Shown here: positions 1 through 31,310 of the stretch, in pieces
How the letters are laid out: each line of letters begins with the position of its first letter
How positions within the stretch are numbered: the stretch's first letter is position 1
Assembly (NCBI GenBank): GCA_029240775.1
Contig: JARDZQ010000001.1
Span: 1-31,310, forward strand
From: Rubrobacteraceae bacterium
Lineage (GTDB): Bacteria; Actinomycetota; Rubrobacteria; Rubrobacterales; Rubrobacteraceae
Reading direction: 5' to 3'
Length of the DNA stretch: 31,310 nt
The notes under the pieces: generated by a model
The model's database searches: none
The model's input: only the letters and a program-made list of their open reading frames with translations
Told to the model about the DNA's origin: nothing
Translations under genes and position numbers: made by a program

Positions 1-53
1 TGAGCCCCTACGACTTGAGCCGGGGACGTATTACTTACAGGTTCAGGACCTAA
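1..53 (+). CDS. infA: Translation initiation factor IF-1, C-terminal fragment (runs off the window start)
   Basis: Frame from base 3 reads SPYDLSRGRITYRFRT*, the IF-1 C-terminus. It lies directly before rpmJ as expected. Confidence 0.93.
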   Translation, partial: SPYDLSRGRITYRFRT

Positions 54-72
54 AGAGTAGGAGACGAGGAAC

Positions 73-186
73 GTGAAGGTACGAGCGAGCGTGAAACCGA
101 TCTGCGAGCGCTGCAAGGTCATAAGGCGCCGCGGGGTGGTGCGGGTTATCTGCACCAACCCCAGACACAAGCAGAGGCAGGGTTAG
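73..186 (+). CDS. rpmJ: 50S ribosomal protein L36 (37 aa, Zn-ribbon form); too short for the ORF track
   Basis: GTG at 73 after GAGGA; [37 protein letters not shown]. Confidence 0.98.
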
Positions 187-189
187 AGT

Positions 190-561
190 ATGGCGCGCAT
201 AGCGGGCGTAGACCTGCCGAGGGAGAAGAGGATCGAGGTCGGCCTCACCTACGTCTACGGCGTCGGCCGTTCGACGGCGAGGAAGATCCTGGCCGAGACC
301 GGCGTCGACCCGAACACGAAGGTCAGGGACCTGGCCGAGGGTGAGGTGGGCCAGATACGGTCCTATGTGGACGAGAACCTCCAGGTCGAGGGCGACCTGA
401 GGCGCGAGGTAAACCAGAACATCAGGCGGCTCATAGACATCGGGGCCTACCGTGGGATCCGGCACCGCCGGGGTCTCCCGGTGCGCGGGCAGCGGACGAA
501 GACCAACGCCCGCCAGCGCAAGGGCCCGAAGCCGTCCATAGGCGGGAGGAAGAAGAGGTAG
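190..561 (+). CDS. rpsM: 30S ribosomal protein S13
   Basis: [24 protein letters not shown]; [18 protein letters not shown]. Confidence 0.98.
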
Positions 562-969
562 ATGGGCAGGCAGCGTCAGCAGCGCAGGGGAGCTTCTCGC
601 TCGCGCAGGCGGGTCCGCAGGAACATCCCGACCGGCGTGGTGCACATAAAGAGCTCGTTCAACAACACCATCATCTCGGTCACGGACACCGAGGGCAACG
701 TCATAGCCTGGGAGTCCGCGGGCTCTCTGGGCTTCAAGGGTAGCCGCAAGAGCACCCCTTACGCGGCCCAGATGACGGCCGAGAGCGTGGCTAACAAGGC
801 CATGGACCAGGGGATGAGGCGCGTGGACATAGAGGTCAAGGGCCACGGCTCGGGCCGGGACATGGCCGCCAGGACCTTCCAGTCGGTTGGCATCGAGGTG
901 CTCTCCATAAAGGACGTCACGGGCCAGCCACACAACGGCTGCCGGCCGCCTAAGAGGAGGAGGGGCTAG
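562..969 (+). CDS. rpsK: 30S ribosomal protein S11
   Basis: [41 protein letters not shown]. Confidence 0.98.
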
Positions 970-1571
970 TGGCGCGTTACACTGGGCCGAGGGGGCGGCG
1001 AGACAGGCGTGCCGGGGTGATGCTCTCCTCGATGCGGAAGAACCCGCTCGAGAAGAAGCCCTATCCCCCCGGCGAGCACGGCCGGGGCCGACAGCGGCAG
1101 ACCGAGTACGGCATGCGGCTCCTCGAGAAGCAGAAGGCTCGCTGGTACTACGGGGTCTCCGAGAAGCAGTTCAGGCGGGCCTACGACAGGGCGACCCGTA
1201 TGCAGGGGGTCAGCGGCGAGAACCTCTTGAGGCTCATGGAGCTCAGGATGGACAACGTCGTCTACCGCATGGGCTTCGCGACCAGCAGGCCGCAGGCGCG
1301 CCAGCTCGTCTCGCACGGGCACTTCCTCCTCAACGGGCGCAAACACAACATACCCTCGGCGATCCTCAGGCAGGGGGACGTCATAACCGTGAAGGAGAAG
1401 AGCCGGAACCTGGAGCCCATAACGGACGCCGTCGAGAACGTCGTGGCCGTCCCGGCGTGGCTCGAGGCCGACCACGAGAACTTTACGGGCAGGGTGCTCC
1501 ACTCCCCTAGCCGGGACGAGATAGACACGCCCGTCGAGGAACAGCTCATAATCGAGTTCTACAGCCGGTAG
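969..1571 (+). CDS. rpsD: 30S ribosomal protein S4
   Basis: MARYTGP, YPPGEHG, LLEKQKAR, ELRMDNVVYRMGFATSRPQARQLVSHGH, IIEFYSR. Confidence 0.97.
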   Translation: MARYTGPRGRRDRRAGVMLSSMRKNPLEKKPYPPGEHGRGRQRQTEYGMRLLEKQKARWYYGVSEKQFRRAYDRATRMQGVSGENLLRLMELRMDNVVYRMGFATSRPQARQLVSHGHFLLNGRKHNIPSAILRQGDVITVKEKSRNLEPITDAVENVVAVPAWLEADHENFTGRVLHSPSRDEIDTPVEEQLIIEFYSR

Positions 1572-1600
1572 AACCTTTCTCTACGTAAGCAGGTGGTACT

Positions 1601-2551
1601 TTGACGATGTTGGATATAGCACCGCCCCGTTTCAGGGTGGAAGAGGAAGACGAGCGACGCGGGACCTTCGTCGCCGAGCCGCTCCCGCGCGGGCTGGGGC
1701 ACACTCTGGGTAACTCCCTGCGTCGCGTGATGCTCTCCGGGCTCCCCGGTGCCGCGGTAACGAAGGTCCGCATAGAGGGTGTCTCCCACGAGTTCTCCAC
1801 GATCCCCGGCGTCAAAGAGGACGTGGTGGACATCATCCTCAACGTGAAGGGTCTGAAGTTCAGGCTCGAGCGCGAGGAGCCCATAGAGCTGGAGATCACC
1901 AAGGACGGCCCCGGCGAGGTGACGGCCGCGGACATAGAGCTGAAGGCCGACGTCGAGGTAGTCGACCCCGAGACCTACATAGCGAGCGTCTCCGAGGGTG
2001 GGCACCTGGACATGCGCCTCACCGTCGAGAACGGCCAGGGCTACGCCCGCGCCGAGCAGAACAAGAGCGACGCCGACCCCATCGGGGTGATAGCCGTAGA
2101 CTCCCTCTTCTCGCCGGTCCAGCGGGTGAACTACTCGGTTACGGAGACGCGGGCCGGAGCGCGCGCCGACCTCGACGCCCTGACCATCGAGGTCTTCACC
2201 GACGGGCGCATCGCTCCGCAGGAGGCCCTGCAGGAGGCCTCGCGGCAGCTCATAGACATCCTCGGGCTCTTCACCGACGGCTACCAGGGCGCCGGCGCAG
2301 CCGAGCAGCGCCAGCGCGGCGGCAGGCCTGTCATCACCGACGAGCGCCCGGTCGAGGACCTAGAGCTCACGGTCCGCTCCTACAACTGCCTCAAGCGCGA
2401 GGGGATCGACACCATCGGCCAGCTCGCGACGATGAGCGAGGAGGAGCTCATGAACATCCGCAACCTCGGGATGAAGAGCGTGGACGAGATCCGCTCGAAG
2501 CTCCTCGAGTACGGCTACGACCTTGCGAGCGAGGGCAATGAGGCACGCTAG
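1601..2551 (+). CDS. rpoA: RNA polymerase alpha subunit (start is TTG 1601 or ATG 1607)
   Basis: EPLPRGLGHTLGNSLRRVMLS, HEFSTIPGVKEDV, alpha-CTD LELTVRSYNCLKREGI..RNLGMKS. Confidence 0.97.
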   Translation: MTMLDIAPPRFRVEEEDERRGTFVAEPLPRGLGHTLGNSLRRVMLSGLPGAAVTKVRIEGVSHEFSTIPGVKEDVVDIILNVKGLKFRLEREEPIELEITKDGPGEVTAADIELKADVEVVDPETYIASVSEGGHLDMRLTVENGQGYARAEQNKSDADPIGVIAVDSLFSPVQRVNYSVTETRAGARADLDALTIEVFTDGRIAPQEALQEASRQLIDILGLFTDGYQGAGAAEQRQRGGRPVITDERPVEDLELTVRSYNCLKREGIDTIGQLATMSEEELMNIRNLGMKSVDEIRSKLLEYGYDLASEGNEAR

Positions 2552-2903
2552 GAGGGGCCGCAAACTGGGCCGCGAAGCGCAGCACCGCAAGGCGATGCTC
2601 GGCACGATGGCGGGACAGCTTTTCGTCCACGGCCGCATAAAGACCACGGCTCCGAAGGCGAAGGAGCTGCGCGGCGTCGTAGACCGGCTCATAAACACGG
2701 CCAAGAAGGACGACCTGTCTGCGCGCAGGCAGGCGGTGAAGGTCTTGAAAGACAAGACCGTGGTCCGGCGGCTCTTCGAGGACGTGGCCCCCGGGCTCGA
2801 CGACCGCAACTCGGGCTACACCCGCATCCTCAAGCTGGGACCCCGGCTCGGAGACGGCGCCGAGACGGTCTACCTGGAGCTGGTCAACCACACGGTTGAG
2901 TAA
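2538..2903 (+). CDS. rplQ: 50S ribosomal protein L17 (start moved to ATG 2538, overlapping the rpoA end)
   Basis: MRHARRGRKLGR, GRIKTTAPKAKELR, GYTRILKLGPRLGDGA. Confidence 0.96.
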   Translation: MRHARRGRKLGREAQHRKAMLGTMAGQLFVHGRIKTTAPKAKELRGVVDRLINTAKKDDLSARRQAVKVLKDKTVVRRLFEDVAPGLDDRNSGYTRILKLGPRLGDGAETVYLELVNHTVE

Positions 2904-2912
2904 GCGCCCGGC

Positions 2913-3770
2913 GTGAATAACCGCAACCACGAGGGGTCCCGCCACGGCGGGCCCCCCGTCGTCTCCTGCGAGAACGTCTCTTTCTCCTACCTCGACTCCG
3001 GGAGGCCTGCGCTCGGCGAAATCTCTTTGGAGGTCCGCGCCGGGGAGTACGTCGGCGTCGTTGGTCCGAACGGAGGAGGGAAATCCACTCTCCTGCGCCT
3101 CATGAACGGTCTCCTGCGCGCCGACTCCGGCGACGTGCGCGTAGCGGGCTTCGACCCGGCGGCGGAACCGTTCGAGGTCCGCAAGAGGGTCGGGATGCTC
3201 TTCCAGAACCCGGAGAACGGGCTCGTCGCGCCCTTCGTCGAGGACGACATCGCCTTCGGGCTCGAGAACGTGGGTGTCTCCCGCGAAGAGATGCGCGAGC
3301 GGGTCCGGAAGGCCGTCCGGGCCGTCGGCCTGGATGGCTACGAGCAGCGGGAGCCCCACACCCTCTCCGGCGGCGAGAAACAGCGAGTCGCGCTGGCCGG
3401 TCTCCTCGCCCTCGACCCTGAGGTCCTCCTCCTCGACGAGCCAACCTCGATGCTCGACGCCGCCGGGCGAAGGGGGGTCCTCGAGAGGCTCGAGGCCTTG
3501 CGGGGGGCGAGGACCGTAGTCCATGTCACCCACCACCTCGACGAGCTGCTCGACGCCGACCGTGTGCTGGTGCTGGGCGCCGGAAGGCTAGTCGCCGACG
3601 TGAGCCCGGAGCGTCTGGTCTCCGACCCGGATCTCCTGCGGGACAATCGCCTCGTACTCCCCACCGCCCTGCGGCTCGCAGCGGAGCTCGGACTCGGACC
3701 AGCGAAGCTCCGGACGCCGGAGGATCTCGCGGAGGCGATCGTGGAGAAGAGCGGGGCGCGAGCAAGGTGA
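2913..3770 (+). CDS. ecfA1: Energy-coupling factor transporter ATPase A1
   Basis: Walker A GPNGGGKST, Q-loop LFQNPE, signature LSGGEKQRVALAG, Walker B LLLDEPT; position after rplQ. Confidence 0.88.
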   Translation: MNNRNHEGSRHGGPPVVSCENVSFSYLDSGRPALGEISLEVRAGEYVGVVGPNGGGKSTLLRLMNGLLRADSGDVRVAGFDPAAEPFEVRKRVGMLFQNPENGLVAPFVEDDIAFGLENVGVSREEMRERVRKAVRAVGLDGYEQREPHTLSGGEKQRVALAGLLALDPEVLLLDEPTSMLDAAGRRGVLERLEALRGARTVVHVTHHLDELLDADRVLVLGAGRLVADVSPERLVSDPDLLRDNRLVLPTALRLAAELGLGPAKLRTPEDLAEAIVEKSGARAR

Positions 3771-4588
3771 GGATCGAGCTGGAGAACGTGCGCCACGTCT
3801 ACGCGCCGGGGACCCCCTTCGAGGTCGAGGCGCTGCGGGGCGTCTCGCTCGCGATCGAGCCCGAGGAGGTGCTCGGGATAGTCGGCGGGACGGGCTCGGG
3901 GAAGAGCACGCTCGTCCAGCACCTGAACCTCCTTCTCGTGCCGACGAGCGGCCGCGTCCTCGTGGACGGCGCGGACGTGCGAACCATCAGAGGCCGCGAG
4001 CTGCGCGGGCGGGTGGGCCTCGTCTTCCAGTTCCCGGAGGCCGCACTCTTCGCCCCGACCGTCGAGGAGGACGTCGCCTTCGCCCCGCGCCGACTGGGCC
4101 TGAGCGAGGGAGAGGTACACAGAAGGGTCGGCGAGACCCTCGGCCTTCTCGGCGCCTCACACCTCGCCGGCCGATCCCCCTTCGCCCTCTCCGGCGGCGA
4201 GAAGCGGCGGGTCGCGATAGCCGGCGTGCTGGCTATGGCCCCCGAGGTACTCGTGCTCGACGAGCCGACAGCCGGGCTCGACCCCGCTACCCGGGAGGAC
4301 CTGCTCGGCGTGGTGCGCGCCCTGCGGGAAGAAGGTACCTCGGTCGTCATGGTCTCCCACGACCTCGACGAGGTCGCCGAGGTAGCCGACAGGGTGTGCG
4401 TCCTGGAGAACGGAGAGGTGCGGGCGGTGGGAGCCCCCGAAGAGGTCTTCTACGCGCACCCGACGACGGCCCCTTCGACTGTGCGGGTGGTCCGCCCCTT
4501 GAGGGGACCCCACCCGGAGGTCGGCAGGCCGGTCCGTTTCGAGGAGACGCTGGCTGCGTTGAAGGGGTTGCTGGAAGGGCGGGTATGA
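3767..4588 (+). CDS. ecfA2: Energy-coupling factor transporter ATPase A2
   Basis: Y.PGTPFE N-terminus typical of EcfA2, GGTGSGKST, VFQFPE, SPFALSGGEKRRVAIAG, LDEPTAGLDP; GTGA overlap with ecfA1. Confidence 0.88.
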   Translation: MRIELENVRHVYAPGTPFEVEALRGVSLAIEPEEVLGIVGGTGSGKSTLVQHLNLLLVPTSGRVLVDGADVRTIRGRELRGRVGLVFQFPEAALFAPTVEEDVAFAPRRLGLSEGEVHRRVGETLGLLGASHLAGRSPFALSGGEKRRVAIAGVLAMAPEVLVLDEPTAGLDPATREDLLGVVRALREEGTSVVMVSHDLDEVAEVADRVCVLENGEVRAVGAPEEVFYAHPTTAPSTVRVVRPLRGPHPEVGRPVRFEETLAALKGLLEGRV

Positions 4589-5376
4589 CGGCGGGCCGTA
4601 CTCTGGGCCAGTTCTACCCGGTCGCCTCGCTTCTGCATGGGCTGGATCCGCGGGCCAAGATCCTGGGCACCGCGGCGCTGGCCGTCGGCCTGTTTCTGGT
4701 GGACTCCGCCGCCGGTTTTCTCCTTATCTCGGCGGTGGTCGTCCTCCTCGTAGCGGCGAGCCGGATCCCGCCGGGAACGTTCGTTGGTTTCCTGAGGCCC
4801 GTCGCCTTCATCGTGGCGCTCACGGCGCTCTTCCAGGTCTTCTTCTCTAGAGAGGGAGAGCTGCTCCTCGAGTGGGGGTTTGTGCAGGTACACGAAGGTG
4901 GTCTCGTCAGGGGTCTCTTTCTCGCGTCGAGGATACTGCTACTCGTCTCCACGGCGGCTCTGCTCACGGCAACGACCGCGCCTGTGGCGCTCGCCGACGG
5001 CATCGAGGATCTCCTCTCTCCGCTCAAGAAAGCTCGTTTCCCGGCGCACGAGCTGGCGATGATGATCACCATCGCGCTCCGCTTCATCCCCACGTTGCAC
5101 GAGGAGGCGCAGAAGATCACTCGCGCCCAGGCCGCCCGCGGCGCGGACTTCTCGGAGGGTGGCCCGATAAGACGCGCCCGCGCGCTGCTGCCCGTTCTCG
5201 TGCCGCTCACCATAGGCGCCTTCCGCAGGGCCGACGAGCTCGCCGAAGCGATGGAGAGCCGGGGGTACAGGGGCGACGAAGGCCGGACGCGCTACCGCGA
5301 GCTGCGCTTCCGTACCCGGGATGCACTCGTCCTCTGCGCCGCTGCGCTAGTCGTCTTCGCGGGTATCCTACTTTGA
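4585..5376 (+). CDS. ecfT: ECF transporter transmembrane component T (start moved to ATG 4585)
   Basis: LGQF..SLLHGLDPRAK, IALRFIPTL.EE, AQAARG and AMESRG motifs; ATGA overlap with ecfA2. Confidence 0.9.
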   Translation: MTAGRTLGQFYPVASLLHGLDPRAKILGTAALAVGLFLVDSAAGFLLISAVVVLLVAASRIPPGTFVGFLRPVAFIVALTALFQVFFSREGELLLEWGFVQVHEGGLVRGLFLASRILLLVSTAALLTATTAPVALADGIEDLLSPLKKARFPAHELAMMITIALRFIPTLHEEAQKITRAQAARGADFSEGGPIRRARALLPVLVPLTIGAFRRADELAEAMESRGYRGDEGRTRYRELRFRTRDALVLCAAALVVFAGILL

Positions 5377-6140
5377 AGAAGTACGCCGGCCTCGTGGAGT
5401 ACGACGGCTCCGAGTTCGCAGGCTGGGCCGTCCAGCCCGGCATGAGGACGGTCGAGGGAACGCTCGCAGAGGGCCTGCAAACCGTGCTTCGCCACCCCAT
5501 AAAGCTCAGCGTCGCTGGGCGCACCGACGCCGGCGTGCACGCCAGCGGTCAGGTCGTCTCCTTCGAGACAGATGTGGATCTGGAACCGTCCGTAATCGCC
5601 TACAAGGCGACTGCGGTGCTCCCGAAGGACCTCGCGCTCCGGCGCTGCGTCGAGGCGGACGAGGGCTTCGACGCCCGCAGGGACGCGAAGAGCAGGAGCT
5701 ACGAGTACCGCATCGTCAACGATCCCGCCCGCTCACCCTTGAGGCGCCACCGCACAACCTACGTCGCAAGGACGCTGGACTTCGAGCTTTTGCAGCGCAC
5801 CGCAGAGCTCCTCCGGGGCGTCAACGACTTCCGCGCCTTCACCCCGACCAGGACCTACCACGTCCGCTTCGAGCGGATCGTGAGCCAGTCCGCCTGGGAG
5901 AGGAGCAGCGACCTCCTCGTCTACAGGTTGACCGCCGACTCCTTCCTTTACGGCATGGTCCGCACGCTTGTGGGCACGATGCTCGAGGTGGCGGACGGCA
6001 CGCGTACGCTGCCATCCTTCGAGCGACTGCTCTCCGGCGGGGAGCGCAGCGAGGCCGGAGGGGCGGTCCCGAGCAAGGGCCTCACGCTCGTCGGTGTGGG
6101 ATACGATAACCTGGATCTCAAAGGAGGCGAACTTGGCTGA
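5373..6140 (+). CDS. truA: tRNA pseudouridine(38-40) synthase (TTG start at 5373)
   Basis: YDGSEFAGW, AGRTDAGVHASGQV, FDARRDA.SRSYEY, SFLYGMVRTLVG; TTGA overlap with ecfT. Confidence 0.95.
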   Translation: MKKYAGLVEYDGSEFAGWAVQPGMRTVEGTLAEGLQTVLRHPIKLSVAGRTDAGVHASGQVVSFETDVDLEPSVIAYKATAVLPKDLALRRCVEADEGFDARRDAKSRSYEYRIVNDPARSPLRRHRTTYVARTLDFELLQRTAELLRGVNDFRAFTPTRTYHVRFERIVSQSAWERSSDLLVYRLTADSFLYGMVRTLVGTMLEVADGTRTLPSFERLLSGGERSEAGGAVPSKGLTLVGVGYDNLDLKGGELG

Positions 6141-6810
6141 GACCGAGAACACTGGCGCGCTGCTCGCCCGGATAGACGACTATATCGAGCACCTCTTCGC
6201 GCCGCAGGACGAAGCGCTCGAGGCCGCGGTGCGGGAGTCGCGCCAGGCCGGGCTGCCGGAGATACAGGTCTCCCCCAACGAGGCGAAGCTCTTGCAGCTA
6301 TTCGCGGAGATGGTAGGGGCGAGGCGCGTTCTGGAGATAGGCACTCTGGGCGGCTACAGCGCCATCCACTTCGGGCGCGCGCTGCCCGAGGGCGGAGAGC
6401 TCATCTCCCTCGAGATAGACGAGCGCCACGCCGAGGTCGCGCGCGAGAACGTCGAGCGCGCGGGGCTGTCCGACAAAGTCGAGATCCGGGTCGGCGACGC
6501 AAGGGAGCTGCTGGCAGAGATAGCCGAGAACGACGAAGGCCCCTTCGAAGTGGTCTTCATAGACGCGGACAAAGGGGGCTACCCAGAGTACCTAGAGTGG
6601 TCCTTGAGGCTCACGCGGCCCGGCTCGCTCATCCTCGGGGACAACACGATCAGGGGCGGGACCGTCCTCGACCCCGAAGACGAATCGGCGCGGGCTACCA
6701 ACGAGTTCAACGAGAGAATAGCCAGAGATTCGCGGCTATCGGCGATCCTCTTGCCCATTCTAAGGGAGCGGATAGACGGGCTCACCATCGCCCTCGTCCG
6801 CGGGGGCTGA
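6133..6810 (+). CDS. SAM-dependent O-methyltransferase, Methyltransf_3 (CCoAOMT/COMT-like) family
   Basis: AAGGAGG at 6121 then TTG 6133; LEIGTLGGYS, VFIDADK..Y..Y, LILGDNT, DGLTIA. Confidence 0.88.
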   Translation: MAETENTGALLARIDDYIEHLFAPQDEALEAAVRESRQAGLPEIQVSPNEAKLLQLFAEMVGARRVLEIGTLGGYSAIHFGRALPEGGELISLEIDERHAEVARENVERAGLSDKVEIRVGDARELLAEIAENDEGPFEVVFIDADKGGYPEYLEWSLRLTRPGSLILGDNTIRGGTVLDPEDESARATNEFNERIARDSRLSAILLPILRERIDGLTIALVRGG

Positions 6811-6834
6811 GAAGCTGTTACTAGCGGGGATGTA

Positions 6835-6843
6835 TGCTACTAT
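6835..6843 (+). promoter_or_regulatory. Candidate extended -10 promoter (TG-C-TACTAT) for rplM-rpsI
   Basis: TGnTAnnnT match in the AT-richer 89-bp gap, with GGAGG at 6891 before the GTG at 6900. No clear -35. Confidence 0.5.
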
Positions 6844-6899
6844 CTTACGGTTTGATACCAGGCCAACTGGTGAGAACATAGTACGATTCCGGAGGGTTA

Positions 6900-7331
6900 G
6901 TGAAGAGTTACATGGCGCGGCCCCTTGAGGTCGAACGGAGGTGGTACGTCGTGGACGCCGAGGGGCAGACCCTCGGGCGGCTCGCGGCGGAGATCGCTAG
7001 AGTACTGCGGGGCAAGAGCAAGCCGCAGTACACGCCGCACGTGGACACGGGCGACTTCGTGGTCGTGGTGAACGCGGAAAGGATCGTCGTCACGGGCAGG
7101 AAGGCCGAGCAGAAGGTCTACAGGCGGCACTCGGGGTATCCGGGCGGGCTGAAGACGACGAGCTTCGAGCAGCTGCTGGAGCGCCAGCCGACCGAGATCC
7201 TGCGCAAGGCCGTAAAGGGGATGATGCCGAAGACTCGGCTCGCCCGCCAGCAGTTGAGGAAGTTGAAGATCTACGCGGGACCCGAGCATCCGCACGCTGC
7301 TCAGAGCCCGCAAAAGCTCGAGGTGAGGTGA
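6900..7331 (+). CDS. rplM: 50S ribosomal protein L13
   Basis: [48 protein letters not shown]. Confidence 0.98.
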
Positions 7332-7333
7332 GC

Positions 7334-7726
7334 ATGGCGGAGACTCTGTACAGGGGGACGGGCCGGCGCAAGACGGCGCGCGCGCGCGTGAGGCTGCTCC
7401 CGGGGGAAGGTAAGATCACGGTGAACGGTCGCCCCCTCGATGAGTACTTCACGCGCCCGGCATACCGGGCTGCGGTGCGCTCGCCGCTGGAACTGCTTGG
7501 CCAGGCCGGTCGCTACGACGTGGTGGCCAGGCTGGAGGGCGGCGGCCCCACGGGCCAGGCGGACGCTCTGCGCCACGGCATCGCGCGCGCGCTCGCCGAG
7601 GAGTCGCAGGAGGCGCGTAGCGAGCTGAAGGCCGCCGGGCTCCTCACCCGGGACTCCCGTGCCGTCGAGCGCAAGAAGTACGGCCTAAAGAAGGCCCGCA
7701 AGCGCCCGCAGTTCTCCAAGCGCTAG
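7334..7726 (+). CDS. rpsI: 30S ribosomal protein S9 (ATG 7334; GTG 7328 is an alternative start)
   Basis: [50 protein letters not shown]. Confidence 0.97.
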
Positions 7727-7816
7727 GGCAGTAGACCTTTTTACAGGACGCGGGCCCCTTTCGCCGCTCTAATCGGGCGGTCAGGGAGGGGTCCGTCTCG
7801 CGCGGAGGAGGTCTCT

Positions 7817-9145
7817 TTGCACAGAGGACCTATCACGTTCGGCACCGACGGGGTACGCGGGACCGCTAACGAGGGTCTCCTCCCCGAGGACGCCCTGAGG
7901 CTCGGCTTCGCCGCCGCGCGGCTCTTCGGGGGTCCGGTCCTCGTCGGGCGCGACACCCGCCTCTCGGGCGTGATGCTCTCCTACGCCCTCGCAGCGGGCG
8001 CCGCGAGCGGCGGCGCCCGCGTGATCGACGCCGGAATCCTCCCTACCCCCGGCATCGCAGCCCTCGCACCACGACTCGGCGCAGCCGCAGCGGGCGTGGT
8101 GAGCGCCTCGCACAACCCCTACCCGGACAACGGCATAAAGTTCTTCTCGGGCGAGGGACGCAAGCTCGAAGCGGGGGAGGAGCGTGGGATCGAGTCCCTG
8201 AGCGGCGAGAGGTACCTCGAGCGCCCAACAGGGGGTGGAGTCGGGACCGTGGAGAGGTTGGACGACGCCACGGGGCTCTACGTCGGGGGCATCCTGGCCC
8301 GGCTGCGTCCGAGCGTCGGGGGGATCAAGGTGCTCCTGGATTGCGCGAACGGTGCCGCCTACGAGGCGGCACCGATGGCCTTCGGGGAGCTGGGCGCGGA
8401 CCTTACGGTCGTCGGGGACGAGCCCGACGGCACGAACATCAACGAGGGGTGTGGCTCCACGCACGTGCAGAGCCTGGACGCCTCGGGGCACGACGTCGCG
8501 TTCGCCTTCGACGGAGACGCCGACAGGGTACTCGCCAGAGACGAGAAAGGCGACGTCGTAGACGGTGACAGGATCATCGCCATCCTCGCGCGGGACCTCG
8601 CCGAGCGCGGGACGCTCGCGGGTGGGGTCGTCGTCACCGTCATGACCAACCTCGGTTTCTTCAAGGCGATGGAGGACTTGAGCATCCCGTACGAGGTAAC
8701 GCCGGTCGGAGACAGGCACGTGGCGGACGCCATGCGCAGGAGTGGTGCTTCCCTGGGGGGAGAGCAGTCGGGGCACGTGATCCTCTCCGATCACGTCACG
8801 ACCGGGGACGGGATCGTCACCGCGCTCGCCCTTCTCGACGTCATGGTCCGGACCGGCGAGCCGCTCTCGGAGCTGGCGCGGGTCGTGAAGGTCTATCCTC
8901 AGGAGCTCATAAACGTAGCCGTACCGGACGCTGCCTCCGCGAAGACGCTCGTCGCCTCGGAGGCGGTGGAGCGGGCGGTAGCGGGGGCCCAGAAGCGGCT
9001 CGGCCGGCAGGGACGCATACTGCTCAGGCCGAGCGGGACCGAGCCGTTGGTGCGGGTCATGGTCGAGCACGCTGACGAGGTCACGTGCAGGGAGGTCTGC
9101 GAGGAGGTAGCCGGGGTGGTCGCCGAAGCGGGGGTTCGAGTGTGA
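7817..9145 (+). CDS. glmM: Phosphoglucosamine mutase
   Basis: GGAGGAGG SD then TTG; FGTDGVRG, SASHNP, FDGDADR, GGEQSGH, RPSGTEP. Confidence 0.93.
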   Translation: MHRGPITFGTDGVRGTANEGLLPEDALRLGFAAARLFGGPVLVGRDTRLSGVMLSYALAAGAASGGARVIDAGILPTPGIAALAPRLGAAAAGVVSASHNPYPDNGIKFFSGEGRKLEAGEERGIESLSGERYLERPTGGGVGTVERLDDATGLYVGGILARLRPSVGGIKVLLDCANGAAYEAAPMAFGELGADLTVVGDEPDGTNINEGCGSTHVQSLDASGHDVAFAFDGDADRVLARDEKGDVVDGDRIIAILARDLAERGTLAGGVVVTVMTNLGFFKAMEDLSIPYEVTPVGDRHVADAMRRSGASLGGEQSGHVILSDHVTTGDGIVTALALLDVMVRTGEPLSELARVVKVYPQELINVAVPDAASAKTLVASEAVERAVAGAQKRLGRQGRILLRPSGTEPLVRVMVEHADEVTCREVCEEVAGVVAEAGVRV

Positions 9146-10023
9146 GGTTCGTAGGTTGCGCAGCGGCGTGGAGGCCGGGCGAGGCGCGCGATCGCCACTC
9201 GTGTCTCGTGGTGCTGGACGAGCGGGGGAGCATCATCGCCAACTCCTTCGCGGAGGACGCGGGGCAGATAGCGGCGGCGATCGAGGACTACGCCGCCGAG
9301 CGGCGGGGTGTGATCGTCGGCGTCGACGCCCCGCTCGCCGTCCCGAACGAGCGGGGGACGCGCAGGATAGAGCGCATCCTCTCCAAAGTGGCGCTGCCGG
9401 CGTACTCGGCGAGTCGCAAGATGTTCGGCGGGGAGCCATACTCCGAGGAGCTCCTTTCACAGCTGGAGGGGGTGGGGATCGAGTACACGGACTACCCTTT
9501 CCCGCGGACGCGCGGCCAGAGGACGGTCACCGAGGTGGACTCGGCGGCTGCACTCAAGATCCTGGCTCTAGAGCGCACCGCCCGCGACGGCGAGCCTTCG
9601 TGGAACGAGCCGAACGGGAAGGACCTTGCGCAGGTGCTGCGCAAGATGGAGGAGCCGAAGCTGAGGAAGGGGAACAAGGAGGAGCGGGCCACGGCCCTCA
9701 AGACGGCGGTGGACATCCTCTGGAACACCCCGGGCCTGCGCCTGAGGACCGGTAACCTCTCGGCCGACCTCTCCGCATCCGAGAACGTGGACCTCTCGAA
9801 GATAGACGTGGGCGCCGGGCTCTCGCACGCGGAGCTCGACCGGATCGCGAGCCTCATCGAAGGGACGCTCGCGGCCTACGCGGTGCACCGGCACTGGCGG
9901 GGTCGTGACGGCTCGATGGTGGTCGGGACCGGCGACGAGGGCTCGGTCCTGCTGCCCGCCTCCGAGATACTTCACGCCCGCATAGCCGAGGAGTGCCGGG
10001 CAGCCGGCGTGCCCTACGTGTGA
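9142..10023 (+). CDS. DUF429-like (predicted RNase H-fold) protein with degenerate motifs; start moved to GTG 9142
   Basis: GTGA overlap with glmM; [10 protein letters not shown] and [20 protein letters not shown] resemble the DUF429 GxDLAW and DAPLxVPNxxGxR patterns. Confidence 0.6.
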
Positions 10024-10796
10024 CGGTGGGCCTCCTTGTGCGCATAATCCCGTGCCTCGATGTGGACGCCGGCCGCGTCGTGAAGGGGACCAACTTCAAG
10101 GACCTAAGAGACGCCGGGGACCCGGTCGAGCTCGCCGCTCTCTACGACCGCGAGGGGGCGGACGAGATCGTCTTCTACGACATCACCGCCTCGCACGAGC
10201 AACGGAACACCGCTACCGAACTGGCTCGCCGGACCGCCGAGAAGGTCTTTATCCCGTACACCATCGGCGGCGGGGTGAGGAGCGCCGACGACATGCGCGC
10301 TATGCTGCGTGCCGGGGCCGACAAGGTCTCCATAAACAGCGCCGCCGTCCGCAACCCCGACCTCATAAACGAGAGCGCGGAGCGCTTCGGTAACCAGTGC
10401 GTAGTACTCAGCGTGGACGTGAAGCGCCGCGCGTCCGCTCCCGGCTCCGCCCCCGGCTGGGAGGTCTACCTGAACGGAGGGCGCTTGAACACGGGGATGG
10501 ACGTCCTCTCGTGGCTCGTGGAGGGGGAGAGGCGGGGCGCTGGCGAGTTCGTCCTCAACAGCATGGACGCCGACGGCACCGAGGGCGGTTACGACCTGGA
10601 GCTAATCTCCGCCGTAGCCGAGAAGACGAGCGTGCCCCTGGTCGCCTCGGGCGGTGCGGGGGGCCCGGAGCACATGGTCGCGGCCGTCCACGCCGGCGCC
10701 GGCGCCGTGCTGGCCGCGAGCATCTTCCACTTCGGTGAGTGGAGCATAGCGGAGGTCAAGGAGTACATGCGAAGAGCAGGAATCCCGGTCAGGTGA
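10020..10796 (+). CDS. hisF: Imidazole glycerol phosphate synthase cyclase subunit (start approximate: 10020, 10026 or 10038)
   Basis: [61 protein letters not shown]. Confidence 0.96.
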
Positions 10797-11422
10797 ACGG
10801 GCTGGAAGAGATCCAATTCGACCAGAGGGGCCTCGTCCCCGTCATAGCCCAGGACGCGACCACGAACGCCGTCCTGACGCTTGCCTACGCGAACCGCGAG
10901 GCGGTCGAGAAGACCCTGATGAGCGGCGAGGCCCACTACTACTCGCGCTCCCGCGCCGAGCTCTGGCGCAAGGGCGCGACGAGCGGGAACACGCAGAGGG
11001 TGGTCGAGGTCAGCCTGGACTGCGACGGCGACGCCCTCCTCTACAGAGTAGAGCCGCGCGGTCCCGCCTGCCACACGGGCGAGGAGACCTGCTTCTTCAC
11101 GACCGTGGAGGGCGAAGGGATCGAGGGTGACGGCGGCGAATACGACCTCGGAGCGATGCTGAACAAGCTGGCCGCGACGATCTCCCAGCGGCACCGTGAG
11201 ATGCCGGAGGGCTCTTACACGGCGAGGCTCCTCGGTGAGAGGACCGAGCGCGTGGCCCAGAAGGTCGGCGAGGAGGCTGTCGAGGTCGTCGTGGCGGCGC
11301 TCGCTGGCGAGCGGCTCGCCGAGGAGGCCGCCGACCTTGTCTACCACCTCCTGGTTCTGCTCGAGGAGCGGGGGGTTGGAGCCGATCAGGTGGCGAGGGT
11401 GCTCCATGATAGGCACGGCTAA
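10793..11422 (+). CDS. hisIE: Bifunctional phosphoribosyl-AMP cyclohydrolase / phosphoribosyl-ATP pyrophosphatase (GTG 10793)
   Basis: [44 protein letters not shown], then [28 protein letters not shown]. Confidence 0.95.
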
Positions 11423-12926
11423 CCTCAACCTGACGCCCTCGCTTGGGGAGGCCCGCGCCCTCGCCAGGGACTACGACGTCGTGCCGCTCTACGCCGAGTT
11501 CATCGGGGACCTCGAGACGCCCATCTCCGCGGTCCTCAAGTTCTCCGGAGAGGAGAACGTCTTCCTGCTCGAGAGCGCCGAGGCCGCCGAGAGGTTTGGC
11601 CGCTACTCCTTCCTCGGCTTCGACCCCAAGCGCACGCTCTCGTATCGTGACGGCCTTTACACCGTCGTGGACGCCGACGGGGTGCGCGAGGTGCCGGCCA
11701 AAGATCCCTTCCGGGGCTTGGCGGAGATCATGGGCCGGAGGACCGTCGCCCCGCTGCCGAATTTGCCCGCATTCGTCGGTGGTGCGGTCGGCTACCTCTC
11801 CTACGACGCCGTGCGCTACCTGGAGAGGCTTCCGGACGCTCCTCCCGACGACCTCAACGTTCCGGAGGCGTACTTCGCGGTCACCGATTCGCTCGTCGTC
11901 TTCGACCACCTCAGGCACAAGGTGTTAGTGATCTCGCTGGTGGACGCGGCCCGTCTCCGCCACGTGGAGGGCGAGGGGTTCGCCGCTGCCTACCGCCGGG
12001 CCGCTGACGATATCCGGCGGGTTGCCGAGAGGCTCTCCGCCCCGCTCGCGCGCCGGGCGCTCCCGTCTGGCAGCGGGGACTTCGGCATCTCCTCGAACTT
12101 CAGCCGGGAAGGGTACGAGGAAGCTGTGCAGAGGGCCAAGGAGTACATCCGGGCGGGGGACGCCTTCCAGATCGTACCCTCCCAGAGGTTCGCCTCGCCC
12201 GTAGGCGACCTCGACCCGCTGCTGTTGTACAGGGGCCTGCGCACGGTCAACCCCTCACCCTACATGACGTACCTGAAGCTAGGGGACCTCTCCCTCGTGG
12301 GCGCCTCGCCCGAGCCTCTCGTGCGCGTCGAGGGCCGACGCGTGATGACCCGGCCCATAGCGGGCACGCGGCCTCGGGGCGCGACGCCGGAGGAGGACGC
12401 CCTTCTGGCCGAGGAGCTCCTCGCCGACGAGAAGGAGCGGGCCGAGCACGTCATGCTCGTTGACCTCGGGCGCAACGACCTGGGGCGGGTGAGCGAGGTG
12501 GGCTCCGTGGAGCTCGCGAGCTTTATGGAGGTAGAGCGCTACTCGCACGTCATGCACATTGTCTCGACCGTCGAAGGAAACCTGCGGGACGATCTCACCG
12601 CCCTGGATGCTCTGGCGGCAGCCTTTCCTGCAGGTACCGTCTCGGGGGCTCCGAAGGTGCGGGCGATGGGGATCATCGACGAGCTCGAGCCTACCCGCCG
12701 CGGTCCCTACGCGGGGGCCACCGGCTACTACGGCGTGGACGGTCGCCTCGACACGTGCATAACGCTCCGCACCGCCCTCCTCAAGGACGGCGTCGCCTAC
12801 TTCCAGGCCGGCGGCGGCGTCGTGGCGGACTCCGTCCCCTCCCTGGAGTACGAGGAGTCGCGCAACAAGGCGCGCGCGATGTCGCGGGCGCTCGAGGTTG
12901 CGAGGAGCCGGGAGATGTGGCTGTAG
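11406..12926 (+). CDS. trpE: Anthranilate synthase component I (ATG 11406)
   Basis: [69 protein letters not shown] pabB identity is less likely given LLES and NPSPYM. Confidence 0.88.
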
Positions 12927-13842
12927 ATGGGGGTCAAGGTAGACATCAGGGGCCCGGTCGGGCGGCGCATCCCCGAGGTCGTGGAGTTCGTACTGCGGTG
13001 CGAGGAGGCCGGGTTCCATGGCGTCGGGGTACACGACCACCACAGCGGCACAGACGTCTACGTCACCCTGGCGCTTGCGGCTTCCCGCACCAGCGATCTC
13101 ACGCTCTATCCGGCCACCTCCAACACCATCACCCGCTAGTGCTCGCCAACTCGCTCGAAGAAGGGCCCCCGGCAGGACCTTCCTGACCCTCGCGCCGGGG
13201 TTCCTCTCGGTGGAGTCCGCCGGGCGGCGCAGGGCTTCGCTCGAGAGCCTGTGCGATGACGTCGTCGCGATACGCCGACTGCTGGCGGGGGAGGCGGTAC
13301 CCTCCGGCGAGACGAGCGTGCGCCTGCGCAACCACCCCGACGGGCGGTTGCCGGTCTTGCTGACCGCGTCGGGTCCGCGCCTGCTCGAGCTGGCCGGCGA
13401 GGTCGCTGACGGGGCCCTGATGCTCGTGGGGTTGCACCCGGATTCCGTCGCAGCGGCCAGGGAGCACCTCAGGATAGGGGCGCACAGGGCCGTCGGCGAA
13501 GCAGAGGCGGTGGGGGAGTGGCCGCCGCGGTGGTTCCGACCAGACCAGCCGTGGCTCGAGTATCCGAGCCGGTCGAACCTCCGCTGGCTCAGGGAGGCCG
13601 GGCTACGACTGCCCGAGAGCCCGGAGCACATAGCGGATGACCTCGCCGAAGGCATCTGCGACGCATTCGGCCTCTTCGGCGGGGCCGAGCACTGCGCGGA
13701 GCGTTTGATCCGGGCGCACGAGGAGGCCGGTATCGACCACGCCTTCCTCTTTCCGGCTCACACCTTCGAGACCGGTTACGAGATGCCGCGGGCTGAGGTA
13801 GAGGCTTTCGGGCAGGTGATCCGACCCCGCCTCGAGGCCTGA
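12927..13842 (+). pseudogene. LLM-class flavin-dependent oxidoreductase, frameshifted
   Basis: The 5' part (EEAGFHGVGVHDHH..LALAASRTSDLTL) stops at TAG 13137-13139. HPLVLANSLEE follows in a second frame, and APGRTFL..ASGPRLLELAGEVADG..RPRLEA* in a third. Confidence 0.8.
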
Positions 13843-13894
13843 TCGCTATCCCGTCCCTTCTCTCGGGTATACTCGTTTTCGTCCTCGTCACGCC

Positions 13895-13912
13895 GCGGTC
13901 TATCTAGACCGC
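13895..13912. promoter_or_regulatory. Perfect palindrome GCGGTCTA-TC-TAGACCGC (operator-like)
   Basis: 8-bp arms with a 2-nt spacer and no U-tract, upstream of the plsY-like gene. Confidence 0.45.
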
Positions 13913-13952
13913 CGCGCGCCTGCGGAGTTCGGCCAAAGTTCCCCCGTTCCGC

Positions 13953-13958
13953 TATACT
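13953..13958 (+). promoter_or_regulatory. Candidate -10 (TATACT) of a near-leaderless promoter for the lipid operon
   Basis: Nine bases separate the hexamer from ATG 13968 and there is no SD. A second TATACT lies at 13868-13873. Confidence 0.5.
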
Positions 13959-13967
13959 TTCTCCGCC

Positions 13968-14573
13968 ATGTTAGGGGTTCTCCTGGTCTTGTGCGGGTAC
14001 CTGCTGGGCTCCGTGCCCACCGGACTTCTGGTGGGACGGGCCTTTGGCGTGGACGTGCTCGAGGTCGGCAGCGGGAACATCGGGATGGCCAACGTGCTGC
14101 GGGCGGCGGGCAAGTGGCCGGCCGCGCTGACCATGCTCGGGGACATGCTCAAGGGTTTCGTGCCCGTCGTGCTCGCGCGGGCGATCACCGACAACGGGTG
14201 GATCATAGCCGCCGTGGCGATGGCCGCCGTGATCGGCGCGTGCTGGTCGGTGTTCTTGAGATTCAGGGGGGGCAAGGCCGTGGCTACGGGGGCCGGGACG
14301 ACTATAGGGCTCGCTCTGCCCCTCGGGCTTGCGCTCTTCGCGCTGTGGTGGATCGTGGCGCTCACCACCCGCTACACTTCGCTGGCGGCGATCGTGCTGA
14401 TGATCGTGACGCCGTTCGCGTTCCTGGCCACCGGCCAGCCGCTCCCCTACGTGGTCTACACGGTCGCCGGCGGCCTGCTGGTCTTGTGGCGGCACCGGGA
14501 GAACGCGCGCGCGCTGCTCGCGGGCAGGGAGCGGAAGTTCGGCGAGAGGGTGAGGAAGAAGCGTGCTCGCTGA
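13968..14573 (+). CDS. plsY: PlsY-family glycerol-3-phosphate acyltransferase-like membrane protein (divergent)
   Basis: YLLGSVPTG, GSGNIGMANVLR, DMLKG, FRGGKAVAT, RYTSLA, RHRENARALLAGRE. Confidence 0.85.
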   Translation: MLGVLLVLCGYLLGSVPTGLLVGRAFGVDVLEVGSGNIGMANVLRAAGKWPAALTMLGDMLKGFVPVVLARAITDNGWIIAAVAMAAVIGACWSVFLRFRGGKAVATGAGTTIGLALPLGLALFALWWIVALTTRYTSLAAIVLMIVTPFAFLATGQPLPYVVYTVAGGLLVLWRHRENARALLAGRERKFGERVRKKRAR

Positions 14574-16821
14574 GGCCTACCGCGGGAAGTCGGTGCTGCT
14601 CACTGGAGGGACCGGCTTCCTCGGGACGGCGCTCGTCGAGAAGATCCTGCGCAGCCTCCCCGAGCTGGGTCGGCTTTATCTCCTGATCCGGGCCTCCCGT
14701 GAGAAGAGCGCCGCCTCTCGTTTCGAAAAGGACGTGCTGGACTCCGCCGCCTTTCGCGGGCTGCGCGAGGAGAGGGGCGACTCTTTTCGCGATTACGTTG
14801 CGAGCAAGGTGTGCGTGCTCGAAGGCGACGTGCACGCCCCCTCGCTGGGTCTCGGCGAAGAGGACCTCGCCGAGCTCTCGCGCGAGGTGGACGTGGTGAT
14901 CCACTCCGCCGCCTCGGTCGTCTTCGACGCTCCCTTAGACGCCGCGGTCGAGTCGAACGTCCACGGCACTCTAGGTCTGCTCCGGCTCGCGCGCGGTTGG
15001 GAGAAGAGGCCGCTCTTATTGCACGTCTCGACAGCCTACGTCGCCGGCATGCGCGAGGGCTTCGCGCCCGAGAAGCCGCCCGGGAGCCGGTCGCCGAACG
15101 GTACGCCGCTCGACCCCTACGAGGAGGTGTCGCATCTAGAGGGCGTGGTGCGGGAGGTAGAGGAGGCCTCGAGGGAGCGCGCGCTGCTCAGGCGATTCGA
15201 GACGGAGGCCAGGAGAGAGCTCGGGATGGTAGGCGAGGACGAGGAGGTCGCCGAGAGGACGGACCAGCTCAGGCGGGCCTGGGTGCGCGAGCGCCTCGTC
15301 GAGCGCGGTACCGAGCGCGCCCGCGCTCTGGGCTGGCACGACGTCTACACCTTCACCAAGTCGCTAGCGGAACGGATGGTCGTCAGGGAGCGGGGCGAGG
15401 TGCCGCTCATCATCCTCAGGCCGGCGATCATAGAGAGCAGCCAGCACGAGCCTTATCCGGGTTGGATCCAGGGCTCCAGGATGGCAGACCCGATCATCAT
15501 GGCGTTCGCGAAGGGGATCCTGCGCGAGTTCCCCGGCGACCCCGAGAGCCTGGTAGATATCGTACCCGTAGACCACGTCGTGAACGGAACTTTGGCGGCC
15601 GCCGCGAGGCGTCCCGAGGATCCTGAAGTCTTCCAGGTCGCCTCGGGGGACCACAACCCCTTGCGCTACCGCCAGCTCTACGAGCATGTCAGGGAGTACT
15701 TCCTCGAGAACCCGCTGCGCGACTCGGGCGGACGACCGCTGCAGCCCGCGGAGTGGAGCTTCCCCGGCCGCCGGGCCGTGGAGCGCCGGCTCAAGGCGGA
15801 GCTCGCTGGCCTCGAGGTCGCCGGAGTGGTGGTCTCCAGGTTGCCAGAAGGGCACATCACCGCCGATCTGCGTGGCAGGATCGCGCGCGCCGAGAAGCGT
15901 GCCAGGATGAGCCTCTACTACAGCCGCATCTACGGCCCTTACTCCTCGGGGACCGCGACCTTCTCGACGGCCCGGACCCTGGAGCTCTTCGACTCTCTCC
16001 CGCGAGAGGACAGGGAGGAGTTCCCCTTCGACATCGCCGACCTGGACTGGAGAGAGTGGCTGCAGGGGACCCACCTGCCGGCGCTCACGACGCGCCCGAG
16101 CCGCAAGAAGCGCAGGAAGGCGGCCGAGGAGAGGCCCAGGGAGGTGGCGGCGATCTTCGACGTGGACGGCACGCTCGTCGGCTCGAACGTGGTCTCGTAT
16201 TACGCCTGGCTTAAGATGCGCGAGATGCCAGCGGCGACCCGCCCGCTCTGGGCCGCCGGGTTTTTGGCCAAGATCCCCTTCTACTGGGCCCTGGACAAGG
16301 TGAGCCGGGCCCACTTCAACCGCGCGTTCTACAAGAACTACGCTGGCTGGGAGCCCTCCCGCGCCAGACACCTCGGCCAGGAGAGCTTCCCCGGCTTCAC
16401 CCTGAGCCGCATCTACCCCGACGCCCTGGAATGCTTGCGCGAGCACAAGCGGATGGGCCACCGCGTAGTCCTGCTCTCGGGCGCTTTAGACTTCCTCCTC
16501 GACCCGTTCAAGGACCTCGCCGACGATGTGCTCTCCGCCTCGCTCGCCGAGGAGGACGGCGTCTACACCGGAGAGCTCTCCGGGGCGCCGGTAGCGGGCG
16601 AGGCCCGCGCTAGGATGCTCGCCTCCTTCGCCCGCAAGCGGGGCGTGGACCTCGGCCGCTCCTACGCCTACGCCGACTCCATCTCCGACCTGCCGATGCT
16701 CGAGGCCGTCGGCAACCCGGTCGCCGTCAACCCCGACCGCAGGCTCGCCGCGGCCGCGAAGGAGCGCGGCTGGCAGCTGCGGCGCTGGAGCAAGAACGGC
16801 TCCTCCCCAGACAAGGTCTAG
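14563..16821 (+). CDS. Fatty acyl-CoA reductase (extended SDR plus sterile-like domain) fused to a C-terminal HAD-IB phosphatase
   Basis: FAR part: TGGTGFLG, HSAASVVF, HVSTAYV, YTFTK, RPAIIES, FPFD..LDW. HAD part from about 16141: IFDVDGTL, LSGA, AYADSISDLPML, AVNPD. Confidence 0.88.
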   Translation: MLAEAYRGKSVLLTGGTGFLGTALVEKILRSLPELGRLYLLIRASREKSAASRFEKDVLDSAAFRGLREERGDSFRDYVASKVCVLEGDVHAPSLGLGEEDLAELSREVDVVIHSAASVVFDAPLDAAVESNVHGTLGLLRLARGWEKRPLLLHVSTAYVAGMREGFAPEKPPGSRSPNGTPLDPYEEVSHLEGVVREVEEASRERALLRRFETEARRELGMVGEDEEVAERTDQLRRAWVRERLVERGTERARALGWHDVYTFTKSLAERMVVRERGEVPLIILRPAIIESSQHEPYPGWIQGSRMADPIIMAFAKGILREFPGDPESLVDIVPVDHVVNGTLAAAARRPEDPEVFQVASGDHNPLRYRQLYEHVREYFLENPLRDSGGRPLQPAEWSFPGRRAVERRLKAELAGLEVAGVVVSRLPEGHITADLRGRIARAEKRARMSLYYSRIYGPYSSGTATFSTARTLELFDSLPREDREEFPFDIADLDWREWLQGTHLPALTTRPSRKKRRKAAEERPREVAAIFDVDGTLVGSNVVSYYAWLKMREMPAATRPLWAAGFLAKIPFYWALDKVSRAHFNRAFYKNYAGWEPSRARHLGQESFPGFTLSRIYPDALECLREHKRMGHRVVLLSGALDFLLDPFKDLADDVLSASLAEEDGVYTGELSGAPVAGEARARMLASFARKRGVDLGRSYAYADSISDLPMLEAVGNPVAVNPDRRLAAAAKERGWQLRRWSKNGSSPDKV

Positions 16822-16822
16822 G

Positions 16823-18058
16823 GTGCTCGCCCTCCGCTACAGGAAGTCTGTCCCACGCTACCTGCTCATGCGCGCCGGCGCAAAGCGCATAAAGAGTCTG
16901 GAGACGAGCCGCTTCTCCCCCTTGAAGCTCGAAGAGATCCCCGACCCTACCCTCCCGACCTCCGAGTGGGTGCGGGTCAGACCCCTCCTCTCGGGTATCT
17001 GCGGCTCTGACCTTGGCACGCTCTCCTCCGGGAACTCGCCTTACTTCTCCCCGATCACCTCCCCACCCTTCGTCCTCGGCCACGAGGTCGTGGGCGTCGT
17101 TGCCGAAGACAATGGGGCTTTTCACGCGGGCGAGCGGGTCGTCCTCGAACCGGCCCTCGGCTGCGCTGTGCGCAGCATAGAGCCGCCGTGCCGTATGTGC
17201 GCCTCGGGCCGCTACGCCCTGTGCTTGAACGTCGCAAAAGGTGACATCTCGCCTGGCATCCAGACCGGCTTCTGCCGCGACACCGGCGGGGGCTGGTGCG
17301 AAGGTACGCTCGTCGCCCACCCCGCCCAGCTTCACAGGGTCCCGGACGACGTGCCGGACGAGGCCGCTGTCGCGGTGGAGCCGCTCGCCTGCGCGGTCCA
17401 CGCGGCACTGAAGGCAGACCCGGGCCCCGACGAGACGGCGCTCGTGGTCGGGGCCGGCTCCGTAGGCCTCTTCGTCGTCGCGGCGCTGGAGAACCTGACC
17501 CGCGCCGGACGGATAATCTGCGTCGCCAAGCACGATCGGCAGAGGAAGGAGGCCCTCCGCCTCGGCGCCGACGAGGTGGTGCACCCGAAAGACACCTACA
17601 CCACGCTCCCCGCCATGCTCGGCACCGAGGCGTACAGGCCGGAGATAGGCAAGCCCGTCGTCATGGGCGGCGCGGACAAGACCTTCGAGTGCGTCGGAGC
17701 CGCGGGAACGATGGAGGACGCCGTGAGGCTCACCAGGCCCGACGGCCAGGTCGTCCTCGTGGGGATGCCCTCCACGCGCAGCTGCCTCGACCTCACGGCG
17801 TTGTGGCACAAGGAGGTGACCCTCGCAGGCTCCTACGCCTACGGGATAGAGGAGTACGGGGGAGAGGAGATCAAAAGTTTCCAGCTCGCGCTCCGCCTCG
17901 CCCCGGCCGTGGACCTCGCGTCTCTGGTCGGCCCGCGCTTCCGCCTCACAGAGTACCGGGAGGCCATCGCCGCCGCCCGCGCCGCCGGCAGAGAGGGCCA
18001 CGTGAAGGTGGTCTTCGACCATAGAGCCGTTAGCTATGGGCCATCAGCGGTCAGCTAG
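16823..18058 (+). CDS. Zn-dependent medium-chain alcohol/polyol dehydrogenase (MDR family)
   Basis: SGICGSD, LGHEVVG, structural-Zn cysteines GC..PCRMC..ALC, EPLAC, GAGSVG, FECVG. Confidence 0.9.
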   Translation: MLALRYRKSVPRYLLMRAGAKRIKSLETSRFSPLKLEEIPDPTLPTSEWVRVRPLLSGICGSDLGTLSSGNSPYFSPITSPPFVLGHEVVGVVAEDNGAFHAGERVVLEPALGCAVRSIEPPCRMCASGRYALCLNVAKGDISPGIQTGFCRDTGGGWCEGTLVAHPAQLHRVPDDVPDEAAVAVEPLACAVHAALKADPGPDETALVVGAGSVGLFVVAALENLTRAGRIICVAKHDRQRKEALRLGADEVVHPKDTYTTLPAMLGTEAYRPEIGKPVVMGGADKTFECVGAAGTMEDAVRLTRPDGQVVLVGMPSTRSCLDLTALWHKEVTLAGSYAYGIEEYGGEEIKSFQLALRLAPAVDLASLVGPRFRLTEYREAIAAARAAGREGHVKVVFDHRAVSYGPSAVS

Positions 18059-18187
18059 AATTGCTGCCAACGTGCTGGTGGTGAGACCACGAAGCTATTC
18101 GGCGGTAGCTACTAGCACGGAGGCGAGGTCTGAGTAAGAAAGTTACGGCACAGAGAGCAGATAGCTGACGGCCCATAGCTGACAGCT
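18024..18187. repeat. Heptamer-based imperfect inverted repeat flanking an interior of about 100 bp
   Basis: Left arm 18025-18048 AGCCGTTAGCTATGGGCCATCAGC vs reverse complement of right arm 18164-18187 AGCTGTCAGCTATGGGCCGTCAGC (21/24 identical). Arms are built from 7-mers such as CAGCTAT/ATAGCTG. Confidence 0.8.
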
Positions 18188-18207
18188 TTGCGACCGAAGG
18201 GAGCAAT

Positions 18208-19785
18208 ATGAGCCGTCCCGGTTTCACGACCATCCTGGACAAGAGCAGCCCTCCGATGATGTTTAACGCGGGGGACGGGTTCCACTACGAGAAGCTCCCC
18301 GAGGGGACGCGGGTAGTCTATCCTCCGGGCTCCCTCACGCCGCTCGCGGATCCCGGCGTCGCCATCGAGCGGGCGCTGCTCGAACCTTTTGCGATGGAGC
18401 CGCTGCACGAGCTATTGCGTCCCGGAATGAAGCTCACCATCGCCTTCGATGACCTCTCGATCCCGCTTCCACCCATGCAGGCCCCGGACAACCGCCAGCT
18501 CATAGTGGAGAAGGTGCTGGAGAAGGCATACGCGAAAGGCGTCGAGGACATCCACCTTATAGCCGCCCTTGGGTTGCACCGCAGGATGACGAGGGCGGAG
18601 ATCCACCACATGCTCGGGAAGAGTATCGTCAATCGCTTCTACCCTGAGAGGCTCTACAACTACGACGCAGAGGACGAGGAGAACCACGTAACGATAGGCG
18701 AGACCGAGCGCGGCGAGGAGGTGCGGGTAAGCCGCCGCGTCGCCGAGAGCGACCTGCTGGTCTATATAAACGTCAACTACATCCCGATGGACGGCGGCCA
18801 CAAGTCCGTCCACACCGGCCTCTCGCCCTACTCCTCCATCCGCCACCACCACAACCCGGAGACGCTGGAGCACACGCGCTCTTTGATGGACCCGCCCAAC
18901 TCCGCGATGCACGGCTCCATAGACAGGATGGGCCGCATCTTCGACGAGAACGTCAAGGTCTTCCACATAGAGACGACCCTGAACAACGCCTCTTACCCGC
19001 ATGTCTTCGACTTCATGGCGAAGCCCGAGCACGAGTGGAACCCGGTTACCCGCGCGAACTTCCTCGCGAACCACGGGGCGACGCGCTCGATGCCGCGCCG
19101 GGCCGCCCGCAAGGTCTTCCAGAGCATCAAGGCCCCGCACAAGATGACGAGCGTGCAGGCCGGCGCTACCGACCCCGTCCACGCCGAGACTCTCAAGCAC
19201 ACCTACCGCCAGCAGCTCGTGCCCGTCGAGGGGCAGTCCGACGTGGTGTTGCTCGGCGTCCCGTACCTGGGGCCCTACAACGTCAACTCCGTAATGAACC
19301 CGCTGCTGGTCATGAACATGCTGCTCGGCTACCTCTTCAATTTGTACAGGGGCAAGCCGCTCGTGCGCCGGGGCGGGGTCCTCATCGGGACCCACCCCAT
19401 GCCCGAGGAGTTCCACGAGATCCACCATCCATCGTACATAGACCTCTGGAACGAGGTGCTTCCTGAGACCACCGACCTGTACGAGATCGCCGGCCGCTAT
19501 GAGGAGAGGTACGCCTACGACCCCTGGTACCGCACCCTGTACCGTAACTCCTACGCCTACCACGGCGTCCACCCCTTCACCGTGCTCTACTGGGCGGCCC
19601 ACGCCATGGAGCACCTCGGGGACGTAATCGTGGTCGGCGGCGACCCGAAGACCACCAAGCGCCTCGGCTTCAAGCGCTCGGATACGGTGGCCGAGGCGCT
19701 CGAGATGGCGCAGGACACCGTCGGCCCGAGCCCGAGCACCACCTACATGCACATACCGCCGCTCTTTATCTGCGAGGTGAGCTAG
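18208..19785 (+). CDS. Lactate racemase (LarA/DUF2088) domain protein, 525 aa
   Basis: AAGGGAG SD; PLHELLRPGMKLTIAFDD, IAALGLHRRMT, NYDAED, VSRRVAESDL, GGHKSV.TG, SIRHHH. Confidence 0.75.
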   Translation: MSRPGFTTILDKSSPPMMFNAGDGFHYEKLPEGTRVVYPPGSLTPLADPGVAIERALLEPFAMEPLHELLRPGMKLTIAFDDLSIPLPPMQAPDNRQLIVEKVLEKAYAKGVEDIHLIAALGLHRRMTRAEIHHMLGKSIVNRFYPERLYNYDAEDEENHVTIGETERGEEVRVSRRVAESDLLVYINVNYIPMDGGHKSVHTGLSPYSSIRHHHNPETLEHTRSLMDPPNSAMHGSIDRMGRIFDENVKVFHIETTLNNASYPHVFDFMAKPEHEWNPVTRANFLANHGATRSMPRRAARKVFQSIKAPHKMTSVQAGATDPVHAETLKHTYRQQLVPVEGQSDVVLLGVPYLGPYNVNSVMNPLLVMNMLLGYLFNLYRGKPLVRRGGVLIGTHPMPEEFHEIHHPSYIDLWNEVLPETTDLYEIAGRYEERYAYDPWYRTLYRNSYAYHGVHPFTVLYWAAHAMEHLGDVIVVGGDPKTTKRLGFKRSDTVAEALEMAQDTVGPSPSTTYMHIPPLFICEVS

Positions 19786-19861
19786 CGCAGAGGGGTCTAT
19801 CCGCCGGTATGGTGGCAGGGTTCCGCATGCGCGTTCGCTCTCCGGATGGTAGAAACTTTCC

Positions 19862-21193
19862 GTGCGCGTAAAGCAGGAGCGGCCCGTAGAGAAGATCGTA
19901 CGCCCCTTCCAGGAGTTCGCCGACAGGCAGTCCTCAGGTGGCGTACTGCTCATAGTCGCCGCCGTGATCGCCCTCGTGTGGGCCAACTCGCCCTGGGGCG
20001 AGAGCTACGCCTCACTGTGGGGCTCGGAGTTGGCGGTCGGGCTCGGCGAGTTCTCCCTCTCCAAGGACCTGACGCTCTGGATCAACGACGGTCTCATGGC
20101 CGTTTTCTTCCTGGTCGTCGGGCTGGAGATCAAACGCGAGATACTGGTGGGCGAGCTCTCCTCCCCGAAGAACGCGGCGCTGCCGATCGCCGCTGCCATA
20201 GGCGGGGCGGCAATCCCGGCTGTGATCTACATAGCCCTCAACGCGGGGACGGAGGGGGCCGCAGGCTGGGGGGTGCCGATGGCGACGGATATAGCTTTTG
20301 CCCTCGGTGTCCTCGCCTTGCTCGGAGAGAGGGTGCCCGTAGCCCTCAAGGTGTTCCTCACGGCGCTCGCCATCGTGGACGACATAGTGGCCGTGCTGGT
20401 GATCGCCTTCTTCTACACCTCGGAGATCTCCTGGAGCGCCCTCGCAGCCGGTGCGGGGTTCCTGGCGGCGCTTATCGTGGCAAACCTGATCGGGGTCGGC
20501 AGGACGCTGATGTACGTGGTGCTGGGGATGGGCCTCTGGCTGGCTCTCTTGCACTCAGGGGTCCACGCTACCATAGCCGGCGTTCTCCTGGCGTTCACGG
20601 TGCCGGCCACTTCGTTTATCAACCCGGGCGAGTTCCTGGAGCGCGGCAGGTACGTCCTGGACCGCTTCGAGCAGGCGGGGGAGAAGGGGGAGGATGTGCT
20701 CACGAACGAGGAGCGCCAGGCAGCCTTGCACGCGCTCAACAGGGCGACATACAAGCTCGAGCCCCCCTTGCACGAGCTGGAACACGCCCTTCACCCCTGG
20801 GTCGTCTTCGCGATCATGCCGCTCTTTGCCCTGGCCAATGCCGGCGTGCCGCTCGGAGGGGGCATCGGAGAGGCTCTCGCCAGCCCCGTGGCCCTCGGCA
20901 TAGTGGGCGGGCTTGTGATCGGCAAGCAGCTCGGCGTCACCCTGTTCGCGTGGCTGGCGGTGAGGAGCGGTCTCTCGGAGCTGCCCGAAGGCGTCTCCTG
21001 GCGTCACGTCTACGGGGCAGCCTGGCTGGCGGGGATCGGGTTCACCATGTCCCTCTTTATCGCCGACCTGGCCTTCGTGGGCACCGATCTCCTGGAGACG
21101 GCCAAGCTCGGGATACTGGCGGCCTCGCTGATCTCCGGCGTCGTAGGCTGGACGATACTCAGGTCGATCGCTCTCCGCGAAGGCGGCGGGTGA
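19862..21193 (+). CDS. nhaA: Na+/H+ antiporter NhaA
   Basis: INDGLMAVFFLVVGLEIKRE, GELSS, GWGVPMATDIAFALG, FLTALAIVDD, GVHATIAG, GIGFTMSLFI. Confidence 0.95.
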   Translation: MRVKQERPVEKIVRPFQEFADRQSSGGVLLIVAAVIALVWANSPWGESYASLWGSELAVGLGEFSLSKDLTLWINDGLMAVFFLVVGLEIKREILVGELSSPKNAALPIAAAIGGAAIPAVIYIALNAGTEGAAGWGVPMATDIAFALGVLALLGERVPVALKVFLTALAIVDDIVAVLVIAFFYTSEISWSALAAGAGFLAALIVANLIGVGRTLMYVVLGMGLWLALLHSGVHATIAGVLLAFTVPATSFINPGEFLERGRYVLDRFEQAGEKGEDVLTNEERQAALHALNRATYKLEPPLHELEHALHPWVVFAIMPLFALANAGVPLGGGIGEALASPVALGIVGGLVIGKQLGVTLFAWLAVRSGLSELPEGVSWRHVYGAAWLAGIGFTMSLFIADLAFVGTDLLETAKLGILAASLISGVVGWTILRSIALREGGG

Positions 21194-21239
21194 GCTGCGT
21201 GCTGCCCAATGCTTGCAGTTTGCGAGAACGCGCCTACCT

Positions 21240-22472
21240 CTAGTAGGGTGGGTGAATAGTGCGACTTCTGGCCTCCCGCACCACGCATTCCAGTTCGTTG
21301 TTCAGCGCCTCTAGGTCTGTTTCGTTTCGCAGCCTCGCCGAGAAGCGTTCAAGCGTCTTTCTTGCATCGTACTTGCGGCGCTAGAAGTGTCGGTCCACCA
21401 GGCCTTGCACGCTGTGGCGCAGCGGGTTGAACAGGGCGGCGATCACCAAAGTGGAGGCGACGACGGCCAGTGTGGACTCCTGGCCGCTCAGGGCGCGCAC
21501 GATGGCCTGCAGGCCGACAACACCCACGACGTAGACCAGGACCAGCGTCACGGTGAGGGGACCGTAGACCAGCGCGCGGTTGATGATGAGGTCTATGGCG
21601 TAGAGGCGGTATCTCAACACGGCGATGCCCACGGCGATAGGAACCGTTGCGAAGCTCAGCAGCGCCGCGTGCACCAAGAGGTCCAACCACCACCGCGAGC
21701 CCGCAGTCAACCATGCCTCCGAAGGGAAGAGCAACGAGGCGACCATGGCGACCAGGTAAATCAGGCCCACCAAGGAGGCCGCGAAGGCTATCCACTTGAT
21801 CTGCTGGCGCTCTTCACCCCTCGAACCCCGGAAGCGCAACACCAAGCTTGTCGCCGAGGCGAGCATGCACAGGGGCAGCAGCGGCAGAACGGCGAACCCT
21901 GCTTGCTCTACCCAGGATTGTCCCTCCAGCCCAAAGGGGTTGCGTGCTCCCCCAAGGTGCTCCAACGGTTCGGGGCCGAGCACGACACACACGCTGAGCA
22001 CCACGATCACCGCCCCTGAGAGCCACGCCAGAGGCCGCCACCTCCGAGACGGTAGCCTCCCGTCGGGGAACAGCAGGAGCAGGTAGGTTCCCAGTATTCC
22101 CACGGCGGGCACCCACAGCCAGTGGTTTAGTCCGGCTACAACTATCGGGAAGGGGACCGAACCGGGACTGGCCATACCGTAGACGCCGTAGTAGTCGCTC
22201 ATGCCGAGGAACGTCCACAGCAGGCCGTCCGCCAGCAAGATCCATCCTGTCGGGTTGTCGGGACGCTTGGAGGCGATCAGGGCTCCCACTACGGGGAAGG
22301 CCAAAAACAGCGTTCCTCCCAACATACTACCCACGGAGAAGTCGACATCCCAGCCGCTTGGCACATGCGCCGAACGGGCGAGGACGAACAGGACGACGTT
22401 GGCGAGGAACATGGCTAGCGAGAGACCGGCGAGCGACCAAGCGAGCCACCAAGAAGCGGCGCGGGTGCTCAT
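21240..22472 (-). pseudogene. Multi-pass membrane protein resembling the sensor region of actinobacterial histidine kinases; premature TAG at 21383-21381
   Basis: ATG 22472 gives 363 aa to the TAG. Past the stop the frame reads RRKYDARKTLERFSARLRNETDLEALNNELECVVRE, matching the neighbouring paralog, and ends at TAG 21242-21240. Confidence 0.7.
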
Positions 22473-23665
22473 CCTGTTGGCTCCCTGCTTCGATCTACTC
22501 CGGAAGGCCGCAACCACAGGCCGACATGGGCGGGCTGCATAGTCTCCCTGACTATCCCTACCAGGTCGTCATCCAGCGCTTGCAGGTCCGTCTGGTCGCG
22601 TAACTTGGCAGAGAAGGTCTCCAGGGTCCTTCTCGCGTCATACTTCCTGCGGTAGAAGCGCCTGTCTATGAACGACTGGATGCGCCTCCTCAAGGGTGTG
22701 AACAGCGCAGCTATAACTAGGGTTGAGACCACGACTGCAAGGGTGGACCGCTCTCCGGTGAGAACGACGAACATTCTCTGCAACAGCACAATGCCGCCGA
22801 AGTAGAGTGCTACTAGCATTGCCGTGAGGGAGCCGTAGACGAGGGTGCGGTTGATGATCACGTCTATGTCGTAGAGGCGGTGCCTCAGGATGGCCACGCC
22901 CACGGCCGCGTAGAGGAGCATGTTGGTCGAGGCGTCGATCAGGTTCAACAACGCCCCACCGAGCAGCCGCTCGAAGCCTAGCAGTAATGCAAAGATGTAG
23001 AAGGTAGCCAGGACGGTGGCCATCGCGAACCACTTCAGCTGCTGACGCTCTACCCCGCTCGCCCTGCGATAGCGCGTCACGAGCGAGATTGCCGAAAGGA
23101 TAATTGCGGAGAAGAGCACGATCACCACCACGAACGTTATCGCGCTGATAATCCCCCCTACTTCGTCCGGACTACCGAACAAGAGGTTGAGGGACACGAG
23201 CACCACCCCGGACACGGCAGCGACCCAGGCCACCGGACGCCACCGGCTCGACGGTAGCCGCCCGGTTGGGAACAGCAGCAGCAGGAAGGGTGCGCAGCTA
23301 AGCGCCAGCGGCCCTCCCGACCCTAGCAGGCGCGAGATCGTCCGGGGGGCCGGGAGCGACCCAGGCTCCACCACCAGCGCGTAGGCGGCGTAGGACTCGC
23401 CGAGTAACTGGAGGGCGAGCCCCAACCCGAAGCCTAGCCACAGCCACCCGTATGGGTTGCGGGGACGGCGCGAGGCGACGAGGCCGCCGAGGACAGGTGC
23501 CCCGATGATGCCCACCAGGGAAACGGCTAGGTCTCGCCACGGCGTCCACCCTCGAGGCAGCGGCGTCGACCAGCCAAGAAGGATCAGCGCCAGCGACAAC
23601 GCCGAGATCGACAAGACCAAGGCGCAAACCACCCACGCCAGCCGGGTCGCGGCGCGGTCGCTCGT
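22469..23665 (-). CDS. Paralogous multi-pass membrane protein; ACG stands where ATG is expected
   Basis: Shared motifs LLLFPxGRLPSxRWRP, ERQQLKW, RLYDIDVIINRTLVYG, FYRRKYDA, ETMQPAHV.LWLR. GAGGAG then 8 nt then ACG AGC GAC CGC mirrors the paralog's ATG AGC ACC CGC. Confidence 0.7.
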   Translation of the reverse strand, partial: TSDRAATRLAWVVCALVLSISALSLALILLGWSTPLPRGWTPWRDLAVSLVGIIGAPVLGGLVASRRPRNPYGWLWLGFGLGLALQLLGESYAAYALVVEPGSLPAPRTISRLLGSGGPLALSCAPFLLLLFPTGRLPSSRWRPVAWVAAVSGVVLVSLNLLFGSPDEVGGIISAITFVVVIVLFSAIILSAISLVTRYRRASGVERQQLKWFAMATVLATFYIFALLLGFERLLGGALLNLIDASTNMLLYAAVGVAILRHRLYDIDVIINRTLVYGSLTAMLVALYFGGIVLLQRMFVVLTGERSTLAVVVSTLVIAALFTPLRRRIQSFIDRRFYRRKYDARRTLETFSAKLRDQTDLQALDDDLVGIVRETMQPAHVGLWLRPSGVDRSREPTG

Positions 23666-23739
23666 CTGGCCGACTCCTCGATCCTGTTCTTTTGTTTCCT
23701 ATGCCACAATCCCACTCTGCCGGAAGAACGTCTCCCAGG

Positions 23740-23894
23740 CGTTACGACGACCGTTACGAAGCCAAGAGGTAAACGATATTCGCGCAAACGTCTCTTGTGC
23801 GAACTCCGGGGAACCAGAAGCAGCCCGGCAAGAAAAAATCAAAAATCTTCGAAAGCAACTTCTCGTAACGAACCTCGTAACGATCATGTAACGA
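23740..23894. repeat. Phased CGTTACGA / TCGTAACG repeats in inverted arrangement
   Basis: CGTTACGA at 23740 and 23752; TCGTAACG at 23863 and 23875; partial GTAACGA at 23888; A-tracts between the two groups. Confidence 0.8.
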
Positions 23895-23947
23895 GTGGCT
23901 ACTAGGTTGGATGCACGGTGAACGGGCCGAGGAAAGCAGGAACGGCG

Positions 23948-24178
23948 ATGCAAGCAGGTGGCGCGGCACAAGGGGTGGGCACTATACCCTAGCGCAGACG
24001 GCTGAAGGCGCTTCTTGTGGCTAGCGTGGCCGTCTTGGTGGTCGCGGCGGTGTTAGCGCTTGCGGTGTGGGTTGTCCCCCTCGCGACGAGCGGGGTCGCG
24101 ACGGAGGAGGGCGTCCCCAAGGCGGGAGCTGGTTCCGCTCTCATCCACGACGACGCGGGTAACGTCGATCCCCGCTAG
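23948..24178 (+). pseudogene. Small single-TM or secreted protein with an in-frame TAG at 23990-23992
   Basis: MQAGGAAQGVGTIP*RRRLKALLVASVAVLVVAAVLALAVWVVP..SALIHDDAGNVDPR*. It could instead be a 53-aa protein starting at GTG 24017. Confidence 0.45.
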
Positions 24179-24239
24179 GAGGCTGCATCGGGCTTGGTGC
24201 ACTACCGAAGTCGAAGGACTGGGGTCAGGCTGCTGAGAC

Positions 24240-24276
24240 AAAGGAGGTCCGGGACGCAACAACCCGGCCCTCCTTT
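24240..24276. terminator. Hairpin between convergent genes, probable (bidirectional) terminator
   Basis: AAAGGAGG-T-CCGGG / 9-nt loop / CCCGG-C-CCTCCTTT: 13 of 14 pairs, with short T-runs on both strands. Confidence 0.6.
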
Positions 24277-24348
24277 CTCATTGGCGAAGTTCCGAGGCCA
24301 CTGCCATACATGCGCTGGTGAGCATTCCAAGAGCAGGTAACCGCCAGG

Positions 24349-25098
24349 TCAGAGCCACTTCCACCTCCGGCTCCTTGTCCAGTATGGTGGAGAGGCGGAG
24401 CCTGGAGGGAGTTGCATTCGGGACGTTGATGGTAGAAAACCGGGCTGACCGGCTGAACGACTCTGGAACTGGGAATCCCGGTGACCGGTGCTTTCCCACA
24501 GCCCAAGTGCCAAGAGTTCGAACCAGGCGAGCACCACGGCGAGAAACAGGTAGTAGGACACCCCCGGCAGGAGCAGCAGCAACGTGGCGGACAACCCTGT
24601 AGCGAGGGTGTAACGGGCATAGCCTCGCCACAGGGCGCTTCTTCTCAGCCTCCTCCACAGGAAGAAAAGGGCGAGAAGCAAGGTGAGGACGAAGAGCACG
24701 AAGGCCAGGTCGTGGACGAGGCCGTGCAGCGTCCGCGGGCCGGTGTGCCTTATCGGGTCTGTCTCGAAGCCCATGAGCGCCATCGCCGTGCCGGAGACCA
24801 GCAGGAGACCGGGGCCGGCTCGCGAGCCGAGCCCGCCCGTCACCCCGAGGTGCAGTCCGGTGGCGAAGATCATCAGGAGCACACCCGAAACAATGAAGCT
24901 CGCGTTCTGCGCCCAGCCGTAGGGTCCCAGGGCCAGCCCGCTCGGCCAGGCGCCCGCGGGATCTCGCCAGGGTTGCCAGCCGATCCCGACCATGAAGTCG
25001 TACTGGAGTGCCGTCAGCGAGAGGAGCGCGGTGGCGAAGAGGATCGGCCCGACTATACCGGCGACCGCGGTCATCTTGATGATTCTCTTACGCGGCAT
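24349..25098 (-). CDS. DUF998-family membrane protein
   Basis: SGLALGPYGWAQNASF, GFETDP...TLHGLVHDLAFVLF, GYARYTL; several hydrophobic segments. Confidence 0.7.
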   Translation of the reverse strand: MPRKRIIKMTAVAGIVGPILFATALLSLTALQYDFMVGIGWQPWRDPAGAWPSGLALGPYGWAQNASFIVSGVLLMIFATGLHLGVTGGLGSRAGPGLLLVSGTAMALMGFETDPIRHTGPRTLHGLVHDLAFVLFVLTLLLALFFLWRRLRRSALWRGYARYTLATGLSATLLLLLPGVSYYLFLAVVLAWFELLALGLWESTGHRDSQFQSRSAGQPGFLPSTSRMQLPPGSASPPYWTRSRRWKWL

Positions 25099-25114
25099 CC
25101 CGTTAACGATCGGG

Positions 25115-26239
25115 CTAGACAGTCTTTCGCAGCATGAGCAGGGTAAGCAGGCAGACGACGGTGAGGAAGAGGTAGGAGAGGGCGTCGCCGCCGAGGTCGG
25201 CGAGCGTTCCGCCCAGGGGTGCCCCTACGGCGTAGCCGGAGGCCCAGGCGAAGTTGGTGACGCCGAAGGCCAGGGCCCCCTCCATGCCCGCCTTCTCCGT
25301 GCCGCGCGAGAAGAGCGCCGTGCCTGGCACGAGGGTGGCGTTGAAGGCCCCGCTGGCCAGGAGAACCAGGAGCCCCAAGATCCAGGGGTTACCGACCCAC
25401 GGCAGCGCGAGTAGGATGCCGACGCTGACGAGCAGACCCGCTACCACCGGTCTGAGGTAGCCGGCGCGGTCAGACCAGCGTCCGAGCAGCGGGTGGACGG
25501 CGGCCTCGAAGGCGGCGCTCACCAGGAAGACAGCGCCGACCGCAGCTGCGCCCCACCCGAGCCGGCTCAGCTCCAGCGGCACGAGAACGGCGAGCGCGGA
25601 GAAGAGCAGGGGGGAGAGCCCGATCAGCCACAGCCCGGTCGCGAGTCGCGGTTGCAGAATGGGCTGGAGCATCGCGAAGAATGATCTCCTCTCGGCGCGC
25701 TCCGGGGCGGGCTCGATGGCGGCCCAGAGCGCGATGCCGGCTCCCACGACGGCGACGAAGGCGAACGCGGGGACGAGCCCCACGGTCGCTGCCACGCTCC
25801 CGAGGACGGGGCCGAGCAAAGCCCCGAAGACCGCCGCGCTTATCATGATGCCGATAAGCTCTCCCCTTCTCTCGTCGGGGGCACGCGCCGTGAGCCACGT
25901 GAAGGCCGCCACCCACGAGAGGGCGCTCCCGAAGCCCCCGACGAACCGCGCTAGCACGAGCAGGGAGGCTGCGTCTGCGAGGCCGAAAGCGAGGCTTGTG
26001 AGGGACATCAGGATCAAGCCCACCAGGGCGGCGACCTTGACCCCGGCCCTCGAGGCGAGGTACGCCCCTGGCGCCGAGCCGACGAGCACGCCGGCCCCGT
26101 ACGCCCCGCTGAGGACGCCGACGGCGGACTTGGAGAGGCCGAACTCCTCGTTGAAGTAGGGGACGAGCGGTGTGAGCGCCGCGTAGAAGACGGTGTCCAC
26201 GAGGACTATGGCACATGCGAGGGCGAGCAGTCGGCGCAT
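25115..26239 (-). CDS. MFS transporter
   Basis: About 12 hydrophobic helices; G.LASRAGVK, LARFVGGFG, RRGELIG, GRWSDRAG. Confidence 0.9.
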   Translation of the reverse strand: MRRLLALACAIVLVDTVFYAALTPLVPYFNEEFGLSKSAVGVLSGAYGAGVLVGSAPGAYLASRAGVKVAALVGLILMSLTSLAFGLADAASLLVLARFVGGFGSALSWVAAFTWLTARAPDERRGELIGIMISAAVFGALLGPVLGSVAATVGLVPAFAFVAVVGAGIALWAAIEPAPERAERRSFFAMLQPILQPRLATGLWLIGLSPLLFSALAVLVPLELSRLGWGAAAVGAVFLVSAAFEAAVHPLLGRWSDRAGYLRPVVAGLLVSVGILLALPWVGNPWILGLLVLLASGAFNATLVPGTALFSRGTEKAGMEGALAFGVTNFAWASGYAVGAPLGGTLADLGGDALSYLFLTVVCLLTLLMLRKTV

Positions 26240-26277
26240 GGACGCTATTCTAACCCCAAGACGCTAAAATCCAGCGG
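26240..26277. promoter_or_regulatory. Back-to-back leaderless promoters for the two MFS genes
   Basis: Minus strand TAGAAT (26252-26247) + 7 nt + ATG 26239; plus strand TAAAAT (26265-26270) + 7 nt + GTG 26278; no SD for either gene. Confidence 0.65.
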
Positions 26278-27462
26278 GTGTCCGAGCAAAGAGATCAGCT
26301 GGCGTCAGGGACGGAGCGCGCAGGACGCGGTGCCTTGCTGGACCGACCGATGGTCCTGGCGCTCGTCGCGTCGTTCTGCACGATGGTCGGCTTCTACCTG
26401 CTCCTCTCGGTCGTGCCCCTCTACGCCGCGGAGGCAGGGGGCGGGAACTCGGGCGCGGGCCTCGCGACGGCCGTTTTCATGCTCTCGACGGTGCTCGCCC
26501 AGCTCGGTATGCTGGACGTCCTGGCGCGCTTCGGCTACCGGGCCGTGCTCGTGGTGGGGCTCTTGCTGCTGGGGCCGCCGGCTTTCTTATACGGGCCGCT
26601 GGCGGAGGTGCCGGCCATCCTCGCCGTCACGCTGGTGCGCGGCGCGGGGTTCGGGGCGGCGATAGTGGCGCTTGCGGCCCTGGTAACCGAGCTCGCCCCA
26701 CCCGAACGAAGGGGAGAGGCGCTCGGGCTCTACGGGGTCGCCCTCACCTTTCCGACGGCCTTCTGCGGCGCTCTGGGGCTTTGGATCGTGGAGCGCTCGG
26801 GCTTCGGCCTCGTCTTCGTGACCGGGGCCATGACGCCCCTCCTCGCCGCCTTCGCTGCCCTCGGGATCTCGTCTCCCGACAGGAGCGAAGAGCGCGGGGG
26901 GGCGGGCCTCCGGACCCTGTTCGAGCGGCCCGCGCTCCTACGGATCTTCCTGCTCTTTACCTCCTGCACCGCCGTATCGGGCGTCGTGGTGACCTTCCTA
27001 CCCCTCTCGGCGCCCGGCCCCGGGTTCTTCTCCGCCGCGACGGCCCTGCTGCTCCTCGGTCTCTCCGCCACCCTCTTCCGCTGGTGGGCAGGGCGCTTCG
27101 GGGACCGCCGGGATCCGCGCATCCTCCTCATCCCCGGTCTCCTGTGTGCCGCGCTCGGGATGGCGGCTCTCTCCCTGGAGGGCTTCGCGCTGCTCGGAGG
27201 CGCACTCCTGTTCGGAGCCGGCTTCGGGATGCTCCAGAACACCACCCTCCTCCTCACCATGCAGCGCGTCCCGAAGGCGGAGTACGGGCTCGGGAGCACG
27301 CTTTGGAACCTGGCCTTCGACGCCGGCACCGGCGCGGGCGCCTTCGTCTTCGGGTTCGTCGTCGGGGCCGCCGGCTTCTCCTGGACCTACGTCCTGTGCG
27401 CCCTCCTGCTCGTCGCGACCATCGGCCTCGTCCCCGGGAAGGGGGCAGAAAGGCTATCCTAG
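26278..27462 (+). CDS. MFS transporter
   Basis: About 12 hydrophobic helices; ARFGYR, APPERRGEALGLYG, GRFGDRRD, GSTLWNLAFDAG.G.G. Confidence 0.9.
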   Translation: MSEQRDQLASGTERAGRGALLDRPMVLALVASFCTMVGFYLLLSVVPLYAAEAGGGNSGAGLATAVFMLSTVLAQLGMLDVLARFGYRAVLVVGLLLLGPPAFLYGPLAEVPAILAVTLVRGAGFGAAIVALAALVTELAPPERRGEALGLYGVALTFPTAFCGALGLWIVERSGFGLVFVTGAMTPLLAAFAALGISSPDRSEERGGAGLRTLFERPALLRIFLLFTSCTAVSGVVVTFLPLSAPGPGFFSAATALLLLGLSATLFRWWAGRFGDRRDPRILLIPGLLCAALGMAALSLEGFALLGGALLFGAGFGMLQNTTLLLTMQRVPKAEYGLGSTLWNLAFDAGTGAGAFVFGFVVGAAGFSWTYVLCALLLVATIGLVPGKGAERLS

Positions 27463-27506
27463 AGCCCCCTGGCAGGCAGTGACACCAACATCAGAGAGGA
27501 GGGGAT

Positions 27507-27986
27507 ATGGGGCTTGGTTCTCATTCCGGCGTACGGAGGGTCAGGGAGGCCCTGGAGGAGCGGGGTTTCGAGCCGGAGATCCTGGAGCTGGAGCAGACCG
27601 CGCGTAGCGCCGCCGAGGCGGCTGACGCCCTCGGCGTCCGGGTGGAGCAGATCGTCAAGTCGCTCGTATTTCGGGGGAGGCGAACCGGTCGCCCCGTGCT
27701 GGTCCTCGCCGGCGGCTCGAACCGGGTCGATGAGAACAGAGTCTCCCACCTCCTCTCCGAGCCGGTCGGGATGGCCGACGCCGCCTACGTGCGCGAGAAG
27801 ACAGGCTTCTCCATCGGTGGCGTGCCGCCCGTGGGACACGTCGAGCAACTGACGACTTTCGTGGACCAGGACCTGCTGCTGGAGAGCGAGGTCTGGGCCG
27901 CCGCGGGGCACACGCACGCGGTCTTCGGGCTGAAACCCGCCGATCTCATGCGGATCACCGACGGACAGGTGGTCGCCCTCAAGTGA
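27507..27986 (+). CDS. YbaK/EbsC family aminoacyl-tRNA deacylase-like protein
   Basis: GAGGAGGGG SD; TARSAAEAADALG, QIVKSLVF, KTGFSIGGVPPVGH, VWAAAG. Confidence 0.88.
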   Translation: MGLGSHSGVRRVREALEERGFEPEILELEQTARSAAEAADALGVRVEQIVKSLVFRGRRTGRPVLVLAGGSNRVDENRVSHLLSEPVGMADAAYVREKTGFSIGGVPPVGHVEQLTTFVDQDLLLESEVWAAAGHTHAVFGLKPADLMRITDGQVVALK

Positions 27987-28016
27987 GAGCGCGTTTACCG
28001 CCTTCTCGCCGCCGGC

Positions 28017-28025
28017 TGCTAACAT
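28017..28025 (+). promoter_or_regulatory. Extended -10 (TG-C-TAACAT) of a probable leaderless promoter
   Basis: Hexamer at 28020-28025 followed by 7 nt and ATG 28033. Confidence 0.5.
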
Positions 28026-28032
28026 TGTGATC

Positions 28033-28386
28033 ATGGACAGGACCGGCACACGCGGCTTGCTCGGAGTCCTCACGTGCTGGCTCGCCTGGGAGCGGCGGGG
28101 CCGGGCCAACCGGGTGCTGTTCGTCGCCACGCTCTCTCTGGCGGTCTTCGTGACGCTGGCGTTCGCATGGGCGACGCTACAGCCCTACCCTGGCGACTTC
28201 GCCCGCTACTTCGCCTACTATTGGGTGTGGGGCCTGTGTGCGGTCGCCATCTTGCTCGGGATGGCCGAGTACAAGACGAGCCCGCTGCGCAAACGACAGG
28301 AGCGCGGGCACCTCTTCCTGCTGCTCTACGTCGGGGCGTTACTCATAATCACGCGCGCCCTGAACATGTTCCTCTACGGGGGATAG
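28033..28386 (+). CDS. Small hypothetical membrane protein (about 117 aa, 3-4 TM)
   Basis: Fills the gap between ybaK and the HAD gene, has GC-rich third positions and hydrophobic segments. No family recognised. Confidence 0.65.
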   Translation: MDRTGTRGLLGVLTCWLAWERRGRANRVLFVATLSLAVFVTLAFAWATLQPYPGDFARYFAYYWVWGLCAVAILLGMAEYKTSPLRKRQERGHLFLLLYVGALLIITRALNMFLYGG

Positions 28387-28390
28387 AACC

Positions 28391-29059
28391 TTGTACCGGG
28401 CCCTGCTCTTTGACCTCGACGGCACGCTCGCCGAGACCGACTCCGTGCACCTGCCGACGTGGGTTGACGTGCTGCGGCCCCACGGCATCGAGATAGACGA
28501 GCGGTTCTTCAGGGAGAACATCAGCGGCCGCAGCAACTCGAAGATCGTGGAGGACCTCTTCCCGCACCTCTCCGCCGAGGACGGCAGGGACCTCGCCGAC
28601 TTCAAGGAGGAGAGGTTCCGCGAGCGCGTCCACGAGCTCGAGCCCCTGCCCGGCCTCCTGGACTTCATGCGCGAAGCGAAGCGCCGCGGCCTCGCGCTGG
28701 CCCTCGTCACGAACGCCCCGGAGCAGAACGTCGAGGCCATGCTGCTCGCGCTGGAGCTCGAGGGATTCTTCGACGAGGTCGTCCTCTCCGACGAGATCGG
28801 TTCCGTGAAGCCCGACCCGGCGCCCTACAGGACCGCCCTCGAGAAGCTCGGCGTCGTCCCCGAAGAAGCCCTCGCCTTCGAGGACTCGACCTCAGGCATC
28901 ACCTCGGCCGCCGGCGCCGGCATCCCGACGATCGGCATCGCCTCCACGCAGGCGCCGGAGACGCTCGAGGAGGCGGGAGCCTTCATGGTGGCCGAGGACT
29001 TCGCCGATCCGAAGCTCCGAAATCTCCTGGACCTTCCCAGAGAAGAACCCGAAGCCTGA
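28391..29059 (+). CDS. HAD-IA family phosphatase (beta-PGM/CbbY-like)
   Basis: LFDLDGTLAETD, LVTNAP, KPDPAPY, AFEDSTSGI. Confidence 0.9.
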   Translation: MYRALLFDLDGTLAETDSVHLPTWVDVLRPHGIEIDERFFRENISGRSNSKIVEDLFPHLSAEDGRDLADFKEERFRERVHELEPLPGLLDFMREAKRRGLALALVTNAPEQNVEAMLLALELEGFFDEVVLSDEIGSVKPDPAPYRTALEKLGVVPEEALAFEDSTSGITSAAGAGIPTIGIASTQAPETLEEAGAFMVAEDFADPKLRNLLDLPREEPEA

Positions 29060-29067
29060 AGCCGTGT

Positions 29068-31310
29068 CTAGCGCACGACTTCGATGGTGAGAGCGTTGCC
29101 GGTCTCGCTTGACGGCACCGTGAGGGTACCAGCTTCCTCGTCGTAGCTCGACTCGACCATCTCGCCGTTTGCCGCGACCGACTCCGGTACGGAGCCGAAG
29201 CCGCGCAGCTGCAGGCGCAGCTCTTGCCTCTGCGGGACGAACGAGCCCTCGCGCTCGCCGATACGGATCGTAACGCTCCCGGCAGCCTCCTCGCAGGAGA
29301 CGGTGCGCCTGGCGTACTCGCCGTTCTCGTAGCCGAACCCGTCGCCCGCGTCCTCGTAAAGGACGGTCTCGCCCGTGCCTTCGGTCGGGTAGAGGAGGAG
29401 CGTCAGCGGGTCCCACGCCTCTTCATCCGTGTGGGTCGCGTCGGGCCCCATGGGGACTGCCGTGTTCGCCATTATGTAGAGCGGTGGCTCGCCCAGAGGT
29501 GCATGGGCGAGGATGTGGGCTGGGCCGTCGAAACGCTCGCCGGTCCAGTAGTGGAACCAGCAACCGCGCGGCAGGTAGACGTGACGGTGCTCGATGCCCG
29601 GGCGGGTTATGGGGGCGATGAGCAGGGCCTCGCCTAGGAGGAACTCGTCGTCTGCGGTGTAGGTCGTCTCGTCCTCCGGATACTCGAAGAGGAGGGGACG
29701 CAGGATCGGGGCTCCCGTCCTGTGGGACTCCTCGAAGAGCGCGTAGAGGTAGGGGAGGAGGCGCTGGCGCAGCTTGAGCATCTTGCGGCACACCGACGTG
29801 AAGGGCTCCCCGAAGGCCCACGGCTCCTGGCGGCGGGTGCCTAGAGCGGTGTGGTTGCGGCAGAAGGGCTGGAAGGCTCCGAACTCGGTCCAGCGGGCGA
29901 GGAGCTCGCCGTTCGTGTCGCCCCCGAAGCCACCCACGTCCGCGCCGGCCCAGGCGACGCCCGAGAGGCCGAGGTTCTGGAGCTGGGGCATGCTCATCCA
30001 CAGGTGCTCCCACCAGCTCGAGTTGTCCCCCGTCCACTGCAGGGCGTGGCGCTGGAGGCCGGCGTAGCCGGCGCGGGTTATGACGAAGGGCCGCTCGTCG
30101 GGCTTGAGCTTCAGTAGTCCCTCGCGGGCGGCGCGGGCCATGAGCGAGCCGTAGGTGTTGTGGATCTGGGCGTGCAATTTGGGGTCGTCGTCGCCCGGAT
30201 GCACCACTTCGCCCGGCATCGTGGCGCCGCGGGGGATAAAGAGCGCAGGCTCGTTCATGTCGCACCAGATCCCCGCTATGCCCCTGTCGATGAGGGCCCG
30301 CTGGTTCTCGCCCCACCACTCCCGCGTCCGGGAGTTGGTGAAGTCCGGGAAGGCGCAGACCCCCGGCCAGACGGCGTTGTGGTACTCCTCGCCGTCGTTC
30401 GTCTTGCAGAACAGGTCCCTCGCGCGGCCTTCGGTGTAGACGGGATAGTTCTCGTCTAGCTTCACGCCGGGGTCCACTATCGTGACGACGCGGTAGCCCT
30501 GTTCTCTGAGGTCCGAGGTGAGCTTCTCGGGGTCGGGGAAGCGTTCCTCGTCCCAGGTGAAGACGCGGTAGCCGTCCATGTAGTGGATGTCGAGGTAGAT
30601 CACGTCGCACGGTATGTCGTGCTCCCTGAAGCCGCGGGCGACCTCGCGAACCTCTTCTTCGTCCATGTAGCTGTAGCGGCACTGCTGGTTCCCTAAAGAC
30701 CACAGCGGTGGCATGGGCGTGCGGCCTGTGAGCTCGGTGTAGCTGGTCAGCACCTCCGCAGGCGTCGGACCGCAGAACACGTAGTAGACGAGGTTCCCGC
30801 CCTCGGCCCCGTAATAGGCGCGGCCCTCGTCTGCGAGCGCCAGGTCGAACTCGACGCGATGCGTGTTGTCGAAGAGGAGGCCGTGCGCCCTGCCGTTGGT
30901 CATCGAGAAGGAGAAGGGGATGGAGGCATAGAGGTTGTTGAACGCAGCGGTGTGGCCCAGAGGAGGGTCCACGTTCCAGAAGATCTGGTACGATCCCGTC
31001 TTCTCGAGCCCGCTGGTCCGCTCCCCGCACCCGAAGTACCGCTCTCCCTCTTCCCGCCTCTTGTACAGCCGCGGCGAAGGACCGAGAGGCTGCGCAAACA
31101 CGTCGGCGTCGGGCCGCCGCGAGAAGCCCATCCCGAGCCCCTCGTCGTCAGCCGCGAGCGGGCGTCCCGAAGAGTCGGCGAAATAGACCCGCAAAGGGTC
31201 CAGGGAGATATGCGCGCTCGCCGCAGAGGTGAAGAGCGTGATCTCCCCGTCCGACCTCTCCATCGAGACCTCGACCGGCTCCCAATCCTGCTTCGCTATG
31301 GCCTCGGAAT
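29068..31310 (-). CDS. Glycoside hydrolase family 31 (alpha-glucosidase-like); the 5' end lies beyond the window
   Basis: GIWCDMNEP (nucleophile), WTGDN (acid/base), YLDIHYMDG, GADVGGF, RQEPW, DEFLLG. The frame stays open upstream of ATG 31263 to the window edge (SEAIAKQDWEPVEVSM). Confidence 0.93.
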   Translation of the reverse strand, partial: SEAIAKQDWEPVEVSMERSDGEITLFTSAASAHISLDPLRVYFADSSGRPLAADDEGLGMGFSRRPDADVFAQPLGPSPRLYKRREEGERYFGCGERTSGLEKTGSYQIFWNVDPPLGHTAAFNNLYASIPFSFSMTNGRAHGLLFDNTHRVEFDLALADEGRAYYGAEGGNLVYYVFCGPTPAEVLTSYTELTGRTPMPPLWSLGNQQCRYSYMDEEEVREVARGFREHDIPCDVIYLDIHYMDGYRVFTWDEERFPDPEKLTSDLREQGYRVVTIVDPGVKLDENYPVYTEGRARDLFCKTNDGEEYHNAVWPGVCAFPDFTNSRTREWWGENQRALIDRGIAGIWCDMNEPALFIPRGATMPGEVVHPGDDDPKLHAQIHNTYGSLMARAAREGLLKLKPDERPFVITRAGYAGLQRHALQWTGDNSSWWEHLWMSMPQLQNLGLSGVAWAGADVGGFGGDTNGELLARWTEFGAFQPFCRNHTALGTRRQEPWAFGEPFTSVCRKMLKLRQRLLPYLYALFEESHRTGAPILRPLLFEYPEDETTYTADDEFLLGEALLIAPITRPGIEHRHVYLPRGCWFHYWTGERFDGPAHILAHAPLGEPPLYIMANTAVPMGPDATHTDEEAWDPLTLLLYPTEGTGETVLYEDAGDGFGYENGEYARRTVSCEEAAGSVTIRIGEREGSFVPQRQELRLQLRGFGSVPESVAANGEMVESSYDEEAGTLTVPSSETGNALTIEVVR

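What the first reader, a model, noticed from the sequence alone, without database searches (positions are those of the whole stretch)
13968..19785. Candidate undescribed lipid pathway: PlsY-like + FAR-HAD fusion + Zn dehydrogenase + LarA-fold protein
Seen: four same-strand genes behind one promoter region. plsY and FAR overlap by 11 nt, FAR and the dehydrogenase are 1 nt apart, and only a small repeat element separates the LarA-like gene. Known: FARs reduce acyl-CoA/ACP to fatty alcohols, PlsY acylates glycerol-3-phosphate, HAD-IB enzymes dephosphorylate, and LarA-family enzymes do nickel-pincer-dependent hydride transfer (racemisation/epimerisation). A FAR domain also drives ether lipid synthesis in myxobacterial ElbD. 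Inference: the operon makes a fatty-alcohol-containing glycerolipid (alkyl ether or similar) with no AGPS or ElbD-type multidomain enzyme in the window. The dehydrogenase and LarA-like protein could do redox or stereo-inversion chemistry on the glycerol or alkyl part. I know of no characterised pathway with this exact set, but cannot exclude overlap with elb accessory genes.
Basis: partly seen in the sequence, partly recalled or inferred. Interest (0 to 1): 0.88.

Follow-up and report, generated by a model that had tools for sequence, protein, structure and literature searches.

The report
Rubrobacter ether-lipid operon with nickel enzyme
These four genes are the Rubrobacteraceae form of the bacterial "elb" ether-lipid gene set, in which the cell's only PlsY acyltransferase sits beside a fatty-acyl reductase-phosphatase fusion, a zinc dehydrogenase and a nickel-cofactor (LarA-family) enzyme that may make the ether bond.

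Summary
plsY (13968-14573), FAR::HAD-IB (14563-16821), a Zn polyol-type dehydrogenase (16823-18058) and a LarA homologue (18208-19785) are real, co-directional and tightly packed.

The set is conserved in essentially all Rubrobacteraceae sampled, including cultured R. radiotolerans. The core FAR-HAD / ZnDH / LarAH plus an acyltransferase is colinear in other Actinomycetota, Dormibacterota, Dehalococcoidia and further MAGs.

In Myxococcota the same LarA family (42-50% identity, same NCBIfam equivalog) lies between a HAD gene and a FAR-ACS-ACP-acyltransferase gene. That is the position of ElbC, the unassigned gene of the elb operon. The cluster is therefore a rearranged elb-type, AGPS-free ether-lipid operon, and Rubrobacterales membranes are reported to be dominated by 1-O-alkyl ether/ester lipids.

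Specific to Rubrobacteraceae, the genome's single housekeeping plsY replaces the PlsC-type acyltransferase. The LarA homologue keeps the nickel-pincer cofactor residues but lacks the second catalytic histidine and the carboxylate-binding arginine, so it is probably not a hydroxyacid racemase.

Its role in ether-bond formation is inference only. This scan found the same cassette before in eight other genomes. A 2023 paper that I could not read reports a putative Rubrobacter ether operon.

The parts
13843..13967 (+). Upstream intergenic region and presumed promoter of the operon
   Evidence: A 125-nt gap lies between the luciferase-like ORF and plsY. The scan found no sigma-70-type consensus. 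Promoter function is inferred only.
13968..14573 (+). plsY, acyl-phosphate:glycerol-3-phosphate acyltransferase (201 aa, membrane protein)
   Evidence: PF02660 scores 163 bits and TIGR00023 161 bits, above the equivalog cut-off of 137. It is the only plsY in G000 and in 4 of 5 complete or near-complete relatives, always directly upstream of FAR-HAD. There are 4 hydrophobic segments.
14563..16092 (+). FAR domain of the fusion protein (residues 1-510): fatty acyl-CoA/ACP reductase
   Evidence: NAD_binding_4 scores 228 bits, with a weak Sterile hit. The best solved relative is 7eoz, a fatty acyl-CoA reductase, at 276 bits over residues 2-510. The GGTGFLG and YTFTK motifs are present.
16147..16821 (+). 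HAD-IB phosphatase domain of the same protein (about residues 529-752), the ElbB equivalent
   Evidence: PF12710 scores 122 bits and TIGR01490 132 bits, above the cut-off of 98. Motif I DVDGT is intact. The separate HAD gene at the ElbB position in Myxococcota hits the same TIGR01490 model at 131.8 bits.
16823..18058 (+). Zn-dependent medium-chain dehydrogenase of the polyol-dehydrogenase type (411 aa)
   Evidence: ADH_N and ADH_zinc_N are present. The best solved relatives are xylitol, sorbitol and L-idonate dehydrogenases. Catalytic Cys/His-Glu/Glu, the four-Cys structural zinc site and GAGSVG are present. It always lies next to FAR-HAD and LarAH outside Myxococcota.
18013..18199 (+). Inserted inverted-repeat hairpin element in the ZnDH-LarAH spacer; it overlaps the last codons of ZnDH
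   Evidence: The arms are 44 nt and 75% complementary. The fold is -97.6 kcal/mol with z -7.2. It is single-copy in the genome and has no Rfam family. It is present in L015 and absent in L068 and L019.
18208..19785 (+). LarA-family nickel-pincer (NPN) enzyme of the ElbC family (525 aa; NCBIfam LarAH14/15/16)
   Evidence: NF052592 scores 853 bits, above the cut-off of 740. It is 48% identical over its full length to the gene between HAD and the ElbD-like gene in a Myxococcota genome. Asp82, His124, Lys199 and His215 are invariant. Asn/Thr stands at the His174-equivalent and a hydrophobic residue at the Arg75-equivalent.

Best explanation
What it is: this is the Rubrobacteraceae version of the elb-type, AGPS-independent ether-lipid pathway. 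It most likely supplies 1-O-alkyl-glycerol-3-phosphate for the mixed ether/ester membrane lipids of this family.

Proposed steps, all inferred from homology and context:
- PlsX/PlsY make 1-acyl-glycerol-3-phosphate.
- The FAR domain reduces acyl-CoA/ACP to fatty alcohol.
- The polyol-type Zn dehydrogenase handles NAD(P)-linked redox at C2 of the glycerol backbone, interconverting acyl/alkyl-G3P and acyl/alkyl-DHAP. It fills the slot held by the SDR ElbE in myxobacteria.
- The LarA-family enzyme (the ElbC equivalent) uses its nickel-pincer cofactor, without net redox, to exchange the sn-1 acyl group for the alkyl group. That is the job done by the flavoenzyme AGPS in animals.
- The HAD-IB domain (the ElbB equivalent) dephosphorylates a lipid phosphate intermediate that I cannot name.
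- PlsC, encoded elsewhere, then acylates sn-2.

Status: gene identities, conservation and the elb correspondence are shown here. The substrate of each enzyme and the ether-forming role of the LarA homologue are inference.
For: 1. Conservation in the family. FAR-HAD is found in 24 of 24 and LarAH in 23 of 24 family genomes sampled. The one miss is a 370-contig assembly whose contig ends after ZnDH. Gene order is kept in about 60 loci. The same order holds in cultured R. radiotolerans RSPS-4: plsY 203 aa, FAR-HAD 752 aa, ZnDH 401 aa, LarAH 526 aa.

2. Conservation across phyla. Every LarAH homologue of at least 53% identity that was retrieved with enough flanking DNA lies in a FAR-HAD / ZnDH / LarAH / PlsC-type acyltransferase cassette. 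This covers Dormibacterota, Baltobacterales, Chloroflexota, Actinoplanes and Dehalococcoidia. Among 16 other families of the same phylum, LarAH occurs in exactly the 3 genomes that have FAR-HAD, and in none of the other 13.

3. Correspondence with elb. In Myxococcota the order is HAD, then a Lar_N protein, then a FAR-AMP-binding-PP-binding-acyltransferase protein, then an SDR. This matches the published elbB-C-D-E order (PMC9131029). The Lar_N protein is 48% identical to the window protein and belongs to the same NCBIfam equivalog. Disruption of elbD and elbE lowers ether lipids (PMC9131029).

4. Cofactor. larB, larC and larE are in G000 and sit beside the cassette in Actinoplanes. In two complete Rubrobacteraceae genomes the cassette protein is the only Lar_N protein, although larC is present. 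Of the Myxococcota genomes with the ElbC-like gene, 47 of 48 have larC, against 55 of 103 without it. The NPN/Ni residues are invariant.

5. Chemotype. Rubrobacterales are reported to have about 46% ether core lipids (PMC10821996; titles in PMC11181052 and PMC11150832).

6. Fusions. FAR::HAD here, FAR::AT in Dehalococcoidia and FAR-ACS-ACP-AT in ElbD link these activities.
Against: - No experiment ties any of these four genes to ether lipids in Rubrobacter.
- The review I read reports no elbC mutant. The elbB phenotype was attributed to polar effects.
- NCBI names the LarA family a 'hydroxyacid isomerase'. A protein called LarAH15 from Phytophthora epimerises D-mannonate and D-gluconate (PMC11770544). 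I could not establish whether that protein belongs to this sequence family.
- The role of the HAD domain is unexplained.
- The Zn dehydrogenase has no elb homologue and could simply be an aldehyde reductase.
- Ether lipids are not documented for most other carriers of the cassette (Dormibacterota, Actinoplanes, Dehalococcoidia).
- Co-transcription is not shown.
Confidence: 0.72

Rival explanations
1. The cluster makes ether lipids, but the LarA homologue is a C2 epimerase of the glycerol backbone. It would invert a lyso-lipid or glycerol phosphate between the G3P and G1P configurations rather than form the ether bond.
For: LarA enzymes are racemases or epimerases at a hydroxyl-bearing carbon (PMC7583248, PMC11770544). 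The stereochemistry of Rubrobacter ether lipids is reported as undetermined (PMC10821996). The neighbouring polyol-type dehydrogenase also points to chemistry at a C2 hydroxyl.
Against: The second catalytic histidine needed for two-base inversion is replaced by Asn or Thr in all 17 family members examined, from four or more phyla. The published single-His relatives showed no lactate racemase activity (PMC12611868). M. xanthus ether phospholipids are drawn as sn-glycero-3-phospho lipids (PMC9131029).
Confidence: 0.08
2. The cassette makes a different product, in which the LarA homologue and the Zn dehydrogenase act on a soluble hydroxy or sugar acid. Candidates are free fatty alcohols or wax esters, long-chain diol lipids, or a sugar-acid or polyol-derived head group.
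For: NCBIfam names the family a hydroxyacid isomerase. The nearest dehydrogenase models are L-idonate, xylitol and sorbitol dehydrogenases. LarAH15 is a gluconate 2-epimerase (PMC11770544). The nearest solved LarA-like structures were linked to carbohydrate genes (PMC12611868).
Against: All dehydrogenase matches fall far below the equivalog cut-offs. The residues after the His174-equivalent are Tyr-Ile, not the Glu-Val signature given for gluconate epimerases (PMC11770544). The Arg75-equivalent that binds the carboxylate is hydrophobic. Frankia LarAH14 was inactive on all hydroxyacids tested (PMC7583248). No sugar transporter or kinase is conserved with the cassette, whereas an acyltransferase always is.
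Confidence: 0.12
3. The adjacency is historical. plsY and FAR-HAD are lipid genes, while the dehydrogenase and the LarA homologue are an unrelated two-gene unit that happens to lie downstream.
For: The ZnDH-LarAH spacer varies from about 25 nt to 3 kb, takes up insertions, and carries a hairpin element here. In one genus (G010) LarAH lies on another contig. GC content drops from 18 kb onward.
Against: The genes are colinear across at least five phyla, with perfect presence/absence agreement in the phylum sample. In Myxococcota the LarA homologue is flanked on both sides by elb genes.
Confidence: 0.03

Closest known systems
Myxococcus xanthus elbA-E ether-lipid operon (Lorenzen et al. 2014, as reviewed in PMC9131029)
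   Same: It has a FAR-type reductase, a glycerolipid acyltransferase, a HAD-IB phosphatase (ElbB) and the same LarA-family protein at the ElbC position. That protein is 42-50% identical and in the same NCBIfam equivalog. An NAD(P) oxidoreductase is present and there is no AGPS in the cluster.
   Different: There are no acyl-activating (AMP-binding) or carrier-protein domains. FAR is fused to HAD instead of to ACS-ACP-AT. The acyltransferase is the membrane protein PlsY, which uses an acyl-phosphate donor, not an AGPAT/PlsC-type domain. The oxidoreductase is a Zn medium-chain dehydrogenase, not the SDR ElbE/ElbA.
FAR-HAD / ZnDH / LarAH / PlsC-type acyltransferase cassette of other Actinomycetota, Dormibacterota and Chloroflexota
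   Same: It has the same three core genes in the same order at 37-56% identity.
   Different: Rubrobacteraceae lack the downstream PlsC-type acyltransferase. Instead they place the genome's single plsY upstream, translationally coupled to FAR-HAD.
Eukaryotic and myxobacterial FAR1 / GNPAT / AGPS / acyl-alkyl-DHAP reductase pathway
   Same: The logic may be the same: a fatty alcohol from a FAR, an acylated three-carbon phosphate backbone, exchange of acyl for alkyl, and redox at C2.
   Different: No AGPS flavoenzyme gene is in the window. I did not search the genome for AGPS. The exchange catalyst proposed here is a nickel-pincer enzyme, and the acyl acceptor is presumably G3P (PlsY) rather than DHAP.
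LarA lactate racemase and characterised LarA homologues (PDB 5HUQ, 9EIA; single-His LarA-like 9Q2U/9Q3J, PMC12611868)
   Same: It has the Lar_N fold and keeps the cofactor residues: the ribose-binding Asp, the first catalytic His, the Lys that links NPN and the His that ligates Ni.
   Different: It is about 100 residues longer. Asn/Thr stands in place of the second catalytic His, and a hydrophobic residue in place of the Arg that binds the substrate carboxylate. A family-specific insertion carries invariant Asp94 and Arg96. The genomic context is lipid, not acid or sugar metabolism.

Membership tests
elb-type (AGPS-independent) bacterial ether-lipid gene cluster | FAR-type reductase clustered with a glycerolipid acyltransferase | tested here: met
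   The FAR domain is translationally coupled to plsY. The acyltransferase differs in type from ElbD's AGPAT-like domain.
elb-type (AGPS-independent) bacterial ether-lipid gene cluster | HAD-IB phosphatase (ElbB) in the cluster | tested here: met
   The window HAD domain and the gene at the ElbB position in Myxococcota both exceed the TIGR01490 cut-off, at 132.4 and 131.8 bits.
elb-type (AGPS-independent) bacterial ether-lipid gene cluster | ElbC-family protein in the cluster | tested here: met
   The window protein is 48% identical over its full length to the gene between HAD and the ElbD-like gene. Both exceed the NF052592 cut-off. The identity of that Myxococcota operon with elb rests on matching the published architecture (PMC9131029), not on named M. 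xanthus sequences.
elb-type (AGPS-independent) bacterial ether-lipid gene cluster | Multidomain ElbD with acyl-activating and carrier-protein domains | tested here: not met
   No AMP-binding or PP-binding domain is found in the four proteins. I therefore file this as a variant, not as a member with the canonical architecture.
elb-type (AGPS-independent) bacterial ether-lipid gene cluster | Required for alkyl ether lipid production | not testable with these tools
   The only support is correlative: ether lipids are reported in Rubrobacterales (PMC10821996), and the cluster is present in R. radiotolerans.
LarA superfamily (NPN-dependent enzymes) | Lar_N domain with the NPN-binding residues (Asp, Lys for the thioamide link, His for Ni) and the first catalytic His | tested here: met
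   Lar_N scores 131 bits. Asp82, His124, Lys199 and His215 align to the LarASp/LarAIp residues and are invariant in 17 sequences.
LarA superfamily (NPN-dependent enzymes) | Second catalytic His (His174 of LarA) for two-base racemisation | tested here: not met
   This position holds Asn or Thr in all 17 family members.
LarA superfamily (NPN-dependent enzymes) | Arg75-type residue that binds the 2-hydroxyacid carboxylate | tested here: not met
   Ile/Leu/Val/Met stands at the aligned position. The alignment there carries an insertion, so this result is moderately secure.
LarA superfamily (NPN-dependent enzymes) | NPN biosynthesis genes larB, larC and larE in the genome | tested here: met
   larC scores 400 bits. 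larB-like and larE-like genes are 43% and 41% identical to the Actinoplanes genes that neighbour the cassette.
D-gluconate 2-epimerase (GntE) group of LarA homologues | Glu-Val after the second catalytic His, and Ala/His at the W358/T359 equivalents (PMC11770544) | tested here: not met
   There is no catalytic His at this position, and the following residues are Tyr-Ile. The C-terminal positions were not mapped.
PlsY (acyl-phosphate:G3P acyltransferase) | Score above the equivalog cut-off, a multi-pass membrane protein, and a PlsX partner in the genome | tested here: met
   TIGR00023 scores 161 bits against a cut-off of 137. There are four hydrophobic segments. One plsX is found per genome.
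Fatty acyl-CoA/ACP reductase (FAR) | NAD_binding_4 Rossmann domain with GxxGxxG and YxxxK, plus the C-terminal Sterile domain | tested here: met
   The Sterile domain scores 31 bits, below its 35.4 cut-off. However, the full-length alignment to FAR 7eoz covers residues 2-510.
Zn-dependent polyol dehydrogenases (MDR) | Catalytic Zn ligands, the structural Zn Cys4 site and the GxGxxG NAD(P) site | tested here: met
   No substrate-specific equivalog cut-off is reached.
AGPS-dependent ether-lipid pathway | AGPS flavoenzyme (FAD_binding_4 plus FAD-oxidase_C) near the FAR and acyltransferase | tested here: not met
   None is found among the ORFs of the window or in the 8-kb flanks of the related loci examined. 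A genome-wide search for AGPS was not done.

The most novel reading that the evidence does not exclude
The LarA-family protein (the ElbC family) is the missing ether-bond-forming enzyme of aerobic bacteria. It would be a nickel-pincer enzyme that, without net redox, exchanges the sn-1 acyl group of acyl-G3P or acyl-DHAP for a fatty alcohol. Two routes are conceivable: transient C2 oxidation that activates C1, or covalent capture of the enolate on the cofactor, as the flavin of AGPS does. This would be the first NPN enzyme outside hydroxyacid isomerisation and the first role for nickel in membrane-lipid synthesis.
Probability: 0.3. Interest if true: 0.9.

Novelty: new variant of a known kind. 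Interest (0 to 1): 0.64.

Why it matters
How aerobic bacteria make alkyl ether lipids without AGPS has been open since the elb operon was described in 2014. The question bears on the "lipid divide" and on the sources of bacterial ether-lipid biomarkers.

Rubrobacteraceae may offer the simplest natural test bed:
- Four discrete genes with no megasynthase.
- A single plsY wired into the cluster.
- Cultured strains whose membranes are reported to be mostly ether/ester lipids.

The comparative data make ElbC an NPN-type enzyme, and its cofactor genes co-occur with it. That yields cheap, sharp tests, such as nickel dependence of ether-lipid content, larC or elbC knock-outs, and reconstitution.

The paper search returned no paper holding both 'ElbC' and 'racemase', and one unrelated paper holding 'nickel-pincer' and 'ether lipid'. 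The library is incomplete.

Tried and rejected
- Key paper not available. Sinninghe Damste et al. 2023 (Syst Appl Microbiol 46:126404) is not held. From memory, its abstract mentions a putative Rubrobacter operon for 1-O-alkyl glycerol phosphate that resembles an operon of other aerobic bacteria. I could not verify that it is this gene set.
- HAD::LarAH fusions in Myxococcota. The open frames of 750-800 aa suggested fusions. I rejected this: the long frame is upstream read-through over a HAD gene in another frame.
- Loci L085 and L086 (Deltaproteobacteria and Myxococcales MAGs) have HAD plus FAR but no Lar_N gene and are not elb-type.
- Rfam gave no match in the whole window.
- The sigma-70 promoter scan found none, and terminator-like sites were not above the shuffle expectation.
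- The spacer element as a dispersed repeat or MITE family: rejected for this genome, where it is single-copy.
- Expression. Soil metatranscriptome contigs match pieces of all four genes, some at 100% identity. No piece from a definite RNA run bridges a gene junction with at least 31 nt on each side, and DNA carry-over cannot be excluded. I therefore make no claim of co-transcription.
- The second Lar_N protein of G000 (contig C312) was too divergent to serve as a canonical LarA reference.
- Whether the Phytophthora 'LarAH15' gluconate epimerase belongs to NF052592 could not be settled. The top 120 of 6038 homologues are all bacterial or metagenomic.
- I did not run structure or complex predictions. 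The fold is already clear from sequence matches to solved LarA-like structures, and I make no binding claim.
Full report
**Organism and observation.** The window is contig C144 of a 77%-complete soil MAG of the family Rubrobacteraceae. Near-identical DNA occurs in soil metagenomes from 14 studies.
- plsY, 13968-14573
- a 752-aa FAR::HAD fusion, 14563-16821, overlapping plsY by 11 nt
- a 411-aa Zn dehydrogenase, 16823-18058, after a 1-nt gap
- a 525-aa LarA homologue, 18208-19785, after a 149-nt spacer

**Protein identities.**
- PlsY passes the equivalog cut-off of TIGR00023.
- Residues 2-510 of the fusion align end to end with a solved fatty acyl-CoA reductase (7eoz, 276 bits). They carry GGTGFLG and YTFTK.
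- The C-terminal domain of the fusion is a HAD-IB hydrolase (TIGR01490, above cut-off) with an intact DVDGT motif.
- The dehydrogenase is a medium-chain Zn enzyme. Its nearest solved relatives are xylitol, sorbitol and L-idonate dehydrogenases. Both zinc sites are present, and no substrate-specific model is reached.
- The LarA homologue exceeds the cut-off of NCBIfam NF052592, 'LarAH14/15/16'.

**Conservation within the family.**
- FAR-HAD was found in 24 of 24 and the LarA homologue in 23 of 24 Rubrobacteraceae genomes sampled. The single miss is a fragmented assembly whose contig ends after the dehydrogenase.
- These tallies include the unpublished genome G002 as one positive. The out-of-family comparison below includes the unpublished genome G025 as one negative. 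No conclusion depends on either.
- About 60 public Rubrobacteraceae loci keep the order plsY / FAR-HAD / ZnDH / LarAH, usually downstream of trpE. This includes R. taiwanensis.
- In the cultured R. radiotolerans RSPS-4 chromosome the four genes are packed with gaps of 1, 7 and 75 nt.
- The ZnDH-LarAH spacer is the only loose joint. It ranges from about 25 nt to 3 kb. In one genus the LarA homologue lies on another contig.

**plsY is the housekeeping gene.** Complete relatives have one plsY, and it is this one. They also have one plsX, with plsC encoded elsewhere. The operon therefore contains the cell's housekeeping glycerol-3-phosphate acyltransferase, not a paralogue.

**Conservation beyond the family.**
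- Every homologue of the LarA protein at 53-56% identity that came with enough flanking DNA lies in the order FAR-HAD, ZnDH, LarAH, PlsC-type acyltransferase. The carriers are Dormibacterota, Baltobacterales, Chloroflexota, Actinoplanes, other Actinomycetota, and MAGs labelled Eisenbacteria, Bacillota and Verrucomicrobiia.
- In two Dehalococcoidia the reductase is fused to the acyltransferase and the HAD is a separate gene. A DagK-like lipid kinase follows.
- In Actinoplanes the cofactor genes larB, larC and larE sit directly beside the cassette.
- Among 16 other families of the window's phylum, the LarA homologue occurs in exactly the three genomes that carry full-length FAR-HAD. Those three have the PlsC-type acyltransferase.
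- Replacement of that acyltransferase by plsY is therefore specific to Rubrobacteraceae. G000 has no cassette-type acyltransferase elsewhere.

**Relation to the elb operon.**
- The review PMC9131029 describes the Myxococcus operon as follows: ElbA and ElbE are NAD-dependent epimerase-family proteins, ElbB is a HAD hydrolase, ElbC is of unknown function, and ElbD is a FAR-ACS-ACP-acyltransferase. Disruption of elbD and elbE lowers ether lipids.
- Earlier notes of this scan claimed that the LarA-like protein equals ElbC. I tested that claim.
- In a sample of 151 Myxococcota genomes, 48 carry a full-length homologue (E 1e-132 to 1e-169).
- In three of the four loci that I cut out, the gene lies between a HAD gene and a 1540-1740-aa ORF with an N-terminal FAR and a C-terminal acyltransferase. 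In the fourth (L174) the FAR match lies about 6.5 kb from the LarA homologue and no acyltransferase match was found.
- In L175 that large protein has the domain order NAD_binding_4, AMP-binding, PP-binding, Acyltransferase, and it is followed by an SDR.
- The LarA homologue at that position is 48% identical to the window protein over 524 residues. It exceeds the same NCBIfam cut-off.
- The correspondence is therefore: HAD domain to ElbB, LarAH to ElbC, and FAR plus an acyltransferase to parts of ElbD. The Zn dehydrogenase has no elb homologue and may fill the oxidoreductase slot of ElbE. That last point is inference.

**What the LarA homologue looks like.**
- Alignments to solved LarA-like proteins, whose residues are assigned in PMC12611868, give these equivalences. 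Asp82 matches the ribose-binding Asp. His124 matches the first catalytic His. Lys199 matches the lysine that links the nickel-pincer nucleotide covalently. His215 matches the Ni ligand. All four are invariant in 17 sequences from Rubrobacteraceae to Myxococcota.
- The second catalytic histidine (His174 of LarA) aligns to position 190, which is Asn or Thr in every member.
- The arginine that binds the substrate carboxylate aligns to a hydrophobic residue, next to a family-specific insertion with invariant Asp94 and Arg96.
- The residues after position 190 (Tyr-Ile) do not fit the Glu-Val signature given for gluconate epimerases (PMC11770544).
- A Frankia protein of 'group 14' was inactive on all hydroxyacids tested (PMC7583248).

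**The cofactor can be made.**
- G000 has larC and larB- and larE-like genes.
- In two complete Rubrobacteraceae genomes the cassette protein is the only Lar_N protein, although larC is present.
- In Myxococcota, 47 of 48 genomes with the ElbC-like gene have larC, against 55 of 103 without it. Relatedness inflates such contrasts.
- I read this as a cofactor-binding enzyme that is not a classical two-base hydroxyacid racemase.

**Phenotype link.** Rubrobacterales are reported to contain about 46% ether-linked core lipids, with undetermined stereochemistry (PMC10821996, citing Sinninghe Damste et al. 2023). [quoted passage not shown] The paper itself is not held. From memory, its abstract mentions a putative operon for 1-O-alkyl glycerol phosphate that resembles an operon of other aerobic bacteria. 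This is probably the same gene set, but I could not check.

**Mechanism.** The genes, their conservation, the elb correspondence, the cofactor residues and the cofactor genes are shown. The following steps are inferred:
- PlsX and PlsY give 1-acyl-G3P.
- The FAR gives fatty alcohol.
- The polyol-type dehydrogenase works at C2 of the backbone (acyl/alkyl-G3P versus acyl/alkyl-DHAP). Less likely, it reduces fatty aldehyde.
- The LarA homologue exchanges acyl for alkyl at sn-1 without net redox, in place of AGPS.
- The HAD domain removes a phosphate from an intermediate that I cannot name.

The chemical rationale comes from general knowledge and was not tested. A ketone at C2 activates C1, and the NPN pyridinium is an electrophile comparable to the flavin used by AGPS. 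I put the operon-level reading at about 0.7 and the ether-forming role of the LarA homologue at about 0.3.

**Side observations and weak evidence.**
- The spacer before the LarA gene carries a 187-nt inverted-repeat hairpin (-97.6 kcal/mol, z -7.2). It is single-copy in the genome, shared with one same-genus relative and absent from two others. It has no Rfam match.
- Soil metatranscriptome contigs match pieces of all four genes, but none from a definite RNA run bridges a junction.

**Verdict.** This is a real, strongly conserved operon. It is a new architectural variant (plsY-linked, without a megasynthase) of the known but mechanistically unsolved elb-type ether-lipid system. This scan noted the same cassette before in eight other genomes. 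What this window adds is the link to a family whose ether-lipid chemotype is published, and the plsY wiring.

Noticed in passing
window 18013-18199: A 187-nt inverted-repeat element sits between the dehydrogenase and the LarA gene and overlaps the dehydrogenase stop codon. It folds into a very stable hairpin (-97.6 kcal/mol, z -7.2). It is single-copy in the genome, present in one same-genus relative (L015) and absent from two others. It has no Rfam family. It could be a MITE-like insertion or a transcript-processing or attenuation structure.
   Followed up: partly
window 19846-23632: Three long ORFs have no Pfam hit even at E 0.01: 19846-21243 (+), 21381-22517 (-) and 22469-23632 (-). They lie in a stretch of lower GC (0.61-0.66, against about 0.69 upstream). 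The first has a match (86%) only in the closest relative among the loci searched. This looks like a variable region downstream of the operon.
   Followed up: partly
L072 5045-7855 (Actinoplanes sp.): larC-, larB- and larE-like genes lie immediately upstream of the FAR-HAD / ZnDH / LarAH / acyltransferase cassette. larC and larB are on the opposite strand; larE is on the same strand. This ties synthesis of the nickel-pincer cofactor physically to the lipid cassette.
   Followed up: yes
L078 7211-14966 and L081 (Dehalococcoidia MAGs): This cassette variant has FAR fused to a PlsC-type acyltransferase (828 aa) and a separate HAD gene. A nucleotidyltransferase lies upstream and a DagK/YegS-like lipid kinase downstream.
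   Followed up: partly
G018:C1 840172-850235: One Rubrobacteraceae genome has three extra, weaker plsY-like matches clustered within 10 kb, in addition to the operon copy.
   Followed up: no
G000:C312 about 2126-3577 (-): The same genome has a second, divergent Lar_N-type ORF (484-aa open frame; Lar_N E 8.5e-10). Its function is unknown.
   Followed up: no
G010 (C11 versus C28): In one Rubrobacteraceae genus, plsY / FAR-HAD and the LarA homologue lie on different contigs, and no dehydrogenase follows FAR-HAD. The operon is therefore split there.
   Followed up: partly
window 13018-13842: The luciferase-like monooxygenase ORF upstream of plsY matches only the middle of its Pfam model (positions 96-213 of 314). 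It has a match in only a few of the relatives searched. It may be a truncated remnant.
   Followed up: no

What the first reader, a model, noticed from the sequence alone, without database searches (positions are those of the whole stretch)
14563..16821. Fatty acyl-CoA reductase fused to a HAD-IB phosphatase
Seen: one 752-aa frame with intact FAR motifs (TGGTGFLG, YTFTK), a basic linker (SRKKRRK) and a HAD domain (DVDGT, LSG, ADSISD). The usual motif III Lys appears as Arg (GEARAR). Known: HAD-IB domains are more often fused to PlsC-type acyltransferases. Inference: the fusion couples alcohol production to dephosphorylation of a lipid-phosphate intermediate (an alkyl- or acyl-glycerophosphate).
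Basis: partly seen in the sequence, partly recalled or inferred. Interest (0 to 1): 0.65.

Follow-up and report, generated by a model that had tools for sequence, protein, structure and literature searches.

The report
Ether-lipid reductase–phosphatase fusion gene
This gene joins a fatty-acyl reductase to a phosphatase and is a standard part of a Rubrobacter and actinobacterial gene cluster related to the myxobacterial "elb" ether-lipid genes; the fusion is real and widespread, but what the phosphatase half acts on is still unknown.

Summary
Its motif III residue is Arg, not Lys.

It is not a local artefact. The fused gene is single copy in every Rubrobacteraceae genome searched. It is present, nearly always full length, in 109 of 401 sampled Actinomycetota genomes.

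It sits in a translationally coupled cluster: PlsY / FAR-HAD / Zn-MDR dehydrogenase / LarA-like nickel-pincer enzyme. The FAR-HAD, dehydrogenase and LarA-like trio persists at 40-45% identity, with PlsC instead of PlsY.

In Myxococcales, Polyangiaceae and Acidobacteriota the same parts occur as HAD (ElbB) - LarA-like (ElbC) - ElbD (FAR-ACS-ACP-AGPAT). So this protein is the ElbD reductase domain fused to an ElbB-type phosphatase. It belongs to an elb-type 1-O-alkylglycerol ether-lipid pathway, in a family whose membranes are largely ether lipids.

Lys-to-Arg is a single-origin signature of the fused clade.

This scan has reached the same elb reading on several other genomes. A putative Rubrobacter ether-lipid operon is, as I recall, already in print. 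Verdict: new variant of a known kind, moderate interest.

The parts
13968..14573 (+). plsY (glycerol-3-phosphate 1-O-acyltransferase). It is the only PlsY in the genome and overlaps the FAR-HAD start by 11 nt.
   Evidence: Pfam PF02660 7e-48. TIGR00023 161 bits against a cut-off of 137. PDB 5xj5 3.5e-36. Single copy in G000, G015, G016 and G011. Adjacent to FAR-HAD in all 9 Rubrobacteraceae loci inspected.
14563..16821 (+). FAR-HAD fusion gene, 752 aa plus stop.
   Evidence: AF2 model mean pLDDT 86.6.
14563..16092 (+). FAR half (res 1-510): extended-SDR acyl-CoA/ACP reductase with a FAR C-terminal domain. It carries TGGTGFLG at 14602-14625, Ser156 and YTFTK at 15346-15360.
   Evidence: PF07993 1e-67. 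PDB 7eoz (rice DPW FAR) 9e-82, aligned to residue 510. Foldseek TMt 0.83. T14, G15, G18, S156, Y262 and K266 are invariant in 27 fused homologues at 34-89% identity.
16093..16131 (+). Basic, disordered inter-domain linker (res 511-523, containing SRKKRRK).
   Evidence: pLDDT below 50 for residues 511-523. Length and sequence vary among homologues.
16132..16818 (+). HAD-IB half (res 524-752). Motif I FDVDGT is at 16156-16173 (nucleophile D533). Motif II is S639. Motif III R682 is at 16606-16608. Motif IV D705..D709 is at 16675-16689. A helical C1 cap spans res 543-616.
   Evidence: TIGR01490 132 bits against a cut-off of 98. PF12710 4e-35. PDB 3fvv 3e-13, with R682 aligned to its Lys. Foldseek 3fvv TMt 0.83. 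D533, R682, D705 and D709 are invariant.
16823..18058 (+). Zn-dependent medium-chain dehydrogenase (polyol / polyol-phosphate dehydrogenase-like). It starts 2 nt after the FAR-HAD stop.
   Evidence: ADH_N plus ADH_zinc_N. The best NCBIfam hits (idonate, inosose, threonine and galactitol-1-P dehydrogenases) are all far below cut-off. Syntenic in Rubrobacteraceae and in distant actinobacteria at 44-51% identity. Found next to ElbD+HAD in L027 and L028 at 43-48% identity.
18208..19785 (+). LarA-like nickel-pincer-nucleotide enzyme, the positional counterpart of ElbC.
   Evidence: NCBIfam NF052592 (LarAH14/15/16) 853 bits against a cut-off of 740. PDB 9q2u 7e-41. It is 43-50% identical to the gene between the HAD gene and ElbD in myxobacterial and acidobacterial loci. 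It co-occurs with FAR-HAD in 104 of 109 genomes.

Best explanation
The gene encodes a bifunctional enzyme of an elb-type (ElbD-pathway-like, aerobic) 1-O-alkylglycerol ether-lipid pathway.

The N-terminal half is an NADPH-type fatty acyl-CoA/ACP reductase of the alcohol-forming FAR fold. It supplies the fatty aldehyde or alcohol that becomes the sn-1 alkyl chain. This is inferred from homology.

The C-terminal half is a catalytically intact HAD-IB phosphohydrolase descended from the same lineage as the separate ElbB-type HAD genes that sit beside ElbD. It most likely removes the phosphate from a glycerophosphate-based lipid intermediate, with 1-O-alkyl(-2-acyl)-sn-glycero-3-phosphate as the best guess. 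This is inferred from domain-fusion logic, not shown.

The protein works with three partners. PlsY makes 1-acyl-G3P and is the only sn-1 acyltransferase of the PlsY type in these genomes. A Zn-MDR dehydrogenase and a LarA-like nickel-pincer enzyme (the ElbC counterpart) are the candidates for the still unknown ether-forming and C2-redox steps.

What is shown: the architecture, the conservation of both active sites, the synteny, the co-occurrence, and the relationship to elb-type loci. What is inferred: all substrates and the order of the steps.
For: 1. Both halves keep their catalytic residues across 27 fused homologues down to 34% identity: TGxxGxxG, S156, Y262 and K266 in the FAR half; D533, R682, D705 and D709 in the HAD half, with a Ser or Thr at the motif II position (639) in every aligned sequence.

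2. The fused gene is single copy in 24 of 24 Rubrobacteraceae genomes. It is present in 109 of 401 sampled Actinomycetota genomes, nearly always as a match over residues 1-749.

3. Synteny. PlsY-FARHAD-ADH-LarA-like is conserved in Rubrobacteraceae. FARHAD-ADH-LarA-like followed by a PlsC-type acyltransferase is found in two distant actinobacterial loci (L020, L021) at 40-45% identity; L022 has the same three-gene core, but its downstream gene was not examined.

4. Co-occurrence. 104 of 109 FAR-HAD genomes also have the LarA-like orthologue.

5. ElbD-architecture proteins (FAR-AMP-binding-PP-binding-Acyltransferase) are among the closest relatives of the FAR half, at 40-45% identity. In 9 of 14 ElbD-type loci with a FAR hit, the order is HAD - LarA-like - ElbD, and two more loci lack only the HAD hit. 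In 2 loci the order is ElbD - HAD - MDR-ADH (Pfam). This matches the published elbB (HAD-like) - elbC (unknown) - elbD order (PMC9131029).

6. HAD tree. The fused HADs form one group (SH-aLRT 91-95) next to the ElbD-adjacent HADs. They are separate from other actinobacterial HAD-IB paralogues, including a HAD-PlsC fusion.

7. Related architectures FAR-ACS-HAD (P0128) and FAR-AGPAT (P0168) put HAD and the sn-2 acyltransferase at the same position.

8. Rubrobacterales have about 46% ether-linked core lipids (PMC10821996, citing Sinninghe Damste 2023).

9. No WS/DGAT was found in three complete Rubrobacteraceae genomes, so wax esters are an unlikely sink for the alcohol.
Against: No biochemical or genetic data exist for this protein.

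In M. xanthus the elbB disruption phenotype was attributed to polar effects on elbD. In addition, only an aldehyde, not an alcohol, was linked to ElbD (PMC9131029).

Rubrobacter polar lipids are phospholipids. A terminal dephosphorylation of alkyl-acyl-G3P would therefore require a Kennedy-type head-group route, which I did not look for.

Motif III is Arg instead of Lys in the whole fused clade. This is tolerated elsewhere in the HAD superfamily (my knowledge, not tested here) but could signal altered chemistry.

The tree does not resolve whether the myxobacterial ElbB clade is the sister of the fused clade.

I compared with Myxococcales, Polyangiaceae and Kofleriaceae MAG loci of ElbD architecture, not with the M. 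xanthus records themselves.
Confidence: 0.6

Rival explanations
1. The pathway is the same, but the HAD half has a different job. It would be a head-group-maturing phosphatase, for example a phosphatidylglycerol-phosphate phosphatase acting on ether-PGP, rather than a phosphatase of alkyl(acyl)-G3P.
For: Rubrobacter lipids are phospholipids, so a PGP-type phosphatase is needed somewhere. HAD-superfamily PGP phosphatases exist (Gep4, PGPP1; my knowledge). HAD-IB is repeatedly fused to PlsC-type acyltransferases (L107), which is compatible with a general phospholipid-assembly role.
Against: This does not explain why the HAD is tied specifically to the FAR, ElbD and ElbC genes rather than to pgsA or cdsA. 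The fused HADs form a clade with the ElbD-adjacent HADs, separate from the HAD-PlsC paralogue.
Confidence: 0.15
2. The HAD half acts at the ether-forming step itself, or is a non-hydrolytic module. It might bind, hold or trans-phosphorylate a G3P- or DHAP-derived intermediate so that the FAR product is captured. The Arg-for-Lys change would mark this altered chemistry.
For: Arg at motif III is invariant in the fused clade and maps to one change on the tree. The domain is fused directly to the FAR domain. The ether-forming enzyme of the elb route is unknown (PMC9131029). The partner LarA-like enzyme is a hydride-shuttling type, and LarC and LarE are present.
Against: The nucleophile Asp, the acid/base Asp or Glu, the motif II Ser/Thr and both motif IV Asp residues are all retained, as expected for an ordinary phosphatase. 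Lys-type HADs serve in the same kind of cluster, both as ElbB-like genes and in P0128 and P0129.
Confidence: 0.15
3. The protein is a FAR for free fatty alcohol or wax-ester production, with a fused HAD of unrelated housekeeping function. One such function would be histidinol-phosphate phosphatase, suggested by the neighbouring his genes.
For: hisF, hisIE and trpE lie just upstream. The HAD half hits the histidinol-phosphatase models NF052360 and NF052359.
Against: Those hits score 80 and 69 bits against cut-offs of 280 and 400. The his/trp neighbourhood is confined to Rubrobacteraceae and is absent from the distant loci that keep the fusion. No WS/DGAT was found in G000, G015, G016 or G011. 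The conserved partners are lipid-assembly and elb-type genes.
Confidence: 0.04

Closest known systems
Myxococcus xanthus elbA-E ether-lipid operon: ElbD = FAR-ACS-ACP-AGPAT, ElbB = HAD-like, ElbC = unknown function (Lorenzen et al. 2014, as reviewed in PMC9131029)
   Same: The FAR half is most similar to the N-terminal FAR domain of ElbD-architecture proteins, at 40-45% identity in the representative search and 29-35% in the genome loci. An ElbB-type HAD-IB is 35-43% identical, and a LarA-like gene (ElbC position) is 43-50% identical. All three are linked in the same cluster.
   Different: There are no acyl-CoA synthetase, ACP or AGPAT domains. The HAD is fused to the FAR instead of being a separate gene. 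Acylation is by a separate PlsY (Rubrobacteraceae) or PlsC (other actinobacteria). A Zn-MDR dehydrogenase stands where the M. xanthus operon has SDR-type ElbA and ElbE. Motif III is Arg rather than Lys.
Eukaryote-type alcohol-forming fatty acyl-CoA reductases (rice DPW, PDB 7eoz; mammalian FAR1)
   Same: They share the NAD_binding_4 Rossmann domain with a TGxTGFxG motif, a Ser...YxxxK catalytic set and the FAR C-terminal domain. The match to 7eoz is 31% identity, E = 9e-82, TMt 0.83.
   Different: This protein carries a C-terminal HAD-IB domain and has no C-terminal membrane anchor. Its activity and product (aldehyde or alcohol) are untested.
HAD-IB subfamily TIGR01490 (structure 3fvv, Bordetella pertussis, function unknown) and phosphoserine phosphatases SerB/PSP
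   Same: The fold, the C1 helical cap and motifs I, II and IV are shared. The score is above the TIGR01490 cut-off.
   Different: Motif III is Arg, not Lys. The domain is fused to a FAR. It scores below the cut-offs of the SerB and histidinol-phosphatase equivalog models.
HAD-superfamily lipid-phosphate phosphatases: lipin/Pah1 PA phosphatases and the N-terminal phosphatase domain of soluble epoxide hydrolase (from my knowledge; not compared here)
   Same: They are a precedent for DxDxT enzymes that dephosphorylate PA, LPA and other lipid phosphates. In soluble epoxide hydrolase the phosphatase is also fused to a second lipid-metabolising domain.
   Different: They belong to different HAD subfamilies. 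No sequence or structure comparison was run, so this is an analogy of function only.

Membership tests
Alcohol-forming fatty acyl-CoA reductase (FAR; NAD_binding_4 + FAR_C/Sterile) | Rossmann NAD(P)-binding motif TGxTGFxG | tested here: met
   TGGTGFLG at res 14-21. T14, G15 and G18 are invariant in 27 homologues. PF07993 1e-67.
Alcohol-forming fatty acyl-CoA reductase (FAR; NAD_binding_4 + FAR_C/Sterile) | Catalytic Ser...YxxxK | tested here: met
   S156, Y262 and K266 are invariant. YTFTK aligns with YVFTK of rice DPW.
Alcohol-forming fatty acyl-CoA reductase (FAR; NAD_binding_4 + FAR_C/Sterile) | C-terminal FAR (Sterile) domain | tested here: inconclusive
   Pfam PF03015 scores 31.1 bits, below its 35.4 cut-off. 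However, the phmmer alignment to 7eoz runs to residue 510, and Foldseek covers the whole DPW chain with TMt 0.83.
Alcohol-forming fatty acyl-CoA reductase (FAR; NAD_binding_4 + FAR_C/Sterile) | NADPH-dependent reduction of acyl-CoA/ACP to fatty alcohol | not testable with these tools
   This needs an enzyme assay.
HAD-IB hydrolase, TIGR01490 / PF12710 | Score above the curated cut-off | tested here: met
   TIGR01490 scores 132.4 against 98.3. TIGR01488 scores 60.5 against 45.
HAD-IB hydrolase, TIGR01490 / PF12710 | Motif I DxDxT (nucleophile plus acid/base), motif II Ser/Thr, motif IV DxxxD | tested here: met
   FDVDGT is present with D533 invariant, and position 535 is D or E in homologues. 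A Ser or Thr occupies the motif II position (639) in all 17 sequences aligned. D705 and D709 are invariant.
HAD-IB hydrolase, TIGR01490 / PF12710 | Motif III Lys | tested here: not met
   R682 aligns with the Lys of 3fvv and SerB. Arg is found in 24 of 26 fused representatives where the position is aligned. Lys is found in ElbB-like HADs and in paralogues.
HAD-IB hydrolase, TIGR01490 / PF12710 | C1 helical cap inserted after motif I | tested here: met
   The AF2 model has helices at 543-616 between strand 529-533 and strand 634-642. 3fvv matches with TMt 0.83.
elb-type bacterial ether-lipid gene cluster | ElbD-type FAR domain | tested here: met
   The nearest non-fused relatives of residues 3-510 include FAR-AMP-binding-PP-binding-Acyltransferase proteins at 40-45% identity.
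elb-type bacterial ether-lipid gene cluster | ElbB-type HAD and ElbC gene linked to the FAR | tested here: met
   The order HAD - LarA-like - ElbD is seen in 9 Myxococcota and Acidobacteriota loci. The HAD domain is 32-43% identical and the LarA-like protein 43-50% identical. Pfam confirms both. The tree places the fused HADs beside the ElbD-adjacent HADs. The M. xanthus records themselves were not compared.
elb-type bacterial ether-lipid gene cluster | Acyl-CoA synthetase + ACP + AGPAT domains on the same polypeptide (ElbD proper) | tested here: not met
   Only the FAR and HAD domains are found. PlsY is a separate gene. This is therefore not an ElbD orthologue in the strict sense, but a rearranged variant of the cluster.
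elb-type bacterial ether-lipid gene cluster | Host makes alkyl ether glycerolipids, and the gene is required for them | not testable with these tools
   Literature only: about 46% ether-linked core lipids in Rubrobacterales (PMC10821996, citing Sinninghe Damste 2023). There are no genetic data.
HAD-IB histidinol-phosphatase (NF052360 / NF052359) | Score above the equivalog cut-off | tested here: not met
   80.1 bits against 280, and 68.9 bits against 400.

The most novel reading that the evidence does not exclude
FAR-HAD, the LarA-like nickel-pincer enzyme (ElbC counterpart) and the Zn-MDR dehydrogenase together form a flavin-independent, AGPS-independent alkylglycerol-phosphate synthase. In this reading, PlsY-made 1-acyl-G3P is transiently oxidised at C2 by hydride 'borrowing' on the nickel-pincer cofactor. 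The acyl group is then exchanged for, or reduced to, the FAR-derived alkyl chain, and the hydride is returned. The Arg-type HAD would act directly on this intermediate rather than as a terminal lipid phosphatase. The fusion would then mark the physical core of the long-sought ether-bond-forming machine of aerobic bacteria.
Probability: 0.12. Interest if true: 0.85.

Novelty: new variant of a known kind. Interest (0 to 1): 0.45.

Why it matters
How aerobic bacteria make the ether bond through the ElbD route is unsolved. Only ElbD's ACS and ACP activities have been shown, and the roles of ElbB and ElbC are unassigned (PMC9131029).

This fusion is a Rosetta-stone link. It says the ElbB-type phosphatase belongs functionally with the reductase. 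In a quarter of the sampled Actinomycetota the pathway is reduced to a small, separable set of genes: FAR-HAD, an MDR dehydrogenase, a LarA-like enzyme, and PlsY or PlsC. That set could be reconstituted in vitro or in a heterologous host.

It also predicts ether lipids in many actinobacterial families where, to my knowledge, none have been reported. That matters for interpreting alkylglycerol biomarkers and for the 'lipid divide' debate.

The annotation currently given by the sources, 'HAD-IB family hydrolase' or 'fatty acyl-CoA reductase', describes only half of the protein.

Tried and rejected
- I obtained context from the genome search, the fetch from genomes and the search for related loci instead.
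- **Key paper not held.** Sinninghe Damste et al. 2023 (Syst Appl Microbiol 46:126404) is not held. My statement that it reports a putative Rubrobacter operon for 1-O-alkylglycerol phosphate rests on my memory of the abstract and is unverified.
- **Two recollections dropped.** The CDP-inositol/BEPIS route, which needs a dephosphorylated ether lipid, was described in Rhodothermus marinus, not Rubrobacter (PMC4587543). The 1,2-diol lipids belong, as far as I recall, to Thermomicrobium, not Rubrobacter. Neither is used as evidence.
- **Histidinol-phosphatase reading rejected.** The scores are far below cut-off, and the his neighbourhood is not conserved outside Rubrobacteraceae.
- **Wax-ester reading rejected.** No WS/DGAT was found in three complete Rubrobacteraceae genomes.
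- **'Fusion = assembly artefact' rejected**.
- **Whole-model Foldseek** found no solved two-domain template. It returned only separate FAR-like and HAD-like hits. Inter-domain geometry and active-site distances could not be read, because model coordinates are not exposed.
- **Promoter and terminator scan** gave nothing above chance inside the cluster.
- **AGPS homologue** (the classical alkyl-DHAP synthase) was not searched for, because I had no specific model or query.
- **Script returned unrun.** I reran it reading the sequences from files.
- **Loci not used.** L108 and L109, from the unpublished genome G025, were fetched but not used.


Full report
**Observation**

window:14563-16821:+ is a single 752-aa frame with a GTG start. 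The opposite strand is closed.

- Pfam finds NAD_binding_4 at 13-341 (1e-67) and HAD PF12710 at 530-714 (4e-35). The Sterile/FAR_C hit at 450-502 is just under its threshold.
- NCBIfam places the C-terminal part in HAD-IB subfamily TIGR01490, above the curated cut-off (132 against 98).
- The N-terminal 510 residues align end to end with the solved rice FAR 'DPW' (7eoz, 9e-82, YTFTK on YVFTK).
- The C-terminal part aligns with 3fvv and the SerB phosphatases, where R682 falls on their motif III Lys.
- An AlphaFold2 model built on 27 homologues is confident (mean pLDDT 86.6) except for the basic linker 511-523 and the last residues.
- Foldseek returns DPW for the first half and 3fvv for the second, each with TMt 0.83, and no two-domain template.

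**Is the fusion real and general?**

Source names of near-identical proteins (Rubrobacteraceae, Rubrobacter sp.) identify the organism as a Rubrobacteraceae MAG. The assembly has 533 contigs and is 77% complete.

- More than 120 clusters at 77-98% identity all have about 750 aa and both domains.
- In whole genomes the fused gene is single copy in 24 of 24 genomes of the same family (23 of 23 without the unpublished G002).
- It is found in 109 of 401 genomes sampled across the phylum (71 of 248 genera), almost always as one match over residues ~1-749. Five of these genomes (G103, G108, G165, G238, G329) are unpublished; without them the count is 104 of 396.
- More distant fused forms occur at 34-44% identity, one of them named Chloroflexota by its source.
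- Fused forms also occur in Granulicoccus phenolivorans (L076) and another actinobacterium (L079), where one open frame spans both hits.

Across 27 fused sequences the catalytic residues of both halves are invariant: T14/G15/G18, S156, Y262 and K266 in the FAR half, and D533, R682, D705 and D709 in the HAD half. The second acidic residue of motif I is Asp or Glu. Both halves are therefore under selection as enzymes. The 'local artefact' alternative is excluded.

**Surroundings**

- Upstream lie hisF, hisIE, trpE and a luciferase-like fragment.
- Next comes plsY (13968-14573), which overlaps the FAR-HAD start by 11 nt.
- Downstream, 2 nt after the stop, is a Zn-dependent MDR dehydrogenase (16823-18058).
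- Then comes a 525-aa LarA-like protein (18208-19785), followed by NhaA.

PlsY-FARHAD-ADH-LarA-like is conserved in all Rubrobacteraceae loci examined. In three distant actinobacterial genomes (40-45% identity) the core FARHAD-ADH-LarA-like persists without the his/trp genes or PlsY. In the two of these examined downstream (L020, L021), a PlsC-type acyltransferase follows. One of them also has a YhhN-family gene, an SDR and TetR regulators nearby.

plsY here is the only PF02660 gene in G000 and in three complete relatives, and plsX lies elsewhere.

Across the 401-genome sample, 104 of the 109 FAR-HAD genomes also carry the LarA-like orthologue. Five have FAR-HAD only, and three of those are 62-71% complete. 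Sixteen have a LarA-like match only, and 14 of those belong to a lower-identity (39-44%) subgroup. Related genomes are not independent, so I give counts, not a test.

**Relation to the known elb system**

In the all-against-representatives search, the closest relatives of the FAR half beyond the fused proteins are multidomain proteins:
- FAR-AMP-binding-PP-binding-Acyltransferase, which is the ElbD architecture;
- FAR-AMP-binding-HAD (P0128);
- FAR-Acyltransferase (P0168).

I scanned species genomes with an alignment of ElbD-like proteins and then searched the loci with the window's proteins. This gave two arrangements.
- Nine loci from Myxococcales, Polyangiaceae, Kofleriaceae, Bradymonadaceae and Acidobacteriota have the order HAD - LarA-like - ElbD. 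Two more lack only the HAD hit.
- Two loci (an Acidobacteriota and a Phycisphaerae MAG) have ElbD - HAD - MDR dehydrogenase.

Pfam confirms the HAD, Lar_N and ADH assignments. The published M. xanthus operon is elbA (SDR), elbB (HAD-like), elbC (unknown), elbD (FAR-ACS-ACP-AGPAT) and elbE (SDR). ElbD is required for alkyl and vinyl ether lipids (PMC9131029).

So the Rubrobacter protein is the ElbD reductase domain fused to an ElbB-type phosphatase. The LarA-like neighbour is the positional counterpart of ElbC. The ACS, ACP and AGPAT domains are missing, and separate PlsY or PlsC genes supply the acylation.

Rubrobacterales are reported to have about 46% ether-linked core lipids (PMC10821996, citing Sinninghe Damste et al. 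2023; the title is also cited in PMC11181052). As I recall, that paper already mentions a putative operon for 1-O-alkylglycerol phosphate resembling that of other aerobic bacteria. I could not read it.

**The HAD half in detail**

- All 19 directly fused HADs aligned have Arg at motif III.
- All 11 stand-alone ElbD-adjacent HADs have Lys, as do the two HAD-IB paralogues of this genome.
- Among 50%-identity representatives the count is 24 Arg and 2 Lys. The two with Lys are P0128 (FAR-ACS-HAD) and P0129, a 793-aa fused protein.
- On a maximum-likelihood tree the Arg-type domains form one group (SH-aLRT 91-95) and need a single Lys/Arg change.
- Their nearest neighbours are the ElbD-adjacent HADs of the two ElbD-HAD-ADH loci, plus P0128 and P0129.
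- The myxobacterial-type ElbB clade (99) and the other actinobacterial HAD-IB paralogues (98-99) are separate. The paralogue clade includes a HAD-PlsC fusion. The order of these three lineages is unresolved.

The Arg is thus a clade signature, not decay. The retained nucleophile, acid/base and motif IV residues argue for a working phosphoryl-transfer site.

**How it most likely works**

- *Shown:* the architecture, the conservation, the synteny, the co-occurrence and the kinship to elb loci.
- *Inferred from family knowledge:* the FAR half reduces acyl-CoA/ACP with NADPH to a fatty aldehyde or alcohol.
- *Inferred from fusion logic:* HAD and AGPAT occupy the same C-terminal position in related architectures, and HAD-IB is recurrently fused to PlsC. 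This suggests the HAD half acts next to the sn-2 acylation step. It would be a Mg-dependent phosphatase of a glycerophosphate lipid, most likely 1-O-alkyl(-2-acyl)-G3P.

The ether-forming step itself is probably not in this protein.

The candidates for that step are the LarA-like enzyme and the MDR dehydrogenase.
- The LarA-like protein scores above the cut-off of the NCBIfam LarAH14/15/16 model.
- Its nearest solved relatives are LarA-like nickel-pincer enzymes.
- It is the only Lar_N gene in two complete relatives that nevertheless encode LarC and LarE.
- A LarAH14 member showed no activity on the 2-hydroxyacids tried (PMC7583248).
- The MDR dehydrogenase's weak best matches are polyol and polyol-phosphate dehydrogenases.

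**Rivals**

The rivals considered are a head-group (PGP-type) phosphatase; a HAD that takes part in, or merely scaffolds, the ether-forming step; and an unrelated FAR-plus-housekeeping phosphatase. The last is disfavoured by sub-threshold histidinol-phosphatase scores, by the non-conserved his neighbourhood and by the absence of WS/DGAT in three complete Rubrobacteraceae genomes.

**Novelty and score**

- The elb system is known, and the Rubrobacter operon is probably already noted in print.
- This scan has independently reached the same elb reading on several other genomes and on this window's LarA-like gene.
  - its breadth in the phylum;
  - the single origin of the fused HAD clade, with its Lys-to-Arg signature;
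  - the finding that plsY beside it is the sole PlsY;
  - the near-complete co-occurrence with the LarA-like gene.

I file it as a new variant of a known kind, of moderate interest. The open and valuable question is the chemistry of the pathway, for which this compact gene set is a good experimental entry point.

**Limits**

- There are no experimental data.
- The M. xanthus records themselves were not compared.
- AGPS and Kennedy-type transferases were not searched for.
- The tallies include unpublished genomes: G002, and G103, G108, G165, G238 and G329. No claim depends on them alone.

Noticed in passing
window:18208-19785:+: The LarA-like protein scores above the NCBIfam LarAH14/15/16 equivalog cut-off (853 against 740 bits). 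It is the only Lar_N gene in two complete Rubrobacteraceae genomes that still encode LarC and LarE. By position it corresponds to ElbC of myxobacterial elb clusters (43-50% identity).
   Followed up: partly
window:13968-14573:+: In this window and its closest kin (L023, L026), PlsY has GMAN for GTAN and GACWS for GHxWP at positions conserved in Aquifex PlsY (5xj5). The other seven Rubrobacteraceae PlsY sequences examined keep the canonical residues. The change is therefore lineage-specific and not a feature of the cluster. PlsY is single copy in these genomes.
   Followed up: partly
window:13018-13842:+: This ORF matches only the middle of the luciferase-like monooxygenase profile (positions 96-213 of 314). 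It lies between trpE and plsY, and no tblastn match to it was returned in any relative's locus. It may be a gene remnant.
   Followed up: no
L020:9329-9964:- and L020:9971-10879:-: In a distant actinobacterium (G032), a YhhN-family membrane protein and an SDR sit just upstream of the FAR-HAD operon, with TetR regulators on both sides. YhhN is the family that includes lysoplasmalogenases (my knowledge).
   Followed up: no
L027:10001-16197 and L028:10001-16797: Two ElbD loci (an Acidobacteriota and a Phycisphaerae MAG) have ElbD - HAD - MDR dehydrogenase with no LarA-like gene within the fetched flanks. This suggests two cluster types in which the MDR enzyme and the LarA-like enzyme may substitute for each other.
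   Followed up: partly
P0128 (1223 aa) and P0168 (839 aa): Further architectures occur in the same FAR family: FAR-AMP-binding-HAD (with Lys at motif III) and FAR-Acyltransferase. HAD and AGPAT occupy the same C-terminal position.
   Followed up: partly
14 genomes listed (e.g. G053, G097, G163), mostly family f24: A subgroup of LarAH14-like proteins at 39-44% identity occurs in genomes that gave no FAR-HAD match. This is a related nickel-pincer enzyme in some other context.
   Followed up: no
L026 (G012:C7:880243-894498): In this relative, the LarA-like gene, trpE, hisIE and hisF each come back as several pieces. This points to frameshifts or assembly errors in that genome rather than biology.
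   Followed up: no
window:21381-23632:-: Two adjacent ORFs of about 380 aa have no Pfam match at E <= 0.001.
   Followed up: no

Follow-up and report, generated by a model that had tools for sequence, protein, structure and literature searches.

What does a homologue of LarA do in a lipid operon? The question is raised by a gene for such a protein (hereafter LarAH) in a 31,310-nt stretch of DNA (the window) from a Rubrobacteraceae MAG, and it touches two separate lines of work. One concerns the 1-O-alkyl ether lipids of aerobic bacteria such as myxobacteria, Rubrobacter and many Actinomycetota: their AGPS-independent synthesis (AGPS being a flavoenzyme) has been a puzzle ever since the 2014 description of elb, and elbC is carried in the elb literature as a protein of unassigned function. 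On the enzymology side, LarA groups 14 and 15 are orphans that lack the second catalytic His.

Identity of LarAH and its operon

The gene and its family match are far beyond chance. LarAH scores 853.5 bits against NF052592 (LarAH14/15/16; cut-off 740, E 4e-257, profile positions 3-519 of 520) and contains the Pfam domain Lar_N (PF09861; 131 bits, cut-off 23.3, E 4e-38). The LarA fold that a sequence-only reading of the locus had proposed is recovered with confidence in the AF2 model (pLDDT 95.6, pTM 0.93), for which the Foldseek matches at ranks 1-19 are LarA-family structures throughout, with the two-domain LarA fold and TM up to 0.77/0.85; the best match is 9q3k_A (TM 0.77/0.84, E 3e-34), and 9q3j, 9eid, 2yjg, 5huq and 6d6z are among the other top matches. 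By model scores LarAH does not group with bona fide lactate or malate racemases, reaching 75 bits for the lactate racemase model NF033504 (cut-off 460) and 89 bits for the malate racemase model NF052593 (cut-off 500). Its sequence assigns LarAH to group 14 of the LarA superfamily, the same class as Myxococcus ElbC. The group, its absent His174 and its lipid-type neighbours are already in print, and the gene is a further Rubrobacteraceae MAG example of this catalogued type.

As at elb-type loci, the LarAH gene lies beside a fatty-acyl reductase, a HAD domain and a glycerolipid acyltransferase (13968-19785; Table 1). The acyltransferase, PlsY, is identified by Pfam G3P_acyltransf (E 7e-48) and TIGR00023 (161 bits, cut-off 137); it is the sole such match in the source genome, is single-copy in seven of nine Rubrobacteraceae genomes, and stands upstream of FAR-HAD, the reductase-HAD fusion, in all Rubrobacteria-type loci whose contig is long enough. 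FAR-HAD matches NAD_binding_4 (E 1e-67), Sterile and HAD (E 4e-35) in Pfam and the HAD-IB model TIGR01490 (132 bits). The dehydrogenase gene (Zn-ADH) starts 2 nt past the FAR-HAD stop, and its nearest NCBIfam models, all scoring below cut-off, are idonate 5-dehydrogenase, threonine 3-dehydrogenase and galactitol-1-phosphate 5-dehydrogenase, which are polyol or sugar-phosphate secondary-alcohol dehydrogenases. The inverted-repeat pair that follows overlaps the 3' end of the ADH gene and stops 9 nt before the LarAH start; with a predicted RNA fold of -58.5 kcal/mol (z -3.96), it is a MITE-like or structured intergenic element. Rfam searches gave no family in the window, this element included, and between 13700 and 20100 no promoter-like site was found and terminator-like sites were not above chance.

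Table 1. Genes, elements and active-site features of the LarAH operon (window coordinates)
Feature	Position	Strand	Remarks
PlsY, acyl-phosphate:glycerol-3-phosphate acyltransferase	13968..14573	+	First gene of the operon; 11-nt overlap with the next
Fatty-acyl reductase (NAD_binding_4 + Sterile) fused to HAD-IB phosphatase-type domain	14563..16821	+	752 aa
Zn-dependent medium-chain dehydrogenase, COG1063 type	16823..18058	+	411 aa; Pfam ADH_N + ADH_zinc_N
Imperfect 44-nt inverted-repeat pair around ~99 nt	18013..18199	.	Repeat pair 75% complementary
LarA homologue (LarAH)	18208..19785	+	525 aa; ATG start; group 14 of LarAH14/15/16, elbC class
Asp82-Leu-Ser-Ile85	18451..18462	+	Asp82 = LarA Asp72 (NPN ribose); Ile85 for Arg75
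Asp94-x-Arg96	18487..18495	+	Within a 7-residue insertion relative to LarA (alignment to 5huq)
His124	18577..18579	+	= catalytic His108 of LarA; invariant in alignment A2
Loop N188-V-N190-Y-I-P-M-D-G-G-H-K199-S	18769..18807	+	Asn190 at the place of His174; Lys199 = NPN-tethering Lys184
His215	18850..18852	+	= Ni-binding His200 of LarA; Lys + 16 spacing retained
Asn364 in 'VMNP'	19297..19299	+	Probable counterpart of LarA Lys298, from the published group 14 signature

Every Rubrobacteria-type and Dormibacterota-type locus on a sufficiently long contig keeps the triad of FAR-HAD, ADH and LarAH, as do 12 of the 12 loci sampled from actinobacteria. In each locus examined for it, a glycerolipid acyltransferase adjoins the triad; the enzyme is PlsY in the window and in R. 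radiotolerans, and PlsC in two other loci (L083 and L098). The earlier suggestion that LarAH may be lipid-linked is strengthened by this conserved and apparently translationally coupled operon, together with homology to the protein in the elbC position. Distant relatives with a 'GGWKS' motif (P0009, P0013, P0014 and P0051) have no lipid genes in their gene contexts, so the lipid association is limited to the group 14/15 clade and does not extend to the whole family.

Kept and replaced active-site residues

Residue equivalences were assigned with HMMER and by profile alignment to solved LarA structures (9eid, 5huq, 2yjg and 9q2u). Conserved residues specific to the family are Asp94, Arg96, Arg125, Glu131, Asp153, Asp182 and Asp345. 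The motifs that the sequence-only reading had equated with the G-x-H-R (ALGLHRR), GGxK (DGGHKS) and following His (SIRHHH) of LarA are borne out by the alignments, in which His124 falls on His108 of LarA_Lp, Lys199 on Lys184 and His215 on His200. The same is true of the altered D-x-T-R motif, read as DDLSIP, since AFDDLSIP has Asp82 for Asp72 and Ile85 for Arg75, a residue that in LarA binds the NPN phosphate or the substrate carboxylate. Asp82, His124, Lys199 and His215 are invariant in alignment A2 and throughout the lineages compared (Rubrobacteria, Dormibacterota-type MAGs, the elbC-type clade and Actinomycetota), which argues for selection on cofactor binding.

The P-H that precedes GGxK in LarA had also been read as altered. 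The second catalytic His is indeed absent, but the pairing with Pro193-Met194 has to be revised: profile alignment to LarA_Lp (5huq) and LarA_Tt (2yjg) sets Asn190 against His174, and Pro193-Met194 align with the Gly-Phe of LarA 'AGFSGGRK'. In the model, the beta-strand 183-190 terminates at Asn190, and this end and the profile alignments together favour Asn190 over Met194 as the His174 equivalent. The loop is about four residues shorter than that of LarA, and N-x-N is retained across the group 14/15 clade. Asn364 is probably at the position of LarA Lys298: in the Desguin 2020 Dataset, the group 14 signature has V297 changed to M and K298 to N, LarAH reads V-M363-N364-P at this place, and Asn364 is near-invariant in A2.

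Of the two catalytic histidines of the 2-hydroxyacid racemases and epimerases (LarA, Mar, Hgr, GntE and others), LarAH thus has His124 only, and the literature describes the second as likewise absent from groups 14 and 15. The Arg75 and Lys298 of the 2-hydroxyacid racemases are replaced by Ile85 and, according to the published signature, Asn364. The two halves of the earlier proposal therefore both hold, in that the cofactor anchors (Lys tether, Ni His and ribose Asp, together with one catalytic His) are kept throughout the clade and the residues for binding the hydroxyacid carboxylate and for the second proton transfer have changed (Arg75 to Ile85, His174 to Asn190, Lys298 to Asn364). Asp94-x-Arg96 is a candidate substitute phosphate binder; in a 69-sequence alignment (A1), Asp94 is found in 66 and Arg96 in 68 sequences, near-invariant even among degenerate relatives.

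Published members of group 14 include Frankia Franean1_4168 ('LarAH14'), Acidimicrobium Afer_1430 and Ilumatobacter YM304_22240 (Desguin et al. 2020). They have the same signature as LarAH (D72=D, R75=I, H108=H, H174 absent, K184=K, H200=H, V297=M, K298=N) and the same D/W/Y at the positions of LarA T353/P355/D356; LarAH differs at two signature positions, where Thr443 replaces His and Asn447 replaces Thr, and no Rubrobacteraceae host occurs in the portion of the 2020 set that was covered. The group 14 neighbours (COG0204, COG0560, COG1063 and COG3320; Desguin 2020) share with our operon an acyltransferase, a HAD protein, a COG1063 dehydrogenase and a thioester-reductase domain, although the acyltransferase is PlsY here and of the PlsC type (COG0204) there. 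Frankia LarAH14, the published orthologue, is inactive on lactate and six other 2-hydroxyacids, a result that, with the low racemase-model scores and the replacement of Arg75, His174 and Lys298, gives good support to the earlier view that the substrate is not lactate. Groups without His174 and Lys298 may, according to the literature, catalyse another hydride-mediated reaction.

The closest solved structures are those of group 17, LarA_Sp and LarA_Bw (9q2u/9q3k and 9q3j; profile E 9e-83, TM 0.77/0.84). Like LarAH they are about 500 aa long, have a single catalytic His and an Asn in the region of the second, keep the NPN Lys, His and Asp, and carry an Arg aligned to LarAH Arg96. In contrast, they are only 21-25% identical to LarAH, have Lys in place of Arg75 and an Asn-bearing loop four residues longer, and are encoded beside glycolytic or sugar genes rather than lipid genes. 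L. plantarum LarA (5HUQ) shares the two-domain fold, the NPN tether Lys, the Ni His, the ribose Asp and the first catalytic His; it is 17-18% identical to LarAH, is about 100 residues shorter and has Arg75, His174 and Lys298.

Cofactor supply and relation to the elb operon

As had been pointed out, the window holds no larB, larC or larE. This absence is uninformative because the source genome carries all three on other contigs (C343, C159 and C239), each above its curated cut-off (LarB 239 bits, cut-off 175; LarC 400 bits; LarE 326 bits, cut-off 150). A further LarA homologue, of group 22 (502 bits), is encoded in the same genome and could be the client of LarBCE. In a complete Rubrobacteraceae chromosome (G001), LarB, LarC and LarE are present and the operon LarAH is the only Lar_N gene. 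In an actinobacterial genome (G056), FAR-HAD, ADH, LarAH, PlsC, LarE, LarB and LarC follow one another on one strand, and its congener G099 has a LarC match on the LarAH strand, at a distance of about 2.5 kb. Among the sampled Actinomycetota genomes, LarC is present in 28 of the 31 that have LarAH of this type and in 60 of the 90 that do not (88/121 overall); since it is common in the phylum even without LarAH, its co-occurrence discriminates weakly. In three genomes of one actinobacterial family (G018, G078 and G120, 94-98% complete), no match to LarB, LarC or LarE passes its cut-off, and the triad is present with all LarAH cofactor residues intact.

A homologue that is 47% identical to LarAH (P0002; NF052592 760 bits) is encoded 2 bp upstream of a gene for a 1561-aa protein with NAD_binding_4, AMP-binding, PP-binding and Acyltransferase domains, which is followed by an NAD-epimerase gene. 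This layout matches elbC-elbD-elbE as described in PMC9131029, and the Desguin 2020 dataset places M. xanthus MXAN_1529 (elbC) in LarAH group 15, whose neighbours are COG0451 (twice), COG0560 and COG1022 (Desguin 2020). From the two papers and the P0002 locus we infer that ElbC is a LarA homologue. In the literature searched we found no statement to this effect, and searches that combined ether lipid with nickel-pincer or lactate racemase returned nothing relevant. Of the Myxococcus elb genes, elbD (MXAN_1528), whose disruption strongly lowers ether lipids, and possibly elbE are the only ones with a demonstrated contribution to these lipids (PMC9131029).

ElbC forms a sister clade to LarAH within the NF052592 equivalog; the homologue in the elbC position likewise keeps D, H, K and H and has lost R75, H174 and K298, and the neighbours of both comprise HAD, fatty-acyl reductase and acyltransferase functions as well as an additional dehydrogenase. 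The arrangements differ in that the elb reductase belongs to a giant FAR-ACS-ACP-AGPAT protein with HAD as a separate gene, whereas here reductase and HAD are fused, and in that the extra oxidoreductases ElbA and ElbE are of the SDR epimerase/dehydratase type, whereas here a Zn-ADH is found. AMP-binding (ACS) and PP-binding (ACP) domains of the ElbD type were not found in FAR-HAD or in the subset of other window ORFs scanned. Given the Zn-ADH in place of SDR-type enzymes and no ACS/ACP domains, the pathways may differ.

Possible roles in lipid synthesis

The reading that we prefer, and judge slightly on the probable side from the residues and gene contexts above, is that LarAH depends on NPN and transfers hydride in the synthesis of 1-O-alkyl-glycerol lipids, as part of a dedicated operon. 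Membranes of Rubrobacterales are reportedly dominated by 1-O-alkyl ether/ester lipids, and PlsY, FAR-HAD, Zn-ADH and LarAH would build the 1-O-alkyl-glycerol-phosphate backbone of such mixed lipids. For NPN binding, substrate and catalysed step we infer the following. NPN would be tethered by Lys199, with His215 as nickel ligand and Asp82 holding the ribose. His124 would deprotonate a secondary alcohol, for which the most plausible candidate is the sn-2 hydroxyl group, either on glycerol-3-phosphate itself or on its 1-acyl or 1-hemiacetal derivative, and NPN would accept the hydride. A transient 2-keto (DHAP-type) intermediate would then open sn-1 to reaction, the ether being formed from the fatty aldehyde or alcohol made by the reductase, before the hydride is handed back without inversion. 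Such a mechanism would explain why the second His, Lys298 and the carboxylate-binding Arg75 of true racemases are dispensable and lost.

Several other explanations were weighed. LarAH could be an ordinary NPN-dependent 2-hydroxyacid racemase or epimerase whose substrate lies outside the assayed set (glycerate, phosphoglycerate or a 2-hydroxy fatty acid, say), with the lipid neighbours merely using or supplying that acid; the NCBIfam name of the family is 'NPN-dependent hydroxyacid isomerase', the characterised LarA homologues in the literature all act on 2-hydroxyacids, and LarAH keeps the cofactor residues along with one catalytic His. We consider this quite improbable in view of Ile85, Asn190 and Asn364, of the inactivity of Frankia LarAH14 on seven 2-hydroxyacids and of the two bases that two-way inversion requires according to the literature. 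The three genomes with an intact triad and no larB, larC or larE speak for a LarAH that works in the lipid operon without NPN, whether as a scaffold, as a subunit that binds lipid or phosphate, or as a catalyst via the family residues, its LarA-type residues being a relic. About half of the wider family lacks Lys, His and His and yet keeps the family-specific residues listed above, degenerate paralogues of this kind branch inside the group 14 clade, and the published group 16, in which the cofactor-binding residues are not conserved, still retains acyltransferase and HAD neighbours (COG0204 and COG0560). This, too, seems unlikely to us, because Asp82, His124, Lys199 and His215 are invariant across the group 14/15 lineages, larE-larB-larC lie directly 3' of the operon in G056, and G001 keeps LarBCE with LarAH as its sole LarA homologue.

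A further alternative, to which we attach a similarly low probability, accepts NPN dependence and a lipid role and assigns another product: fatty alcohols or wax-type lipids, long-chain diol lipids, an unusual phospho-head group, or interconverted glycerol-phosphate stereoisomers. A reductase-HAD fusion and a polyol-type dehydrogenase suit several lipid or head-group routes, and group 17, the closest solved relatives, adjoin triose-phosphate enzymes and were co-purified with a phosphorylated ligand (literature). Against it, homologues occupy the elbC position next to elbD, whose disruption strongly lowers ether lipids, and the host lineage is said to be dominated by 1-O-alkyl lipids. A glycerol-phosphate racemase (G3P to G1P) is placed low because stereoinversion needs a second base, which LarAH lacks.

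Within the preferred role in 1-O-alkyl-glycerol lipid synthesis, a more specific possibility, which we put forward tentatively and regard as doubtful at present, is that LarAH14/ElbC is the missing ether-bond-forming enzyme of the AGPS-independent aerobic route, working by transient sn-2 oxidation, sn-1 alkylation and hydride return. Its substrate would be glycerol-3-phosphate, or 1-acyl-G3P from the acyltransferase of the operon, and the alkyl donor the aldehyde or alcohol of the reductase. Taken by itself, the window adds little. Uniting the elb and LarA lines gives a concrete candidate for the missing ether-lipid step. If ether-bond formation by LarAH14/ElbC were true, it would be the first non-racemase reaction of the LarA fold, and membrane-lipid synthesis would gain its first nickel-dependent step; nickel-pincer chemistry would extend from hydroxyacid racemisation to lipid synthesis, and the ether-lipid content would become nickel-dependent.

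Fold, family and active site

Structure prediction confirmed the LarA fold that the sequence-only reading had claimed for the product of 18208-19785. The AlphaFold2 model, made from a 45-sequence alignment, was very confident (pLDDT 95.6, pTM 0.93), and all 19 of its significant Foldseek matches are LarA-family structures, led by 9q3k and 9q3j (TM 0.77/0.84), both 'single catalytic histidine' LarA homologues, and followed by LarA of Isosphaera, Thermoanaerobacterium and L. plantarum and then by Mar2. The sole domain found by Pfam search was an N-terminal Lar_N (E 4e-38). The NCBIfam model NF052592 ('NPN-dependent hydroxyacid isomerase, LarAH14/15/16 family'; NPN, nickel-pincer cofactor) covers the protein end to end (853.5 bits, cut-off 740), and in the same search the protein fell below the lactate racemase (75 bits versus 460) and malate racemase (89 bits versus 500) cut-offs.

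Genes of the operon and active-site residues of the LarA homologue
Feature	Position	Strand	Counterpart in L. plantarum LarA and role	Basis or remark
PlsY	13968-14573	+		domain search
Fatty-acyl reductase fused to HAD-IB domain	14563-16821	+		overlaps PlsY by 11 nt
Zn dehydrogenase	16823-18058	+		domain search
LarA homologue (525 aa, ATG start)	18208-19785	+		ORF, NF052592, predicted structure
NhaA antiporter	after LarA homologue			unrelated gene
Asp82			Asp72, NPN ribose	HMMER/profile alignment
Ile85			Arg75, NPN phosphate / substrate carboxylate	HMMER/profile alignment
His124			His108, first catalytic base	HMMER/profile alignment
Lys199			Lys184, covalent NPN tether	HMMER/profile alignment
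His215			His200, nickel ligand; Lys + 16 spacing kept	HMMER/profile alignment

The residues that bind the cofactor are under selection, as is one base; those for carboxylate binding and second proton transfer are gone. Equivalences were drawn from HMMER and profile alignments to solved LarA structures, in which LarA_Sp, a single-histidine homologue of group 17, agreed with the numbering of its own paper at Asp73, Lys76, His115, Asn185 and Lys195. The counterparts of G-x-H-R, GGxK and the following His picked out by eye stood (His124, Lys199 and His215), and the pairing of P193-M194 with Pro-His174 was not supported: P193-M194 lies opposite Gly-Phe of 'AGFSGGRK', and Asn190 takes the place of His174 in profile alignments to L. 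plantarum and Thermoanaerobacterium LarA, which gave no histidine counterpart of this second catalytic residue. Compared with LarA, the loop N188-V-N190-Y-I-P-M-D-G-G-H-K199 lacks about four residues, and strand 183-190 of the model stops at Asn190. A 7-residue insertion bears Asp94-x-Arg96, nearly invariant across the whole family alignment.

The kept and missing residues agree with the literature. For group 14, the residue table of the Desguin 2020 survey gives D, I/L, H, gap, gap, L/Q, K, H ... M, N, D, W, Y; the window protein has V-M363-N364-P and D438-P-W-Y, and since the M, N of the table match the former, Asn364 probably stands for LarA Lys298. Earlier publications already describe the group, its lack of the second histidine and its lipid-type neighbours; the observation itself is real, and its earlier interpretation was largely right. 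One 947-aa family member (P0033) also carries a chlorophyll a/b-binding domain, which suggests eukaryotic (algal) members or a merged gene model.

The lipid operon and its relatives

A 149-nt spacer separates the LarA homologue from the Zn dehydrogenase, whose nearest NCBIfam models describe secondary-alcohol dehydrogenases for polyols or sugar phosphates. The nearest genomic relatives are in Rubrobacteraceae MAGs (96-72% identity), and in the cultured Rubrobacter radiotolerans (CP007514) an orthologue with 73% identity lies in a matching gene order, hisF-hisIE-trpE ... plsY, reductase-HAD, dehydrogenase, LarA homologue. Rubrobacteria-type loci keep these last three genes (the triad), with PlsY upstream, wherever the contig reaches far enough. 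About 25 further loci, at 55% identity and mostly labelled Dormibacterota, also have the triad, and it is intact in 12 of 12 loci from different actinobacterial families. At one Dormibacterota-type locus (L083), the LarA homologue is followed by a 213-aa protein (L083:9575-10216) with no Pfam or NCBIfam match and then by a PlsC-type acyltransferase. Overall, 31 of 121 sampled Actinomycetota genomes (unpublished G092 included) encode the homologue above the family cut-off, among them 9/9 Rubrobacteraceae.

PlsY is single-copy in seven of nine Rubrobacteraceae genomes. The only copy found in the window genome sits in the operon, translationally coupled to the reductase-HAD gene, and that of the complete genome G089 lies in or beside it, judged by coordinates; PlsX is encoded elsewhere (G000:C515 in the window genome). 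Rubrobacterales membranes are reportedly dominated by mixed 1-O-alkyl ether/ester lipids, and an operon for 1-O-alkyl-glycerol phosphate is said to have been proposed. A lineage reported to carry mainly sn-1 alkyl lipids thus has its housekeeping sn-1 acyltransferase coupled to a reductase-HAD gene.

An imperfect 44-nt inverted-repeat pair around about 99 nt (18013-18199; RNA fold z -3.96, no Rfam match) overlaps the last dehydrogenase codons and stops just before the LarA homologue's ribosome-binding region. This junction looks like an insertion hot spot, because its length in relatives varies from about 20 nt up to 1.4-2.6 kb (L009, L015). Between trpE and plsY, a 274-aa ORF (13018-13842), which also occurs in two close relatives (L009, L020) and is absent from most, matches only positions 96-213 of 314 of a luciferase-like monooxygenase model and may represent a shortened or divergent F420-type gene.

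The Desguin 2020 dataset places M. xanthus MXAN_1529 in group 15, together with genes of Stigmatella, M. fulvus, Haliangium, Sorangium and Anaeromyxobacter. MXAN_1528 is elbD of the Myxococcus ether-lipid operon, and on either side of elbD lie elbC ('protein of unknown function') and elbE (NAD-dependent epimerase/dehydratase) (PMC9131029); MXAN_1529 is therefore elbC, which would make ElbC a group 15 LarA homologue. The group 15 neighbours in that survey, COG0451 (at 150%), COG0560 and COG1022, are the elbA/E, elbB and elbD set. The gene of P0002, a protein that shares 47% identity with the window protein and exceeds the NF052592 cut-off, precedes by 2 bp the gene of a 1561-aa NAD_binding_4, AMP-binding, PP-binding and Acyltransferase protein, after which comes an NAD-epimerase gene. 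In the tree, the elbC-type clade neighbours the group 14 clade containing the window protein.

Cofactor supply

The sequence-only reading was correct that the window holds no larB, larC or larE; all three are above cut-offs on three other contigs of the 77% complete window genome. They are not uniquely assignable to the operon, because a group 22 LarA homologue ('NPN-dependent isomerase, group 22', 502 bits versus 400; G000 contig C312, L002:799-2136, - strand) is an alternative client. Two other genomes give stronger evidence. The complete Rubrobacteraceae chromosome G001 has LarB, LarC and LarE, with the operon homologue as its sole Lar_N gene. In G056, NPN biosynthesis is physically linked with the lipid operon, in the one-strand order reductase-HAD, dehydrogenase, LarA homologue, PlsC, LarE (290 bits), LarB (223 bits), LarC (121 bits, LarC1 model), the last four in partly overlapping frames (L098:8702-12085); its congener G099 has a same-strand LarC match near the LarA homologue.

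Some evidence stands on the other side. LarC occurs in 28/31 carriers, yet also in 60/90 non-carriers (121 genomes, including unpublished G005, G052, G092 and G124). In three near-complete genomes of one actinobacterial family (G018, G078, G120), none of larB, larC and larE reaches its cut-off, and their loci (L094, L095, L096) hold the triad with all NPN-binding residues intact; a fourth member, G033, has all three genes. The Lys, His and His are lost in about half of the wider family, and in a quick tree degenerate relatives nest within the actinobacterial group 14 clade. Four of these (P0010, P0016, P0023, P0044), one clade that resembles Desguin group 16, are without the catalytic His, tether Lys and Ni-binding His and retain Asp94, Arg96, Arg125, Glu131, Asp153 and Asp182.

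Proposed role in ether-lipid synthesis

Alongside the LarA homologue, the operon encodes a fatty-acyl reductase, a HAD phosphatase-type domain, a dehydrogenase and an sn-glycerol-3-phosphate acyltransferase. We propose that His124 would deprotonate a secondary carbinol, that NPN would then take hydride from it, and that the resulting 2-keto intermediate would allow ether formation at sn-1. The best candidate for this carbinol is C2 of glycerol-3-phosphate or of one of its 1-substituted derivatives. The stored hydride might reduce an aldehyde-derived hemiacetal or oxocarbenium to 1-alkyl-DHAP, which the Zn dehydrogenase would reduce. Alternatively, an AGPS-like swap might replace a PlsY-installed acyl group with fatty alcohol, hydride returning to C2. 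The single histidine would be explained because neither route needs inversion.

The PlsY family is known for sn-1 acylation of glycerol-3-phosphate, and an operon acyltransferase that is PlsY, usually the only copy in Rubrobacteraceae, slightly favours the exchange. In Myxococcus, elbD-dependent fatty aldehyde was detected and fatty alcohol was not (PMC9131029), which slightly favours hemiacetal or oxocarbenium reduction. Our literature search found no paper linking nickel-pincer enzymes with ether lipids, and a 2026 paper still gives racemisation and epimerisation of hydroxyacids as the only reactions known for LarA homologues. That the window protein is itself the ether-forming catalyst seems rather unlikely; that it is an NPN-dependent enzyme of ether-lipid synthesis is slightly more likely than not.
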